From contig JBFGLM010000001.1 in NCBI GenBank assembly GCA_041576165.1, forward strand, positions 1-64,000: DNA of 64,000 nt, in the 5' to 3' direction. Position numbers and translations under genes: made by a program. Origin of the DNA: Acidimicrobiia bacterium. Lineage in GTDB: Bacteria; Actinomycetota; Acidimicrobiia; Spongiisociales; Spongiisociaceae. Positions 1 through 64,000 of this stretch are shown one piece after another. Each line of letters begins with the position of its first letter. Within the stretch, counting starts at the first letter, position 1. A model generated the notes under the pieces. It did not search any database and had not been told where the DNA came from. It worked only from the letters and a program-made list of their open reading frames with translations.

Positions 1-140
1 AATGTGATGCCCTTGATGTGGGCGCTGGTATCCGGGACGTCGTTGAAGACCGTCTGGGCCAGCGCCACCGCCGGGACCGCCAGAGCCGCGGCCACGGCTA
101 TGACCAACGCAAGTCGTTTGGGTATGGAGATTTCGATCAT
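1..140 (-). CDS. Secreted S-layer-homology (SLH)-type protein, N-terminal fragment (runs off the window start)
   Basis: Manual translation MIEISIPKRLALVIAVAAALAVPAVALAQTVFNDVPDTSAHIKGIT: signal peptide followed by an 'F-x-D-V-P...H...I' SLH-like start; GGGAGG RBS upstream of ATG at 140. Confidence 0.65.
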   Translation of the reverse strand, partial: MIEISIPKRLALVIAVAAALAVPAVALAQTVFNDVPDTSAHIKGIT

Positions 141-231
141 GTGGATGCCTCCCCTGCGAAGCGGCAAGACATGTGCCCTGCCGAGCCGCAAACTACCCGC
201 CGGGACCGCCCAACCGGTGGATCAAGCCTGC

Positions 232-1266
232 TCAGGCGAAGAACGCCGCCGCAGCATCGTAGACGGATCGGTCGAGTGGACGGGGGTGCCGGCAGGCATC
301 GGCAATGGGTACCGCCCCGATCGATTCGCCCTTGAGGGCAACCATCACCCCGCGGGCGCCATCGCACGCCAGCTCGGCGGCGCGCAAGCCCAACCGGGTG
401 CCGAGGACGCGATCGAATGCGGACGGTGTCCCCCCACGCTGGATGTAGCCGAGGACGGTGACCCGCGCCTCGTAGCCGGTCAGTTCCTCGAGGATCGGGG
501 CGATGGCGTACGAAACGCCGCCCAGACGGCTGAAGCCAAACGCGTCCTCCCGCTCGTCCGGTACGGACGCGCCGGGCGGAGGGTCAACCCCCTCGGCCAC
601 CACCACCAGCGAGTAGGGAGCGCCGCCATCATGGCGGCGGCGCAGGGCGGCGGCGACGTCATCGAGGTCGTAGGGCACTTCGGGTACCAGGATCATATCG
701 GCGCCCCCGGCCATCCCCGCCGTGGCGGCGATCCAACCGGCCGTGCGTCCCATGACCTCCAGCAGCATGATGCGATTGTGAGATTCCGCTGTGGTGGTGA
801 GGCGGTCGATGGCGTCGGTTGCTATTTGCACCGCAGTGTGGAAACCAAATGTGACGTCGGTGCCGCCGATGTCGTTGTCGATGGTCTTGGGCACTCCGAC
901 CACCTGAACCCCCTCGTCGCTCAGCCGGGTAGCCGTTCGCAGTGTTCCGTCTCCGCCGATCACGATCAGCGCCCCGATATCGTGCTGATCGAGCGTCGGC
1001 TGGATCGTTGAGCGGCCCTCGCCATGGATATAGGGGTCGCGGCGCGACGTTCCCAGGATGGTGCCGCCCCGATTCAGGATGCCCCGAACCGCGTCACGGT
1101 CGAGCGGTGTGGTTTCGTTCTCCATCAGGCCGTGCCAGCCATTACGGATGCCAACCACCTCTCGCCCGGCCCCGAGCGAGCCGACGGTGACCGCTCTGAT
1201 CACCGCGTTCAGGCCGGGGCAGTCGCCGCCGGCGGTGAGTACCGCGATCCGTTCGCCCGGGTTCAT
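232..1266 (-). CDS. pfkA: 6-phosphofructokinase (group III, probably ATP-dependent)
   Basis: GGDCPGLN, GGTILG, GGDGT, PKTIDND, EVMGR and LGYIQRGG motifs; start overlaps the stop of upstream ldhA. Confidence 0.95.
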   Translation of the reverse strand: MNPGERIAVLTAGGDCPGLNAVIRAVTVGSLGAGREVVGIRNGWHGLMENETTPLDRDAVRGILNRGGTILGTSRRDPYIHGEGRSTIQPTLDQHDIGALIVIGGDGTLRTATRLSDEGVQVVGVPKTIDNDIGGTDVTFGFHTAVQIATDAIDRLTTTAESHNRIMLLEVMGRTAGWIAATAGMAGGADMILVPEVPYDLDDVAAALRRRHDGGAPYSLVVVAEGVDPPPGASVPDEREDAFGFSRLGGVSYAIAPILEELTGYEARVTVLGYIQRGGTPSAFDRVLGTRLGLRAAELACDGARGVMVALKGESIGAVPIADACRHPRPLDRSVYDAAAAFFA

Positions 1267-2270
1267 GCCGTCGTTTTCTGCGGCTCGACGCCCGGCACCC
1301 ACGCTGCGGCCTCACCGGTTTCGACTGCCGTGAGATTCGAGATTGTGGTCTCAGCGATGCTGTCCAACGCTTCGCGCGTGAAGAAGCCCTGATGACCGGT
1401 TATCAGCACGTTGGGGAACGTGAGCAGACGGCTGAATACGTCGTCCTGGATCACCTGGTTCGACAGATCCTCGAAGAACAGGTCGGCCTCTTCCTCGTAG
1501 ACGTCGAGCCCCAGATAGCCCAGCCGGCCGGACTTGAGCGCGGCAATGGCTGCGGCCGTGTCCACCAGCGCTCCCCGGCTGGTGTTGATCAGCATGACCC
1601 CCGGCCGCATTCGGCCCAACGCCGATGCGTCGATCAGGTGGTGCGTCTCCGGCGTGAGCGGGCAGTGCAGAGAGATGATGTCGCTGGATTCCAGGAGTTC
1701 GGGCAGGTCGACGTACTGTGCGACCCCGGCCAGCTCATCGTTCCAGGCCGGGTCGGACGCCAGCACCGTGCATCCAAAGCCGGCCATTATCCGGCTGAAC
1801 ACCGCTCCGATGGTGCCGGTACCGACCACACCCACAGTCTTCCCGGCGAGGTCGAATCCCAACAGCCCGTCGAGGGCGAAGTTCCCTTCCCGGACCCGAT
1901 TGAACGCCCGATGGTATTGCCGGTTGAGCGCCAGGATCATGCCGACCGCATGTTCGGCTACGGCATGAGGGGAATAGGCGGGCACCCGAGAGGCCGTCAA
2001 GCCGTGCTCAGCAGCGGCTGCGCGATCGAGATGGTTGAACCCGGCGGAGCGCAGCGCGATGTGGCGCACTCCGACCTCGGCCAGCCGCGCCACACATTCG
2101 CGGTCGAGAACGTCATTGACGAACGCGCAGACAGCACCGTGGCCGGCAGCCAGTCCGGCGGTGTCGGCCGTCAACCGCGTTTCGAAGAACGTCAGGTCAT
2201 GACGCGCCTGATTGGCGCTTGCCAGCGCGCTGCGGTCGTAGCGCTTGATGCTGAAGATGGCCACTCGCAT
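1263..2270 (-). CDS. ldhA: D-lactate dehydrogenase / D-2-hydroxyacid dehydrogenase
   Basis: RSAGFNH, VPAYSPHAVAEH, GTGTIG, LHCPLT, INTSRG, DVYEEE and TGHQGF motifs. Confidence 0.9.
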   Translation of the reverse strand: MRVAIFSIKRYDRSALASANQARHDLTFFETRLTADTAGLAAGHGAVCAFVNDVLDRECVARLAEVGVRHIALRSAGFNHLDRAAAAEHGLTASRVPAYSPHAVAEHAVGMILALNRQYHRAFNRVREGNFALDGLLGFDLAGKTVGVVGTGTIGAVFSRIMAGFGCTVLASDPAWNDELAGVAQYVDLPELLESSDIISLHCPLTPETHHLIDASALGRMRPGVMLINTSRGALVDTAAAIAALKSGRLGYLGLDVYEEEADLFFEDLSNQVIQDDVFSRLLTFPNVLITGHQGFFTREALDSIAETTISNLTAVETGEAAAWVPGVEPQKTTA

Positions 2271-2361
2271 GCTCCGGCTCCTGATCCGATTGACCTCGAT
2301 CCACGCTACACCGCCGGTATCACACTCCTGCCACCGGTCCCGACGGACGCGGGCCCGCCGG

Positions 2362-4890
2362 TCACACCGCGCCTTCCGGCTCGGGCACCGGGACCTCATG
2401 AGGGGCCACCGTCCGCCGCCGGTGCCATCGATCCCACAGCACCAACATCGAGGGAAGTACCAAAACCGCACCCGCGAGTGATAATCCGATCGTATACGCC
2501 GTGACGAGACCGAACTGCTGGAACGGGATGGTGGTCGATGTCACAAGGATTCCGAACCCGGCCATGGTGGTCACTGCCGAGCCGGCCAGCGCCCCGCCCG
2601 TGTGGGTGGTGGTCGAGCGTACCGCCTGCTCCGGCGTGGCGAAGCGCTGTTGATCTTCGAGGTAACGGCGGGTGATGTGGATGGTGTAGGGGATGCCGAT
2701 ACCGATGGCGAGCGCGGAGATCGTGGCCGTCACCGGACCGAATGGAATGCCGAGAGCGGCCATGATCGCCAGGCTCCACAACACCACCAGGATCACCGGC
2801 AAGGCGGTGATGACGCCCAGCAGCGGCCGCCGTCGCTCCAGTCCGAAGCTGACCACGAGCAGCAACGTCGCCACCACGAGTGTGATCGCCAGGGACGACA
2901 CCTGTGACTCGCGCAGCGAGTTGATGATCACATCGTTGATGATGTTGTTTGAGGTCACGATCGAGTCGAGGCCTGCGCCCGACACCGGGGCAAATGTCTC
3001 CGTGAGATCGGTCCTCAGCTGGCCCGCGGCCGCCTCACCGGCCGACGTGGTCAGGTCGAACAGGACGGCGTCGTACCCTCCGCCGGCCGCCTCATGCAAG
3101 ACGGCAGCCGCCTGCTCGGGCACCGCGGCAAACAACGAGTCGTACAGCGGCGTTACGTCCGCCGAGGCGACCGAGAGGTCGGGCCCGAGGCCTACTGCGC
3201 CGGCGGCCTGGCCGACCTCCGGTATGAAGGTGTCGCTGTCGGGATTGGCCAGCTGGGCGACCAGCGATACGGGCGAAGCGCCCACCGCGAGAGGCCCGTT
3301 GGGCGTCTCCGCGGCAACCACGTGCTCCACGTTGCCGGCAGCAAAGAAGCTCTGCGCCATGGCATTCCAGGCGTTGCCGGCCGTGACGTCACCCTCCACC
3401 AGTACCTGGGTCGATTCCCCCACCACGAAGAACTCGTCCAGCAGTGTTTCGGCCGTGTCGCGAATGGGCGACGTGGTCGGCACGAAATCGAGGAACGAGA
3501 ACGCAGTGCTGAGCTGCGTTACCCCGTATGCGCCCGCCCCACCGAGCAGCAGAGCGACGACCAGAGCTACGACCGGGGCCTTTTCCGCAATGACCGAGGT
3601 GCTTCCGATGATGCGCGGGAGCAACCTGCCTTCACCTCCTTCGAGGTTCTCTCTGGGAAGCCTGCCTCTGGAGTCGGCCCGACGGTCGAGCAGGGTGCGG
3701 ACGGCGGGAACGAAGGTCAGCATCAGCAGGAACGACGCAACTATGCCGACGGCCGAGAGAACACCGAAGCTCTGCAACGCGCTGATCTCGTTGGTCACGT
3801 TCGTGAGGAATCCCACGGCCGTCGTCAAGGTGGCCAGCACGAGCGAGATGCCGACGGTCCGGATGGCCAGGGAGATCGCGGCGTCTACCGACACGCCTCC
3901 CGAGACTTCTTCCCGGTAGCGGGTGGTGAGGTGGATCGAGTAGTCGACGCCCAGCCCGATCAGCAGGATCGGGATGATCTGGGTCATTGGGTTTGGTTCG
4001 TCGTAGAGCAGCTTCCAGAACCCCCACACCCACTGCAATGCCAGCACGATGGTGAACATGGTCAACGCCATGTCGGCCAGGGTGCGCCGGAGGCCCGTCC
4101 GGAACCCGCCAACCCAGAACACCAGGATGAGGACGATGATGATGATCAGGAAGGCGGTGCCAAACAGTCGCCCGACCTCCTGTTGGAATTCGTCCTGGGT
4201 CGAGAAGATGAGCTCGATGCTGAACGGCGCTACGTCGATTCCGTCCGGGAAGGACACCTGCTCGAGCTCTTCGGCCATGGTCGCGAGCCGCTCGACAAAC
4301 TCATCGAAGCCTTCCTCACCCGGATTCGAGAGAAAGGCGATGGCGAGCCCCTGGTCGACGCTCGCTGCGCTCAGATCGCTTTCCATCGGGAATAGAAAAT
4401 CGACAAAAAACGACTGGTCGGGTGGCAGCTCCGTCAGCGCCTGAGTGAAGGTCGCCTTGACGGCAGCATCGTCGGAGGGCGGCGGGGCGCCTTGAGCAAC
4501 CGCAGCCTGCACCGGGAACATGTAGCTCGTGAAAGAGGGCTGTTCCGGCGTGCTCGGCGCCAGGTCGCCCGCGATCGCACTCTGCTGCAAGAACTCGGCG
4601 AGCCGGTTCGTCGCGGCCAGTCCGTCGGCCGTGATGATGTCACCACCCTCCCCGCTCACCAGAAACTGCAGGGGCGTCTGCCCGCTGGCGTCACCGAAGA
4701 GGTCACCGACGCGTTCCGCCGCCAGCAGCTCGGGCGTGTCGGGGGCAAACGCCTCGTTCCCACCGCTCCCCTGATCGTTGAAGTCGGCGCCGTACGCACC
4801 CAACCCGAACGAGATGACGATCGCCGCAATGATCACCAGTATCGGGACCTTCTGCACGATGGTTGCGAGCGCGTTGACGAGCGTCCTCAT
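2362..4890 (-). CDS. MMPL/RND-family transporter
   Basis: Two TM bundles with two large extracytoplasmic loops; GLGVDYSIH and GIGIPYTIH motifs. Confidence 0.9.
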   Translation of the reverse strand: MRTLVNALATIVQKVPILVIIAAIVISFGLGAYGADFNDQGSGGNEAFAPDTPELLAAERVGDLFGDASGQTPLQFLVSGEGGDIITADGLAATNRLAEFLQQSAIAGDLAPSTPEQPSFTSYMFPVQAAVAQGAPPPSDDAAVKATFTQALTELPPDQSFFVDFLFPMESDLSAASVDQGLAIAFLSNPGEEGFDEFVERLATMAEELEQVSFPDGIDVAPFSIELIFSTQDEFQQEVGRLFGTAFLIIIIVLILVFWVGGFRTGLRRTLADMALTMFTIVLALQWVWGFWKLLYDEPNPMTQIIPILLIGLGVDYSIHLTTRYREEVSGGVSVDAAISLAIRTVGISLVLATLTTAVGFLTNVTNEISALQSFGVLSAVGIVASFLLMLTFVPAVRTLLDRRADSRGRLPRENLEGGEGRLLPRIIGSTSVIAEKAPVVALVVALLLGGAGAYGVTQLSTAFSFLDFVPTTSPIRDTAETLLDEFFVVGESTQVLVEGDVTAGNAWNAMAQSFFAAGNVEHVVAAETPNGPLAVGASPVSLVAQLANPDSDTFIPEVGQAAGAVGLGPDLSVASADVTPLYDSLFAAVPEQAAAVLHEAAGGGYDAVLFDLTTSAGEAAAGQLRTDLTETFAPVSGAGLDSIVTSNNIINDVIINSLRESQVSSLAITLVVATLLLVVSFGLERRRPLLGVITALPVILVVLWSLAIMAALGIPFGPVTATISALAIGIGIPYTIHITRRYLEDQQRFATPEQAVRSTTTHTGGALAGSAVTTMAGFGILVTSTTIPFQQFGLVTAYTIGLSLAGAVLVLPSMLVLWDRWHRRRTVAPHEVPVPEPEGAV

Positions 4891-5024
4891 GAGTCGACCC
4901 CTTGTCGGAAAAACGTCGACTGGCAAGGCTAGGCAAGTCCGGTGGCGACGTGAAATCAACCCCGCAGACCCGAGAACACGGTGTCCGGTCCCGTGCAAAA
5001 CTACGGCCCGGCCCAGGAGTGGAT

Positions 5025-5673
5025 GTGCTCCAGATCGTGGATCGCCACGGAGCGCTGGTAGGTGAGGAACCAGAGCTCTCCGACCAGGCCCTGCTCGAGA
5101 TGTACCGGCTGCTATTGCTCAGCCGGCAGTTCGACCGTAAAGCGCTCGCATTGCAGCGCCAGGGCCGGATCGGCACCTACGCCCCCGCCGAGGGGCAGGA
5201 GGCGGTGCCGGTAGGGTCTGGAGCTGCCCTGGGTCCTTAGGACTGGGTGTTTCCCAGTTACCGCGAGCCAGGATTGCAGATCGCACGCGGGGTGCCGCTG
5301 GCAACCATCTGGTCGTACCGGCGCGGTCTGCCCAATCAGGACCGGGATACACGCCGGTACCGAACCAACATCAACACCATTCCGATCGCCACCCACCTCC
5401 CGCATGCGGTTGGTCACGCCTACGCCTCACGGCTGGCCGGAGCGGATTCTGTGACCACTGTGTACTTGGGGGACGGTGCCACTTCCGAGAGCGATTTCCA
5501 CGCGGGCATGAACTGCGGCCACCGTGGGCGAGCAGGCCGTCTACGACCTCCGGGCACCGATCATCCGAGTCGCCGGATTCGACGCCCCCTGGCCTCAGTT
5601 CGCGGTGGAGCACGACGCAATGATCAGCCACGCCCGAGTGGCCGGCGGCATCACCCGGGCGATGGGCGGCTAA
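5025..5673 (+). pseudogene. pdhA: Collapsed pyruvate/2-oxoacid dehydrogenase E1 alpha (5' half, internal TAG) joined to the last ~52 codons of E1 beta
   Basis: LQRQGRIGTY...GQEA, then in-frame TAG at 5238-5240 (ALGP*DWVFPSYRE), then GDGATSESDFHAGMN; after ~5514 another frame reads AATVGEQAVYDLRAPIIRVAGFDAPWP...MGG*, the E1-beta C-terminus. Confidence 0.85.
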
Positions 5674-5694
5674 CGCCGCCGGATTCGGGCGGAC

Positions 5695-7023
5695 TCACCC
5701 CTGGGCGCCACCGGTGAAGTTCCACTCTGCCAAGCGTAATGAAGGCACATGAGCCAGGCCGGGCCCGAATTCGGCGTCGGCAAACCGCGCCTTTGACTCG
5801 ACGCCCAGCACGGACCCGGGCGCCAACGCCGCGGCGAAAGATTGGGTGAAGCGGAGGTTGGTGACCGCCCCCGCCACCTCGCCATTCTCGATGAGGAACG
5901 TGCCGTTGCGGGTGAGCCCGGTCACACCCAGCGTCCGCGGATCGAGCACACGGCAGTAGTTGAACTCCGTGACGAGTAGGCCGCGCCCTACTTCTGCAAT
6001 CAGTTCCTCGCGGCTGGTAGTTCCCGGGAGCAGAAACAGGTTGGTGGGGAACGCTCCAAAACCTGCTCCACCGGGAACGGCATGACCGGTGGACTCTGCA
6101 CCCATCCGGGCTGCAGTGCGGCGGTCGTGGGCCAGCGTGCGAGGAATGCCGGTATCAATGAGTTGCACCGGCCGCTTCGGCGTGCCTTCCGCGTCGAAGG
6201 CGACGCCCAGCGCGTCGGGGCGGGTGGCATCGTCGATCAGGCTGATCGCCGGGTCCAGCTGCTGGACGCCGGTCTCCACGAAGGAGCGCTGTTCGATTGC
6301 CGCCTGGGCGTTGAACCCGTACAACGCCAAGAACACGGCGATTGTCGCCACCGCGTTTGGCTCCAGCACCACTTCGTAGTGGCCCGGCTTCAGATCGACT
6401 GCGTCCAGGCTGCTCCGTGCCTTGTCCGCTGCGACCCGGCCGGCCGCCGCGCCGTCGATGTCGGTGATGCGCTGGGCCGTCTGATGGGCTTTTCCCGCCG
6501 AATGCGACGTCTGCTGTATGCCATCGAGGACGGCTCGGGTCGCCTGGCCCGCACAGCGTTGGCCCGCTGAGTTGGCAAAAGTGATCTGGCTGCCTTGGGT
6601 TTCGCAGTATCCGGCGCCGGCCATGCCGTCGCCGGGGTCGAGGAAGGTCCGAACGATGCTCGCCCGGGTTCCGGGATCGGCATCGGCGGTGGCGCCGTCA
6701 TGATGGTCGACCTGCGCCACTCCGGCCGCCGGGGCCATCCCGGGCCACATCGGATCGACCGGGCGGAGCGCAGCTGCCGCCAAGGCCTGTTCGGCGAGCT
6801 CATCGAGGGACGAATCCGACGTCCGGGTGGACGCGAGGGTGGCGGTGCGGCCGGCGATCGATACCGTCACCGAAACCCCGACTGCGTCTTCAGCGACGTT
6901 CTGGTGAATGAATGAGTTGGCGAATCGGGTGAGGCCGTGCGGCCCCCGGGACACACTGACTTGGGCCTCGGCCCTGCCGCCGATCCGCTCCAACAACCGC
7001 TCGCACAGGTCACGATCAGTCAT
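5695..7023 (-). CDS. TldD/PmbA family protein (PmbA/TldE-like partner)
   Basis: TRFANS, FDAEG, TGLTRNG and NLRF motifs; no HExxxH; coupled to the upstream tldD. Confidence 0.9.
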   Translation of the reverse strand: MTDRDLCERLLERIGGRAEAQVSVSRGPHGLTRFANSFIHQNVAEDAVGVSVTVSIAGRTATLASTRTSDSSLDELAEQALAAAALRPVDPMWPGMAPAAGVAQVDHHDGATADADPGTRASIVRTFLDPGDGMAGAGYCETQGSQITFANSAGQRCAGQATRAVLDGIQQTSHSAGKAHQTAQRITDIDGAAAGRVAADKARSSLDAVDLKPGHYEVVLEPNAVATIAVFLALYGFNAQAAIEQRSFVETGVQQLDPAISLIDDATRPDALGVAFDAEGTPKRPVQLIDTGIPRTLAHDRRTAARMGAESTGHAVPGGAGFGAFPTNLFLLPGTTSREELIAEVGRGLLVTEFNYCRVLDPRTLGVTGLTRNGTFLIENGEVAGAVTNLRFTQSFAAALAPGSVLGVESKARFADAEFGPGLAHVPSLRLAEWNFTGGAQG

Positions 7024-8459
7024 GTCGTCACCCCGATCCTCACATTGCGGAAGCGGGCCGGCCCCGCCGCGTGGCCCGTGTGTCCGACCTGCATAGGTTG
7101 TCCCTTCCCGCAGTTCGGCGTGCCCCAATGAGTGAACTCGGATGAACCAGCCAGCCGATCCATCGAGGCCCAGAACTCCGGAGTGATCCCCGTATAGGTG
7201 GGGTTCTTCAGCATGCGCCCCCGGCGCCCATTCTTGACCTCCCAGCCGATCTCACAGCCAAACTGGAAATTGAGCCGCTTGTCGTCGATCGACCACGACC
7301 GATTCGTCGCCATCAGCACCCCATCTTCGGTGTCGGCGATCATGTCATCCAGCGACGAGTCGCCGGGGAGCAAGCCGACGTTCGTCATCCGGACCATCGG
7401 CAGCCGGTTGTAGCCGTCGGCCCGCACCATGCCGCCGGGAGGTAGCCCGGCGAGCGCCGCGGAATCCCGGCCCGACAGAACTCCCACCCAGACGCCATCC
7501 CTCACGATGTCGACCCGCTGGGCCGGTGTTCCTTCATCGTCATAGCCGAAGGTGCCGAGCGCGCCAGGCAGGGTGGCGTCGGCGGTGATGTTCATCAGCT
7601 CCGACCCGTATCGCATTGAGCCGAGCCGGCCGAGGTCGAGAAACGACGTTCCCGCAAATGCCGCCTCCCAGCCAAGGATCCGGTCGAGTTCGATGGCGTG
7701 ACCGACCGACTCGTGGATCTGGAGGCCCAGCTGGCTCCCCTCCAGGATCAGCGTCCGTTCGCCCTCTGGGCATTGCTCGGCCTCCAGCAGCGCGATCGCC
7801 TCACCAGCCACGCGTTCGGTGTGCTCCAGCAGTTCGAAGCTGCGAATGACTTCGTAGCCGCCGGTTTCGTACTGGCCAAAACTCTGCGGATACGAACGGA
7901 TGTGGGTCTCGCTCTCTCCGGCCGCCATCGCCGACATGCCGCCGCCGCTCTCCACGAGGTGCTGGTGGATTTGATGTCCCTGCGATGACACGAACCATTT
8001 GTTGGTGTCCCAGAAGTCGAGCCGCGCGGCCGCCACCACCACCGCCTCGGGCACGCCGAGCTGTTCTGTGGCCCGGACCAGCAGTTCGGTCTTCTCCTCG
8101 AGCGACACTTCAAACGGAGCTTCTTCGTGCGGCGTCTCGTAGGCGGCATCGGTGACGGGCACGTCTGCCAGCTCGAGTGGCGGTCCAGCCACCATGCCGG
8201 ACGCACGGGCGATCTCGGCCGCCTGCGCTCCTGCCGCCCGAGCCTCGGTTTCGGTCATGCCGTCCGTGGTGAAGAAGCCCCACGACGATCCCATCAGCGC
8301 GCGAACCCCGACGCCCGCTTGCTCAGCGGACGTGAGATTCTCAACCACTCCGTTCTTGGCGCTCAGGGATTCCGAACGCCGGATCAACGTCCGTGCATCT
8401 GCATAGGCGGCGCCGGCGGCAACCGCTCCCTCTACCGCTGCCCGGGCAACCTCGAACAC
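7020..8459 (-). CDS. tldD: TldD family metalloprotease
   Basis: HESVGH zinc motif, YDDEG, RMTN, NCGKGQP; GTG start at 8459 inferred. Confidence 0.9.
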   Translation of the reverse strand: MFEVARAAVEGAVAAGAAYADARTLIRRSESLSAKNGVVENLTSAEQAGVGVRALMGSSWGFFTTDGMTETEARAAGAQAAEIARASGMVAGPPLELADVPVTDAAYETPHEEAPFEVSLEEKTELLVRATEQLGVPEAVVVAAARLDFWDTNKWFVSSQGHQIHQHLVESGGGMSAMAAGESETHIRSYPQSFGQYETGGYEVIRSFELLEHTERVAGEAIALLEAEQCPEGERTLILEGSQLGLQIHESVGHAIELDRILGWEAAFAGTSFLDLGRLGSMRYGSELMNITADATLPGALGTFGYDDEGTPAQRVDIVRDGVWVGVLSGRDSAALAGLPPGGMVRADGYNRLPMVRMTNVGLLPGDSSLDDMIADTEDGVLMATNRSWSIDDKRLNFQFGCEIGWEVKNGRRGRMLKNPTYTGITPEFWASMDRLAGSSEFTHWGTPNCGKGQPMQVGHTGHAAGPARFRNVRIGVTT

Positions 8460-8531
8460 TCGAACCCTCTCGTTGCGGGAGCGGAATCCTATCCGGCGCC
8501 AAGCCGTCGTCAGACATCTATCGTCCGGCCT

Positions 8532-9071
8532 GTGAAACGACCAGTCGTGGCGGTATTTGGCTCCTCGGTCATCCGGCCGGGTGCGCCCGAATGGTCCGAG
8601 GCGCAACAGCTGGGGCGATTGCTCGGAGAGCGGGGGTTCGACGTGGCTACCGGCGGGTACGGCGGTGCGATGGAAGCCGTCTCGCAGGGCGCCTCAGAAC
8701 GGGGCGTGAACGTCATCGGCGTGACTGCGCCCGTGTTGTTTCCCCAGCGCCCGGGCGCCAACAGCTATGTCACCCACGAACGGCCGGCCGCATCGCTCAC
8801 CGCCCGGATCGAGGAGTTGCTGACGCTGTCGGTCGGAGCGGTGACCCTCCCCGGCAGCATCGGAACCTTGACCGAGTTCATGGTGGCGTGGAACGAACTG
8901 TTCATCCGAGCCATGGCCGACAAGCCGCGATTCCCGGTCGTGGCAGTGGGTGCCATGTGGGGGCGTTTGATCCCACGCATCGCGGATGAACTGGACACCG
9001 ATCTGTCGCTGGTCACGCTGGCATCGTCCGTCGACGACGCGGTCGTACACATCCAGCGCCAACTCGGCTGA
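8532..9071 (+). CDS. LOG family (Rossmann-fold nucleotide-binding) protein
   Basis: VAVFGSS, TGGYGGAMEA and LPGSIGTLTE motifs. Confidence 0.85.
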   Translation: MKRPVVAVFGSSVIRPGAPEWSEAQQLGRLLGERGFDVATGGYGGAMEAVSQGASERGVNVIGVTAPVLFPQRPGANSYVTHERPAASLTARIEELLTLSVGAVTLPGSIGTLTEFMVAWNELFIRAMADKPRFPVVAVGAMWGRLIPRIADELDTDLSLVTLASSVDDAVVHIQRQLG

Positions 9072-9220
9072 CCAGCTGAAGCAGCACAAAGTCTGGCACC
9101 GGCCGTTGGTCTGAGGTCGACCGCCGAGTGTCGAGACCCGCGCTGGCCCACCCCCGGCGCAGGCACCTCCCGGCCGAGCGCGTCAACTAACCGCGCCCGG
9201 TCTGCTAAACCGTCCAGCGC

Positions 9221-10087
9221 ATGACATCCAACAATGTGGAACTTGCCGCCGGCGGCGTCGTCTGGCGCAAGACCCAATCGTCCATCGAGATTCTCGTCGC
9301 GCACCGGCCCGCTTACGGCGACTGGGCGCTTCCCAAGGGCCGTCTTTCGAACGGCGAAACGCTCATTGAATGTGCGGCTCGCGAGGTCCGGGAAGAGACG
9401 GGACTCGACGTCGAGATTCGCCGGCGGCTGCCCGACATTGAGTACACCAAGCCGTCGGGACGTCCGAAGCGGGTCGCATACTGGGCGATGCGCCAGATCG
9501 GGGGCGACTTCATACCGAACGGTGAGGTTGACAAGATCCAATGGCTCAAACCGTCCAAGGCGCTTCCGGTGCTCAGTTACGAGCGCGACCGCGACTTCAT
9601 CCAGCAGTTGCCGGCCAAATGGACTCGGCGCCCCCGGCGGCTGATCCTGGTCCGGCATGCCGAAGCGGGCAAGCGGGGGGAATGGAAGAAGGACGATCGG
9701 GCGCGTCCGCTCACCAAGCAAGGACACCGACAAGCCGACGAGCTGGTGAACCGCTTCCGACCGTTCCGGGTGGACCGCATTGTGTCCAGCCCCGCGACCC
9801 GGTGCCTCCAGACCGTCGAACCCTTGGCCGCGGCACGGTCACTTGACGTCGTGGCCGACGATGATCTGTGGGAAGAGGCAAGCGCCGGCGCCACCCGGCG
9901 GCTGCTCAAGAACCTCAGCAAGGGCTGCACGGTGATGTGTAGTCACCGGCCGATCGTCGAGCGTATGCTCGACGGCTTCGGGATCGAGCGGCCCGGGCAA
10001 AAGGTGAGTCCCAAAGGGGCGTGGTGGATCATCGACGTTTGTGATGGTCGTGCGCAGGATCATCACTTCCTGCTCCCGTCCCCCTGA
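9221..10087 (+). CDS. NUDIX hydrolase-histidine phosphatase fusion (MutT1-like)
   Basis: Nudix box PKG...AAREVREETG followed by LVRHA...RPL...SSP..RC phosphatase domain. Confidence 0.9.
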   Translation: MTSNNVELAAGGVVWRKTQSSIEILVAHRPAYGDWALPKGRLSNGETLIECAAREVREETGLDVEIRRRLPDIEYTKPSGRPKRVAYWAMRQIGGDFIPNGEVDKIQWLKPSKALPVLSYERDRDFIQQLPAKWTRRPRRLILVRHAEAGKRGEWKKDDRARPLTKQGHRQADELVNRFRPFRVDRIVSSPATRCLQTVEPLAAARSLDVVADDDLWEEASAGATRRLLKNLSKGCTVMCSHRPIVERMLDGFGIERPGQKVSPKGAWWIIDVCDGRAQDHHFLLPSP

Positions 10088-10207
10088 ACACTGTGAGCTG
10101 GTGGCATAGGTCGCTCGGCCTGGATGCTGACTAGCTAGGACTTGATTGCCCACGATGAAGATAACTGGGGAGTCCAATTCCATACGATGAGACGAGACAG
10201 GGATCTA

Positions 10208-10388
10208 CCGATCCTTCGGCTCGTCACCAGAGCGGCCGGATGCCACATCCGGCCCGCAGCAGGTAGGTGAACTCAGCGGTCATCAACCGATGGCGCAAGA
10301 GGCGGGCCGCCGCCCGAGGTATCGGGTGAGCCAGGGAAGCCGGTGCCAGCGGGCCGGCGCTGCGACATCAGGGAGTCGCAAAGGAGGT
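10208..10388 (+). promoter_or_regulatory. Candidate structured 5' leader RNA upstream of the LPxTG protein
   Basis: Nested pairings 10208-10217/10316-10325 and 10218-10225/10301-10308, hairpin GCCGGATG/CATCCGGC, hairpin TGCGAC/GTCGCA immediately before the AGGAGG RBS. Confidence 0.45.
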
Positions 10389-10392
10389 TCGT

Positions 10393-12345
10393 ATGAGGAT
10401 GGCCGCCAGGCGTATCGCAGGGAGCGTCACGATCATCGGCGTGGTGCTGAGCGTGATTGCTGCACTCGTCGGCAACGCGGCTCCGGCCGGAGCCCAAACA
10501 GCGACACCGGTGCCGGGAAACCCGGCGTGCACCACCGGTGAGTTCTCCGTGAAGGATGATCCTCCCACTCTCGGTGGCTTCTCCAACGGCGCAGTCCACA
10601 TCACCTACGCCTCCGCCCGGGTCGTGGGCAGTGTGACCGCTGCCGACGGGTACACGATCGATGCGGTGATCGTCAAGGGCGGGCCCGGCGCCAATGTGTA
10701 CACCGGGGGGTCTTTCACCAATCTGGTCGCACCCGAGAACCGGGGCGATCAGCAGCCGGCGATATCGCACGTGGAAGTGTGCTACTCATCGGCCGACGAC
10801 ACGACGACATCGTCGAGCAGCTCGTCGTCCTCGTCCAGCAGCTCGTCGTCGTCGAGTTCGTCGTCGTCCTCGTCGACCTTCTCGACCTACCCGACCTCGT
10901 CCAGCTCATCTACGACCTCCACTACATCTGGCTCTTCGACCTCAACCTCGTCGACGGCGACGACAAAACCGGAGCCGCGTCAGAAGGTACGAATCGAGCT
11001 GAGCGGCGCGTGTGCCCTCACCGACAGCGGCGCCACCGCCTACACAGTCACCGTGCGGTTGCGGGGCGAGCCGGGCACGGCCGGTGTGCTGCGTCAGGAC
11101 ACCGGCGCCGAGGTTCCGTTCGTCATCGATGAGTCCGGGATGTTTGTGGTGTCCTTGGAGGGCCATGAAGGCTTGAACACGGTGGCCGCCGTGGACGGCG
11201 ACAACAACGTCATAGGTCTCGATCGGGTCGAGATCGAGTCGTGCGCCCGCCCGATCACGGCCGGCGCCCATATCGACGGGAGCTGCGCCGTGGTGGACGG
11301 TGACGTGATCTTCACCATCTCGGTGACCATCAGCGGAGCGGAGGGGGCGACCGGCCACGTGACCGTGAACAGCTCGTCGATCCCGTACGTGGTAGGAGAA
11401 GGCGGGTCGGTGGTGGTGGATGTTGCTGGACAACCCGGCACCAATACCGTGGCAGTAACCGACGACATCGCCGGTGAGATCGCAACTGGCGTGGTGACCC
11501 TGGAGGACTGCGGCGCGACCGAGACGTCTGGTTTCTCCGTGGCGCCACAAGTGGTGTGCGAACCTGTGGATGGAGTCGCCAGCTACACGGTGATCCTGGA
11601 GGTCACCGGTCAGCCGGGTCGCTCAGGTGTCGCGACTGTGGCCGGTCAGGACTACGGGTACACCTTGGATGCTGCGGGCGCGGCACGCCTTGAAGTGCCG
11701 GGCACCGAGGCGTCGGTAACGATCCACGTGGTCGATCAGGACGAGAAGTTTGTTTTCGGGCCAACCACCGTCGTAGGCGAGGACTGCTCGGAGCTGAGGC
11801 CGGGCGATCCGGTGAATCCGCCTCCGCTCTCCCTGACGGCTGCCGTAGACGCCACTGGTGCATGCACGTTCGATGCCACCGCCTCCTACGTCATCACGGT
11901 GACGATGTCCGGTGATCCCGGAGCTACCGGCGTTGTCGAGGTTGGTACCCACTCGCTGAAGTACGAGATCCCTCTCGCGGGATCAGCGGAGCTGACCTTC
12001 TCGGCTGCTGCGGGTGATTCTCTCGTCGTGGTCGCCGATGATGCCGGCGACGAGATCTACCGATCGACAATCACGATCGAGGACTGCGCTGGCGGCGGCC
12101 AAGCTGTCGAGGGCAGCTCCGGCGGGGGTTCCGTGGGCAACGACCCCGTCACCCAGCCGACCGATGTCGCCGTGCTCGGGCTCCAGATCGAGCAGGGAGA
12201 TCAGCTCCCGTTCACCGGCCCCGCAGATGGACCGCTGGCCGAGGCCGGCGCGACATTGCTGGGCGTCGGGCTTGTCGTGATTCTCGCCACCAGAGAAACG
12301 GAGGAGCGGGAGACCGATCTGCTGCCGGGATGGATCATTCAGTGA
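10393..12345 (+). CDS. Sortase-anchored (LPFTG) surface protein with Ser/Thr linker and four Cys-bracketed beta-rich repeats
   Basis: Signal peptide, poly-Ser/Thr tract, C-terminal LPFTG followed by a hydrophobic stretch; strong AGGAGG RBS. Confidence 0.8.
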   Translation: MRMAARRIAGSVTIIGVVLSVIAALVGNAAPAGAQTATPVPGNPACTTGEFSVKDDPPTLGGFSNGAVHITYASARVVGSVTAADGYTIDAVIVKGGPGANVYTGGSFTNLVAPENRGDQQPAISHVEVCYSSADDTTTSSSSSSSSSSSSSSSSSSSSSSTFSTYPTSSSSSTTSTTSGSSTSTSSTATTKPEPRQKVRIELSGACALTDSGATAYTVTVRLRGEPGTAGVLRQDTGAEVPFVIDESGMFVVSLEGHEGLNTVAAVDGDNNVIGLDRVEIESCARPITAGAHIDGSCAVVDGDVIFTISVTISGAEGATGHVTVNSSSIPYVVGEGGSVVVDVAGQPGTNTVAVTDDIAGEIATGVVTLEDCGATETSGFSVAPQVVCEPVDGVASYTVILEVTGQPGRSGVATVAGQDYGYTLDAAGAARLEVPGTEASVTIHVVDQDEKFVFGPTTVVGEDCSELRPGDPVNPPPLSLTAAVDATGACTFDATASYVITVTMSGDPGATGVVEVGTHSLKYEIPLAGSAELTFSAAAGDSLVVVADDAGDEIYRSTITIEDCAGGGQAVEGSSGGGSVGNDPVTQPTDVAVLGLQIEQGDQLPFTGPADGPLAEAGATLLGVGLVVILATRETEERETDLLPGWIIQ

Positions 12346-12511
12346 CCGGTGCCCCACGAGGACGGGCCCGTCGCTTCGGGTGCACGCGCTGATTCCGGCC
12401 GAGCGCAGACCCGGCTGAGGCTGGGAGATCGGATCATCGCTCCTGCTGGAGAACCACCGGTACCCGACGGCGCAGCCGGGATCCCGGCTCGCCCCGGGGG
12501 CCTGATTCAGT

Positions 12512-15500
12512 TCAGACCTTCAACGCCCGGTTCACGAGATCTTGCTGCTCGGCCAGATGGAGCTTGTTGGAACCCGTGGCCGGGCTGGCGCTCTCGGAGC
12601 GGGCAATGACCGAGACCGGGCGGTCGAGAGCCCCCTGGAGCCGATTCCGCATATACGGCCACGCGCCCATGTTCTCCGGTTCTTCCTGCAGCCAGGTCAC
12701 TTCGTCGACGCCGCCGTAGGGGGCGACGGCCGCGAGGATCTCGTCGGCCGGGAACGGGTAGAGCTCTTCGATCCGCAGCAGCGCCACCTCAGTTGCCAGG
12801 TCCTCTCGTTGCCGTTCGACGTCGTAGAAGACCTTTCCGGAGCAGAGCACAACCCGCTTCACATTCTCGGGATCAGGCGCGTTTTGGTCGGGAATCACCT
12901 TCTGGAACCGCCCATCGGTCAAGTCGGAAAGCTCACCGAAAGATGGGGCGGTCCGCAGTAGCGACTTGGGCGACATGACGATCAGAGGCTTGGTTGGCCG
13001 GCCATGGAGTTGACGGCGCAGCAGGTGGAAATACTGAGAGGCGGTAGACGGCACCACCACCCGAATATTGTCTTCCGCGGCCAGCTGCAGGTAGCGCTCC
13101 AGCCGGGCGCTCGAGTGCTCGGGGCCTTGGCCCTCGAAGCCGTGCGGCAGTAGCAGCACGAGCCCGCTGCGAACACCCCATTTGTCCTCGCCGGCGCTGA
13201 TGAACTGGTCGAGGACGACCTGGGCGCCGTTGGCGAAGTCTCCGAACTGGGCTTCCCACACAACCAGGGCCTGGTCGTTCTCGATCGAGTAGCCGTATTC
13301 GAATCCGACGGCGGCGAACTCGGACAGCAGCGAGTCGACAAACCGCACTCGAGCCGATTCGGCGGTCCGCTCCTGCAGGGGCAGCCACTCGGCTCCGGTC
13401 TCGTAGTCCACCAACGCGGCATGACGGTGACTGAAAGTGCCGCGCCGGGTGTCCTCGCCGGCCCACCGGACCCAGTACCCCTCGTCGGCCAGCGAACCCA
13501 GAGCCAGATATTCCGCCATCGCCCAATCGGCCCTGCCTTCAGCGAACAGCGTCCGGCGTCCTTCGAGAACCCGCTCGAGCTTGGGATGCACCACGAAGCC
13601 TGCGGGCGGCGTGTTCACATACCGGTTGATGGCCTCGAGTGTGTCCATGGAGACCTGCGTGCCGTCGTCCGTGTGAGCAGTGCGCATTGGCGGCACCTCG
13701 GTGATGCCGTCCCGGCGCGGTTTCGTCTCCTCGAAAGAGGAGTGCAACAGCTGACGGAAATCCTCCAGCAGCGCTTCCCCCTCCTCGATCGAGAGATCGC
13801 CGAGGTTGACCAGGCGCTCCATATACAGCTTGCGGACTGACCGGCGAGCATCGATGGTCCGGTACATCAGCGGCTGGGTGAAGGATGGTTCGTCCCCTTC
13901 GTTGTGCCCGCGCCGGCGATAGCCGATCATGTCGATGACTACGTCTTTGTGGAACGCCTGGCGGTAATCGAAGGCCAGGCGCGCGGCCCGCACGACCGCC
14001 TCGGGATCGTCTGCGTTGACGTGGATGATCGGCGCGTCGACCGTCTTCGCGACGTCGGTGGCGTAGACACTCGACCGGGCATCGCTGGCGGCTGTGGTGA
14101 ATCCGACCTGATTGTTGACGACCACGTGGATGGTGCCACCGGTGCGGTAGCCGCGGAGCTGGGACAAATTGAGGGTCTCGACCACAACGCCCTGGCCGGC
14201 GAAGGCCGCATCGCCGTGCAGCAGCATCGGCAGGATCTCGCCGTGGCCGTCCTTGCCTTTGCGTTCCATCTTGGCGCGGGCTACTCCTTCCAGCACCGGG
14301 TCGACGGCCTCGAGGTGGCTTGGATTCGGAACCACCTCGACCGACACTTCGTTCCCGGCCGGGCTCACGTGGGTGCCCTGTGCGCCCAGGTGATACTTGA
14401 CATCGCCCGAACCCAGGGTCGTATCGGGATCGAGATCTCCCTCGAACTCCCGGAAGATGCGCGCACGGTCCTTGCCTACGATGTTGGCGAGCACGTTCAG
14501 CCGCCCGCGGTGCGCCATGCCGATGACGGCCTCGTCCATCCCGTCATCGGCGGCCTCGTCGAGCACGGCCGCCATCAGCGGAATGAGCGACTCGACACCC
14601 TCCAGCCCGAAGCGCTTGTGCCCCACGTATTTGGTGTGTAGGAACGTCTCGAACGCCTCAGCCTGGTTGAGGCGGTGAAGGATCCGGATCTTCTCATCAC
14701 GGGAAAGCTTCTCCTGGCGGCGCTCCAGCCGCGCCTGAAGCCATTCCTTCTCGTCCGGGTTCTGCATGTGCATGTACTCGATGCCGGTGGTGCGGCAGTA
14801 CGCATCCCGCAGCAGGCCCAGGAGTTCGCCCAGCTCCATCGCCGGTTTGCCGCCGATGCCGTTAGTGGCATATTTGCGCTCCAGGTCCCAGATCGTGAGC
14901 CCGTAGGTGAGCGGGTCGAGCTCCTTGGGCATGGCCGGGGGTTGCTGGCGCAACGGATCAAGGTCAGCAATCAGATGACCCCGCACCCGGTAATGCGTGA
15001 TCAGCTCGAACACCCGGGCTTGCTTTTCGGCCCAGGGCGGAGTCCCGAACTGGGGATTCTCGTCGACGGCCCATCGGGCCGGCGTGTAGGGGACACGCAT
15101 CGACGCAAAGATCTTGTCGTAGAAGTGCTCCTCGCCGAGCAGATACCGGTGGATCAGGTCCAGGAACCTGCCCGACTGAGCCCCCTGTATCACCCGATGG
15201 TCGTAGGTGGAGGTGATCGTCATGACCCGGCCGATGCCGAGGCGGGCCAGGGTGGCGGCGTCGGCGGCCTGGTACTCCGGTGGGTAGATGATGGCTCCCA
15301 CGCCCACGATCACTCCCTGGCCTTTCATCAGGCGCGGGACGGATTGAACCGTTCCGATCATGCCCGGGTTGGTCAACGACACGGTCGTCCCGGCGAAGTC
15401 GTCGACGGCGATGGCGTTGCCCCGCACCCTCCGGATGAGATCCTCGTACGCTCGCCAGAAATCCTCGAAGGTCATCTGGTCGGCGCCCTTGATATTCGGA

Positions 15501-16123
15501 ACGATCAGCACCCGCTCCCCGTTGCGGCCTTCCTGATCGACCGCCAGCCCGAGGTTGACCGATGGATGGTGCACGCGGTACGGCCTGCCGTCGATCTCGT
15601 CGTACGACACGTTCATGTCGGGCATCGCTCTGATTGCCTCGACAATGGCCCAGCCGATGATGTGCGTGAAGCTGACTTTGCCGCCATAGGTTGCCCGCAC
15701 CAGGTGGTTGTTCAGGATCCGGCGGTTGACCTCCAGCAGCTTGGCGGGAATCGTCCGCACCGACGTGGCCGTCGGGATCTCCAAGCTGGTATCCATCGCT
15801 TCGGCGATCCGGGCCGTCACCCCGATCAGCCGGTCCGCGCCTTCCGGCACCTCAGCCGCGCTGGTGGTCTTGGCCGGGCCGGTGGCCGTCGACGGCTCGG
15901 CCGCCGGAGCGGGCGGTGAGGTAACGGGAGCGCTGATCGGCTCGGTCGTCACGGGTGCCTGGGGGGCGGGCGGCGCCGGCGGAGGTTCCACCTCGTAATC
16001 GGCAAAGAACTCGCGCCACGCCTCCGAGACCGAGTCCGGAGATTCGAGAAATCTCCGGTACATCTGCTCGACCATCCAGTCATTGGGTCCAAATCTGTCT
16101 CTATCGATGGTCGAATCGACCAT
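12512..16123 (-). CDS. kgd: Multifunctional 2-oxoglutarate decarboxylase/dehydrogenase (E2-E1 fusion)
   Basis: N-terminal FGPNDW, acyltransferase part (TYDHRVIQG), GMAHRGRLN, HGDAAFAGQG, WEAQFGDF, GPEHSSAR. Confidence 0.95.
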   Translation of the reverse strand: MVDSTIDRDRFGPNDWMVEQMYRRFLESPDSVSEAWREFFADYEVEPPPAPPAPQAPVTTEPISAPVTSPPAPAAEPSTATGPAKTTSAAEVPEGADRLIGVTARIAEAMDTSLEIPTATSVRTIPAKLLEVNRRILNNHLVRATYGGKVSFTHIIGWAIVEAIRAMPDMNVSYDEIDGRPYRVHHPSVNLGLAVDQEGRNGERVLIVPNIKGADQMTFEDFWRAYEDLIRRVRGNAIAVDDFAGTTVSLTNPGMIGTVQSVPRLMKGQGVIVGVGAIIYPPEYQAADAATLARLGIGRVMTITSTYDHRVIQGAQSGRFLDLIHRYLLGEEHFYDKIFASMRVPYTPARWAVDENPQFGTPPWAEKQARVFELITHYRVRGHLIADLDPLRQQPPAMPKELDPLTYGLTIWDLERKYATNGIGGKPAMELGELLGLLRDAYCRTTGIEYMHMQNPDEKEWLQARLERRQEKLSRDEKIRILHRLNQAEAFETFLHTKYVGHKRFGLEGVESLIPLMAAVLDEAADDGMDEAVIGMAHRGRLNVLANIVGKDRARIFREFEGDLDPDTTLGSGDVKYHLGAQGTHVSPAGNEVSVEVVPNPSHLEAVDPVLEGVARAKMERKGKDGHGEILPMLLHGDAAFAGQGVVVETLNLSQLRGYRTGGTIHVVVNNQVGFTTAASDARSSVYATDVAKTVDAPIIHVNADDPEAVVRAARLAFDYRQAFHKDVVIDMIGYRRRGHNEGDEPSFTQPLMYRTIDARRSVRKLYMERLVNLGDLSIEEGEALLEDFRQLLHSSFEETKPRRDGITEVPPMRTAHTDDGTQVSMDTLEAINRYVNTPPAGFVVHPKLERVLEGRRTLFAEGRADWAMAEYLALGSLADEGYWVRWAGEDTRRGTFSHRHAALVDYETGAEWLPLQERTAESARVRFVDSLLSEFAAVGFEYGYSIENDQALVVWEAQFGDFANGAQVVLDQFISAGEDKWGVRSGLVLLLPHGFEGQGPEHSSARLERYLQLAAEDNIRVVVPSTASQYFHLLRRQLHGRPTKPLIVMSPKSLLRTAPSFGELSDLTDGRFQKVIPDQNAPDPENVKRVVLCSGKVFYDVERQREDLATEVALLRIEELYPFPADEILAAVAPYGGVDEVTWLQEEPENMGAWPYMRNRLQGALDRPVSVIARSESASPATGSNKLHLAEQQDLVNRALKV

Positions 16124-16186
16124 GGTCGTTCCTTGGTTTGCAATGCGAACTCATCGTACCCACCCGGCTCGGGCGACGGTCGCAGC

Positions 16187-16654
16187 TCAGGATTTGCTGC
16201 GCATGCCGGTCGTCACGCCAACGCCGACCAGTGTTGCCAGGATCCCATGGCCGAATGGTGAGGCCCAGGTGAACAGCGTGTCGACGAGAGAATTGGTGTA
16301 CTGGAACTCCAGTGAGGTCCAGCACACCAACAAGACGAGCGTCGGCAGCGACACCACGGCCGCGATCCGCCGCCAGTCGATCTTGGCTCGAACATCAACC
16401 GGGCGGATCACGTTGGCGAAAACAAAGCCGGCGGCAGCAAGCAGCGCCAGCGAGCCGACCCAACGCACCGAGGAGAAGTAAGGCCGCTCGGCATACAGCG
16501 CACCCAACTGGTGCGTACCCGCCCACAACAAGGCCATGGAGAGTGCCACGATCCCCAGCGTTGCTCCGACTCCGCCTTCTCCCGGCGCTCCACTCCGTCC
16601 CGGCGGGGCCGGAATGTCGGCACCTGGCGTGCCGTTGCGTGATTGCACGGACAT
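16187..16654 (-). CDS. Small membrane protein (about four TM helices)
   Basis: Four hydrophobic segments; fills the gap between kgd and the ATPase. Confidence 0.6.
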   Translation of the reverse strand: MSVQSRNGTPGADIPAPPGRSGAPGEGGVGATLGIVALSMALLWAGTHQLGALYAERPYFSSVRWVGSLALLAAAGFVFANVIRPVDVRAKIDWRRIAAVVSLPTLVLLVCWTSLEFQYTNSLVDTLFTWASPFGHGILATLVGVGVTTGMRSKS

Positions 16655-16793
16655 CGCATCCATTATGGCGCAAAACGGGCCGTCGCGACAGCGTGACCCG
16701 GGTCTTCCCGCGACCACCCGCCACCATCAAAGCGGCCGGATCGCGACGGCGATTCGGGGAGTTGGGCGGACCAGGGCTCTAGATTTGTCCGAT

Positions 16794-19178
16794 ATGACGA
16801 CACCTTCACCTGGAGAACTCTTCCTCGGCGGCACCCTCGAGTCCGGTGCGCGGACGGATGACGACCTGACGTACGAAGCCCGCAACTTCACCACCCACGG
16901 TGTCATCGTGGGTATGACCGGGTCCGGCAAGACCGGCCTGGGAGTGATCCTGCTCGAAGAAGCGCTGCTCGGAGGCGTCCCCACTCTGGTCATCGATCCC
17001 AAAGGCGACATGGGCAATCTGCTCCTGAATTTCCCCGCGTTCCGACCGGAAGATTTCCGCCCGTGGATCGATGAGGCCGAGGCAAACCGGGAGGGCATCA
17101 CTCCGGACGAGCTTGCCGCCAGGACGGCGGAGATGTGGAAAAACGGGCTGGAGGGCTGGGGAATCACGGGCGACCGGCTGCGAGCGCTCGGCATCCAGGC
17201 CGATTTTTCGATCTACACACCCGGGTCGGGGGCCGGCATCCCGCTGAATATCATCGGCTCGCTGGAAGCACCCGACATCGACTGGGATACCGAAGCTGAG
17301 ACCGGGCGAGACGAGATCGAGGGTTTCGTCTCGAGCTTGCTGGTCTTAGCCGGCATCGAAGCCGACCCCATTTCCAGCCCAGAACACATCTTGCTCGCCA
17401 CAATCATCGAGCGAGCGTGGCGAGCAGGGCAGAGTCTGGACCTGGCCGGCTTGATCGGTCAGATCCAGCAGCCCCCGATCCGCAAACTCGGCGTGTTCGA
17501 GCTCGACAGCTTCTTCCCGCCCAAAGACCGAACCAAGCTGGCCATGCGGCTCAACGGACTGGTGGCGTCACCGTCGTTCGCGAGTTGGATGGAAGGCCCA
17601 CCACTCGATATCGGCCGCATGTTGTACACCGAGGATGGCCGGCCCCGGGCTTCGGTTGTGTACCTGCCGCATCTGGGGGAGCAAGAACGACAGTTCATCG
17701 TCACGCTGCTGCTGTCGAAGGTGGTCACGTGGATGCGATCCCAGCCCGGTACCAGCGATCTGCGAGCCCTGATCTATATGGACGAGGTCTTCGGGTTTGC
17801 ACCCCCCACCGCCGAGCCGCCGTCGAAGAAACCCATCCTCACCATCCTCAAACAGGCCCGGGCGCACGGCGTGGGACTGGTGCTGTCAACCCAGAACCCG
17901 GTCGACCTCGACTACAAAGCGATGTCGAACGCCGGCACGTGGATGATTGGCCGCCTCCAGACCGAGCGCGACAAGGCTCGCATCCTCGAGGGCCTCAAAT
18001 CGGCCAGCGGAGACGTCGACGTACCTGCCCTCGACGCCCTCATCGGGGACCTCGGGAAACGCGAGTTCGTACTCCATTCGACGAAGGCGCGCCAACCCCG
18101 CCAATTCACAACCAGATGGGCAATGTCCTACCTGCGAGGTCCGCTCACTCGCGATGAAGTGTCCACGCTGATGGCGGACGCCCCCGTACCAGCCGGAGGG
18201 TCCACAACCACCGCCACTGCTCCGGCGGCCGAGCCAACCGGGCCGCCGCTCGCGGAAGACGAGAGCCCGGTGCAGCCCGAGGTCGCCGGCGGCATCGCCA
18301 CTTACCACATGGATCCGGCCGCCCCTTGGGCCGATGCAGTCGGTGCCGTCCGGGGCAGCTCCAAGTACGGCGCCGGAATCATCGCCCAGGTGCACCTGCT
18401 GTTCGACGATCAATACGCCGACGTCAAACACGACGAAGTGTGGGAAGCGGTGGTTTACCCGCTGGGGGACACGTTCGAGGCGGACACGGCAATCGCCGTC
18501 GACTACGACGAGCGTGACCTGCTCCCCGAAGCTCCCACCGGCGTTACGTACGTGTTACCCGACGCTCCCATCAAGAACAAGACGTTCTTCACCAAGGCAG
18601 CAAGCGACCTCAAGGCGTACCTACACCGCAACCAGAACGTACAGGTCTTCAAAAACGCCGATCTCAAGCTCTATTCCCGAGTGGGGGAAACCGAAGCCGA
18701 TTTCCTGGAACGATGCAAGGCGGCCGCCGAGGACCGGGCCGATCAGGACGTGGCCAAGCTCAAGGAACGGTACGAGAAAAAGATTCGATCGGTGGAGTCC
18801 CAGCTCCGGCGGGCCGAGAATCGGGTTCGCGAGCTGAACGCGGACGTCGAGCAACGACGGCAGCAGGAGATGCTGGGAGGCGCCGGCGAGCTGCTGTCGG
18901 TCTTTCTGGGCGGCCGCCGCCGCTCTTCGAGCCTGTCTCGAGCGGCCGGCCGCCGGTCGCAAACCCGCCGCACCCAAGAGCGGCTCCGGAGCGCAGAGGA
19001 CAAATACAGCGAATACGTCGAGCGGCTCGACGACCTCGAGGATGAGCTCGCTCAGGAGTTCCAGGAGATCTCGGCGAAGTGGGACGACGTTGCCCAGAAC
19101 ATCGAGCCGGTCGAGATCGGACTGGAGAAGACCGACATCACAGTCGACGAGATGGCGCTGGTGTGGATCCCCAGCTGA
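16794..19178 (+). CDS. HerA/FtsK-like P-loop ATPase (DUF87/DUF853-type) with C-terminal coiled coil
   Basis: THGVIVGMTGSGKT Walker A, IDPKGD, YMDE Walker B, STQNP. Confidence 0.85.
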   Translation: MTTPSPGELFLGGTLESGARTDDDLTYEARNFTTHGVIVGMTGSGKTGLGVILLEEALLGGVPTLVIDPKGDMGNLLLNFPAFRPEDFRPWIDEAEANREGITPDELAARTAEMWKNGLEGWGITGDRLRALGIQADFSIYTPGSGAGIPLNIIGSLEAPDIDWDTEAETGRDEIEGFVSSLLVLAGIEADPISSPEHILLATIIERAWRAGQSLDLAGLIGQIQQPPIRKLGVFELDSFFPPKDRTKLAMRLNGLVASPSFASWMEGPPLDIGRMLYTEDGRPRASVVYLPHLGEQERQFIVTLLLSKVVTWMRSQPGTSDLRALIYMDEVFGFAPPTAEPPSKKPILTILKQARAHGVGLVLSTQNPVDLDYKAMSNAGTWMIGRLQTERDKARILEGLKSASGDVDVPALDALIGDLGKREFVLHSTKARQPRQFTTRWAMSYLRGPLTRDEVSTLMADAPVPAGGSTTTATAPAAEPTGPPLAEDESPVQPEVAGGIATYHMDPAAPWADAVGAVRGSSKYGAGIIAQVHLLFDDQYADVKHDEVWEAVVYPLGDTFEADTAIAVDYDERDLLPEAPTGVTYVLPDAPIKNKTFFTKAASDLKAYLHRNQNVQVFKNADLKLYSRVGETEADFLERCKAAAEDRADQDVAKLKERYEKKIRSVESQLRRAENRVRELNADVEQRRQQEMLGGAGELLSVFLGGRRRSSSLSRAAGRRSQTRRTQERLRSAEDKYSEYVERLDDLEDELAQEFQEISAKWDDVAQNIEPVEIGLEKTDITVDEMALVWIPS

Positions 19179-19265
19179 CCCATCACACAGTCGCCCATCC
19201 GACAGTTCGGGTGGGGCCGGTGTGCTGTCGTTGTTCATGAATTGAGACCCGAGAACGGAACGTGT

Positions 19266-20546
19266 ATGCGTCAAGGACGACGCCTCCGATTGATCGCCGG
19301 CGTGGCTGCCCTGCTCCTGGTCCTCGCTGCATGCGCGAGTTCAGACGAGACAGGTGCCACCTCGACGGCGGCAGTCGACGAGGAAACCGCCGCGACCACC
19401 CCGGCCGAGTCCCAAATTGCCGATGAGCCTGCCTCGACGAACCCTGGCGCCAGCGACGAAATCGAGGCGGCTCGCGCCGGACTGGATGCCAACGTGGCAT
19501 TCGCTACCAGCTCGTGGCCGACGGACTGGTCCAAGTCTGTGGTCGAGCTGGACAGTATCTTCCTCGGTATCGGCGCCACCGATCCCCGCGACGCCATCCC
19601 CCCGATCGACCAGCCGAACTACGAATCTCTCGATGCTGCCGCCGAGTGGTTACAGGATCGCGAACCGGGCGCCGTCGTTCGGGTCAACGGTGAGGCGCGC
19701 TTCTTCCCGCTCTCGATCATGACCCGCCATGAGATCGTCAACGACGAGCTCGGCGGCGTGCCGCTGGCGATCACTTACTGTCCACTGTGCAACACTGCGC
19801 TTGCGTTTGATCGTCGCGTCGACGGCGAGGTCCTGCGGTTCGGCGTGTCCGGACTCCTGCGCAACAGCGACTTGGTGATGTGGGACGACAAGACAGTTTC
19901 ACTGTGGCAGCAGATCACCGGCGAGGCCATCGTCGGTGAGCATGCCGGCACCCGGCTTCAGCCGGTGAGCACAGCGATCGTGAGCTTCGCCGACTTTCGG
20001 GAGAGTTTTCCCGACGGACTGTCGCTGTCACGCGAAACGGGCTTCTCCATCAGCTACGGTGTGAACCCCTACCGCGGATACAGCAGCAGCCCCGCTCCGT
20101 TCATGCCAGTGAGCGGGGAACCCGATGGTCGGTTCCCGGCGCTGGAGCGGGTGGTAGGAGTTTCGGTCGACGGTGTCGACAAGGCCTACCCCTTCAGCAT
20201 CCTCAGCGAGGACCGGGCCGTCAACGACATCGTGAACGATGTCCACGTCGCGGTGCTGTGGGGTTCCCCCGATACCGCCGACGCGCTCGACGGGACCGTG
20301 ATTGCCGACAGCCAGGCCATCGGGACGGCGATCGCGCTGGACCGCGAGCTCGACGGCCAGACCCTGACGTTCTCGGCCAGCGGAGAGATGTTCACCGATG
20401 CCGAAACCGGAACTACCTGGACAATTCTCGGCAAGGCGGTCGATGGTCCGCTGGAGGGCTCTCAGTTGGACACCGTCAGCCACCGCAACGAGTTCTGGTT
20501 TGCGTGGTCGGCCTTCTTCCCCGATGCCGCCGTGTTCGGAGGCTGA
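19266..20546 (+). CDS. DUF3179-family lipoprotein with CxxC
   Basis: Lipobox LAAC; DAIPPID, HEIVND, TYCPLC, FGVSGLL, SLWQQ and FWFAW motifs. Confidence 0.85.
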   Translation: MRQGRRLRLIAGVAALLLVLAACASSDETGATSTAAVDEETAATTPAESQIADEPASTNPGASDEIEAARAGLDANVAFATSSWPTDWSKSVVELDSIFLGIGATDPRDAIPPIDQPNYESLDAAAEWLQDREPGAVVRVNGEARFFPLSIMTRHEIVNDELGGVPLAITYCPLCNTALAFDRRVDGEVLRFGVSGLLRNSDLVMWDDKTVSLWQQITGEAIVGEHAGTRLQPVSTAIVSFADFRESFPDGLSLSRETGFSISYGVNPYRGYSSSPAPFMPVSGEPDGRFPALERVVGVSVDGVDKAYPFSILSEDRAVNDIVNDVHVAVLWGSPDTADALDGTVIADSQAIGTAIALDRELDGQTLTFSASGEMFTDAETGTTWTILGKAVDGPLEGSQLDTVSHRNEFWFAWSAFFPDAAVFGG

Positions 20547-20560
20547 CCGCATCCGATCGG

Positions 20561-21526
20561 TTAGACGGCCACCTTCTGCTGGAACCACGGCAGGGTGCGT
20601 TTGAGACCCTCGCCCAGCGGGATCTCGGCACTCCAGCCGATCGTCTGGCGCGCCAGGGTCGCGTCGGGACACCGGACGGAGGGGTCATCCTCCGGCCGAG
20701 GATGAAACTCCAGCTCGGAGGTCGAACCGACCACGTCGCGGATCGCCTCAGCCAGCTGGCGAATAGTGATCTCTTCTGAGTTGCCGATATTCATCGGCCC
20801 GATGTGATCAGACACCATCAACCGCAGCAGTCCCTCAATCAGGTCGTCGACGTAGCACAGAGAACGGGTCTGCGTGCCGTCGCCGTGGATAGGGATCGGT
20901 GCGTCACGCAAGGCGGCGGAAAAGAAAGCGGGTACTGCCCGTCCATCGTCGACCCGCATGCGCGGTCCATAGGTGTTGAAGATCCTCCCGAGTGCCACGG
21001 ACACACCATGTTCCCGGTTGTAAGCCAGCGCCATCGCCTCGGCGAAGCGCTTCGCCTCGTCGTACACCCCGCGTGGGCCAACCGGGTTGACGTTGCCCCA
21101 GTACGTCTCGGGCTGGGGGTTCACCGTGGGGTCGCCATAGACCTCGCTGGTCGAGGCGATGAGGACCCGAGCGCCTTTGGCCGCAGCCAGACCCATCGCC
21201 TTGTGGGTACCCAGCGAGCCGACCTTGAGGGTCTGAATCGGCCACCTCAGGTAGTCGATCGGCGATGCGGGCGACGCGAAGTGCAGGATGAAATCCACAT
21301 CGCCCGGCACATGGAGGTAGTTCGTGACGTCGTAGTGAACCAGAGTGAACCCCGGCGCGCCCACCAGGTGTGCGACGTTGCCGGCGTCACCCGTGATGAA
21401 GTTGTCGATGCAGGTCACCCGGGCGCCCGACTGCACGAGCCGTTCGCACAAATGGGATCCCAGGAATCCGGCACCGCCCAACACGACGGCGTGGGCACCA
21501 GTTACATGATCGGTTATGTCCCCCAT
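20561..21526 (-). CDS. UDP-glucuronate decarboxylase-like NAD-dependent epimerase/dehydratase
   Basis: [39 protein letters not shown]. Confidence 0.9.
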
Positions 21527-21583
21527 CGGTTCTGATGCTACCGAGGCACATGCAGTACTCAACAGGTGAGACCGGCTGCACGC

Positions 21584-21615
21584 GCCGAGGGCGGGCCGGC
21601 AGGCCCGCCCTCGGC
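21584..21615 (-). terminator. Perfect 14-bp hairpin downstream of the sigma factor gene
   Basis: GCCGAGGGCGGGCC-ggca-GGCCCGCCCTCGGC. Confidence 0.6.
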
Positions 21616-21633
21616 TGAATCACACCGATCCGA

Positions 21634-22650
21634 TCAGATCAGATCCTGCTCGCGGATCCCAAATGATGGGTGGCGAAGCCGGCACAATGCCAGCTTCTCC
21701 AACTGACGGATGCGCTCGCGGGTCAGGTTGAATTCCTCCCCAATCTCTTCGAGCGTCCGGGGAACGCCGTCATAGAAGCCGTAGCGCAGTGCCAGGATGC
21801 GGCCCTCCCGGTCTGGGAGCCGATCGATCGACTTGCGCAGGCTGTTCGCCACGTCCATCTCTTCGGTCATTCGCACCGGATCGGCCGCGTCTTCATCCTC
21901 GATGAAATCACCGAGCTGAGCTCCGTCCTCACCGACCGGCTGTTCCAGCGATACGGTGTCGGCCACACCCAGCGCCAGCTCGACCTTGTCGAGCGTGACA
22001 CCCGCTTCTTCAGCGATCTCCGCCGGCCGCGGGTCGCGGCCGAGCTCGGCCTTGAGGCTCGCCTGCGCCGCTCGCACGGCGGCCAGGGTGTCGTGCAGAT
22101 GGACCGGGATCCGGACCGTCCGCGACTTGTCCGCGATCGCCCGGGTGATCGCCTGGCGAATCCACCACGTGGCGTAGGTCGAGAACTTGAAGCCCTTGCG
22201 CCAGTCGAACTTTTCGACGGCGCGAATCAGGCCCAAGTTGCCTTCCTGGATCAGATCCAAGAAGTCGATCCCCGACGTGTTCGCATACCGCCGAGCATTG
22301 GCCACCACCAGCCGCAAGTTGGCCGTCAGAAACGCGTCTTTCGCTTCCTTGCCCTTGCGGAACCGGCGGCGGAGCTCGATCTCTTCTTTCTTACCCTTGT
22401 AGTCGCCTGTTTCGAGGCGATCCGACGCCTCTTCACCGGCTTCGATCTGTTGGGCAAGCTCGACTTCCTGCTCAGCGGTCAGCAGGTCGTACTCGCCGAT
22501 AGCGGTGAGGTACTGACTGACCAGATCGGTCGTCAGCCGCCCGCGCTCATCGGTCAGCTTGCTTCGATTTCGCTCGCGTTCACGCCGAGTCCTGGCGTCC
22601 GCGGGTCGGGGCGCAGTAGTCGCGCGCCGCGTCCTATCGGCTACAGCCAT
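21634..22650 (-). CDS. RNA polymerase sigma-70 factor, RpoD/SigB family (short, group 2-like)
   Basis: [47 protein letters not shown]. Confidence 0.95.
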
Positions 22651-22759
22651 CTAGAGAGTCCTCCGTCCAGGGGGATGGTGCCCAGTCGTGGAATCGGTTC
22701 CACGTCATCGCCCAGGGCGCCTAATATGCCAAAGCGAAGCCCGTATGTGAACCCCCTTT

Positions 22760-22882
22760 TTGCACACAGCTTCATCCACCGGTTTTGCTTAAGTTTCCCA
22801 CAATACGTGGTGGGAAGTCCACAGAGTTATCCACAGACAGTGGCTCTAGTGGGAACGTTTGTTCGCTCGGTTTTGTTCCCAC
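22760..22882. promoter_or_regulatory. Cluster of DnaA-box-like 9-mers with NrdR-box-like and LexA/SOS-box-like sites in a divergent intergenic region
   Basis: TTATCCACA at 22827-22835 plus co-oriented near matches (22760, 22772, 22794, 22815); CCACAATACGTGGTGG at 22798-22813; GAAC-GTTT-GTTC at 22853-22864. Confidence 0.55.
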
Positions 22883-23006
22883 CCTGTTCATTTCAGCGGA
22901 TCCCTCTTTCGTTTTCCAGCATTTGGACTGCTGCTTCGGCGTGGCGGAAGGGCTTCGACGCGGCGGTGGCGGTCCTACAACCAGCGAGACCTGATACCTT
23001 CGAAAG

Positions 23007-25040
23007 ATGCCCAATCGTCTCGCCGCCGAAACATCTCCCTACCTCCTTCAGCACAAGGACAACCCCGTCGACTGGTATCCGTGGGGCGAAGAAGCGTTTG
23101 CGCGAGCGACGGCCGAGGACAAGCCGGTCTTGTTGTCGGTGGGCTACTCGTCGTGCCATTGGTGTCACGTGATGGAGCACGAATCCTTCGAGGACCCGGA
23201 GACGGCAGCCACGCTCAACGAGTGGTTCGTGCCGGTGAAGGTCGACCGGGAAGAGCGTCCAGATGTGGATTCCATCTACATGGAGGCGGTCCAAGCGATG
23301 ACGGGGCACGGAGGCTGGCCGATGACGGTGTTTCTCACCCCGGACGGCGTGCCGATGTTCGCCGGGACATACTTTCCCAAGCACGAACGCCCCGGGATGC
23401 CGTCGTTCGGTCGGGTCATGGCGGCTGTGCACGACGCCTGGACGAACCGGCGGGACGAGGTGCTCTCACAGGCGGAACAGCTACACGATCTGATCGGACG
23501 TTCAATCCCTGCTGCAGACCACGTTCCGAGTGGCGATGATCTCGCCGCGGCCTACCGCTCGATCGCGGCCGCTTCCGATCCCGAGCACGGCGGGTTCGGC
23601 CGGGCACCCAAATTTCCCCAGGAGCCCGTCCTGGAGTTTCTCTTGCGCAGCCACCAGGCGGAATGGGCACCCAACGCCGGTCGCATACTCGACGCAACAC
23701 TTGCGGCCATGGCAGCGGGCGGAATCTACGATCAGCTCGGCGGCGGCTTCGCCCGCTACTCGACCGATCGTGAGTGGCTCGTTCCCCACTTCGAGAAGAT
23801 GCTGTACAACAACGCTCAGCTAGCCCGGATCTACCTGAGGGCATGGCAGATCAGCGGGCACGACACGTACCGCCGGGTGGCAATCGAGACCATCGACTAC
23901 GTCCTGCGCGACCTGACCAACGAGCAGGGCGGATTCATGGCCGCCGAGGATGCCGACTCGGAAGGCGTCGAAGGCAAGTTCTACGTGTGGACCCGCGAGG
24001 AATTGGCCGCCGCTCTCGACGACGATGCGCTCATCGAATTGGCGGCTGACTGGTTCGGGGTGACCGCCCACGGGAACTTCGAGGGCTCCAATGTGCTGAC
24101 CCGAAACTCGGCTCTCGCCGAGGTCGCCGACCGGAACGGCGTGCCGGTTGTGGAGGCCGAGCGCTTGATCGACCAGGCCCGTTCAACGCTCCTGGCAGCT
24201 CGCAACGAGCGGATTCGGCCGGGGCTGGATGACAAGGTGATCACCGCCTGGAACGGTCTGATGGTCCGGGCTCTGGCAGAGGCCGGCGCCATCCTGGAAC
24301 GCCCCGACTATCTCGCCGCCGCCGAACGCAATGGACACTTCGTACTCGAACACCTCCACCGTCCCGACGGCCGGTTGCTGCGCAGCTGGAGCAAGGGGCG
24401 CGCCGACCTGGTCGGGTACCTGGAGGACTACGCCGCCTATGCGCTCGGGTTGTCGGTGCTGTACGAGGCGACCGGCGCCCTCGAATGGTACGAGGCGTTC
24501 GCCGACCTCACCCGCGCCATCCCAGGTCTTTTCGCGGACGAGGTCGGCGGGCTCTACGCCACAGGCTCGGACGCCGCACCGCTCATCGTCCGACCCCGGG
24601 ACCAGATGGACAACCCCACGCCCTCGGGCGAGTCGATGGCAGCGGAGGCCTTCCTGCGACTTGCGCTGTATACGGGCGAGAGCGAATGGCTCGATGGCTT
24701 CGAGCACATCACCCGGCGGGCCGGCAGGCTGATCGAACGTGCCCCTTCGGTCGCCGGGCACCTGCTGGCGGTACTCACGTCGTATCACGTCGGCATGAGA
24801 GAGGTGGCGATCGTCGGCCCCCAGGCCCGCGAACTGGCCCGGCCTGTCTGGCGTGCCTACCGACCCCACCTGGTGCTGGCGATCGACCCGGAGGGACGGC
24901 ATGCGGACGAGGTGCCGCTGCTGGCGGGGAGGAGCCGGCCAGGCGACACGCTCGCCTATGTGTGCGAGCGGATGACCTGCCGCGCCCCCGTCTCGACGTC
25001 GGCCGCGCTGGAGGCGGAGCTCGACGCGGTTCCGACGTGA
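23007..25040 (+). CDS. Thioredoxin-domain protein YyaL/SSP411 family
   Basis: [44 protein letters not shown]. Confidence 0.92.
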
Positions 25041-25047
25041 AAGCGCT

Positions 25048-26154
25048 TCAGACCGTGGCGTCGGGGGTTTGTTCTACGGCCGGCGCTGCTCCCACCGCGC
25101 GCCTGTACGCCGCGAGAATTGGCCATGTGGCCAAGAATGGGGCGAGCAGCCACAGCGGCCGGGTCAGCCACCATTCGGTGGTGGGCTCGGAGGGAGGCAC
25201 GTATCCGAACAGCGCGAAGGCGAGCGCCACGACGATCGCCATGCCGGAGGAGTGGAACAGGTAGAGCGGCAGCGAATTCTCGTTCACCCAGACGAACAGT
25301 CGTCTCCACCGTAGATCAGTTTCCAGGCGGTGCAAGACCCAGTCCCGGATGAGGATCACCACGCCGATCTGAAGAAATGTCAAGCCCACAATCGCCAGCG
25401 TCGGAGGGCCCATGTTGGAGAACCGGTCACCGGGCACGCCGACCAGGGAGCGCGGATAGAAGCCCATGTTGGTCAGCGCGACCAGGCCGAAGAGACCGCC
25501 CCAGAACAGCATCCACCCCAGCCGGCGCGGGGCGGCGATGAAGCGGTCGTAATAGAAGCCGAGCTGATGGGCGAGGCCCCAAATGACGATGAAATTGACC
25601 CAGGCCGCCCAGCCCTGCCCATGACTGAAACGGAGTACATCGAACACGGCCGCCAGACCGAGCAACCAAACCGGAACCAGTTCACCCCAGCGCCAGTGAG
25701 CCCGAATAGCTACCGGCGCGACCAGCACCAGAACCACGTACACCACCAGGAACCACAGCGGCGACAGCACCAGGATCACCGCCGACCAGATCCAGCCAGG
25801 GTTCATGACGACGTCGAGGACGACCCCGAGGACGATCCAGGCTACCGAGAGCCCGACGGCCGGTACCAGCAGTCGGCGGATGCGTCGTTTGAGGAAGCGA
25901 CGAGATGTGCCTCTCGTGTACCTGTCGAAGGCGAGCCGGTGGGTGTAGCCACCGACAAAGAAAAAGACCGGCATCACCTGTAACACCCAGGTCGCCACCC
26001 ACATGCCGCGGGTGAAACCGATCGGGTTGGACGGCGAAACAGTCGTTTCGGACACGACCAGGATCGTGAATACCCAGTGCCAGACAACGACTACAACCAG
26101 CGAGGCCGACCGCAGAAAGTCCACGTACTGGTCGCGCGGAGTCCTAGGGGGCAC
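25048..26154 (-). CDS. Acyltransferase family 3 membrane protein
   Basis: D.LR...VVVWH, MPVFFFVGGY, multiple TM helices, SNMGPP. Confidence 0.85.
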   Translation of the reverse strand: MPPRTPRDQYVDFLRSASLVVVVVWHWVFTILVVSETTVSPSNPIGFTRGMWVATWVLQVMPVFFFVGGYTHRLAFDRYTRGTSRRFLKRRIRRLLVPAVGLSVAWIVLGVVLDVVMNPGWIWSAVILVLSPLWFLVVYVVLVLVAPVAIRAHWRWGELVPVWLLGLAAVFDVLRFSHGQGWAAWVNFIVIWGLAHQLGFYYDRFIAAPRRLGWMLFWGGLFGLVALTNMGFYPRSLVGVPGDRFSNMGPPTLAIVGLTFLQIGVVILIRDWVLHRLETDLRWRRLFVWVNENSLPLYLFHSSGMAIVVALAFALFGYVPPSEPTTEWWLTRPLWLLAPFLATWPILAAYRRAVGAAPAVEQTPDATV

Positions 26155-26220
26155 ATCGACTCCATTCTTTCGTCCTCATCGACAAGATACCGTCGCGGGT
26201 GCGGCGACTTGTGCAACCTC

Positions 26221-27141
26221 TCAGCTCAGCTGGGCCGGCGCGGATTGCCGGCTGTGGAGCTCGGCCGCATACCAGACGAAGGCGATCCAGAGCGCATCGG
26301 CCAGCCCCAGGTGAAGGAGCTGCATCCAGACCGGCACCAGCAGCGCAACATTGGTGATCCCGGCGGCGAGTTGGACCGCCACCAGCCAGATGATCGCCCG
26401 CGCCAGCGCCAAACCGTATCCGGACAGGCCGGCGGGTCGGACGAGCGCGATACGCATGATGATGAGGGCGGCCGCGATCGCCAGCGCCGGGTGCACCACC
26501 CGCAGGCTGGTCAGCAATGACTCGGCGCCGAAGCCGTCGAAACTGAGCGAGTTCTTTGGATAGAGCGTGTCGGCCAGCGCAGTAACTGCTCCCGAGGCGG
26601 CCACTAGGACCATCAGTCCGAGGCCGGCCGCAACGCGCGGGTCGCGGCGTAACCGGGACCATTCGATGGTTTTGTCCGAAGTCGAGAGGGACACGGTGAT
26701 TGCCAGCGCCCCCAGCAAGAGCAGCGTGTTCAACAGGTGAAGCGGGACCGCCACGGTGCGGGCAACGGAGCTGTCGTCGCTGACCCACTCGAATAGCACG
26801 ATCCCGGCACCTATGAGCGCTTCACCAACGATGGTCACCACGGCCCACCAACCGGCTGTCCGCAGCTGCTGCTCGCCGCGACTCACATTGCCAACGGTGC
26901 TGCGCCGAATCGTGAAATACAACGCAAACACCGTGATGAGGGCCAGTCCGCTGAGAAGCCGGTGAGCGAACTCGATCGCCAGCGCCCCCTCGATCTCGGC
27001 CGGTATGACCTGGCCGTCGCAGGTCGGCCAGGACCGGCCGCAACCCGCCCCCGATCCCGTCGCCCGGACGAGCGCACCGCCCAGGATCACGACGACATTG
27101 AGGATGAGGGCCGCCCACGCGAGCCTCGCGATACGGTGCAT
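26221..27141 (-). CDS. ctaA: Heme A synthase (COX15/CtaA)
   Basis: GSGAGC..WPTC.G, EFAHR, conserved His residues, TM helices. Confidence 0.85.
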   Translation of the reverse strand: MHRIARLAWAALILNVVVILGGALVRATGSGAGCGRSWPTCDGQVIPAEIEGALAIEFAHRLLSGLALITVFALYFTIRRSTVGNVSRGEQQLRTAGWWAVVTIVGEALIGAGIVLFEWVSDDSSVARTVAVPLHLLNTLLLLGALAITVSLSTSDKTIEWSRLRRDPRVAAGLGLMVLVAASGAVTALADTLYPKNSLSFDGFGAESLLTSLRVVHPALAIAAALIIMRIALVRPAGLSGYGLALARAIIWLVAVQLAAGITNVALLVPVWMQLLHLGLADALWIAFVWYAAELHSRQSAPAQLS

Positions 27142-27209
27142 GGCCTCACGTTACGCCGCGGGCGCCCCTTGCCAAACCCACGGTCGGACCGAGACGGGCC
27201 GGCTCGGGG

Positions 27210-27665
27210 TCAGCTCGATGATCCCGGGTCGCCCAGCGGGCCGAGCCCTCCGATGGCCTGCGGATCAACCAGGTTCTGCAGGCGGACCTGTCCCCGGGCC
27301 AGCAGCTTGTTGTCCGCTTCGCGCCGGATCTCTACCTGCCACAACTGCTGGGTGCGGCCCCGGTGGATCGGCGTTGCGGTTCCTCGGATGCCGCCTTCGC
27401 GGTGGGAACGCAAGAAGTCCGTGGTATTCGATATCCCGACGACCCCGGCGAAGCCCTGCTCCAGCGCCCATACGGCAGCACCGGTCGATGCCAGCGCTTC
27501 GACCAGCGTGCAATAGGTGCCGCCGTGTACGATCCCGTACGGCTGTCGGTGGACCGGGCCGGTGTCGATCCGGCCCTCGCAGCGGTCGGGCGTGACCTCG
27601 GTCAACTCGAGGCCGAGGGCGGCGTTCAAGCCTTCGTTGTGAGGGAGGTCGTCGAGGATTGCCAT
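27210..27665 (-). CDS. PaaI-family thioesterase
   Basis: QPYGIVHGG, H.GRTQQLWQV hot-dog motifs. Confidence 0.9.
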   Translation of the reverse strand: MAILDDLPHNEGLNAALGLELTEVTPDRCEGRIDTGPVHRQPYGIVHGGTYCTLVEALASTGAAVWALEQGFAGVVGISNTTDFLRSHREGGIRGTATPIHRGRTQQLWQVEIRREADNKLLARGQVRLQNLVDPQAIGGLGPLGDPGSSS

Positions 27666-27721
27666 GTCGGCCGACACGCTAGGAGCGCGGCAGCAGATTG
27701 ACCAGCAGTCGCCAAGGAGGC

Positions 27722-30007
27722 TCAGGACGTGGGTGTGTCGCCGTTCTGGCTCGGTGGCGCCGGGTCGGCGGCCGCGGGGGTGGCCGTTCCCTCCCCCAGC
27801 AGACGGCCGCGGAACTCGCCGGCGCTCCTCACCAGCAGCACCGTCGGCAGGGAGCGCAGCAACCCCTCGATCCGTTCGGCATACTCGGGCTCGCCGCCCG
27901 GCGCGACAGAGCGCAACCCCAGAAAGACCACGTCCGCCGTCCGCGACTTCTCGCACATCACCTCCTGGACCGAACGATCTGACCCTTTGAGGATCACCTC
28001 GGTCTCAGCCGAGATCCGTGAGTTCCTCACGATCTCGCCTAGCAGGGCTGCGTTGCGCCGCGCCATCATGTCGCTTGTCGCGATGCTCTTGATCGAGATC
28101 TTGGCGCTACGCCACTCGGGATTGAGAGACATGAGATGGGCAAACAACACCAGCATGTCTCCGTTGTGTTGCAGACCACCCCACCACACATGTATCTCAC
28201 GGCGGGTCTTGTTGGGTGCCAGCGGCACCGGGCGGCAGATCACGGATGAGATCCCTAGGTTGGACAGGGCCTCGATGATGGTGAGCGCCGAAGACCGGCG
28301 TTCCATCTTGTCGCTCCAACCAAACATCACCGTGTTGGTTTCGATTCCGGCGATCCCGTTCGACTGCGCGACGGTGATGGCTCCCTCGATGAAATCGGTC
28401 ACGACGTCTACCTCGCTAAAGGCCTTCACGCCGAACTCGTCGAGTTGCGCGTCTAGCTCGGCTGACCACTCTTTGACGGACGCCCCGATCTCGGCGACGT
28501 TGCCGATCTTGAGGTCGGCCACAGTCAGGATTCCGCGATCCTGCACCAGCCAGTTGGCGTAGTGGGCCAGCGGCCGGCGCTTGACCAGGGAGCCGGCGAA
28601 CAGCAGGATATTCGGCCGCCAGTTGCGAGGATCGCGGGGCAGCCGCCGCAGCTGGAGCACCGACGAACGCACCAGCGAGGTCAGCGCCCCCCGGCGCAGG
28701 TCGCCCCACGGCGCCACCATTGCCCGGCGGCGCATGACCAGGTAGACGCCAACCTCCACCGCCACCGCCACGAACAGCACGCCGGGATTGATCAGGAACA
28801 TCACGAAGAAACAGCCGATCGCACCTGCGATCGACGCCCACCACGGGACGTTCCAGGTGGGGCGAAACGACGGGTCTCCGGCCAAACGCTCGACGCCTGC
28901 CACCAGATTGACCACACCGTAGGTGGTGAGGAAGAACATGGTCAGCGCCGGAGCCACCGCGTTGAGGTCTCCCAACGCCACCGCGCCCAGAGCCACCGCC
29001 AGCGAGATGAGGAGTGGCACTCCCGGACCCTGAATCTGGCCGATGGCGCGCCCGAAGAAAGATGGCAGCACCCGGTCGTCCACCATCGCCTGCAAGGTAC
29101 GAGGAGCGCCGAGAACGCTGCCGACCGCAGACGAGAAAATAGCGCCCCAGATTCCCGGGAAGATGAGCACTGCGGCGCCGCCGGCGAGCGTGAACCAGAT
29201 CAGGTTGTCCTCGATCAGCGTCTGACGATCGGCCGACAACCCGAGCGCGATCACCACCCCGATGTACACGAAGAACCCGACCACCACTGCAATCAGAGTG
29301 CCCCACGGAATCGATTTGGTCGGTTCCTCGAGGTCGCCCGAAAGGGAGACGCCGGCCATGATTCCGGTTACAGCCGGGAAGAACACGGCGAAGACTTCCC
29401 AGAACCCGAGGATGGATCTGGGCTCGACCGCCGCCGCAACGGGATCCGGGCCGTGGGTCAGGACCCCAAAAACCAGCGCCACGAGCGACAACACGATGCC
29501 CGCCATGATGGGAAGCTGCAGCTTCAAGGCCAGACCGGCACCGCGGGTGGCGAGCATCGCCACCGCCAGGATCGTGATCACGGCCACCGGGCGCTGCGGT
29601 ACCTCCGGCCAGATGAGCTGCAGGCTCTCGGCCAGACCGAAAGCGTAGAGCGTCACACTGAACGCTTGGGCGAGAAACAGCGGTATCCCGATGGCCGCCC
29701 CGATCTCAACCCCCAGGCTGCGCGAGATCATGAAATAGGCGCCGCCGGCGCCCACCCGCATGTTTGTGGCAACCGCGGCCACCGACAGCGCCGTCAAGAA
29801 CGTCACGCCGTTGGCGATGATGACGATGGCGACGGCTCCGGCGATGCCGGCGTTGCCCACGACCCATCCTGTGCGGAGGTACAGGATCACCCCCAGGATG
29901 GTCAGGATGGACGGCGTGAACACGCCCAAGAAGGTTCCGAGCTTCCGTGTCCGTCTTGGGGATCGGTCCCGCCCGTTGCGCCGCTCGTCACGACGTAATT
30001 CCCTCAT
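27722..30007 (-). CDS. SLC12/cation-chloride cotransporter-like amino acid permease family protein
   Basis: LGTFLGVFTPSILTILGVI, GGAYFMISRSLG, FFPAVTGIMAG, NWRPNIL cytoplasmic domain. Confidence 0.88.
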   Translation of the reverse strand: MRELRRDERRNGRDRSPRRTRKLGTFLGVFTPSILTILGVILYLRTGWVVGNAGIAGAVAIVIIANGVTFLTALSVAAVATNMRVGAGGAYFMISRSLGVEIGAAIGIPLFLAQAFSVTLYAFGLAESLQLIWPEVPQRPVAVITILAVAMLATRGAGLALKLQLPIMAGIVLSLVALVFGVLTHGPDPVAAAVEPRSILGFWEVFAVFFPAVTGIMAGVSLSGDLEEPTKSIPWGTLIAVVVGFFVYIGVVIALGLSADRQTLIEDNLIWFTLAGGAAVLIFPGIWGAIFSSAVGSVLGAPRTLQAMVDDRVLPSFFGRAIGQIQGPGVPLLISLAVALGAVALGDLNAVAPALTMFFLTTYGVVNLVAGVERLAGDPSFRPTWNVPWWASIAGAIGCFFVMFLINPGVLFVAVAVEVGVYLVMRRRAMVAPWGDLRRGALTSLVRSSVLQLRRLPRDPRNWRPNILLFAGSLVKRRPLAHYANWLVQDRGILTVADLKIGNVAEIGASVKEWSAELDAQLDEFGVKAFSEVDVVTDFIEGAITVAQSNGIAGIETNTVMFGWSDKMERRSSALTIIEALSNLGISSVICRPVPLAPNKTRREIHVWWGGLQHNGDMLVLFAHLMSLNPEWRSAKISIKSIATSDMMARRNAALLGEIVRNSRISAETEVILKGSDRSVQEVMCEKSRTADVVFLGLRSVAPGGEPEYAERIEGLLRSLPTVLLVRSAGEFRGRLLGEGTATPAAADPAPPSQNGDTPTS

Positions 30008-30198
30008 CCCACGAGCGAGGGTACCCGGGACGCGGTTCTATTTCGTTGCACCCCGGGCCCATTTTTTTGACGTCCTCGGAGTGCGCCGGACTGCGACGCG
30101 CCGGTCCACCCGCCGGCTCTCTGCCCAGGTTCGGCCCGGTGATCGACCGATCCGAGTCCGTCCGGTGAAGGTGAGCGGACCCACTACGCTGCGAGATC

Positions 30199-31155
30199 GT
30201 GCAGATTCATGACAGCGCGATCGACGCCATCGGGAACACCCCGCTGATCCGCCTTGCCCGGCTGCACCCCCCCGGCAATCTGGTTGCCAAGGTCGAGTAC
30301 CTGAACCCGGCCGGGTCGGTGAAGGAGCGCATCGCGGTGCACATGATCAACCGCGCCGAAGAGCAGGGCTTGCTCAAACCCGGTGGAACGATCATCGAGC
30401 CGACCAGCGGGAACACCGGGGCCGGGTTGGCGCTGGTGGGAGCGATCCGCGGCTACCGCGTCATCTGCACCGTTCCGGACAAGGTATCGCCGGAAAAGAT
30501 CGATTTGCTGCGAGCCTACGGCGCGGAGGTGATCGTTACACCGACCGACCGGCTGCCCGAGGACCCGGACGGCTACTACGGGGTGGCCCGGCGCCTCACA
30601 GCTGAGATCGAGGGGGCATTCCAGCCCAACCAGTATGTCAACCGGTTCAATCCCGAGGCGCACTATTTGACGACTGGACCCGAGTTGTGGGACCAGACAG
30701 ATGGCAAGCTCGATGTTCTGGTGGCCGGGGTTGGGACCGGTGGGACGATCACCGGGGCGGGACGGTACCTGAAGGAGCAGAATCCCGGCATCGAGGTGGT
30801 CGGCGTCGACCCCCAAGGTTCCATCTTCACAGCACCCTCTCGTGCCGACGTGCACCAATACAAGGTCGAGGGAGTGGGCGAGGATTTCTGGCCTGAGACA
30901 CTCGATCGCGAGATCGTGGACCGCTACATCATGGTGACCGATCAGGAGTCGTTCTCGACGACCCGCCGGCTGGCTCGGAAGGAAGGACTGCTGGTTGGCG
31001 GCTCGTGCGGTATGGCCGTCGAAGGTGCCCGGCGCGTGGCGGACGAGGACACCTCGCGGCTGGTGGTCGTGATCCTGCCTGACTCGGGGCGCGGGTACCT
31101 CTCCAAGATCTGGAATGACGAGTGGCTGAAGGATCACGGGTTCACGCCGGATTGA
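30199..31155 (+). CDS. PLP-dependent cysteine synthase / cystathionine beta-synthase family (no CBS-domain tail)
   Basis: IGNTPL, NPAGSVKER, EPTSGNTG, GTGGTITG, PDSGRGYLSK. Confidence 0.92.
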   Translation: MQIHDSAIDAIGNTPLIRLARLHPPGNLVAKVEYLNPAGSVKERIAVHMINRAEEQGLLKPGGTIIEPTSGNTGAGLALVGAIRGYRVICTVPDKVSPEKIDLLRAYGAEVIVTPTDRLPEDPDGYYGVARRLTAEIEGAFQPNQYVNRFNPEAHYLTTGPELWDQTDGKLDVLVAGVGTGGTITGAGRYLKEQNPGIEVVGVDPQGSIFTAPSRADVHQYKVEGVGEDFWPETLDREIVDRYIMVTDQESFSTTRRLARKEGLLVGGSCGMAVEGARRVADEDTSRLVVVILPDSGRGYLSKIWNDEWLKDHGFTPD

Positions 31156-31248
31156 CCCGCCACAGGTAAACCCGCGGTCGGGTCAAAACCGAGTTATCAG
31201 CAGAAGAGCGCCGGCGTGTCGAGCGGGCGCAGTGACTTGGGGGTCCTC

Positions 31249-31344
31249 ATGGTCGGTTCGAGCAAGCATGTCGGTCTGTGGGTGGCAGCAATTGCGATCA
31301 TCTTCGCCGCTCTCATCGCGGTCTTAGGACGGTCGAGCGACTGA
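31249..31344 (+). CDS. Putative 31-aa single-TM peptide
   Basis: Manual translation MVGSSKHVGLWVAAIAIIFAALIAVLGRSSD*; G-rich RBS-like sequence upstream; terminator downstream. Confidence 0.45.
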   Translation: MVGSSKHVGLWVAAIAIIFAALIAVLGRSSD

Positions 31345-31372
31345 GGTCGGCGCACCCGCAACCGAGCATGAC

Positions 31373-31400
31373 GAAGGCCCCCTCGATCGAGGGGGCCTTC
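31373..31400. terminator. Perfect 28-bp palindrome, probable bidirectional terminator
   Basis: GAAGGCCCCCTCGA|TCGAGGGGGCCTTC between convergent units. Confidence 0.75.
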
Positions 31401-31424
31401 TGTTCTGAAATCCAGCAACACTTC

Positions 31425-31483
31425 GTCTCACTGACAGTCTGTCTCAGTGACAGTCGGTCTCGGTGACAGTCTGTACCGGTAAC
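31425..31483. repeat. Tandem 16-bp repeat (about 3.5 copies, GTCTC[A/G][C/G]TGACAGTC)
   Basis: Copies start at 31425, 31441, 31457 and 31473 (last degenerate). Confidence 0.85.
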
Positions 31484-31656
31484 GGGTCGTCCCCGTCCCA
31501 GTTCGTCACGGTGCTCGGCAGCCGAGCCGGCCCTACCATCGACCATTCCGTCGACGAGCAGGCCGGGCTGGCTCAGCCTGAACCAGAGACGCCGCATGAG
31601 GACCAGCATGCGGGCTGAAGGATTCGGTGGTCCGAGTTGGAGTCGCCACCTCTGCT

Positions 31657-31695
31657 CTCGGTGAGTGCGCTCGGTGAGTGCGCTCGGTGAGAGCG
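31657..31695. repeat. Tandem 13-bp repeat (3 copies, CTCGGTGAG[T/A]GCG)
   Basis: Copies start at 31657, 31670 and 31683. Confidence 0.85.
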
Positions 31696-31720
31696 AGCGA
31701 CAGACTCTCATGGCCGTCGC

Positions 31721-31762
31721 TCAGCGCTCGGCCACCTCCAGAGTCCTACAAGAACTACCCAA
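31721..31762 (-). CDS. Putative 13-aa micro-peptide (M)GSSCRTLEVAER behind an extreme RBS
   Basis: TTG start immediately downstream of AGAAAGGAGGTGGTCCAAC; TGA stop at 31721-31723. Confidence 0.4.
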   Translation of the reverse strand: MGSSCRTLEVAER

Positions 31763-31834
31763 GTTGGACCACCTCCTTTCTCTGGTAGCGCCATGATGGC
31801 ACACGCAAGCAGGTATCGGCGTACTTTTTCCGGG

Positions 31835-32008
31835 TCAGCGATGCGACCACAGCGCCGGGCGGAAGTCGACGTCGACGCACAGGTCATGGTCCATCACGGT
31901 GCGCCGCAACTCGAGTTTGAGCTGATCGTCGAGTTCCGGTTCTTCGACACCGGCCAGGTAGGTGTCGAGCATGACAGGATCCCAGTCGGGTGGCGGAGCG
32001 GCGGACAT
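31835..32008 (-). CDS. Small acidic hypothetical protein (57 aa), missing from the ORF track
   Basis: GGAGGGAAT-ATG; MSAAPPPDWDPVMLDTYLAGVEEPELDDQLKLELRRTVMDHDLCVDVDFRPALWSHR*; GC3-rich codons. Confidence 0.6.
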   Translation of the reverse strand: MSAAPPPDWDPVMLDTYLAGVEEPELDDQLKLELRRTVMDHDLCVDVDFRPALWSHR

Positions 32009-32099
32009 ATTCCCTCCGTAGGTTGGCGGACACTACCACTGAGAGTCCTCAGAATACTACAAGGAGTGGTAGGCCGGAAGGCTCAAATCTGTGCAGTAC

Positions 32100-32858
32100 C
32101 TAGACGGCGGAGCGGAGGGTGTCGAACAGCGTCGACACCGCCTCCGCGAACTGATTCCACGCCCAGCGCAGGAGCAGAATGAGGACGATCAACACGACTG
32201 CGGTGAGCACCTGCCGGATCCGGTACGTCGTGGATTGGCGATCATCCTCGACGTAGGACCTGAACTGGGTTGGCGCCCGCGCCAGGAGTCGCCTGCGCCG
32301 CCACCGATCTCGCACCCATGTTGCGGCGCTCGTCAGCAGCTGCAAGGGGTCGGCCGGATCACGCCTGGATGGTGCAATCACGGATTCCCTGGTCGTCGCG
32401 CTGTGCGGCTCGTCGGCCTGCACAGGAAAGGGCGGGGGTTGAGTTGCGATGGTGCGCACGGGGGGCGGCTCGGTCGCTTCCACCGTCGAGGGTTCGGACC
32501 GGAACGTCGCGTTCCCCATGTCCGTGTCCGGCATGGTGAGCGGCTCCGGCTGCGCCAGAGTGCCGGCGGCATCGGGTGGAGACTCCTCCTCGGTGCCGGT
32601 CGCCGCCGAATGGGGGCCGACGGCATCCGGGTCGCCGGTTGACTCCACCACCAAGTCGCGGGCGTCCAGCTCGAGGACCTCGGCCAGCACGGGTATCACC
32701 GCCTGGTCCGGGCTTGCCGTTGCCTGCTCCCATGCCCGGATGGTGCTCGCGGGAACACCGATCCGTTCAGCCAGTTCGTGGGCCGACCATCCGCGCAGCC
32801 CCCGGGCGATCATGATGGCCTCGCCTACGGCACTTGCGTCGCGTGTTTCTTCGCTCAT
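32100..32858 (-). CDS. XRE-family HTH protein with Pro/Thr-rich linker and C-terminal TM helix
   Basis: AR..RGWS..ELAERIGV..STIRAWE HTH; hydrophobic VLTAVVLIVLILLL near the C-terminus. Confidence 0.75.
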   Translation of the reverse strand: MSEETRDASAVGEAIMIARGLRGWSAHELAERIGVPASTIRAWEQATASPDQAVIPVLAEVLELDARDLVVESTGDPDAVGPHSAATGTEEESPPDAAGTLAQPEPLTMPDTDMGNATFRSEPSTVEATEPPPVRTIATQPPPFPVQADEPHSATTRESVIAPSRRDPADPLQLLTSAATWVRDRWRRRRLLARAPTQFRSYVEDDRQSTTYRIRQVLTAVVLIVLILLLRWAWNQFAEAVSTLFDTLRSAV

Positions 32859-32860
32859 GG

Positions 32861-33295
32861 TCAATGGGGCGGATCCTCCGGCACGCTGTCGGGTTCTTTC
32901 TCATTGGTGATGCGCATGGCAACCACGTTCTTGACGTTCCAGCAGAGCGTATCGCCGTCCTGGACGATCAAACGCATCGGCCCTCCGGCCGAGCGGTCCA
33001 GCCCACCGGCGTCGGGCCCTATGAGCAACCAGCCCTTCCCGCTCGCGTCTGCCAGCGGTACCGACGCCCGATAATGGCCGTCGCCGCTCTCGAATGTCGC
33101 ATACCCGGCGCCGGCCGCAGGGCCGGCCAACTCCAGCAACGCTCCCACCGGAACCACTCGTCCGGCCGGGGCCAGCTCATGGCCGGTCCGGACGGACGAG
33201 AGCTGGTGGATGGCATCGAGGCCGAGGTCGTGGGGATGTTCCACTTCCCCCGAGATGCTCAGCTGGATGGGTGCACCGGCACGACGCACAGTCAT
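32861..33295 (-). CDS. Small protein resembling the molybdopterin-dependent oxidoreductase (Oxidored_molyb) domain
   Basis: L.ISGEV, ES.DG.Y.AS.PL, GGPMRLIV, C.NVK.V motifs. Confidence 0.6.
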   Translation of the reverse strand: MTVRRAGAPIQLSISGEVEHPHDLGLDAIHQLSSVRTGHELAPAGRVVPVGALLELAGPAAGAGYATFESGDGHYRASVPLADASGKGWLLIGPDAGGLDRSAGGPMRLIVQDGDTLCWNVKNVVAMRITNEKEPDSVPEDPPH

Positions 33296-33375
33296 GATTC
33301 AACGGTAGCCAACGCTGGGGACGACTCAGCGGTTCCCACCTTCTGGAGCCGACAACACCGTTTAACCTGGCCGGT

Positions 33376-33470
33376 GGAGGCGAACGAGCGCCTGGTGGGC
33401 TCCCCGGTCTTCAAAACCGGTGGGGGGTCGAAAGGTCCCCGGCGGGTTCGATTCCCGTCCGCCTCCGCCA
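33376..33470 (+). tRNA. selC: tRNA-Sec (anticodon UCA)
   Basis: 95 nt; anticodon arm CCGGT-CTTCAAA-ACCGG, long variable arm, T-loop GTTCGATT, extended acceptor GGAGGCG/CGCCTCC, G discriminator and CCA end. Confidence 0.93.
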
Positions 33471-33556
33471 ACGAGCCGAAGACCCATGCAGCGTAAGGGT
33501 CTTCGGCTACAGGGCCACTCGGCAGCGGCCCGCTCTCTGGTCAGTTCGACGACTCG

Positions 33557-33585
33557 GTGTCCGTCAGGTGTCCGTCGAGTGTCCG
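33557..33585. repeat. Three GTGTCCG direct repeats at 11-bp period (possible integrase arm-type sites)
   Basis: Copies at 33557, 33568 and 33579, between the selC 3' end and the integrase remnant. Confidence 0.5.
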
Positions 33586-33589
33586 GCAG

Positions 33590-34015
33590 AGATCCGAGAT
33601 ATACATGATCCATTTGCGGCGAGGACATCTTGATCCGATGGGAAGAGGTGTCATACCGGTCCAACGTCACTTGGATCGAAGAATGGCCGACCTGCGTCTG
33701 CCCGGCCTTCGGGTTGGCGCCGGTAGCAATCAAGAGCGAGGCGCACGTGTGACTGAGGACATGCACGCAGAGGTGTTCGATATCGGCCCGAACGAGCGCC
33801 GGCTTCCAATAGCCGGCGCTGAACTCCTTCCGGCGCAACGGTCCGCCCCTGGGCGCGGTCAAGACCAACGCCTCAGGGTCGGTGTCGGCGCCACGGGCAA
33901 GGTGCTCAGAAATCCTGTCGCGAAGGAACACCGGCCGCGCCACCGCCCGGGCTCGGTACGCCTTCGTTGGTCCGAAATGGAACCCTCCGCCCACCGAGTG
34001 TCCGAGATCGAGCAC
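33590..34015 (-). pseudogene. Tyrosine integrase C-terminal remnant
   Basis: GPTK...R.V, W..AL..A, HVLSHTCASLLI..GA.PK..Q..GHSSI.VTLDRY; catalytic HxxR Arg lost; frameshifts after TLDRY (HLFPSDQD in another frame); N-terminus missing. Confidence 0.85.
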
Positions 34016-34176
34016 CTATGAGTGCGGGTTCCTACGTATTGCCCGACGTCGTGCTGGGTGGTGGAGTGTGAGGCGCGCTATGGGCGCGGGCTGCGTGCCG
34101 GGTAGGTGAGTCCACACGGCGTAGTTGATGAAGTCCGCCCGGACGACGCTCCCCCCACACCTACTCGTCCTGCGTT

Positions 34177-34263
34177 CGATCCCGGAGTTTGTCGACCTCG
34201 TCGACCACTCGTTGCGTGTCGGGACGATCCCGGAGTTTGTCGACCTCGTCGACCACTCGTTGC
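34177..34263. repeat. Direct repeat, two 39-bp copies at 48-bp period
   Basis: CGATCCCGGAGTTTGTCGACCTCGTCGACCACTCGTTGC at 34177 and 34225. Confidence 0.9.
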
Positions 34264-34566
34264 ACATCCGGACGACCCCGCAGCTTGCGCCACGCGCTGG
34301 CAAACCCTCGAAACATGAAGAAGCCCCTTCCAGGTAGTGGAAGGCGATCGGCGGTGGAGTGTTCCTGCCGCCCGGGTTCCTTCCTGCGAGCCCCACACTC
34401 CGAAGCCCGGATTCGTGATAGGCGGGGCAATGCACTGGATTGTACCGGCTCTAGACCACGGAGGGCCGCAAAGAATCCGCACCTATCACTCAATCTCAGA
34501 CCAGAACGAGGATTCCACCGAGCGTCCGAGATTGGCACGCACGCGCTCGGGTCGTCGTTCGACGTA

Positions 34567-34871
34567 TCAACAGGTCGTTGCGTCCCGTAGGGTCCGGCAG
34601 GCTTCTGCCATGCGGGCGGGTCCGAGTTGGGTGACCCGCCGCCGGCACGAGTCCCCCGGCAGGGTGTGCAGGTTGTCGAAGTTGGCAACACAGGCAGTCG
34701 GTATACCATCGACGTCAGGAGTTCGAATTCTGACACGAGGCCGCGGGACACGCGGGTCAGGGCTGCGACGACCACGGAACCGATCCGATCGGCAACCGGG
34801 TCCCGGGTGAGGATGAGCACGGGACGGTCGCCACTGGGAGTCGCAGCGAACCAGATCTCACCCCGTTGCAT
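34567..34871 (-). pseudogene. mazF: MazF/PemK toxin, frameshifted (similar to mycobacterial MazF2)
   Basis: MQRGEIWFAATPSGDRPVLILTRDPVADRIG...RGLVSE then frameshift to DGIPTACVANFDNLHTL...RRRVTQLGPARMAEAC..L....C*. Confidence 0.85.
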
Positions 34872-34902
34872 CGGCCCAATCCGACCAGTCCTCGGCGGGA
34901 CC
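34858..34902 (-). pseudogene. C-terminal stub of a MazE2-like antitoxin
   Basis: GPAEDWSDWADATG* overlapping the mazF start, matching the recalled MazE2 tail; rest of gene absent. Confidence 0.6.
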
Positions 34903-34956
34903 TCGGCTCCTGTGGGCGCCAGTTCCACTACTCTGCGCGGGAGCACACAGGAACTG

Positions 34957-35253
34957 ATGAAGGAACCGCTGGACGTCAACGGATATCGAATCATGCCTGG
35001 ATGGCGGGTTGGTCATCTGATGGAGGAGAACGCCACACGATCGGGGCTCCTCGTCCCCGCCGGCACGGAGTCTTCCAGCGACGCGCTCACGCTGGTCGAT
35101 ATCAAGAGCGGCCGTAGATTCTGGGCGGTCCCCACCGGCGCCTGGCGCTTCCTGTGGCCTCCGACCGGCAAGGTGGCCGTGGCCGTGCGGGAGTCCCAGA
35201 TCATTGCCGAAGAGGACGATGACACCCCAATGAGCGAGAGTTCCTATCTCTGA
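34957..35253 (+). CDS. Small hypothetical protein with GroES-like signature segments (98 aa)
   Basis: AGGA RBS; YRIMPGWRVGHLMEENATRSGLLVP...AVRESQIIAEE. Confidence 0.55.
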   Translation: MKEPLDVNGYRIMPGWRVGHLMEENATRSGLLVPAGTESSSDALTLVDIKSGRRFWAVPTGAWRFLWPPTGKVAVAVRESQIIAEEDDDTPMSESSYL

Positions 35254-35337
35254 GACGTCTCCTGATCCCGGGGCTGCCGAAATTGAGGGACATCGGGCGG
35301 GCATGCCTGGCACAGTTGGTGAGTCGAAGCCTCGCAT

Positions 35338-36648
35338 ATGACTTCTGAGCATCAGTCACGCCAACGCCGCCGCCTGACGGCCACCGTCACCGACCTCGAA
35401 GTCGTCCGCCAGCGCGCGTTCCTGATCTCGGTTCGGCTAGGGAACGACAGCCCGCTCCAGCTCGAACGCAGCGTCCAGGAGCTGGAACTGCTCACCGACA
35501 CCGCCGGATCGGACCCGGTGGCGTCGGTGATCGTCAGCCGGGCCCGGCCCGACCCTGCCACCTTCATCGGCCCCGGCCAGGCGCGAGAGCTGGCGATCGA
35601 GAGTATGTCGCTGGACACGGACGTGGTCGTCTTCGACAACGACCTCACCCCCGCCCAGCAGCGCAACCTGCAGGCCATCTTCCAGACAGACGTGGTCGAT
35701 CGGGTGGCGGTGATCCTCGACATCTTCGCCCAGCACGCAACGAGCCGCGAAGGCATGATGCAGGTCGAGCTGGCGTTGCTCCGCTACCACCTGCCTCGCC
35801 TGCGGGGGCAGGGAACCAAACTCAGCCGCCAGGCGGGGGGAATCGGCACCCGGGGGCCGGGCGAAACGAAACTCGAAACCGACCGCCGGCGCATCACCCA
35901 GCGGATGGCGAAGCTGGTCCGGGACCTCGATGACCTGCGCGGGGTCAGGGACACCCAGCGCAAGGCGCGGCGTCGCAAGCAGATTCCCACCGCGGCGCTG
36001 GTGGGCTACACGAACGCCGGGAAATCCACATTATTGAACGCGCTGACGGATGCCGGCGTCCTGACTGAAGACCAGCTGTTCTCTACGCTCGACTCCACCA
36101 CCCGCCGCTGGCAGCTACCCGGCGGCCAGACGGTGCTGCTATCGGATACGGTCGGGTTCGTCCAACGGCTTCCCCACCAGCTCGTCGAAGCGTTCCGTTC
36201 GACGCTGCAGGAGGTCTCGGATGCAGATCTGCTATTGCACGTCGTGGACGCGTCCGACCCCGGTGCGACGGATCAGATCGCTGCGGTGCGAGAGGTGTTG
36301 GAGTCGATCGACGCGGGCTCGATCCCTGAACTCCTGATACTCAACAAGCTCGACGTCGCCGAGCAAATAGCCGTCGACCGGCTGCAGCAGCTCTATCCCG
36401 GCGCAGTCGCAGCCTCTGCGCTGATCGGTGATGGCCTGCCCAACCTTGGCGAAGCCATCGGGACGGCACTCACCAAGCAGTTCGAAGAGCTGTCACTCGT
36501 GATTCCGTATGAGCGAGGCGACCTACTTGCCTCGCTCCACCGTGACGCCGAGATCCTGGAGGAGGTCCATGGCGACTCGGCCACCCGCCTCACGGTCCGG
36601 GTGCCGCCCGACGTCGCCGCCCGCCTCGCCCCCTTCGCGTCTGAATAG
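35338..36648 (+). CDS. hflX: GTPase HflX
   Basis: ILDIFAQHA, GPGETKLE, GYTNAGKS, DTVGF, NKLD. Confidence 0.95.
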   Translation: MTSEHQSRQRRRLTATVTDLEVVRQRAFLISVRLGNDSPLQLERSVQELELLTDTAGSDPVASVIVSRARPDPATFIGPGQARELAIESMSLDTDVVVFDNDLTPAQQRNLQAIFQTDVVDRVAVILDIFAQHATSREGMMQVELALLRYHLPRLRGQGTKLSRQAGGIGTRGPGETKLETDRRRITQRMAKLVRDLDDLRGVRDTQRKARRRKQIPTAALVGYTNAGKSTLLNALTDAGVLTEDQLFSTLDSTTRRWQLPGGQTVLLSDTVGFVQRLPHQLVEAFRSTLQEVSDADLLLHVVDASDPGATDQIAAVREVLESIDAGSIPELLILNKLDVAEQIAVDRLQQLYPGAVAASALIGDGLPNLGEAIGTALTKQFEELSLVIPYERGDLLASLHRDAEILEEVHGDSATRLTVRVPPDVAARLAPFASE

Positions 36649-36668
36649 CCCGCCGGTGCCGACGAGGG

Positions 36669-37406
36669 TCAGGCGTCCGTTGCGACCATGGCCGCACCAA
36701 CGATGCCGGCGTTGTTGCGCAGCGCGGCGGGAACCACTTCAGTTTCGATGTCGAGCTGCGCGGCGTATTTGTCGAAATTCTTCGAGATTCCACCACCGAC
36801 GATGAACAGGTCTGGAGCGAAGAGACGCTCCAGATGTGTGAGGTAACGCTGGACGCGCCGGCCCCACTCAACGTAGGACAGGCCTTCGTGCTCCTGGAGG
36901 CGCCCGGCCGCCCAGGTCTCGACCACCGCGCCCTCGAGCTCGAGATGACCCAGCTCCGTGTTGGGGACCAGCACTCCGTCGACGAAGAGGCCGCTCCCAA
37001 TCCCCGTACCGAACGTGAGTACCAGCACGACCCCGGACCGGTCACGGGCGGCACCGACCTTCACTTCGGCAACGCCGGCGGCGTCCGCATCGTTGATGAC
37101 CGTCACCGGGCATCCGGTCGCCGCGGTGAAGAGGGCGTCGGCGTCGACGCCGACCCACCTCTCATCGACATTGGCGGCCGTGTAGACGACGCCCCGTTTG
37201 ATGATGGCGGGGAACGTCACGCCGATCGGGCCGGACCAGTCGAAATGGCGCACCAGTTCGGCGACCACTTCCGCGACCGCGTTGGGCTTGGACGGCTGGG
37301 GTGTTTTGATGCGCTCCCGCTTGTTGAGGAGCTCGCCCTGGTCGACATCAACCGGGGCCGCTTTGATCCCCGACCCACCGATGTCCACGCCCATGCGTGT
37401 GTTCAT
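36669..37406 (-). CDS. ppgK: Polyphosphate/ATP glucokinase (ROK family)
   Basis: [47 protein letters not shown]. Confidence 0.9.
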
Positions 37407-37512
37407 GACCACCTCCAGCCGCGGCGGAGCCTACCCACGCCGCCGCAACCCCCACACCATGCAGCCCGGCGCGGAGGTTGTGCAACAACCTCCTGCCGGT
37501 AGCCTCGCCGCC

Positions 37513-38409
37513 ATGCGGATCCTCCTGCGCACGCTGGAGACAATGGCCGGCGGTGTGATGGCGAGCCTGGTCATCGTGACAGCCAGCGCGGCGGCGATTC
37601 TGGCCGCCGGCCGCCGGGCGCAGCCGCCTATCACTGCGGTCATCCCGGTGCTGGTGTATGTGATCCTGATCCGCCGGCGGATCGACGCGGCGTTCGTCGT
37701 GGGGCTGGTGTTGCTGGCCGTTCCGCTGTTCATCGATGTCGGGAACAGTCTTCTTGCCCGGGTGGCCATTGGTGTTCCAGGCGCCGCAGTGATCGGATTC
37801 GGGACGACGCCGGGTCCGGTTCTGCTCGACCTGGCCGTCACCGGGGCGATCGCCGTCGGAGGCGCCCTGGCGGCCGACACCGCAGACGCCCATGAACGGA
37901 TCGGGCTCGGCACGCTGTTCCTGATACTCGCCACCATCGGCGGCTGGCTGGACATCCCGGACGTAGACCGGGTGCTGATCCTGCTCGGGGCATCGCTCCC
38001 GGTGGCAGCACTGGTGTGGCCGATCCCGCTCGCCAGAGCGGGGGCCGGCGCCTACCTGTGGGTCGGCGCCCTGTTGTGGACGGCGGTCGAAGACGGGGCG
38101 ATCCGGCTGAGTTCGGTGGTGGGAACCACCGCTGCGCTCGGGATGCTGCTGATCGAGCCGCTCGTCCGCCGCTCCTTGGGCTGGCAGGACGGCGTCTTCT
38201 TGCGGACGTGGGGTGACCGCCCGCCGCTCGCCGCCATCGCCCCCAGTGCAGTGCAAGCGGCGGTGGTGCTGCTCGCCTCCCGGGTCGCCGGCCTCCAGCG
38301 GAGCACCGAGGTCTCGCTGGTCCTGGCCGCCGCCATCCTGGCCGTCGCGTTCGCCGGTCTACGGACCGCCGCTCCCCGGCTGGCCCGGGGCGGCGTACGG
38401 CCTGAGTAG
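37513..38409 (+). CDS. Multi-pass membrane protein of unknown function
   Basis: Long hydrophobic ORF with many TM-like segments. Confidence 0.6.
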   Translation: MRILLRTLETMAGGVMASLVIVTASAAAILAAGRRAQPPITAVIPVLVYVILIRRRIDAAFVVGLVLLAVPLFIDVGNSLLARVAIGVPGAAVIGFGTTPGPVLLDLAVTGAIAVGGALAADTADAHERIGLGTLFLILATIGGWLDIPDVDRVLILLGASLPVAALVWPIPLARAGAGAYLWVGALLWTAVEDGAIRLSSVVGTTAALGMLLIEPLVRRSLGWQDGVFLRTWGDRPPLAAIAPSAVQAAVVLLASRVAGLQRSTEVSLVLAAAILAVAFAGLRTAAPRLARGGVRPE

Positions 38410-38766
38410 CGCCCGCACCACGACACAATGTTCTTGGAGGATGGTCGGACGCGCCCGACCAGGACGCCGGTCCGTCTTTGGCGGAGAGGCGGACCACTCC
38501 CGCTGCGGGGGCGGCGAGCCGGGTCGGCATGGGGCTGTCAGTGAGGGCGCTCTTGCGCAAGCCGTCCGGTAGGCTGACCTTCGCGCCAGGGACAACGAAG
38601 CCAGGTAATGCTCACTCCGGGGCAGTGGGGCGTCAACGGGGGCATGAATGATCGTGAACACGTCGGTTCTTCTATCCGGCCTCGTGAGGCCGTGTCGCGC
38701 ATCCGGGCGGGCCGCCTCACCGGGCCATGCCTATGCGCGGTCACGAGTCGCGCATTCGGAGACAGC

Positions 38767-40494
38767 ATGATCGAGCCGACCTATCTGCTGGGCCTCGACT
38801 CCCTGCAGGACGCCTTCTACCGCCAGCTCGACGCGGTCCCCGAGGCCCGCTGTATCACCTGGTACGACCGGCGGTCAGAGGTTCGCTGGCAATCGCGGGC
38901 CGAGTTCTACGCGGTGGCGGCCGGACGGGCCGCCCAGCTGCGAGAGGCCGGACTTGGCGCCGGTGACGCGTGCGTCATAGTGCATCACAGCGATCCGACA
39001 TCGATGGCCACCCTCGTCGGCACGCTGCTGCTGGGCGGCCTTCCGCTGCTCGTGGCGCCGCCGGCAATCCAAGGAGTCAACTCCGACCTCCCTCGCGTCG
39101 TGACGAGCACCGTGCAGCGAACTCACGCGCCGGTGGTCTCGTGTTCGGCGAGCCTCGAGAGCATGCGGGATGAGCTGCGTGGGGCGAACCCCGCGACCAC
39201 GTTCCTGTTCGGCGACGATCTCGACGGAGACTCCACCCAGGAGCTGGGAGAACGGATCCTGCCGGGACCGCTAGATCGGGCCGCCTACCAGCTGACGTCG
39301 GGAACCACCGGGTTTCCCAAGATATGCGTCTGGAAGCAAGAGGGTGTGCTGGCGGCGCTCGACGGCATGTACCGGGCGATGGAGCTCAGCGCGGACGACG
39401 TGTTCTTCAACTGGACGCCGCTGTATCACGACATGGGGCTGGTCAACAACACGTTCCTGTGCCTGGCGGCAGGGATCCCGATGGTTATGCACAGCCCGCT
39501 CGAGTTCGTGAAGAACCCGGCGTCGTGGCTGACGGGCCTGCACGCCACCGGTGCCAACACGACCTGGTCCCCCAACTTCGGTTTTGCAATCACCGCCCAG
39601 CGCGCCAGGGACAAGCAGCTGGACGGTATCCGTCTCGATCACGTGAAGGGATTCTGGAACGCGGCCGAGCGGATCCACTTCGAAACCATGCAGACCTTCG
39701 CCGAGCGTTTTGCTGCGTTTGGAGTGACGCCCGCGCAGCTCAAGACCAACTTCGGCTGTGCTGAGAACATCGGCGGTGCCACCTTCAGCGATCCCAACGG
39801 CCCCTACATCGTGGAACACGTGGACCGTGACATCCTGCAGGACGCGTGGATCGCCGCGCCCGTCCCCGGCGACCACCCGCTGGCGACCCCGCTCGTGTCG
39901 GCCGGACGGCCCCACCCGGGAATGGACATTCACATTCTGGGCGACGATGGCGAGCGCCTGGTTGACGGCGAGGTCGGCCTGGTGGCACTCGATTCGCCGT
40001 CGGCCCTGATCGAGTATCTCGAAGATCCCGTTGCCACCAAAGAGGCCATCCTGCCCGACGGTCTCGTACTGACCGGCGACCTCGGATACCTGCGCGACGG
40101 TGAGCTGTTCTGGACCGGGCGCGCCCGAGAAAGGATCACCCAGCGGGGCAAGAAATTCGACCCCTCCGATTTCGAGCCGGCGCTGTTCGAGGTGGAAGGA
40201 CTGCGCAAAGGGTGTTTCGCCGCGTTTGGGGTCGACGATCCCGCCCAGGGCACCCAACAGATCGTCATCGTCTCCGAGGTACGGGAACCATTGGAGCGCA
40301 CCACGAAGGAGATCGCCGGCGACGTGCGTGAATCGACCATGACCCACCTCGGTGTCAATGTGGCCGAGGTCGTGCTGGTCTCCTCCGGTACGCTCACGAA
40401 AACGTCCAGCGGCAAGCGACGCCACCGGCACTTCTCCCAGATGTATCTGCGCGGCGACCTCGACCCGTTCATCGTGGAAGAGAGCTCCCCGTGA
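38767..40494 (+). CDS. Fatty acyl-AMP ligase (FAAL)-like adenylating enzyme
   Basis: QLTSGTTG.PK, W.PLYHDMGL, PNFGF, TGDLGY, KTSSGK. Confidence 0.85.
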   Translation: MIEPTYLLGLDSLQDAFYRQLDAVPEARCITWYDRRSEVRWQSRAEFYAVAAGRAAQLREAGLGAGDACVIVHHSDPTSMATLVGTLLLGGLPLLVAPPAIQGVNSDLPRVVTSTVQRTHAPVVSCSASLESMRDELRGANPATTFLFGDDLDGDSTQELGERILPGPLDRAAYQLTSGTTGFPKICVWKQEGVLAALDGMYRAMELSADDVFFNWTPLYHDMGLVNNTFLCLAAGIPMVMHSPLEFVKNPASWLTGLHATGANTTWSPNFGFAITAQRARDKQLDGIRLDHVKGFWNAAERIHFETMQTFAERFAAFGVTPAQLKTNFGCAENIGGATFSDPNGPYIVEHVDRDILQDAWIAAPVPGDHPLATPLVSAGRPHPGMDIHILGDDGERLVDGEVGLVALDSPSALIEYLEDPVATKEAILPDGLVLTGDLGYLRDGELFWTGRARERITQRGKKFDPSDFEPALFEVEGLRKGCFAAFGVDDPAQGTQQIVIVSEVREPLERTTKEIAGDVRESTMTHLGVNVAEVVLVSSGTLTKTSSGKRRHRHFSQMYLRGDLDPFIVEESSP

Positions 40495-41093
40495 CGGCCG
40501 TACCCGACACCGCCAGCATGTATCAGGATCCCCTGGAGGAACTCTTCATCGCCCAATTCGCGGCCCCGCGGGAATTGAAGCCGGTAAACCTGCGGGCGAT
40601 AACGCCCTACCACCGAGCGCTCATGTCTATCGACGGCACGGTGACCAAGTTCATCGAGGCATTCCGGATGGAGCCGGTCCGGGTGACGGTAGTGAGCCAG
40701 GAACACCGGGCACTGGCCGAAGACCACGAGTGGCTCGAAGCCGGCGCCGGCACTCCGGTCATCGCCCGTGAAGTCACGCTCCGCGGCGCGCTTTCCAACC
40801 GGTTCTATGCCTTCGCCCCATCGCTGCTCGTCGTCGAGCGCTTGCCATCCGCAGTGCGGGAGCAGCTGGCCGACCATCCCCACGGGATCGGGCGCATCAT
40901 CTCGGAGGCGAATCTCGAGACCCGCCGCGACATTCTCTGGTACGGGCGGGAGCAGCTCGAACCACCACCGCCCGGCTCCAACCACACCATGTACCTGAGC
41001 CGCACCTACCGCATCATCGAGCGGGAACGACCCCTCATGCTGATCAACGAGAAGTTCCCGACCGGCGACGAAACGCTGCCATCACACCACTGA
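40491..41093 (+). CDS. Chorismate pyruvate-lyase family (UbiC/Rv2949c/DUF98-like)
   Basis: R.L...DGTVT.F.EA, REV.L.G, IGRI....LETRR.I, SRTYRI...P.M.I.EKFP. Confidence 0.8.
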   Translation: MTAVPDTASMYQDPLEELFIAQFAAPRELKPVNLRAITPYHRALMSIDGTVTKFIEAFRMEPVRVTVVSQEHRALAEDHEWLEAGAGTPVIAREVTLRGALSNRFYAFAPSLLVVERLPSAVREQLADHPHGIGRIISEANLETRRDILWYGREQLEPPPPGSNHTMYLSRTYRIIERERPLMLINEKFPTGDETLPSHH

Positions 41094-41102
41094 GGAGTCC
41101 GC

Positions 41103-42401
41103 ATGAACGAGCGTTACTTCGATCCCTTCATCGAGACCCTCGGGCGCAACGCACTGGAAGAATTCCAGATGCATCGCTTCCGGATGATGCTCGAGGAGAT
41201 CCTCAGCGGGAACGGCTTCTATCAGCGCAAACTGTACGACGCCGGCGTGCGCAAGGCCGGCGACATCAAACGGCTGGAAGACCTGTACAAGCTGCCGTTC
41301 ACGACCAAACAAGAGCTGACGCTCGACCAGATCGGCAACGCGCCGTATGGAACGAACCTGACGTACCCACGGGACCGCTACACGAAGATCCATCAGACGT
41401 CCGGGACGACAGGTGAGCCGCTGCAATGTCTGGACACCGACGAGAGCTGGGAATGGTGGGCGAGGTGCTGGGCGACGGTGTATCGAGCGGTAGGAGTCAC
41501 GCCCCGTGACCGCATCTTCTTCGCCTTCTCATTCGGACCCTTCATCGGGTTCTGGAGCGCCTACGAAGGCGCCAAGCATGTGGGCGGACTGGCGGTGCCC
41601 GGGGGCGGTATGTCCTCGCTCCAGCGAGCACGAGCGATCCTCACCCACGACATCACCGTTGTGGTTTGTACCCCGACCTACGCCCTGCACCTGGCTGAAG
41701 TCGCCGAGGAAGAGGGACTCGACATCGCCGGTTCTGCCGTCCACACGACGATTCACGCCGGCGAGCCCGGCGCCAGCTTGCCCGGCACGCGAAGCCGTAT
41801 CGAGAAGGCCTGGGGAGCCAGAGCATTCGACCACGCCGGCGCCACTGAGGTGGGTGCGTGGGGCTTCGAGTCGCAGGCCCAGAACGGCGTGTTCGTGCAC
41901 GAGGGCGAGTTCATATTCGAAGTCATAGACCCCGATACCGGCGACCACGCCGAAGAAGGCGAGCTCATCATCACCAATCTGGGCCGGGTGGGCTTCCCGG
42001 TCATCCGCTACCGCAGCGGGGACCGGGTGCGGATCGCGGAAGGACCATCCGCAGACGGACGCACCTTCCGGCGGCTCGACGGTGGCGTGATTGGCCGGGT
42101 CGACGATGCGATGACGGTTCGTGGGATCAATGTCTTCCCGAGCGCCATCGAGAACGTTGTCCGCCGGTTCTCCGAGATCGGCGAGTTTGCGGTGGACGTG
42201 TACCGCCGCGACGAGCTGGACGAGCTCGAACTGAAGATCGAAGTGTCGGGCGCCGAGCCGGACATGGTGGCAGCAGCATTACAGGGCGAAATCCGGGACA
42301 GCATCGGTATCCGCTCGACAGTTTCGGCCGTGCCGCACGGGACCTTGCCCCGTTTCGATCTCAAGGCCCGGCGGTTCAAGGATCACCGCTCACGCGATTG
42401 A
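41103..42401 (+). CDS. Phenylacetate-CoA ligase (PaaK)-family aryl-CoA ligase
   Basis: LPFTTKQEL, TSGTTG, DHAGATE, IRYRSGD, GRVDD..VRGINVFP. Confidence 0.88.
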   Translation: MNERYFDPFIETLGRNALEEFQMHRFRMMLEEILSGNGFYQRKLYDAGVRKAGDIKRLEDLYKLPFTTKQELTLDQIGNAPYGTNLTYPRDRYTKIHQTSGTTGEPLQCLDTDESWEWWARCWATVYRAVGVTPRDRIFFAFSFGPFIGFWSAYEGAKHVGGLAVPGGGMSSLQRARAILTHDITVVVCTPTYALHLAEVAEEEGLDIAGSAVHTTIHAGEPGASLPGTRSRIEKAWGARAFDHAGATEVGAWGFESQAQNGVFVHEGEFIFEVIDPDTGDHAEEGELIITNLGRVGFPVIRYRSGDRVRIAEGPSADGRTFRRLDGGVIGRVDDAMTVRGINVFPSAIENVVRRFSEIGEFAVDVYRRDELDELELKIEVSGAEPDMVAAALQGEIRDSIGIRSTVSAVPHGTLPRFDLKARRFKDHRSRD

Positions 42402-43576
42402 TCTGGGGACGCCAGTCCCAAGACTTCGAGATACAGATGCTCAATGGCGGCGGCCGCTCGATCCAACGGGTAGTTGGCTACGACGTGCTCGCGGGCCGCG
42501 GCGCCGAGCCGCTCTCCCAGCTCGGCATCATCAACCAGGCGGGCCACGGCGCCGGCGACCGCGGCCGCATCCCGGGGCGGCACCAGCAAGCCCGTCTCGC
42601 CGTGCGTGACGATCGTGTTCATCGGCGCCACATCGGTGGTGACGACGGGCAGGCTGTTGGCCATTGCCTCGAGCAGTGCCACGCCCAGACCCTCGAACAA
42701 CGACGGGAACACGAACGCGTCGGCAGCGGCCATCAGCGCGGGTACGTCGTCGCGGGCGCCGAGGATGTGAACACCCACCCGGCGGGCGGCCATAGCGGCC
42801 AGAGGCGCAGAGTTGGTCCCGCGCTGGCCGGCGATGACGAACACAGTGGCGGCCACCAGGGTACGGACCTCGTCCACCGCTTCTATGAGGTAGCGCTGGC
42901 CCTTCTGCGATGTCTGGCGACCGACGTTGAGGACCACGAACGGCTCGCCCGGGATTCCGAGCTCGTCGAAGAGCCGGGCCCGGGCCTCTGGTCGGGAAAG
43001 CGGCGACACCGCCCGCTCGAGGTCGATTCCCCGCGGGATAACCACGATCTTGGACGAGGGGAGACCTACGGTGCGCTCCCAGGATGTAGCAACCGCAGGA
43101 GTGAGCGCGTGGAAACGGGCCACGCTTCGCATCGTCAGCTGGTCGAGTACCCGGTAGGCGGCCAGCTTCCACGGCCGGACGTGGGGATTGTCCACGGCGC
43201 GAATGGGCTCGTGGCTGATGTTCACGAGAGTTTCGATCACCGGGATGCGACGAAGCCGGCCCACGATTCGCGACGCCAGGCTGGCATCCGCCACGCTGCA
43301 GTGCAGCAGATCCGGCTCGAGCCGGCGGACGTGCTCGTCCAGTCGCCGGATGATGTCGAGCCGGAATCGCGGTTTTTCGCCCGGCCCGTACAGGAACTCC
43401 ACATCCACGGCGTCGGGCACCTCTGCGGTCCGCAGGCCGCCTTCGTCGTCGGTGAACAGAGCGACGAGGGTATGGCGCAGCCGCGGGTCCTCGAACCGCT
43501 GGAGGTTCGAGACCAGTTGTTGCTCGGCGCCGCCGTTGACGCCCAGCGAGTTTGTGACATGGACTATGTGAGGCAT
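42383..43576 (-). CDS. Glycosyltransferase family 4
   Basis: GGAE, VGR...KG, FPSLFEGLG..LLEAMA. Confidence 0.9.
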   Translation of the reverse strand: MPHIVHVTNSLGVNGGAEQQLVSNLQRFEDPRLRHTLVALFTDDEGGLRTAEVPDAVDVEFLYGPGEKPRFRLDIIRRLDEHVRRLEPDLLHCSVADASLASRIVGRLRRIPVIETLVNISHEPIRAVDNPHVRPWKLAAYRVLDQLTMRSVARFHALTPAVATSWERTVGLPSSKIVVIPRGIDLERAVSPLSRPEARARLFDELGIPGEPFVVLNVGRQTSQKGQRYLIEAVDEVRTLVAATVFVIAGQRGTNSAPLAAMAARRVGVHILGARDDVPALMAAADAFVFPSLFEGLGVALLEAMANSLPVVTTDVAPMNTIVTHGETGLLVPPRDAAAVAGAVARLVDDAELGERLGAAAREHVVANYPLDRAAAAIEHLYLEVLGLASPDQSRER

Positions 43577-43647
43577 CGAGGCTCCCGGCCTGAGGGGAGC
43601 CTAACGATCACCCGCTCCGGACGTCCGCGTCGGCGAGGAGGGTGTTG

Positions 43648-44556
43648 ATGGCTACGGGGACGGTCGACCGGCTGCTGGCCCGGATGTCCGCCATTCCCTT
43701 CATGCGGGGCAACGTCGACCTGGTAGTCCTTGCCTATCACGGGGTAGACGATGCCCTGAGCTTCGGGCGCCATCTGGACCACCTCGTCGCCCACTACTCA
43801 CCGGTCCGGCTCGACGAGGTGCTGGCTGCGGTCGAGGGTGCACCACTCCCCCCACGTGCCGCGCTGATCACCTTCGACGACGGTGAGCGCACAGTGCTCA
43901 CCGTCGGACTTCCAGAACTGACCCGCCGCGGTTTGCCCGCAGTGGTGTTTGCCGTGCCGGGCGTGATCGACACCGACCGACCGTTCTGGTGGGTCGAGGC
44001 GGAGACACTTGCCCGGGCCGGCGCCACCAGCCGTCTGGTGCCACAGCAGGTCCAGAACGAGGGCCCGTCGGCGCTCGTCCGCTACCTGAAGCAGGTGCCC
44101 GATGTCCGAATGCAGGAGATCCTGGCAGAGATGCGCGCCGGGGCCGGACCCGTCCGCACTCGCCAGCTGAGCTCTGACGAGGTGCGCCGCCTCGACGAGG
44201 AAGGGGCTCAGGTCGAAAACCACTCGATGACCCACCCCCTCCTCGACCAGTGCACCGATGAGAAGATCGCCACAGAGATCGCCGCGGCTCACGAGCGACT
44301 GACGGACATCCTCGGCCGCTCGCCCTCGGTATTTGCGTATCCGAACGGCAACACCGACGAACGAGTCGGAGCGGCCTTGGCTGCTCATGGCTACCGGGCA
44401 GCATTCCTGTTTGACCATCGATTGGTCCGCCTCCCGATCCGCGACCCGCTGTCTATCTCGCGGGTGCGGGTCAACTCGACGACAACGCTGGATCGCTTCA
44501 CGGCCATCGCGGCCGGGCTCCACCCGGCCATCCACCGGCTGCGGAACCGGCCGTGA
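43648..44556 (+). CDS. Polysaccharide deacetylase (CE4/IcaB-like)
   Basis: LAYH, ITFDDG, HSMTHP, FAYPNG. Confidence 0.9.
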   Translation: MATGTVDRLLARMSAIPFMRGNVDLVVLAYHGVDDALSFGRHLDHLVAHYSPVRLDEVLAAVEGAPLPPRAALITFDDGERTVLTVGLPELTRRGLPAVVFAVPGVIDTDRPFWWVEAETLARAGATSRLVPQQVQNEGPSALVRYLKQVPDVRMQEILAEMRAGAGPVRTRQLSSDEVRRLDEEGAQVENHSMTHPLLDQCTDEKIATEIAAAHERLTDILGRSPSVFAYPNGNTDERVGAALAAHGYRAAFLFDHRLVRLPIRDPLSISRVRVNSTTTLDRFTAIAAGLHPAIHRLRNRP

Positions 44557-45581
44557 GCCCATCCGACATCGTCGACTTCCGCGACACGGTGGCTGTGGAA
44601 GCGATTACGCCCGCCTGGCACCGACTGGCGTGGGAGACAGCCGGTTCGTCGTACTTTCAGTCGCCTGAATGGGTGCGCGCCTGGTGGGAGCACCTGGCCG
44701 ACCGGCCCGAGACGCGTGTGGCCGTTTGGCGCGACAGGCAAAACGATCTCGAAGCGGTTGCAGCGATGTCCAGGCGTTCGGAACGCCTCCACCGCAAGCT
44801 CCGCGTGCCGGTAACGTTCTGGACCAACGCCGGCAGCGGACCGGGCGCGGCCGACCACACTGGGTTCCCGGCGCTTCCGGGGCGCACGAGCGACGTGGCC
44901 GGCTGGCTGGCCACCCTCGACGGGTCGGTCCTCATCCGCAACGCCGCCCCGACGTCGGCCGCGGCCATTCCGGCGGGAGCCCGGGCGGTGGAGGAATCGC
45001 CCTGCCCCCGGCTGTCCATCCCGGCTGGCGACGAACCGATCGGTCGTTCGTCGAAATTCCGCAAGCGGCTCCGCCGCAACAGCCGCATGCTGCGGGAGCG
45101 GGGTATCGAGTTCCGGGCAGTGGCCGGACCTGATATCAGCGCCTTCATGCTGAACCGACTCATGGATCTGCACGAAGCACGCGGCGAGGCGATGAGCTGG
45201 TCGACTACCTTCACTCCCGCCCGGATCGGGTTTCATCGCCAGCTGATCGAGGGCAGCGACCCAGGTCGCGGCCCGGGCATCATGCTTGCGGAAACCCCGG
45301 AGCAGATCGTCGGGATCCTTTACGGGTTCTGGTGGCGTGACACATTCAGCTACTTCCAGACCGGCTGGGATCCCAGCTGGTGGGAACTCTCCTTGGGGAC
45401 GGCTCTCGTCTACGAGATGATTCTTCACGCCCGGTCTGCGGGCGCCCGCGTATTCGACTTTCTGCGGGGCCCCGAGGACTACAAGTACCGGTTCGGCGCC
45501 GAGGACCTGGTGGACCGCACGTGGCTGCTACCCCGTGGTGCTTCCGGCAAACTGCTCGAAGCGAAAGCCAGAGCCGGCTGA
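44553..45581 (+). CDS. GNAT acyltransferase, CelD/BcsL-like
   Basis: FQSPEW..AW, YFQTG.DP....S.G, FDFLRG.E.YK.RFG. Confidence 0.85.
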   Translation: MSPSDIVDFRDTVAVEAITPAWHRLAWETAGSSYFQSPEWVRAWWEHLADRPETRVAVWRDRQNDLEAVAAMSRRSERLHRKLRVPVTFWTNAGSGPGAADHTGFPALPGRTSDVAGWLATLDGSVLIRNAAPTSAAAIPAGARAVEESPCPRLSIPAGDEPIGRSSKFRKRLRRNSRMLRERGIEFRAVAGPDISAFMLNRLMDLHEARGEAMSWSTTFTPARIGFHRQLIEGSDPGRGPGIMLAETPEQIVGILYGFWWRDTFSYFQTGWDPSWWELSLGTALVYEMILHARSAGARVFDFLRGPEDYKYRFGAEDLVDRTWLLPRGASGKLLEAKARAG

Positions 45582-45631
45582 GCTCGCCCTGGCGCCCGCT
45601 GGAGCGACAATCGAGGGCCGTCAGCACCCCA

Positions 45632-46450
45632 TCATGGGCCCGTATAGCCTTTGAAACGCCGTCTGAGGCGATCCTCCAGCTGGAGGCCCATCCGGAGCTT
45701 CCGCTTGAAGAAGACCATCCCGTCGGACAGCTGGACCGGAACCCGGTTCAACTTGCGCAGATCGGTCCGGGCGGAGATTCCGGGACCGCTCCCGAGCGTC
45801 GCGGTCCGGTAGAGCCTCTCGACGTGAGGGTGGGCAGCGGCCGACCACCAACCATATGGGTAGCAGAAGTGGATGGGGCGCGCGCCGAGCCTCTCTTCGA
45901 TCAGGCGGTTGGACTCCTCCAGCTCACGGGCAATCTCGTTGGAGCCGATCAGGGTCAGGTCGGGATGCCGGTGGGTGTGGGCGCCCAGCGTCATGAGTCC
46001 GGAGCCTGCCATCTCCGCCACCTGCGACCATGTCACCGGTTGGGCCCGACCACCCGGGTACAGCGGCTCGCCCGATTCGGTCGGATGGGTCGTCAGATAG
46101 AGAGTGAAGGGAATCCCCGCGTCACGCAGGGGCGGAAAGGCCAGGCGATACATATCGTCGTATCCATCGTCAAACGTCAGCACCACCAGCCGGTGCGAGT
46201 CCGGCTCTGCCCGCCGGCTCAACGCAGTCTCGAGATCAACGATCTCGAAGTTGGCCTCTAGCCAGTCGAGCTGGCGGGTGAAGATATCGACCGGCACCTC
46301 CATTTCCCGGCCGAGCCCGGCCTCGATCTGGTGGTACACGAGGAGTCGCGGGCCTGCCAAGCGGCCGAATGCGGGGTCGGCCAGCGCGGCTGCGGCTTTT
46401 ATCGACCGTCGTACAGCGCGATCGAGGGCTCGTTGAGCGGGACTCTTCAC
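45632..46450 (-). CDS. Polysaccharide deacetylase
   Basis: LVYH, LTFDDGY, GAHTHRHP, FCYPYG. Confidence 0.9.
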   Translation of the reverse strand: MKSPAQRALDRAVRRSIKAAAALADPAFGRLAGPRLLVYHQIEAGLGREMEVPVDIFTRQLDWLEANFEIVDLETALSRRAEPDSHRLVVLTFDDGYDDMYRLAFPPLRDAGIPFTLYLTTHPTESGEPLYPGGRAQPVTWSQVAEMAGSGLMTLGAHTHRHPDLTLIGSNEIARELEESNRLIEERLGARPIHFCYPYGWWSAAAHPHVERLYRTATLGSGPGISARTDLRKLNRVPVQLSDGMVFFKRKLRMGLQLEDRLRRRFKGYTGP

Positions 46451-46484
46451 CTGACCGCTTATCTCCTCCGCAAGTGGCCGGGGG

Positions 46485-49277
46485 TCAGCCGGGCGGCGTC
46501 AGCGCGACCAGTTCTTCTTCGGTCAGCACGTCTTGCACCAGCAGCCCAAGCCGCTGAAGCGGCGCCACGTTAGCCCGGATGCCCTCGTCGAAGTTGGGGT
46601 CCCATCCCTGCGGCTGCTGCTCGGGCGGCTTCCACGGATACCAGATTCGGGCGTTCGGCGTCGTTCCCTCGAACAGCCAGCCCAGCGCGATGTCGAAGGT
46701 GCGTACGTCTTTGATCTGATCCTCCAGCCGGCGGATCTGCGCATTCTTCCGGTTCTTCGTAGCCATCTTCAGGTGCCGGTTGAGGGTGTCGAGCTGGCGT
46801 CGCAGGAGTTCGGCACGGAGGAGGTCGATTCTCTCTTTGGTGGCCCGCTTGAAATGGGTGAGGGCCTGGAACGTGCCGCCCGGGCTCGACACGTGCCAGA
46901 TCTCGGGCTCGCGGCCGGTCTGGGCGAGGTGACGGGTGAAGAAATGCTCGGCGGTCCAGTGGTTGATCGCGGTGGCCACCCGTTCGCTCGTCCTCCCGCC
47001 GGGCTCTACCGCGAAGAAGCTGATCAGGTCGGCCTGGAGCCGCCGGCGACTGTCATCATCGAGGCCGTCAGCGAGCGAATCGAGCACTCGGCTGCCCAGG
47101 GTCTTGTGTCCCTTGATCCGGACCAGCGGAACAAAACCGTACTTGGTCACCTCTCGAATACCGGGGTCGAACCGTTGGGTGCCTGCAACTCCCGAGAAAC
47201 CCTGCACGATGTGATAGATCGTGGTCTCCATCATTTCGGGTAGGTGGTCGAGTGCGACATGGCCGTTGCCGGTGACCGCCGGCGTCCGGTCCTCATGGCC
47301 GCCGGCCGCCAACGGTAGGTCGATGGGGACGATTTCGGCGGCCTTCAGGTCGGCGGCTGACTCCACCGGCACCGGCGCCGGCAGCGCATCCACCTTTGGG
47401 GCGGGCGTCGGGTTGGCGACCTCTTTGGCTTCGACTCTGGGAGGCGCGGCGCTTTCGGCCTTCGCCGCCGGTCCCGCCTTCGCCCGCTGGCGTTGCATCG
47501 CGGCCACCACCGCATCCACCGGGTCCTCTTCATCGTCGCGCCGGCGTGGCGACGGCGGTTCGGATGCCGGGAGCGTGGGGACTAGTCCGTCGTCGCTGCG
47601 GGATGCCTTCATCACCAGCACTGCCCCCATCACCCCCACCCCGAAGCTGTTGAGCTGAGCGTGCAGCGCCTCTGCCATCGGGGCGGTAGTGCGGCCCGGT
47701 CGGATCGCGAAGATGACGTGGTCGAGCCGGTTCAACACGGTCTGTGCGGTCGTTTCTGTCGCGTCGCTGGTGGTGACGATCGTCATGTCGAACAGGTCAC
47801 CGACCTCTTCGAGCATGATGGCCAGGCGCCTGCTCGCCAGAGCATCCGCTGGATCTCCGAGCCCCTCACCTACCCGCATCGCCACGAGACCGGGCCGGAT
47901 CTCCTTTGTCTCGGTCACTGCACGTTTTACGAAGGACCGGAACGACTCCTCATCGTCCATGCGATGGGCCAAAACTTCGGAGAATGTCGGGCCCAGGCCG
48001 TCGAACTCGGCCAGTTCGGCCGGGTTGTCGAAGTTGGCGTCGATGAGAAGCACCCGGTTGCCCGATGTGACCATGCTCATGGCGAAATCAGCCGCTAAGG
48101 CGTGGACGGCTTCGGGGGGCGAGTTGACGCCGGCAAAGCCGAGATTGGCTCTGGTGCCGCCCAGGCCGCTCTCCACGGTCACACGCATCGCCTGGACGGC
48201 CCGCCGTCGCTGGGGTGGGCCCCCCAGCTCGTACCACAACTGCCCGGCCACCCGAAGTGGGTTGCGCGGTGGCAACTCGGCCAGAACCGGCATGGTTCCA
48301 AGATCCGACCCGACCCAGACGGTCTGCCGGGCCCGGTCGGCCAAGATGACGATTCCTACTGAGAGCCCGGTTCCGACAATCAGCCCCAGTATCCCCGCCA
48401 GCACCTCGGAGGCGGGTTCGGTGGTGTTGTCGATCGTTTCGGTGATCCCCAGGGTGAAGGGCTCGGGCGGCTCGACCTCGAGCAGGATGGCCGTGTAGTC
48501 GTTCAACAACGTGTTGTACTGGTCGTTGAGGATCTCGAGACGGCGGGTCTTTTCGGAGAGCACATCGGACGACGGGACGGCGATTGAGCTGATCTCCTGG
48601 TCGATTTCGGCAATCCGGTCCTCGACAATCTGGATCTCGGCTTCGACATCCTCGACCGTGCGAGGCTCGTCTTCCTGGGGATTGGTGTCCGGACCGAGCA
48701 GCAACTCGATCTCGAGGTCGTCCAGAACTCGCTCCAGCGACTCGCGGTCGCTGGTGAGCTCGTCGACCCGCACGACCAGATCGGGGTCGGCCTGCAAGTC
48801 TTGGTTGAGACCGTTTATCTCTTCCTCGATCGTCGCCAGCGCCGAATCCAAACGCTCTATCTCTGCTTCGCGCTCTGACTGCGAACCTTTCAGGCGGGCT
48901 CGGGCCGCGTTGATGTAGGTGTCGCGCAGCAACAGCGCCGTAGTCTGCGCGTCTGCCTCGTTGCGGGCCAGGCCCACGAACTGGATGATGCCGACGTCCT
49001 CGGGGTCAATCCGGATGATGGCCAGCGGTCCGATGTTGTCAGCGTTGGCGTCCTCAGCGAGATCCATCGCCGCCTCAACCAGGTTCTGCAATCCGGTCTG
49101 GCGGTCGTCGTCGTTCTCAAATGTGAAGAGGACGGGTGCGATGGCTTCGAATTCCGGCTTGATGCGGCTGTTGCTGACGGACGTTATGACAAACCCGGCC
49201 ACGAGACCAACGCCTGCCAGGGCGACAAAGAGCCACCAGCGGGCGCGAGCGATTCGTAGAAGCCGACTCAGTTCCAC
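46485..49277 (-). CDS. Wzc-like polysaccharide co-polymerase with degenerate kinase domain, fused to a PglX-C-terminal-like domain
   Basis: N-terminal TM (RARWW), coiled coil, second TM, CapB-like domain (RVLLIDANF) lacking GK[S/T], Pro/Ala linker, then FF.RH...R.P.IWH.SS...F.AL...WKP..QQP.GWDPNFDEGIRANVAPLQ. Confidence 0.75.
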   Translation of the reverse strand: MELSRLLRIARARWWLFVALAGVGLVAGFVITSVSNSRIKPEFEAIAPVLFTFENDDDRQTGLQNLVEAAMDLAEDANADNIGPLAIIRIDPEDVGIIQFVGLARNEADAQTTALLLRDTYINAARARLKGSQSEREAEIERLDSALATIEEEINGLNQDLQADPDLVVRVDELTSDRESLERVLDDLEIELLLGPDTNPQEDEPRTVEDVEAEIQIVEDRIAEIDQEISSIAVPSSDVLSEKTRRLEILNDQYNTLLNDYTAILLEVEPPEPFTLGITETIDNTTEPASEVLAGILGLIVGTGLSVGIVILADRARQTVWVGSDLGTMPVLAELPPRNPLRVAGQLWYELGGPPQRRRAVQAMRVTVESGLGGTRANLGFAGVNSPPEAVHALAADFAMSMVTSGNRVLLIDANFDNPAELAEFDGLGPTFSEVLAHRMDDEESFRSFVKRAVTETKEIRPGLVAMRVGEGLGDPADALASRRLAIMLEEVGDLFDMTIVTTSDATETTAQTVLNRLDHVIFAIRPGRTTAPMAEALHAQLNSFGVGVMGAVLVMKASRSDDGLVPTLPASEPPSPRRRDDEEDPVDAVVAAMQRQRAKAGPAAKAESAAPPRVEAKEVANPTPAPKVDALPAPVPVESAADLKAAEIVPIDLPLAAGGHEDRTPAVTGNGHVALDHLPEMMETTIYHIVQGFSGVAGTQRFDPGIREVTKYGFVPLVRIKGHKTLGSRVLDSLADGLDDDSRRRLQADLISFFAVEPGGRTSERVATAINHWTAEHFFTRHLAQTGREPEIWHVSSPGGTFQALTHFKRATKERIDLLRAELLRRQLDTLNRHLKMATKNRKNAQIRRLEDQIKDVRTFDIALGWLFEGTTPNARIWYPWKPPEQQPQGWDPNFDEGIRANVAPLQRLGLLVQDVLTEEELVALTPPG

Positions 49278-51208
49278 GGAGCCAAATCACCTTCCAATGC
49301 ACGAAGGTCTACGACTTCATCCCCCCGCCACGTCTTGCATGCCATGTTACGCAGCACCCGCGTGGCGCCCGCGGAGTCGCCAACCGCGGCCAGCTCCTCG
49401 AGCAGCTCGATCGTGTCGAGCACGGTGACCGGACCCGGATAGCCTGGACGCGCCACCCCGATCTTGGGATGCTCGGTGAACTGGAGTGGCTCCCACGACA
49501 GCACCTCCTGCATCTTCTCACCGGGCCGGCGCCCAATCACCTTGAGTTCGATGTCTCGACCAGGGACGAGTCCGGCGAGGCGGATCATGCGATGGGCGAG
49601 ATCGCCGATCCTCACGGGCTCGCCCATGTCCAGTACGAAGATCTCGCCTCCGTCGGCCATGGCGGAAGCCTGCAATACCAATTGGACCGCCTCGTCGACC
49701 GTCATGAAGTATCGCGTCATGTCGGGGTCGGTGATCGTGACGGGGCCGCCAGCCTGGATCTGGTGAATGAAGGTGGGCACCACGCTCCCACGGCTGCCCA
49801 GAACATTGCCGAAGCGGACACTGGAGTAGAGGGCACCGTCGCCGCGGGCGTGGGCGGCCTGTGTCAGCATCTCCGAGATCCGCTTGGTGGCGCCCATCAC
49901 ACTGGACGGGGCTACGGCCTTGTCGGTGGAGATGTTGATGAACCGCTCAACGCCGACCTCGCGGCCGGCATCCATGACGTTCAGTGTCCCCACCACGTTG
50001 GTCTTGACGGCTTCATCGGGGTAGTGCTGCAGGATGGGCACGTGCTTGAGCGCGGCGGCATGGAACACGATCTGCGGCCGGCATTCCTCGAAGACACGTC
50101 GGACTCGATCTCGGTCGCGGATGTTGCACAGCACCGTCCTGGGGCGCCGGGCTCCGACCACCAGCCACTGCAGGGTCGCCTCGTGCAACGCCGACTCGTC
50201 GCGGTCGAGCGCATACACGGTTTCGGGATCGAACATCAAGAGCTGGCGGACGATCTCGGACCCGATCGAACCGCCCGCTCCCGTGACCATCACGGTCTTG
50301 CCACGAATCAACTCGGCCACCGTTTTGAGATCCGTGGACACGGTTGGACGGGGCAACAGGTCGGTGATCTCGAGATCCCGCGGATCGGTCGAGGCCAATT
50401 CTCCCGCCAGCACCATGTCGATGTCGGGCATGATGCGCAGCGCCACATCCACCCACATGCACTGGTCCAGCACCTGGCGGGCGAGTCTGGCGCCGCCTTC
50501 GGACACCACGATCTGATCGATCCGGTGGTGGTCGATCAGCTCGGGAAGCTGGTTGAGCGGTCCCACGACCGGCAATCCCGCTAGTCGCTTGACACCCGCT
50601 CCCGCGTTGACCGAGACGAAACCGACGATTTCGGTAGATTTGCCGGCATAGCGGGCAAAGTCGGCGGCGGCCCGCCCGGTCCCGACGATGAGGCTGCGCA
50701 AGGGGCCTTCTTCACCGTGTTCCCGCCGGAACGAGAACAGGCGAGACCGGAAACGCACGAGCCCCATCCCGAACAGGCCGAGCAGCCCACCCCAGATGAT
50801 CGTCCCGAACGGCACAGGTCCGAGCCGATCGAACAGCGCCCGGTATGCCATCACCAGCGTCAGGTTGACGGCCGTCGCGATCACGGTCGACACGGCGACC
50901 AGCTTGGCTTCGGCAATCGAGGCGTACTCCCAGACGTGTCCGTACGCGCCGAGAACCACGTTGAAGAAGATATGCACCAGGATCGCCACCGGTAGAAAGG
51001 TGAACAGGGAGCCAAACAGCCCGGACGGGACCCCTCCTGCCTGATCGAGATACCGCAGTTCCAACGCTGCCAGATAGGCGAGGCTGATCAAGAACGCGTC
51101 GATGATCGCAAAGGACAAGTCGGCTCGGAGATGCGCCGCCCCCCTCGCAACGCGCACTCTCCACGCGCTCGACCCTGCAGAATGAGAGCCCCGGCTCATC
51201 CTCTCCAC
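49268..51208 (-). CDS. CapD/WbpM/PglF-type nucleotide-sugar dehydratase
   Basis: N-terminal TMs; TGAGGSIGSE, HAAALKHVP, ISTDKAV, RFGNVLGSRGSV. Confidence 0.92.
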   Translation of the reverse strand: MERMSRGSHSAGSSAWRVRVARGAAHLRADLSFAIIDAFLISLAYLAALELRYLDQAGGVPSGLFGSLFTFLPVAILVHIFFNVVLGAYGHVWEYASIAEAKLVAVSTVIATAVNLTLVMAYRALFDRLGPVPFGTIIWGGLLGLFGMGLVRFRSRLFSFRREHGEEGPLRSLIVGTGRAAADFARYAGKSTEIVGFVSVNAGAGVKRLAGLPVVGPLNQLPELIDHHRIDQIVVSEGGARLARQVLDQCMWVDVALRIMPDIDMVLAGELASTDPRDLEITDLLPRPTVSTDLKTVAELIRGKTVMVTGAGGSIGSEIVRQLLMFDPETVYALDRDESALHEATLQWLVVGARRPRTVLCNIRDRDRVRRVFEECRPQIVFHAAALKHVPILQHYPDEAVKTNVVGTLNVMDAGREVGVERFINISTDKAVAPSSVMGATKRISEMLTQAAHARGDGALYSSVRFGNVLGSRGSVVPTFIHQIQAGGPVTITDPDMTRYFMTVDEAVQLVLQASAMADGGEIFVLDMGEPVRIGDLAHRMIRLAGLVPGRDIELKVIGRRPGEKMQEVLSWEPLQFTEHPKIGVARPGYPGPVTVLDTIELLEELAAVGDSAGATRVLRNMACKTWRGDEVVDLRALEGDLAPWN

Positions 51209-51565
51209 AGATCGCCTCCCTTAGTCCCCCCGGGGATTCCGAATCCCCGTGAATCCAGTCGTCCCCGCCCCCTGGCGCTTGCATAGGACTGAAAGGCCTG
51301 CACCTTCGGCAATCCTGGCAAACGCCGAGCCGGCAACGGACCCCCAGTCTCCGTCGACAATAGCCACTCTCGGTGCTCTACGTACGCTGTCTCGCCTGTG
51401 GCGAGGTAGATATCACCCTATCTGCGGAAATATGGGTCGTGAGACCCATATTGGCCACCTCCGACCGGGTGGATTTGAACACAGAGGGTGATAGGTTTGG
51501 CCCGCGCGAGACCGGGCGGTATGCCGCAGACGGCCGTGCGCAATCAGGCCAGGGGAGGTTTCCGA

Positions 51566-52447
51566 ATGAATGTGCTCGTCACCGGCGGGGCCGGATTTCT
51601 GGGCCGCCATGTCGCCCGCGAGTTCGCGGCACAAGGTCACGCCGTCACGATCTTCGACCAGGCCGCCGCCGACCTCGACTGCGACAGCGTCATGGGGGAT
51701 CTCGTCGACCCAGGCCAGGTGCGGGCGGCCGTGGCCGGCCACCATGTCGTCGCACATGTTGGCGCCATCGGCGACGTCTACCTGGCCGGTGAACAGCCCG
51801 CTCTTGCTGCCTCGGTCAACGTCACCGGGTCGGCCAACGTTGCTGAGGCCGCATTGGCGGAAGGCGCCCGCGTCGTCTACGCCTCGACGTGGGAGGTCTA
51901 CGGTGAGCCCGAATACGAACCAATCGACGAGGATCATCCAACCAATCCCGACCACCCGTACAACATCACCAAGCTCGCGGGTGAGCAGATCCTGCTGGCT
52001 GCCGGCCAGCTCCGCGGGCTCCCGGTTGTGTCGTTGCGGCTGGGGACTGCATACGGTTCTGGTTTGCGCCCGAACTCCGTATTCAGGATCTTCATCGACA
52101 AAGCGCGGGCAGGTGAGCCGATCACCATCCAGGGCGACGGGTCCCAGGGCCGCCAGTTCACCCACGCAGCCGACATCTCCCGCGCCTTCGTGATGGCCGC
52201 CGAGTCAACAGTCTCCGGGATCACCCTCAACACTGTTGCGCAAGACACGATCTCGATCAAAGCCCTCGCCGAGATGGTCGTGGAGCGCTTCCCCACCGAG
52301 TTGACCTTCGGCGCACCCCGCCCCGGCGACGTCCCGCCGGCTCTGGTCTCCGCCAGGCGGGCGGCGGAGGTTCTCGGGTGGACCGCCGAGGTGCCCTTCG
52401 ACGCCGGGCTCGACGAACTGATCGGCGACGTCGACGGCCACGACTGA
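51566..52447 (+). CDS. NAD-dependent epimerase/dehydratase
   Basis: VLVTGGAGFLG, YNITK (YxxxK), GDG.Q.R.F. Confidence 0.9.
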   Translation: MNVLVTGGAGFLGRHVAREFAAQGHAVTIFDQAAADLDCDSVMGDLVDPGQVRAAVAGHHVVAHVGAIGDVYLAGEQPALAASVNVTGSANVAEAALAEGARVVYASTWEVYGEPEYEPIDEDHPTNPDHPYNITKLAGEQILLAAGQLRGLPVVSLRLGTAYGSGLRPNSVFRIFIDKARAGEPITIQGDGSQGRQFTHAADISRAFVMAAESTVSGITLNTVAQDTISIKALAEMVVERFPTELTFGAPRPGDVPPALVSARRAAEVLGWTAEVPFDAGLDELIGDVDGHD

Positions 52448-52495
52448 CAAATCCCAGTCCGCTCGGCCAGACTGCAGAGAGTCCGGGGGAACAGT

Positions 52496-53593
52496 ATGAA
52501 GCCGACAATCCTCGTCCTGATCAAGGGCCTTGGAATCGGGGGCGCCGAGCGCTTGATCTCCGACGGCGCTGATTTCTGGGACCGCGACCGGTTCGACTAT
52601 CGGGTGGCGTACGTGCTCCCATGGAAGAACCAAGTGGTGGGTGACCTCGAATCGCTGGGCATTGCCGTGCGGTGCATCGGCACGCACCGGGGCTTGACCC
52701 CCGGAGTAGCAGCGAGGCTCAGGCGGCTGGTCAATGATTGGGACGTGGATCTGGTGCACGCTCACCTTCCCGCCACCGGCATAATGGCCCGGCTGTTCGC
52801 CGGTGTGCCGGTGGTCTACACCGAGCACAACATGGAGTCCTCCTATCGGGCGCCGACCCGGCAGCTGAACCGACTCACGTACGCTCGCCAGGCGGCGGTC
52901 ACCGCCGTGTCCGATGCCGTGGCCGAGAGTCTCGCCGGTTTCCCCGGCCCGAAGGTTCGGATCGTCGAGAACGGCGTCTCGGCGCGGCACCGCCCCGAGG
53001 AGGTGGCCGCGTCACGGGGCGAGCTGGGTGTCGAACCGGGCGACTTCCTGCTGACACACGTCGGCAACATCCGACCTCACAAGGGGCACAGCAACCTGAT
53101 CGCCGCGGCGGCACTGCTGCGCAAGCGCATCCCCCGGTTCTTGATCGTGTCAGTTGGCGGCGAGAAACACCGGGGCGATCTCGACCGGATCCGCCGAGAA
53201 GCCGAGGCGGCCGGCGTGAGCGACGTGGTCCGGTTCCTGGGGAGACGGGCCGGGACGGAAACGAGAGCCCTCGTCGAGGCCGCCGATGTCTATGTCAACC
53301 CTTCTGACTACGAGGGCCTGCCGGTGTCGATCCTCGAAGCGATGGCTCTCGCCCGGCCGATCGTGGCCACCGAGGTCGGTGGAGTCCCCAGCGTGATCAC
53401 AGACTCCACCGGTGTCTTGGTGCCGCCCAACCACCCACAGGCACTCGCAGATGCTGTGGCCGACCTGCTCGAGGACCCGGACCGGGCCGGGTCGTTGGGC
53501 CGCGCGGCCCGCGATCTCGCCGAACGTTCCTACGGACTCGACCGGATGATCTCCCAGCTGGAGGCAATCTACGACGAGGTGCTGGGTGGCTGA
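52496..53593 (+). CDS. Glycosyltransferase family 4
   Basis: GGAE, KGH, PS.YEGLP.SILEAMA. Confidence 0.9.
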   Translation: MKPTILVLIKGLGIGGAERLISDGADFWDRDRFDYRVAYVLPWKNQVVGDLESLGIAVRCIGTHRGLTPGVAARLRRLVNDWDVDLVHAHLPATGIMARLFAGVPVVYTEHNMESSYRAPTRQLNRLTYARQAAVTAVSDAVAESLAGFPGPKVRIVENGVSARHRPEEVAASRGELGVEPGDFLLTHVGNIRPHKGHSNLIAAAALLRKRIPRFLIVSVGGEKHRGDLDRIRREAEAAGVSDVVRFLGRRAGTETRALVEAADVYVNPSDYEGLPVSILEAMALARPIVATEVGGVPSVITDSTGVLVPPNHPQALADAVADLLEDPDRAGSLGRAARDLAERSYGLDRMISQLEAIYDEVLGG

Positions 53594-54539
53594 CACGATC
53601 ACGGTGCGAGAGTTCCGCGACGGCGACGTCGCCGAGATCCTCGATGTCTTCCGGGCGGCATTGGGCGAAACGCCTGTGCTCAAGCGTACGCCTGAACTCT
53701 TTGCGTGGAAACATCTCGACAATCCCTTCGGTAGGTCGATCATCCTGCTGGCCGAATCAGGCGGCCGCCTGGCCGGCGTGCGGGCGTTCATGCGATGGGA
53801 GCTGGCAACACCAGACGGACGAACCCTGCGCTGCGTGCGGGCCGTCGATACGGCAACACATCCGGCCTACCTCCGCCGCGGCATCTTCAAACGGCTGACG
53901 ATGGAAGCCATCGATGTAGCGACCGGCGACGGCGTAGACCTCATCTTCAACACGCCCAACGTCAAGTCGGGCGCCGGTTACCTCAAGATGGGATGGTCCG
54001 TGGTCGGACCGATCGGGATCATGGTGCGACCCCGGTTCAGCGCACTGCGGGGTACCGGCCGGGCCGAGACCTTGCCGGCACCTTCGGACTTCCTGCGCAG
54101 CCCGGTCCCGGCCCGTCCCCTCGCCGTTCCCGATCGACCTGCCCGGGGACTGCGTACTCCCCGCACCCAGGCTTATCTGGAGTGGCGATACGCCGGGCAT
54201 CCCACGGCCAGGTATTTCATGGTCGATGCCGCCGGAACCGTCGGTTACCTGCGTCCCAACCACCGAGGAGCACGCCGAGAGCTCGTCGTCTCCGAAGTCA
54301 TCGGTCCCGATCCGGCGGCTGCGATCGCCGCCGCCCACCGTGCTTCCACCGCGGATTATGTCGCCGCCTGGTTCTCGTCGGGCGGACCGGAACGCCGGGC
54401 GGCAATCTGGAACGGGCTGGCCCCGGTTCCCAAGGTCTCGGCACTCACTCTGGTGTGCCGTCCGCTGGGGGAACTACACCTAGACCCGACAGAGTTGGCA
54501 TCATGGGATCTGGCGCTCGGTGACCTGGAGCTGCTGTGA
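53586..54539 (+). CDS. GNAT-family acyltransferase
   Basis: W....NPFG, VDTATHP...RRGIF, FNTPN..S..GY.KMGW. Confidence 0.85.
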   Translation: MADTITVREFRDGDVAEILDVFRAALGETPVLKRTPELFAWKHLDNPFGRSIILLAESGGRLAGVRAFMRWELATPDGRTLRCVRAVDTATHPAYLRRGIFKRLTMEAIDVATGDGVDLIFNTPNVKSGAGYLKMGWSVVGPIGIMVRPRFSALRGTGRAETLPAPSDFLRSPVPARPLAVPDRPARGLRTPRTQAYLEWRYAGHPTARYFMVDAAGTVGYLRPNHRGARRELVVSEVIGPDPAAAIAAAHRASTADYVAAWFSSGGPERRAAIWNGLAPVPKVSALTLVCRPLGELHLDPTELASWDLALGDLELL

Positions 54540-54548
54540 GGACCGGTT

Positions 54549-55901
54549 GTGAGGAGTGAAGGTGCGGTCATTTGGGTGAGCATCTTCATCGCGCTCGCAT
54601 CGGTCGGCCTCCTCTACGTGTTCGATTTCACCTTCCAGGACGTGATCCTGGCGATCCTTGCGTTCCTGCTGGTCGCCAAGATCGGCCGGGTCGTGACGAA
54701 GGACGTGGATCGCGCGTGGATGGGCTGGCTCATACCACTGGCCTTCATGGTCAAGCTGATCGGGGCCACGTTTCGCCACTACACCGTCACCGTCGTCTAC
54801 AACTCGGGTGATGCACTGACCTACTACGGGTTCGCCGAGAACGCGATCCACGCTTGGCGCGGTCTGCAAGTGCCAGTCTCGGTGGGACGCAGCCAGGGCA
54901 CCCGATTCATCGAGGTGCTCACCAGCCTCATCTTCGCCCCCTATTTCCCGACGATCCTCGGTGGGTTCATCATCTTCGCCACGATCGCCTTCCTGGGGCA
55001 GATGCTGTTCTATGCGGCATTCCGCCGGGCGATGCCGCACAGGCGGTTGAAGCTCTACGGCCTGGCCATCTTCTTTCTCCCCTCGCTGTTGTTCTGGCCG
55101 TCGAGTATCGGCAAGGAATCAACGCTGATGCTGTTCATGGGCCTGGTGGTGTACGGCGCCACGCTGATGTTCCAAGGCAAATGGCTTGGGGCGCTGCCGC
55201 TGGTGGCCATCGGCATGGGCCTCACGGCGGCGATCCGTCCTCATGTTGCGGCGCTGCTCGCCGGAGCCCTGGTAGTCGCGCTGATCTTCGGCCGGATGCC
55301 CCGTATTCGCGGCGGCAAGTTCGCTCGCGTGTTGCTGATCGTCATTGCTCTCGCCGGCCTGTTCGCCATGGCGGCTGCGGTCACTGCCCGATTCGGGGTG
55401 GGTCTGAACGCACAGGAGGTCGAAGAGTTCACCGCGCAGGTCGAGGGACAGACCGAACAAGGCGGCTCTTCCTTCGACGCCGAAACGGTCACCAGTCCGA
55501 CGCAGCTGCCATCCGCCACGGTGCGCGTCCTGTACCGACCACTCGTCTACGAGGCGCACAACCTGCAGGCCCAGCTGTCATCGCTGGAGAGCACGCTCCT
55601 GCTGGTGGTCACCGTGCTGCTGTTACACCGCATGATCCGCAACCTGAAGATGATTCGCCACTATCCCTACCTGGCGTTCAGCGTGATCTTCACGGGCGGT
55701 TTCGTCATCGCGTTCAGCTCTATCGGCAATGCCGGGATCCTCTCCCGGCAGCGGGTTCAGGTGGTCCCCTTCTTTGTGCTGATGCTGTTGACTCTCTCGA
55801 TCAGCCGCAAGCACCTGGCCGCCGACGGAGAACCGGGATTCGAAACTCCCGCCGCGCCGCCGCCCAAACCGCCGATCCTGGTCGGACCGGTGCGCCCCTA
55901 G
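54549..55901 (+). CDS. Wzy-like polysaccharide polymerase / multi-TM protein
   Basis: About 10-11 TMs; PSLLFW.S..GKE, IRPH, N.G...RQR; located in the glycan locus. Confidence 0.6.
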   Translation: MRSEGAVIWVSIFIALASVGLLYVFDFTFQDVILAILAFLLVAKIGRVVTKDVDRAWMGWLIPLAFMVKLIGATFRHYTVTVVYNSGDALTYYGFAENAIHAWRGLQVPVSVGRSQGTRFIEVLTSLIFAPYFPTILGGFIIFATIAFLGQMLFYAAFRRAMPHRRLKLYGLAIFFLPSLLFWPSSIGKESTLMLFMGLVVYGATLMFQGKWLGALPLVAIGMGLTAAIRPHVAALLAGALVVALIFGRMPRIRGGKFARVLLIVIALAGLFAMAAAVTARFGVGLNAQEVEEFTAQVEGQTEQGGSSFDAETVTSPTQLPSATVRVLYRPLVYEAHNLQAQLSSLESTLLLVVTVLLLHRMIRNLKMIRHYPYLAFSVIFTGGFVIAFSSIGNAGILSRQRVQVVPFFVLMLLTLSISRKHLAADGEPGFETPAAPPPKPPILVGPVRP

Positions 55902-55911
55902 CGGCGGCGAT

Positions 55912-56916
55912 CTAGGCGTCCACCCTCAGAAACCCGCCTTGGCGGGCGGCCGCCAGGAACCCCGCTACCACGACCATAAGCAAGACGACCGCGCCGACGC
56001 CGCCGACCAGCCGGTCGACGGCGACCACGGCCACGACGATCACGGCCTGCAACGCGGCGGAGGTCGCCGCCACGGCCTTCACGCTCATGCCCCTGTCCCG
56101 CAGCTGGTCGTATACGTGGCTTCGATCACCTTCGAACAGGGGACGGCCGTTGATCCAGCGCCGGATCAGGGTGACCGCCAGATCCAGCGCGAACACACCC
56201 AGCAAACCCATTGCGATCCATACTCCGACCGTGACCATCGGCGTGGCACCGGCTGGTGAAGGCGCCGGCCCGGTGTGGGATTGCAAGATCCCGTACGCCA
56301 AGAACAGGGCAACCGTGTAGGCGCCATTGTCACCCAGGAACACTCGGGCCGGGTTCCAGTTGAAGAGCAGGAACCCGATCAGCGCAGCCGCCAGGATCAG
56401 GCCGAACCATCCGTCGAAGCCGCGCAGCTCGGTGAGCCACGCGATCCCGACCGCGGTGACGACGCCGGCCGACGCGACCAATCCGTCGAGCCCATCAAAG
56501 AGGTTCACGGCGTTGATCGCCATGACAACGAGAGCCGCGCCGACGACCAGCCCCCACCAACCGTGAATCCCTACGTCGGCCCGGGTGACCACAACGACAC
56601 CCGCTGCAAGCTCGATCACGAGACGCACCTTGGGATCGAGCTCCAACTTGTCATCGGCCAGCCCCAGCAACAAAACGATCCCGCTGGCGAACGCGAGCCC
56701 GGCGTCATACCGGCCGGCCAGCACGAGTGCCGTATGCACCCCGAGGTAGATGCCGACACCACCGAGAGGTACGGCGATCCGTTCGTGCACGGAAAGGCCG
56801 GGCTGGCGCTCGGGCCGATCGACCCAGCCGACCGCCGGACCCAGCCAGATCGACAGCCCAGCCCAGGCCGCCGATATCACAAAGGCAGCCACGAGCGCGG
56901 CGATCAGGCCGTCCAA
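55912..56916 (-). CDS. WecA/MraY-family polyprenyl-phosphate HexNAc-1-P transferase
   Basis: GLADD, NAVNLFDGLDGL, FLGD.G, D.SH.Y. Confidence 0.9.
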   Translation of the reverse strand: MDGLIAALVAAFVISAAWAGLSIWLGPAVGWVDRPERQPGLSVHERIAVPLGGVGIYLGVHTALVLAGRYDAGLAFASGIVLLLGLADDKLELDPKVRLVIELAAGVVVVTRADVGIHGWWGLVVGAALVVMAINAVNLFDGLDGLVASAGVVTAVGIAWLTELRGFDGWFGLILAAALIGFLLFNWNPARVFLGDNGAYTVALFLAYGILQSHTGPAPSPAGATPMVTVGVWIAMGLLGVFALDLAVTLIRRWINGRPLFEGDRSHVYDQLRDRGMSVKAVAATSAALQAVIVVAVVAVDRLVGGVGAVVLLMVVVAGFLAAARQGGFLRVDA

Positions 56917-58664
56917 ACCAGCACCTTCGAAGTCTCGCCAGCATGAACCTCGATCGTGGCAACTTCCCGAAAGCCCACCGATTGGTGCGCACCGAGTGAT
57001 GCCGTGTTGTCCGCTGCGACCACCACCTGGACCTTGGCAAGTCCCCGCTCGCGATACCCGTCGACCGCTCGTGCCAGCATCCGCCCCCCCAGTCCCTTGC
57101 CTCTCATCTCGGCACTCGTGGCGATGGAAAAGAGCTCAGCCTCGGCGTGATGCGAGCTCACACCGGTGCCATGACGGAACGTCTCATAGATGCGCTTCGT
57201 CACGCTGGGCCGGACGAGGCGCGGGGCAACGGACCAGCCCGCAGCGATGGCATGTTTCCGCAAGAAGTGCTTGTAGAAGCGGCTGGTCGAGACGACCGAG
57301 GCCACGAAGCCGACCGGTGAGACCCCGTCGTCGGCCACCCAAACGTCCGCTTCGGGCCAGCCGATCAACGCGTCGTAGAGGCGAGTGAGGAACGGACGGC
57401 CGAGAGTGGGAAGGAACCCGGTTGTGATCTCGGCGTGGAGCCCGGCCAGGGCGGGGGCGTCGCCGGGCATCGCCCGGCGAATGATCGGCGCGATGGGGCG
57501 GTCGGCGCCGAGAAGGCTCGACATACCTTTCTGTCTCGCGACCCGCCGGTAGGTGTCCATGACGATCTGCACGACCCGGTTCTCGTCGAATTCGGCCCGG
57601 GCCCGAACGAAGCTCGCTTTACCCATTCGCACCCGCAGACCCGCGTCGTCGCCCAGCATGGCGATGGCATCCGCCAGGGCCGGCGCGTTCATCGCCGGGA
57701 CCAAGAGCCCGTTTTCGCCGTGGTCGACAACTTGGCGGCACCCGCGGATGTCGGTGGCTACGAGGGCCAGGCCCATGGCGGCAGCTTCCATGGCCGCCCG
57801 GGGAAAACCCTCACGGTGCGATGGCAGTACGAACAGGTCGAATGCCGAGTACAGATCCTCGACATCGTTGCGCATCCCCAGCATGCGTACGCCGAGCTGT
57901 TCGGCCCGAGCGATCGTCGACCGAGGAAGCGCACCTGCTTTGGTGGGGTCGTCAGGCCCGGCGACGACCAAGACATATCGATCCCGATCGAGCCCGGCGA
58001 ACGCATCGAACAGCTCGGGATATCCCTTCTCTGCTACGAGCCGGCCGACGATCCCCACCACCACCTGGCCGTTTCGCACACCCCACTCCCGGCGCAGCCG
58101 GGCCCGCGACTCCGAGCCGACCCGGGCCGGATCAAATCGGGAGAGGTCTACCCCGTTGCCGAGCAGCTGCATCTTGCCGGGCGGAGTTATTCGCAGGCGC
58201 GCCATCAGCTCGACGTCCTCGACGTTTTGCGCCAGCTCCGCATCCGAGAACCGGGCCGCGATCGCCTCGAGCAGGTATACGACGGCTCGCTTGGGCCAGG
58301 GATCATCTTCAGTGGCATACAGGCCGTGCACCGTGTTGATGACCATCGGGACGCCGGCCAGCTTCCCGACCAGCCGGCCATATATGCCCGGCTTGGGATT
58401 GTGGGTGTGCAGGACGTCGACCGGGTTTGCCTTCAAGTGGCAGTACAGCTCACGCGCCGCCTTCAGATCGGCGAGGAGATCCATGCCTCGGGTAGAGGAG
58501 TCCAACGGGAGATGACGAACTCCGGCGGCTTCCAGCTCGGCGACCCACGGCCCGGTGCCGGAGATGCCGAAACAGGTACCGCCCTCATCGATGACCGCCT
58601 TCAGCTGGGGGAACAACAGCAACCGGAGACTCATGTCGACGGTGGTCAGATGCGCGACCCGCAT
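56904..58664 (-). CDS. Glycosyltransferase family 4 fused to C-terminal GNAT domain
   Basis: HTHNPKPG, PS.REGFPR..MEAAA, then IRRA..GD...RGKGLG...N..S...H...GF. Confidence 0.85.
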   Translation of the reverse strand: MRVAHLTTVDMSLRLLLFPQLKAVIDEGGTCFGISGTGPWVAELEAAGVRHLPLDSSTRGMDLLADLKAARELYCHLKANPVDVLHTHNPKPGIYGRLVGKLAGVPMVINTVHGLYATEDDPWPKRAVVYLLEAIAARFSDAELAQNVEDVELMARLRITPPGKMQLLGNGVDLSRFDPARVGSESRARLRREWGVRNGQVVVGIVGRLVAEKGYPELFDAFAGLDRDRYVLVVAGPDDPTKAGALPRSTIARAEQLGVRMLGMRNDVEDLYSAFDLFVLPSHREGFPRAAMEAAAMGLALVATDIRGCRQVVDHGENGLLVPAMNAPALADAIAMLGDDAGLRVRMGKASFVRARAEFDENRVVQIVMDTYRRVARQKGMSSLLGADRPIAPIIRRAMPGDAPALAGLHAEITTGFLPTLGRPFLTRLYDALIGWPEADVWVADDGVSPVGFVASVVSTSRFYKHFLRKHAIAAGWSVAPRLVRPSVTKRIYETFRHGTGVSSHHAEAELFSIATSAEMRGKGLGGRMLARAVDGYRERGLAKVQVVVAADNTASLGAHQSVGFREVATIEVHAGETSKVLVWTA

Positions 58665-58665
58665 G

Positions 58666-59790
58666 TCAGACCTCCAGGCGGGCAGGCCGGCGACCCAGTA
58701 CCACAGCCCGAAACACCTCGTCGTATCGATCGAGCGCGTGGCGCAGCAAGTAGCGGCCCAACACTCGCTCCCGGGCAGCAGCGCCGAGGACCTCGAGCGC
58801 CGCCCGGTCGGCGGCGACCTCGGCGAGCGCGTCGGATAGTGCGCCCTCGTCGCCCCGCCGCACCAGGCGGCCGGTGACGCCGTCGATGACCACGTCGCCG
58901 ACGCCGCCGACGTCAAAGGCAACTGCAGGTACGCCGGCTGCGCCGGCTTCGAGCACCACCCCAGGCAGCCCCTCGGTCTTGGACGAGAGGACCAGCACAT
59001 CGGCCCAACCCAGATGGGGTTTGACGTCGGGCACCGGACCGACCAATTCGACGACCTCTGTCAGGTTGCGGGCGTTGATTTCGTGTTCCAGCAGTTCGAC
59101 CATGGGGCCCTGGCCGACGATTCGGAGCTGGACCGGCTGTTCGGTCGCCACGTCCGCCACCGCCCGCAATGCCACGTCCGGGCCCTTCTCGGCGGTGAGG
59201 CTGCCGATGAAGAGGACCCGCAGCTCGCCGACGCGTGGCTCGTTGATCACATCCGCGAACGCCTCCGGCACTCCGGTTGGGGCGACGGCCACTTTGTCGG
59301 AAGGTACGTGCAGGCTCTCGATGAGCTGGCGGCGAGTGGCATTCGACACGGAGGTGATCAGGTCAACCCGCGACATGAGAAACGCAGTACGGAGCCGGCT
59401 GAGGCGTGACCGGCTCCACCAGGCCGGCTCGCCGATAGAACCGTAAACCAGGCGGGGCACCCGCTTCCCGAACCGGGCTGCAAGCGCGTAGCGCAGGGTG
59501 GCACTGCCATTGGCGAAGATGACGTGGGGCTGATGGCCATCAATCCGGGCCCTGATCGCCCGCACCACATCCCGGTCCATCGGACCGAGCTCCGATTTTG
59601 CTCTACGGGTGAGCGCCGGCGCGGAGACGGTGGGCTCAGGGGCATCGACCAAGGCTCGGAAATCGACATCCCAACCCCGGTCGCCGAGTCCATCCGCAAG
59701 CTGCTCGCCGAACACCTCGGCGCCGCGTCGCTGACGCGACGTCACCAAGACCAAGAGTCGAGGTGTCACGGTGTTGCGTTCCCCGCTCAA
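58666..59790 (-). CDS. Glycosyltransferase family 4
   Basis: RGAE, EKG, S.TEGLPGV.LEA; exact start uncertain. Confidence 0.88.
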   Translation of the reverse strand: MSGERNTVTPRLLVLVTSRQRRGAEVFGEQLADGLGDRGWDVDFRALVDAPEPTVSAPALTRRAKSELGPMDRDVVRAIRARIDGHQPHVIFANGSATLRYALAARFGKRVPRLVYGSIGEPAWWSRSRLSRLRTAFLMSRVDLITSVSNATRRQLIESLHVPSDKVAVAPTGVPEAFADVINEPRVGELRVLFIGSLTAEKGPDVALRAVADVATEQPVQLRIVGQGPMVELLEHEINARNLTEVVELVGPVPDVKPHLGWADVLVLSSKTEGLPGVVLEAGAAGVPAVAFDVGGVGDVVIDGVTGRLVRRGDEGALSDALAEVAADRAALEVLGAAARERVLGRYLLRHALDRYDEVFRAVVLGRRPARLEV

Positions 59791-59944
59791 ACGCTCTCTC
59801 CCAACGTCGAGCTCTCGAGTGCTGGCACGGATTCAAACTACCGGCAGCGGCGGGCTTACGGAGCCGGTCCAACGGTGCGGCGGCCACTCGTCCCCGGCCC
59901 CGACCGGCCAAGCCGGCGGGGGCCGGTGCCCCAGTTGCGCCGGC

Positions 59945-60574
59945 TCACACGGTGAAGGACTCGCCCCACCCGAGTGGAACGAATTCGATTTCCGACTGGT
60001 CCAAAACGCCCTTGGCCATCCCGTAGAAGAAATCGCGGGCCTGATCCGTCAGGTAGAAGTCGTGGATCGGGATGACCTGGCGCGGTGCCAGTCGCAGCGC
60101 AAACTCCACCGACCCACGCATCGTTCCCCAGGGCATGATCAGTGGCAGGGCCAGCACGGCAGCGGCCGTCGTGGGCTCGTGGCTGTCCCCGGGATGAGTG
60201 AATACGTCGTCCACGGTGTAGGCCCGATTGGGGACGGTCGTACCGTTCGGCAAGATGCCATGGTCGCAGTCCTCGCTGCTCACTCCTTCGGGATCGGAGG
60301 TATGCGCCTCGATGCCGGCCTCGCGCAGAATCTGCGCTACCGCGTCGTTGCAGTGCACCGTGAGGTCCTGGGACCGATCCAGCAACCACGCGACGAAGTC
60401 GGACGACACGTGGTCCATGTGCTCATGGCTGATACACACCCTCTGAACGGCCCCGATCGAGTCGAGGTCGACCTGACCCGAGGTGAACGTGAAGAAGCCC
60501 GGGTCGTGCAGGGTGGCGCCCCGGTCGGTGGTGACCAGGACACAGGAATCCGCAAGGCGGCGAATGGTCGTCAT
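59945..60574 (-). CDS. MBL-fold metallo-hydrolase
   Basis: DPG, SHEHMDH, HPGDS, PIHD. Confidence 0.85.
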   Translation of the reverse strand: MTTIRRLADSCVLVTTDRGATLHDPGFFTFTSGQVDLDSIGAVQRVCISHEHMDHVSSDFVAWLLDRSQDLTVHCNDAVAQILREAGIEAHTSDPEGVSSEDCDHGILPNGTTVPNRAYTVDDVFTHPGDSHEPTTAAAVLALPLIMPWGTMRGSVEFALRLAPRQVIPIHDFYLTDQARDFFYGMAKGVLDQSEIEFVPLGWGESFTV

Positions 60575-60655
60575 GCCCGTCGAACCTAGCGGACGCGGCC
60601 AGCGGCGATGGTCGATCGCTGTAGTCACCAGCCCGGATTGCCGATCATCAGACCG

Positions 60656-61747
60656 ATGGAAGAAGGTCCCAAGCTCCACGCGGTATGGCTTCTCTGGCTG
60701 GCGACGGGCGGTGTGCTCGTCTGGCTGGCGTGGTCCCATGTCGCATGGCGCGCCCAACCGACCCACGAACTCGACATCCTGGTCTTCGACGTAACCGTGG
60801 CCGATGACGGCTACAGGGAGCACCAGGTGATCGGCAGCGTGCTCGAGCATCGCCGAATCCCCTACGATCTGGGCGCCGACCACGTCGGGGCCGCTCCCGG
60901 TGGTAGCCCGCATGGCCGCTGGCCTGCGCGGCACCCCGACCTCATCATCCTCGCAGACGGGTACGGCGTATACACCGACGATCAGGGCCGGATCGACGAT
61001 CTCGGCAGCAACCTGGTGTCGGCGGTCCTGACCGATGAACAGGCCGCCGACCTCCACGCCTGGATCGCGGACGGTGTGCCGGCGTACGCCGAGTTCGCCA
61101 CCATCCCCACCCCGACCCCCCGTACCGCTTCAGAGTTGCTCCAGACGGCCTTCGGGGTCAATGCAACCGGCTGGCTCGGTCATGCAGTGGAGGACCTGGC
61201 TGAGCTGAGCCCCCGCCTCAAGAGCCTCGGCCCCCAGCCCTGGCCTCATGAGGGCCCCGGCTTCATCTTCGTCACCACCCGGGCCGGCGATGCCGAGCCC
61301 GCGCCGCAGCTAGTCGTGCTGTCCGAACCAGAGCTGGATGCGCTATACCCGAGCTTCACCGGTCGGCCTGCCGGGGGCCGCGGCGAGGCCGCTCCATTCG
61401 CCGGCTGGTTTGAACTCATCACACCCGACGACGACGTCACAGTGGATGCCTGGCTGGAGCTGCCTGTCAACCCGGCAGGCAAGGGGAAACTCGACGCGGC
61501 CGGCCTCCCGGTCCGCTGGCCCGCCGTCATTCGGGGTGAAACAACCATGTATGTCGTCGGAGATCTCCTGGAGAACACCACCGACCTCACCTTCAAACAG
61601 TTCACGCCGGCCGCAGGGCTCACCTACTGGCTGATGCCGCAAGAAGATTCTGCGGCCTTCCACCAGATCCTGCTGCCGGCCCTCGACCGCACCATCGATC
61701 TGGCCGTTGCCCGGGCCTCGGACGGGACTGCGCAGGTCAGCCGCTAG
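60656..61747 (+). CDS. Membrane-anchored hypothetical protein
   Basis: N-terminal TM followed by a soluble domain (D.TV....YREH, ADGYGVY). Confidence 0.65.
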   Translation: MEEGPKLHAVWLLWLATGGVLVWLAWSHVAWRAQPTHELDILVFDVTVADDGYREHQVIGSVLEHRRIPYDLGADHVGAAPGGSPHGRWPARHPDLIILADGYGVYTDDQGRIDDLGSNLVSAVLTDEQAADLHAWIADGVPAYAEFATIPTPTPRTASELLQTAFGVNATGWLGHAVEDLAELSPRLKSLGPQPWPHEGPGFIFVTTRAGDAEPAPQLVVLSEPELDALYPSFTGRPAGGRGEAAPFAGWFELITPDDDVTVDAWLELPVNPAGKGKLDAAGLPVRWPAVIRGETTMYVVGDLLENTTDLTFKQFTPAAGLTYWLMPQEDSAAFHQILLPALDRTIDLAVARASDGTAQVSR

Positions 61748-61777
61748 CCTCGCACTGACCTGCGGCAGGGAGCAGCA

Positions 61778-63226
61778 TTGACCGCCGATATCGGGCTGAT
61801 CGGTCTGGCCGTGATGGGCCAGAACCTGGTCCTCAACATGGCCGACCACGGTTACACCGTGGCCGTGTACAACCGCACAACCGAACGGGTCGACGAGTTC
61901 CTTGCCGGCCCTGCGGCTGAAGCCAGCGTGATCGGCACCCACTCGCTCGAGGAGCTCGTCGCCAGCCTCGCCGGCCCCCGCCGCATAATGCTCATGGTGC
62001 GGGCCGGTCCGGCCGTGGACCGCGTGATCGGGCAACTCGAGCCTTTGCTCGACCCCGGTGACATCATCATCGACGGCGGCAACTCCCATTTCGCCGACAC
62101 GCGACGGCGCACGCAACAACTCGAAGCAAACGGCCTGGCGTTCATCGGGACCGGGGTTTCCGGCGGCGAAGAAGGTGCTCGCCACGGTCCCTCCCTGATG
62201 CCGGGCGGGACCCTGTCGGCCTGGGCCCACGTCGGTCCCATCTTGCAATCGATTGCCGCCAGGACCGCCGACGGTTCGCCGTGCTGCGAGTGGGTCGGCT
62301 CCGACGGAGCCGGGCATTTCGTGAAGATGGTGCACAACGGGATCGAGTACGGCGACATGCAAGTGATCGCCGAGGCCTACCACCTGATGCGAGCCGGGCT
62401 CGTCATGACGAACGCCCAAATGGCCGAAACATTTCGCGGATGGGCAGACGGCGCCCTGGATTCGTACCTGATCGACATCACCGCCGACATCCTCGGTTTC
62501 GTTGACGACGACGGGACCGAGACGATCGACGTGATCCTGGACGCCGCAGGCCAAAAGGGCACCGGCAAATGGACGGCGGTGACGGCGCTCGAAGTGGGCC
62601 AGCCCGTCACACTGGTCGCTGAAGCAGTCTTCGCCCGCATCGTATCCGCTCTCAAAGAGGAGCGGGTGGCGGCGGCCGCCGAGGTCGGGCAGGAGATCAC
62701 CCGCCTCGACGTCGAGCCCGGGTCATTCACCAGCGCAATCTACGATGCGCTCTATGCATCCAAGATCGTCTCGTACGCACAGGGCTTCATGCTGATGCGA
62801 GCCGCCGCCGCAGAATACGACTGGGATTTGGACTACGGGGCGATCGCCCGGCTGTGGCGCGAAGGCGCGATCATTAAGGCCCGTTTCCTCGACGACATCG
62901 CCGACGCCTTTGCCCGCAACAATCACCTCACCAGCCTGATTCTCGACCCGTTCTTTCGAGAGGCGCTGGCCACGGCCGAGCCGGGCTGGCGCACGGTGGT
63001 CGCCACGGCTGCGCAGGAAGGGATCCCAGTTCCTGCATACGGAACTGCGCTCGCGTTTTACGACGCATACCGCACGGCTCGGCTCCCGGCCAACCTGATC
63101 CAGGCTCAGCGGGACTACTTCGGAGCGCACACCTACGAGCGCGTTGACCATCCCCGCGGCGAGCACTTCCACACCAACTGGACGGGCGAAGGCGGTGCCA
63201 CAACCGCCGGCAGTTACAGCGCCTGA
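61778..63226 (+). CDS. gnd: NADP-dependent 6-phosphogluconate dehydrogenase (decarboxylating)
   Basis: GLAVMGQNL, GVSGGEEGA, KMVHNGIEYGDMQ, QKGTGKWT, QAQRDYFGAH. Confidence 0.96.
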   Translation: MTADIGLIGLAVMGQNLVLNMADHGYTVAVYNRTTERVDEFLAGPAAEASVIGTHSLEELVASLAGPRRIMLMVRAGPAVDRVIGQLEPLLDPGDIIIDGGNSHFADTRRRTQQLEANGLAFIGTGVSGGEEGARHGPSLMPGGTLSAWAHVGPILQSIAARTADGSPCCEWVGSDGAGHFVKMVHNGIEYGDMQVIAEAYHLMRAGLVMTNAQMAETFRGWADGALDSYLIDITADILGFVDDDGTETIDVILDAAGQKGTGKWTAVTALEVGQPVTLVAEAVFARIVSALKEERVAAAAEVGQEITRLDVEPGSFTSAIYDALYASKIVSYAQGFMLMRAAAAEYDWDLDYGAIARLWREGAIIKARFLDDIADAFARNNHLTSLILDPFFREALATAEPGWRTVVATAAQEGIPVPAYGTALAFYDAYRTARLPANLIQAQRDYFGAHTYERVDHPRGEHFHTNWTGEGGATTAGSYSA

Positions 63227-64000
63227 TGACGGCCCCGAACGGAGCAATGACTGTGGCCGGCGTGACCGTGCGCCCCGCAACGCGCAAGACCTTCGAACTC
63301 GACGTGGCACGGTTGCCGACCGGAACGATGGAGTCGATAACGGTGTCGGTCATCAACGGCAGACACTCGGGTCCCCGAGTGTGGCTGAGTGGCGCCATCC
63401 ACGGTGATGAGCTGAATGGGATCGAGATCGTGCGCGAGCTCGTCGAGCGTATCGACCCCAAGAGTCTGCACGGCTCGGTTGTGGCCGTCCCCGTCGTCAA
63501 CGTTTTCGGATTCCTGACCGGGTCGCGCTATCTGCCCGACGGTCGTGACCTCAACCGCTCGTTTCCGGGCTCCAAACGGGGCTCGATGGCAGCCCGGCTC
63601 GCCTACATGTTCATGAAAGAAATCGTGGAGGGCTGCGATGTCGGGATCGACTTCCACACGGCGTCTGCCCAGCGCACCAATCTCCCTCAGGTGCGAGCCG
63701 ACCTCAGCGATCCGGAAACGGTTGAGCTCGCCCACAGCTTCGGCGCCCCGTTTGCGATCAACGCCAAACTGCGCGATGGGTCGATTCGAGAAGCGGCGAC
63801 GTCGCGTGGGATCAAGGTGCTGCTCTACGAGGCGGGCCAGATCATGCGTTTCGAGGCCGAAGCCATCCGGGTGGGGGTGGACGGCGCCCTCCGGGTGCTC
63901 CGGCATCTCGGATGCGGAGAATGGTCGACCCCACCCGGCGCCGACCCGATCGAGATTCACAAGACCCGTTGGGTCCGGGCCAGCCGAGCGGGCGTCGCCA
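63226..64000 (+). CDS. Succinylglutamate desuccinylase/aspartoacylase (M14) family protein, truncated by the window end
   Basis: Manual translation: ATG overlapping the gnd TGA; GAIHGDELNG, DLNRSFPG, DFHT, YEAG. Confidence 0.88.
   Translation, partial: MTAPNGAMTVAGVTVRPATRKTFELDVARLPTGTMESITVSVINGRHSGPRVWLSGAIHGDELNGIEIVRELVERIDPKSLHGSVVAVPVVNVFGFLTGSRYLPDGRDLNRSFPGSKRGSMAARLAYMFMKEIVEGCDVGIDFHTASAQRTNLPQVRADLSDPETVELAHSFGAPFAINAKLRDGSIREAATSRGIKVLLYEAGQIMRFEAEAIRVGVDGALRVLRHLGCGEWSTPPGADPIEIHKTRWVRASRAGVA

What the first reader, a model, noticed from the sequence alone, without database searches (positions are those of the whole stretch)
31373..31800. Transcript that opens with a 17-nt complement of the 16S rRNA 3' end: ribosome trap or micro-peptide mRNA
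Seen: the minus strand reads AGAAAGGAGGTGGTCCA (31781-31765). Established: the actinobacterial 16S tail is ...UGGAUCACCUCCUUUCU, so this gives 17 contiguous pairs including one G-U, far longer than a normal SD. It lies a few nt after a TGnCATCAT -10-like element and precedes only a 13-codon TTG ORF. Two further GAGGTGG motifs and an internal GGACCACC (about 31626-31633) that could occlude the SD follow, then ~350 nt of apparently non-coding repeat-rich sequence and a perfect terminator. Inference: a dual-function RNA that sequesters or stalls 30S subunits, or a tightly regulated micro-peptide gene.
Basis: partly seen in the sequence, partly recalled or inferred. Interest (0 to 1): 0.75.

Follow-up and report, generated by a model that had tools for sequence, protein, structure and literature searches.

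The report
Ribosome-tail-matching small RNA with mini-ORF
This is a divergent copy of a known but unexplained actinobacterial small RNA that begins with a near-perfect match to the ribosome's mRNA-docking tail and carries a tiny conserved reading frame locked inside a folded structure, which suggests it works by capturing and being unfolded by a ribosome.

Summary
On the minus strand, 31781-31765 is a 17-nt complement (one G-U) of the 16S 3' tail. A TGnCATCAT -10-like box lies upstream and a 13-codon TTG ORF follows.

It is not a curiosity of this genome. It is a divergent member of Rfam Ms_IGR-5 (RF02471; 25.9 bits against a cut-off of 45). A model built from relatives scores the window at 141.5 bits and also finds certified members.

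- blastn found the element in 40 of 41 related genomes, and the motif pair occurs across Actinomycetota.
- Of 121 distinct sequences, 118 keep an in-frame start 2-7 nt after the motif, and all 121 stop exactly 5 codons after GAG.
- The ORF's 3' half and its stop codon sit in a covarying helix. Its GGAC pairs with a downstream hairpin loop.

Best reading: an independently transcribed RNA that captures a ribosome, and whose translation unzips its own fold. The peptide is probably not the product that matters. The purpose remains unknown.

Rfam's alphaproteobacterial CC2171 consensus begins with the same kind of motif.

Novelty: a new member of a known family whose function is unexplained.

The parts
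31793..31801 (-). Extended -10-like box TGcCATCAT
   Evidence: Read. A TAnnnT-type or TGn-extended hexamer sits at the same distance upstream in the relatives listed. The sigma-70 consensus scan found no full promoter.
31786..31786 (-). Inferred transcript 5' end (the A of ACCAGAG), 7 nt after the -10 box and 5 nt before the 16S complement
   Evidence: Inference from spacing. The RF02471 alignment starts at this base. No RNA data were available.
31765..31781 (-). 17-nt complement of the 16S 3' tail (a 'hyper-Shine-Dalgarno'), AGAAAGGAGGTGGTCCA
   Evidence: Searches show the site and its rank. Searches give the 16S tail of relatives. Searches show conservation with G/A at one position.
31721..31762 (-). 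13-codon sORF (TTG...TGA), peptide M/L-GSSCRTLEVAER
   Evidence: Searches show the ORF. One search shows frame, length, start and stop conservation. One search shows the first codons lie in an AT-rich stretch (38% GC against 68% downstream in 121 of 121 sequences).
31743..31746 (-). GGAC inside the sORF, which pairs with the hairpin loop GUCC (pseudoknot) or alternatively with the 5' tail GUCC
   Evidence: In one search the pseudoknot pair is CG 42, UA 23, UG 2 with 0 unpaired of 67. In one search the 5'-tail pair is unpaired in 12 of 70.
31723..31736 (-). 5' strands of helices Pa (GGUGGCCGAG) and Pb (CGCU), i.e. the last five sense codons and the first base of the stop
31653..31695 (-). Lineage-specific insert, a 13-nt unit x 3.3, at the position of the variable middle hairpin
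   Evidence: It is absent from relatives in the alignments.
31626..31647 (-). 3' strands: Pb (GGCG), asymmetric internal loop ACUCCAA, Pa (CUCGG-A-CCACC).
   Evidence: In other classes the loop reads GAAUYCC.
31592..31613 (-). Hairpin CCGCAUG-CUGGUCCU-CAUGCGG with GUCC (31603-31600) in the loop
   Evidence: In one search, 5 of the 7 stem pairs change on both sides. In one search, all 7 stem pairs change on both sides. Searches show the loop covarying with the sORF GGAN.
31585..31788 (-). Conserved core of the RNA
   Evidence: Model R1 scores it 141.5 bits, E 3.5e-46. blastn matches of relatives cover about 31793-31588.
31401..31584 (-). Lineage-specific tail with a 16-nt x 3.1 tandem repeat (31425-31474). 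Whether it is part of the RNA is unknown
   Evidence: Not matched in relatives. Unique in the own genome. Tandem repeat.
31373..31400 (.). Perfect 28-nt palindromic hairpin between the RNA and the convergent PALP gene and 42-aa ORF
   Evidence: I1. One search finds the T-run on the + strand only.

Best explanation
This is the local version (probably Acidimicrobiia) of the actinobacterial small RNA family Ms_IGR-5.

What the sequence shows:
- It is an independent gene behind its own -10-like box.
- Its transcript starts about 5 nt before a 17-nt complement of the 16S rRNA 3' tail.
- Three nt after that complement a 13-codon ORF begins, in an AT-rich, unstructured stretch.
- The rest of the ORF is buried. 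Its GGAC pairs with the loop of a downstream hairpin, forming a pseudoknot. Its last five codons and the stop codon form helices Pa and Pb with a downstream strand that resembles the anti-SD (..CUCGGACCACC).

Inferred mechanism: a 30S subunit is captured through the exceptionally long SD-anti-SD duplex, which supplies the energy to open the locked start region. The ribosome translates 12-15 codons and stops at a fixed point. In doing so it unzips the pseudoknot and Pa/Pb, so the RNA toggles between a folded state and a ribosome-opened state.

The act of translation, or ribosome occupancy, is the selected feature rather than the peptide. What the toggle controls is not known. Candidates are the RNA's own life-time, exposure of its C-rich strands, or titration of free 30S subunits.
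For: Family membership:
- RF02471 aligns over its full length at 25.9 bits, E 2e-4 to 6e-3.
- It hits the same places as blastn in relatives.
- Model R1, built from 19 order-level relatives without the window, scores the window at 141.5 bits. It also finds all 99 other sources searched. These include four loci (L178-L181) that RF02471 itself scores at 82-100 bits, and a Mycobacterium locus at 60 bits.

Selection on 16S pairing:
- The motif is the top SD-like site of the genome.
- Apart from the 16S end, it is the only copy of the 15-mer in 5 of 5 complete relatives.
- At its one common polymorphic base, G (129) and A (50) predominate among the 181 sequences tabulated (plus one T, and one C in a false hit). 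Both G and A can pair with the 16S U. The A allele breaks the internal pair in 12 of 70 sequences and still persists.

Translation:
- Of 121 distinct sequences, 118 have ATG/GTG/TTG/CTG in frame 2-7 nt after the motif. The other two frames give 0 and 26.
- All 121 of 121 stop 5 codons after GAG, with TAG, TGA and TAA all in use.
- ORF length is 12-15 codons.
- The start region is 38% GC against 68% downstream in 121 of 121 sequences.
- A paper passage reports ribosome footprints on MS_IGR-5 homologues in M. abscessus and M. smegmatis (PMC4974804).

Fold:
- 93.5% of cells are paired and 17 of 25 pairs change on both sides. No shuffle out of 500 reaches this, and slid controls give 28-44%.
- A MAFFT-only test of Pa/Pb gives 86% paired, 9 of 11 pairs covarying, and 0 of 500 shuffles reaching it for three of the five measures (percent paired, cells changed on both sides, covariation score). 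For the count of covarying pairs 1 of 500 shuffles reach it, and for further pair types 103 of 500.
- The pseudoknot pair is CG 42, UA 23, UG 2, with none unpaired.

Peptide unlikely to be the product:
- The conserved residues coincide with bases that are invariant at the RNA level. GGAC and GAGGUGG show no synonymous variants.
- The N-terminal residues and the last two positions vary freely.

Stand-alone gene:
- The downstream gene is convergent here and in the order.
- Neighbours differ in Mycobacterium and Streptomyces.
Against: - There is no expression or ribosome data for this organism. No RNA run was listed.
- The Rfam score is below the gathering cut-off.
- Alignments A4 and A5 were fitted to the model's structure, which inflates pairing counts.
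- The pseudoknot covariation rests on GGAU variants from one family (genera g268 and g63), so it may reflect only one or two events. A5 was deliberately enriched for these variants.
- The motif sets were ascertained with GGAC/GGAU and GAGGTG fixed, so the invariance of those bases in those sets is by construction.
- Three of 121 sequences lack the ORF. One of these (L040) keeps the RNA with a 1-nt frame shift.
- If all 17 pairs with 16S form, only 2 nt separate the duplex from the start codon here (2-7 nt across the family). That may be too short for P-site placement, so full pairing and initiation may be mutually exclusive.
- The family is patchy. RF02471 matched in 44 of 151 sampled genomes of the phylum. 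Whole families had no match, although the strict filters also miss the window itself.
- The purpose of the toggle is pure inference.
Confidence: 0.6

Rival explanations
1. An ordinary micro-protein gene. The 12-15 residue peptide (...RT-x-EVA-x-x) is the functional product, and the RNA structure only tunes its expression.
For: The ORF is conserved in frame, length, start and stop. Thr at the ACN codon is kept with all four third bases.
Against: - Residues 2-5 and the last two positions vary widely.
- GAG GUG never shows a synonymous codon, and the following codons change by compensatory pairs with the downstream strand. This is the signature of RNA-level selection rather than protein-level selection.
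Confidence: 0.15
2. A non-productive 30S trap or sponge. The RNA binds the 16S tail so tightly that subunits are sequestered or stalled, and the ORF is incidental.
For: The duplex is 17 bp at -30.8 kcal/mol, the strongest in the genome. The spacer between full duplex and start codon is very short. A paper passage reports ribosome-protected fragments on homologues, which would also fit a trap.
Against: A pure trap needs neither an in-frame start in 118 of 121 sequences nor a stop codon at one fixed position written with three different stop triplets.
Confidence: 0.15
3. A cis-acting leader, attenuator or 3' UTR element of a neighbouring gene.
For: It lies downstream of, and on the same strand as, an HTH_3 membrane-protein gene in the order. 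Short ORFs embedded in alternative helices are typical of attenuators.
Against: - It has its own conserved -10-like box directly upstream.
- The next gene downstream is convergent.
- The flanking genes differ between Acidimicrobiia, Mycobacterium and Streptomyces.
- A paper passage describes it as a separate sRNA transcription unit with mapped ends in S. avermitilis (PMC8780764).
Confidence: 0.04
4. A chance match or a decayed fragment of a 16S gene read on the opposite strand.
For: The + strand reads like the last 17 nt of 16S with one change.
Against: The similarity does not extend beyond 17 nt. The element is conserved with its ORF and fold in 40 of 41 relatives and in many named actinobacterial genera.
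Confidence: 0.01

Closest known systems
Ms_IGR-5 (Rfam RF02471), 'Actinobacteria sRNA Ms_IGR-5'
   Same: - The 5' motif (A)AGGAGGUGGUCC, the GGAC...GAGGUGG block, the downstream GCGAAUUCC...CCACC strand and the overall length all align.
- One covariance model covers the window and certified members.
- Paper passages report it transcribed in Streptomyces and ribosome-protected in mycobacteria.
   Different: - It scores 25.9 bits, below the 45-bit cut-off.
- In this lineage the anti-SD-like strand is contiguous (GGACCACC, with a bulged A).
- The ORF has 13-14 codons rather than 12.
- There is a 13-nt repeat insert and about 185 nt of extra tail.
- In the papers I could search I found no description of the sORF, the 16S complementarity or a function. 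The original paper (PMC3527728) is not held.
CC2171 (Rfam RF01867), alphaproteobacterial sRNA of unknown function
   Same: - The Rfam consensus begins cAAcaAucGAAAGGAGGUGAUCCA, followed at once by GUG UCU....
- Of 103 distinct metagenome stretches carrying that motif, 61 have a 15-35 codon ORF starting 0-3 nt after it.
- Of 9 such loci tested, 8 hit RF01867 at 30-45 bits.
- The design is therefore the same: a full 16S-tail complement plus a short ORF in a terminated small RNA.
   Different: - The window matches only the 5' 24 nt and a terminator stem, at 18.8 and 21.1 bits against a cut-off of 75.
- The phylum, ORF length and peptide (MSS...) all differ.
- It is an analogue, not shown to be a homologue.
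Dual-function sRNAs and leader-peptide attenuators (SgrS/SgrT, RNAIII/hld, SR1/SR1P, trpL/rnTrpL). The names are recalled; only the listing for rnTrpL (PMC6614838) was seen,
   Same: A short translated ORF inside a structured small RNA, where ribosome position decides which helices can form.
   Different: No downstream regulated gene and no codon run that would sense one amino acid. The peptide is not conserved beyond the RNA constraints. The SD is far longer than in any of these examples.
6C RNA, the other phylum-wide actinobacterial sRNA
   Same: It is widely conserved in Actinobacteria, stands alone, has C-rich single strands, and is listed alongside MS_IGR-5 as ribosome-protected (passage in PMC4974804).
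   Different: No sequence or structure match. Rfam reports no 6C hit in this region. That 6C lacks an SD-led ORF is recalled, not tested here.

Membership tests
Ms_IGR-5 (RF02471) | Infernal score at or above the curated gathering cut-off (45 bits) | tested here: not met
   The window scores 25.9 bits. In 41 relatives, 29 match at E<=0.01 and 2 are over the cut-off. Those 2 are the unpublished genomes G028 and G039.
Ms_IGR-5 (RF02471) | Homology to certified members shown by a common model | tested here: met
   R1, built from relatives of the window, gives the window 141.5 bits. The four certified loci searched (L178-L181; RF02471 scores 82-100 bits) get 25-36 bits at E<=3e-6. Mycobacterium L110 gets 60 bits.
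Ms_IGR-5 (RF02471) | Conserved 5' block AAGGAGGUGGUCC ... GGAC NNNN GAGGUGG | tested here: met
   Alignments to the family consensus. Sequence read.
Ms_IGR-5 (RF02471) | Long-range helix between the GGUGG region and a downstream ..GCG-AAUYCC-..CCACC strand | tested here: met
   Here the internal loop reads ACUCCAA.
Ms_IGR-5 (RF02471) | Expressed as a discrete small RNA | not testable with these tools
   No RNA run was listed for this sequence. Expression is known only for homologues, from paper passages.
CC2171 (RF01867) | Infernal score at or above 75 bits over the whole model | tested here: not met
   Scores are 18.8 and 21.1 bits. Only the first 24 positions and the terminator stem align.
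Leader-peptide transcription attenuator | A co-oriented downstream gene whose expression depends on the leader | tested here: not met
   The downstream gene is convergent. There is no conserved downstream neighbour across classes.
16S rRNA gene fragment | Similarity to 16S extending beyond the terminal tail | tested here: not met
   Local alignment with the last 106 nt of a relative's 16S covers 17 nt only.

The most novel reading that the evidence does not exclude
Ms_IGR-5 RNAs, and independently the alphaproteobacterial CC2171 RNAs, form a class of 'ribosome-capturing' RNAs. Each uses a complement of the entire single-stranded 16S 3' tail to seize a free 30S subunit with a mature tail. It then runs that subunit through a fixed-length mini-ORF that unzips a pseudoknotted core. 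In this way the cell reads out, or buffers, the pool of idle and competent small subunits, for example on entry to or exit from hibernation, or after damage to the 16S tail. The ribosome-opened form would be the active or the degradable state.
Probability: 0.2. Interest if true: 0.85.

Novelty: new member of a known kind. Interest (0 to 1): 0.6.

Why it matters
Ms_IGR-5 is one of very few small RNAs conserved from Acidimicrobiia and Thermoleophilia to Mycobacterium and Streptomyces. In the literature I could search it has no assigned function.

This window shows three things about the family:
- It is defined by the longest possible Shine-Dalgarno pairing.
- It carries a mini-ORF under selection for frame and length, not for peptide sequence.
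- That ORF must be unzipped from a pseudoknotted fold to be read.

Together these turn a bare Rfam entry into a concrete hypothesis that can be tested in model organisms such as Streptomyces and M. smegmatis. The hypothesis is that ribosome capture is coupled to an RNA conformational switch.

The parallel design in CC2171 suggests the principle may be general.

Practically, the Rfam model misses the Acidimicrobiia branch. The site is also a perfect mis-priming target for universal 16S reverse primers ending in AAGGAGGTGATCC (primer identity recalled).

Tried and rejected
Expression: the look-up of sequencing runs listed no RNA holder, so no reads were laid. This is not evidence either way.

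Paralogues: the other RF02471 candidates in the own genome (C28, C65, C150, C25) lack the motif when read, and I treat them as noise.

Strict motif as a census: the exact pattern found only 23 of 401 sampled genomes of the phylum. It is too strict, because 5 of 5 Streptomyces-like genomes that failed it carry an RF02471 hit of 77-100 bits. I do not use 23/401 as a prevalence figure.

A2, the MAFFT alignment of 88 sequences: the hairpin region is not in one register, so only Pa/Pb were counted on it. The hairpin was counted on the model-fitted alignments instead.

Swapped-strand control for Pa: perfect 9/9 pairing occurs in 124 of 148 own pairs against 515 of 1480 swapped pairs. The '>=8 of 9' measure does not discriminate (147 of 148 against 1412 of 1480).

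The 5'-tail-to-GGAC hairpin (P1) as the main conserved contact: downgraded, because it is mismatched in 12 of 70 sequences while the loop contact is never mismatched.

SD pairing with GGACCACC (I3; the MFE fold): kept only as a possible alternative state. It is extensive in this lineage only and is not the covarying partner.

Link to cysteine metabolism through the convergent PALP gene: the PALP gene is nearby in 38 of 158 loci, mostly the same order plus some Micromonospora. It is not nearby in Mycobacterium or Streptomyces, so I rejected this as a general link.

Literature:
- 'Ms_IGR-5' gave 3 papers and 'RF02471' gave 1. Neither describes a function.
- ncRv0812/0813-type names gave 0 papers.
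- 'Pervasive translation in M. tuberculosis' and the VapC4 ORF-annotation paper do not mention the locus in their main text. Their supplements are closed and may list the sORF.
- The original description (PMC3527728) is not held.
- The PafBC paper cites it only in general.

Unpublished genomes:
- G028 and G039 are the only two relatives over the Rfam cut-off. Their loci L026 and L027 were among the 33 sequences listed. They were left out of A1-A5, of the scripts from then on, and of this report's sequences.
- G041, G057, G086 and G157 are among the 44 of 151 matches.
Full report
**What is in the sequence**

- An extended -10-like box TGcCATCAT lies at 31801-31793.
- The 17-mer AGAAAGGAGGTGGTCCA lies at 31781-31765.
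- A TTG start lies at 31762, three bases after the 17-mer. It opens a 13-codon frame (peptide GSSCRTLEVAER after the initiator) that ends with TGA at 31723-31721.
- Two more GAGGTGG motifs lie at 31738-31732 and 31652-31646.
- GGACCACC lies at 31633-31626.
- A perfect 28-nt palindrome lies at 31400-31373.

The palindrome has its T-run on the + strand only. It therefore looks like the terminator of the convergent PALP gene and 42-aa ORF, and for the minus strand it is a hairpin without a U-tract.

**The 16S tail**

The own assembly holds no 16S gene, so the tail was read in relatives.
- In 5 of 5 complete genomes of the same family, the 15-mer GGAYCACCTCCTTTC occurs exactly twice.
- One copy is the 3' end of the single 16S gene (GGATCACC...). 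The other is the antisense of this RNA's 5' end.
- With that tail, the window's 5' end forms 17 unbroken pairs (one G-U) at -30.8 kcal/mol. This is the best of 90,594 GGAG/GAGG-containing windows in the 5.1-Mb genome, against -27.8 for the next best.
- Similarity to the 16S gene ends at the 17 nt, so this is not a 16S fragment.

**Identity**

A permissive Rfam scan gives a full-length but sub-threshold match to Ms_IGR-5 (RF02471): 25.9 bits against a cut-off of 45.

Conservation in relatives:
- blastn finds the region (about 31793-31588) in 40 of 41 related genomes.
- RF02471 hits the same places in 29 of 41. Two of those are over the cut-off, and both are unpublished genomes.

Evidence from a purpose-built model:
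- I built covariance model R1 from 19 order-level relatives, without the window.
- R1 scores the window at 141.5 bits (31788-31585).
- It finds all 99 other sources searched. These include four loci (L178-L181) that RF02471 scores at 82-100 bits, and a Mycobacterium locus at 60 bits.

The window therefore holds a divergent member of a described family.

Distribution:
These came from Acidimicrobiia, Solirubrobacteraceae, Streptomyces, Micromonospora, Nocardioides, Mycobacterium, Tsukamurella, Kineococcus, Sanguibacter and others.
- The family is widespread but patchy. RF02471 matched 44 of 151 sampled genomes of the phylum, and 22 were over the cut-off.
- That run used strict filters, which also miss the window itself. 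Four of the matching genomes are unpublished.

**A stand-alone gene**

- A -10-like hexamer sits at a fixed distance upstream in all lineages looked at.
- In the window's order, the RNA lies between an HTH_3 membrane-protein gene and a convergent PALP gene.
- In a Mycobacterium it lies between Aminotran_4 and THAP4_heme-bd genes.
- In a Streptomyces it lies between a DtxR-type repressor gene and a PNPOx gene.

**The ORF is under selection, the peptide hardly**

Among 121 distinct sequences:
- 118 have ATG (49), TTG (45), GTG (12) or CTG (12) in frame with GAG-GTG, 2-7 nt after the motif, and open up to GAG. The other two frames give 0 and 26.
- All 121 have a stop exactly five codons after GAG. 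For the 118 sequences with the ORF the stop is TAG in 80, TGA in 20 and TAA in 18.
- ORF lengths are 12-15 codons.

The start region is AT-rich, at 38% GC against 68% downstream, in 121 of 121 sequences.

The conserved residues (R/G/W-T-x-E-V) coincide with RNA-level invariants. GGAC and GAGGUGG have no synonymous variants. The remaining positions vary freely or change in compensatory pairs.

One caveat applies. GGAC and GAGGTGG were fixed by the search pattern in the large set. They are independently invariant in the 33 sequences found by blastn.

**The fold**

The last five codons and the stop form two helices with a downstream strand.
- Pa is GGUGGCCGAG with CUCGG-A-CCACC.
- Pb is CGCU with GGCG.
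- The two are separated by an asymmetric internal loop. It reads ACUCCAA here and GAAUYCC elsewhere.

Pairing counts:
- On a MAFFT alignment of 88 sequences, Pa/Pb are 86% paired and 9 of 11 pairs change on both sides. No shuffle out of 500 reaches the observed percent paired, cells changed on both sides, or covariation score. For the count of covarying pairs 1 of 500 shuffles reach it, and for further pair types 103 of 500.
- On the model-fitted alignment of 100 sequences, 93.5% of cells pair and 17 of 25 pairs covary. Slid controls give 28-44%.

A downstream hairpin (31613-31592) has all 7 stem pairs covarying and carries GUCC in its loop.

Where the ORF reads GGAU instead of GGAC (29 pattern matches, two of them false hits, from two genera of one family), the loop reads AUCC in 24 and GUCC in 2.

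Among GGAC sequences the loop reads GUCC in 120, AUCC in 5, CUCC in 4 and UUCC in 1.

The two candidate contacts for this ORF base compare as follows on an alignment:
- The loop-to-ORF pair is CG 42, UA 23, UG 2, with none unpaired.
- The alternative pair with the 5' tail is unpaired in 12 of 70.

The ORF is therefore tied into a pseudoknot. The GGAU variants may stem from only one or two events.

**The 5' tail is constrained by the ribosome, not by the fold**

At the one common polymorphic base of the motif (GGUG-N-UCC), G and A predominate. Among the 181 sequences tabulated there are 129 G and 50 A, plus one T and one C in a false hit. Both G and A pair with the 16S U. The A allele is the perfect 16S complement, and it persists even where it mismatches the internal partner.

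**Mechanism**

Shown: the motif, the ORF constraints, the helices and the loop contact.

Inferred:
- A 30S subunit docks on the long complement.
- That binding pays for opening the locked start.
- Translation to the fixed stop unzips the pseudoknot and Pa/Pb.
- The RNA alternates between a folded state and a ribosome-opened state.

Open questions:
- What that alternation controls.
- Whether all 17 pairs can coexist with start-codon placement. The spacer is 2 nt here and 2-7 nt across the family.

Rivals are a true micro-peptide gene, a non-productive 30S trap, and a cis-acting leader. I weigh these in the fields above.

**A parallel in another phylum**

- The Rfam consensus of the alphaproteobacterial sRNA CC2171 begins with GAAAGGAGGUGAUCCA, followed at once by GUG UCU.
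After dropping 12 at contig ends and 5 duplicates, 103 remained.
- Of those 103, 61 have a 15-35 codon ORF starting 0-3 nt after the motif, 20 have a long ORF, 17 have no start and 5 fall outside those classes.
- Of 9 loci tested, 8 hit RF01867 at 30-45 bits, below its 75-bit cut-off.
- A preprint passage says the conditions affecting CC2171 are unknown.

This is an analogy. Homology has not been shown.

**Literature seen**

- Passages only: PMC8079986, PMC8780764, PMC4974804, PMC6789036, PMC9094748, PMC13096801, PMC11701678 and the M. extorquens preprint.
- None assigns a function to Ms_IGR-5 or describes its ORF.
- The original paper is not held, and supplements were closed.

**Verdict**

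The feature is real and strongly conserved, and it belongs to a known family. It is ordinary in the sense that it is not unique to this genome. It is interesting because the family's defining anatomy points to ribosome capture coupled to an RNA switch, a mechanism that has not been tested.

Noticed in passing
window 33378-33466 (+) and 33362-34015 (-): A tRNA-Sec gene (Rfam 79.9 bits; ARAGORN) lies here. It overlaps the end of an ORF with a partial Phage_integrase domain (E 1.4e-8). This may be the edge of an element integrated at tRNA-Sec.
   Followed up: partly
window 31653-31695 and 31425-31474: Two short tandem arrays (13 nt x 3.3 and 16 nt x 3.1) lie inside and behind the RNA. They are absent from relatives, and the tail is unique in the own genome.
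   Followed up: partly
L212-L331 (metagenome contigs): A large set of CC2171-like loci carries the full 16S-tail complement followed by an 18-26 codon ORF, often starting MSS. Of 103 distinct stretches, 61 have such an ORF, and 8 of 9 tested hit RF01867 below its cut-off.
   Followed up: partly
L213, L214, L219, L229 and similar metagenome loci: The same 17-nt complement also precedes ordinary long ORFs. Of 103 distinct stretches, 20 had an ORF still open after 55 codons, and several begin MKRILIGTALALFG, which resembles a signal peptide. The motif is therefore not restricted to small RNAs outside Actinomycetota.
   Followed up: no
window 31835-32008 (-): A 57-aa ORF lies between the HTH gene and the RNA. 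It has no Pfam match and no tblastn match in 158 related loci, so it is probably not a gene.
   Followed up: partly
G000 (whole assembly): The assembly (161 contigs, 96.5% complete, 7.5% contamination) contains no detectable 16S rRNA gene.
   Followed up: yes
control genomes of the genome search: Corynebacterium glutamicum, the one actinobacterium among the 14 named controls, gave no RF02471 match even at E<=10. Several anonymous families of the phylum also had no match. The family may have been lost in some lineages.
   Followed up: no
G060 (C126:9255-9458 and C17:3902-4104): One sampled genome carries two RF02471 matches (43.9 and 41.1 bits), whereas the other genomes show one.
   Followed up: no
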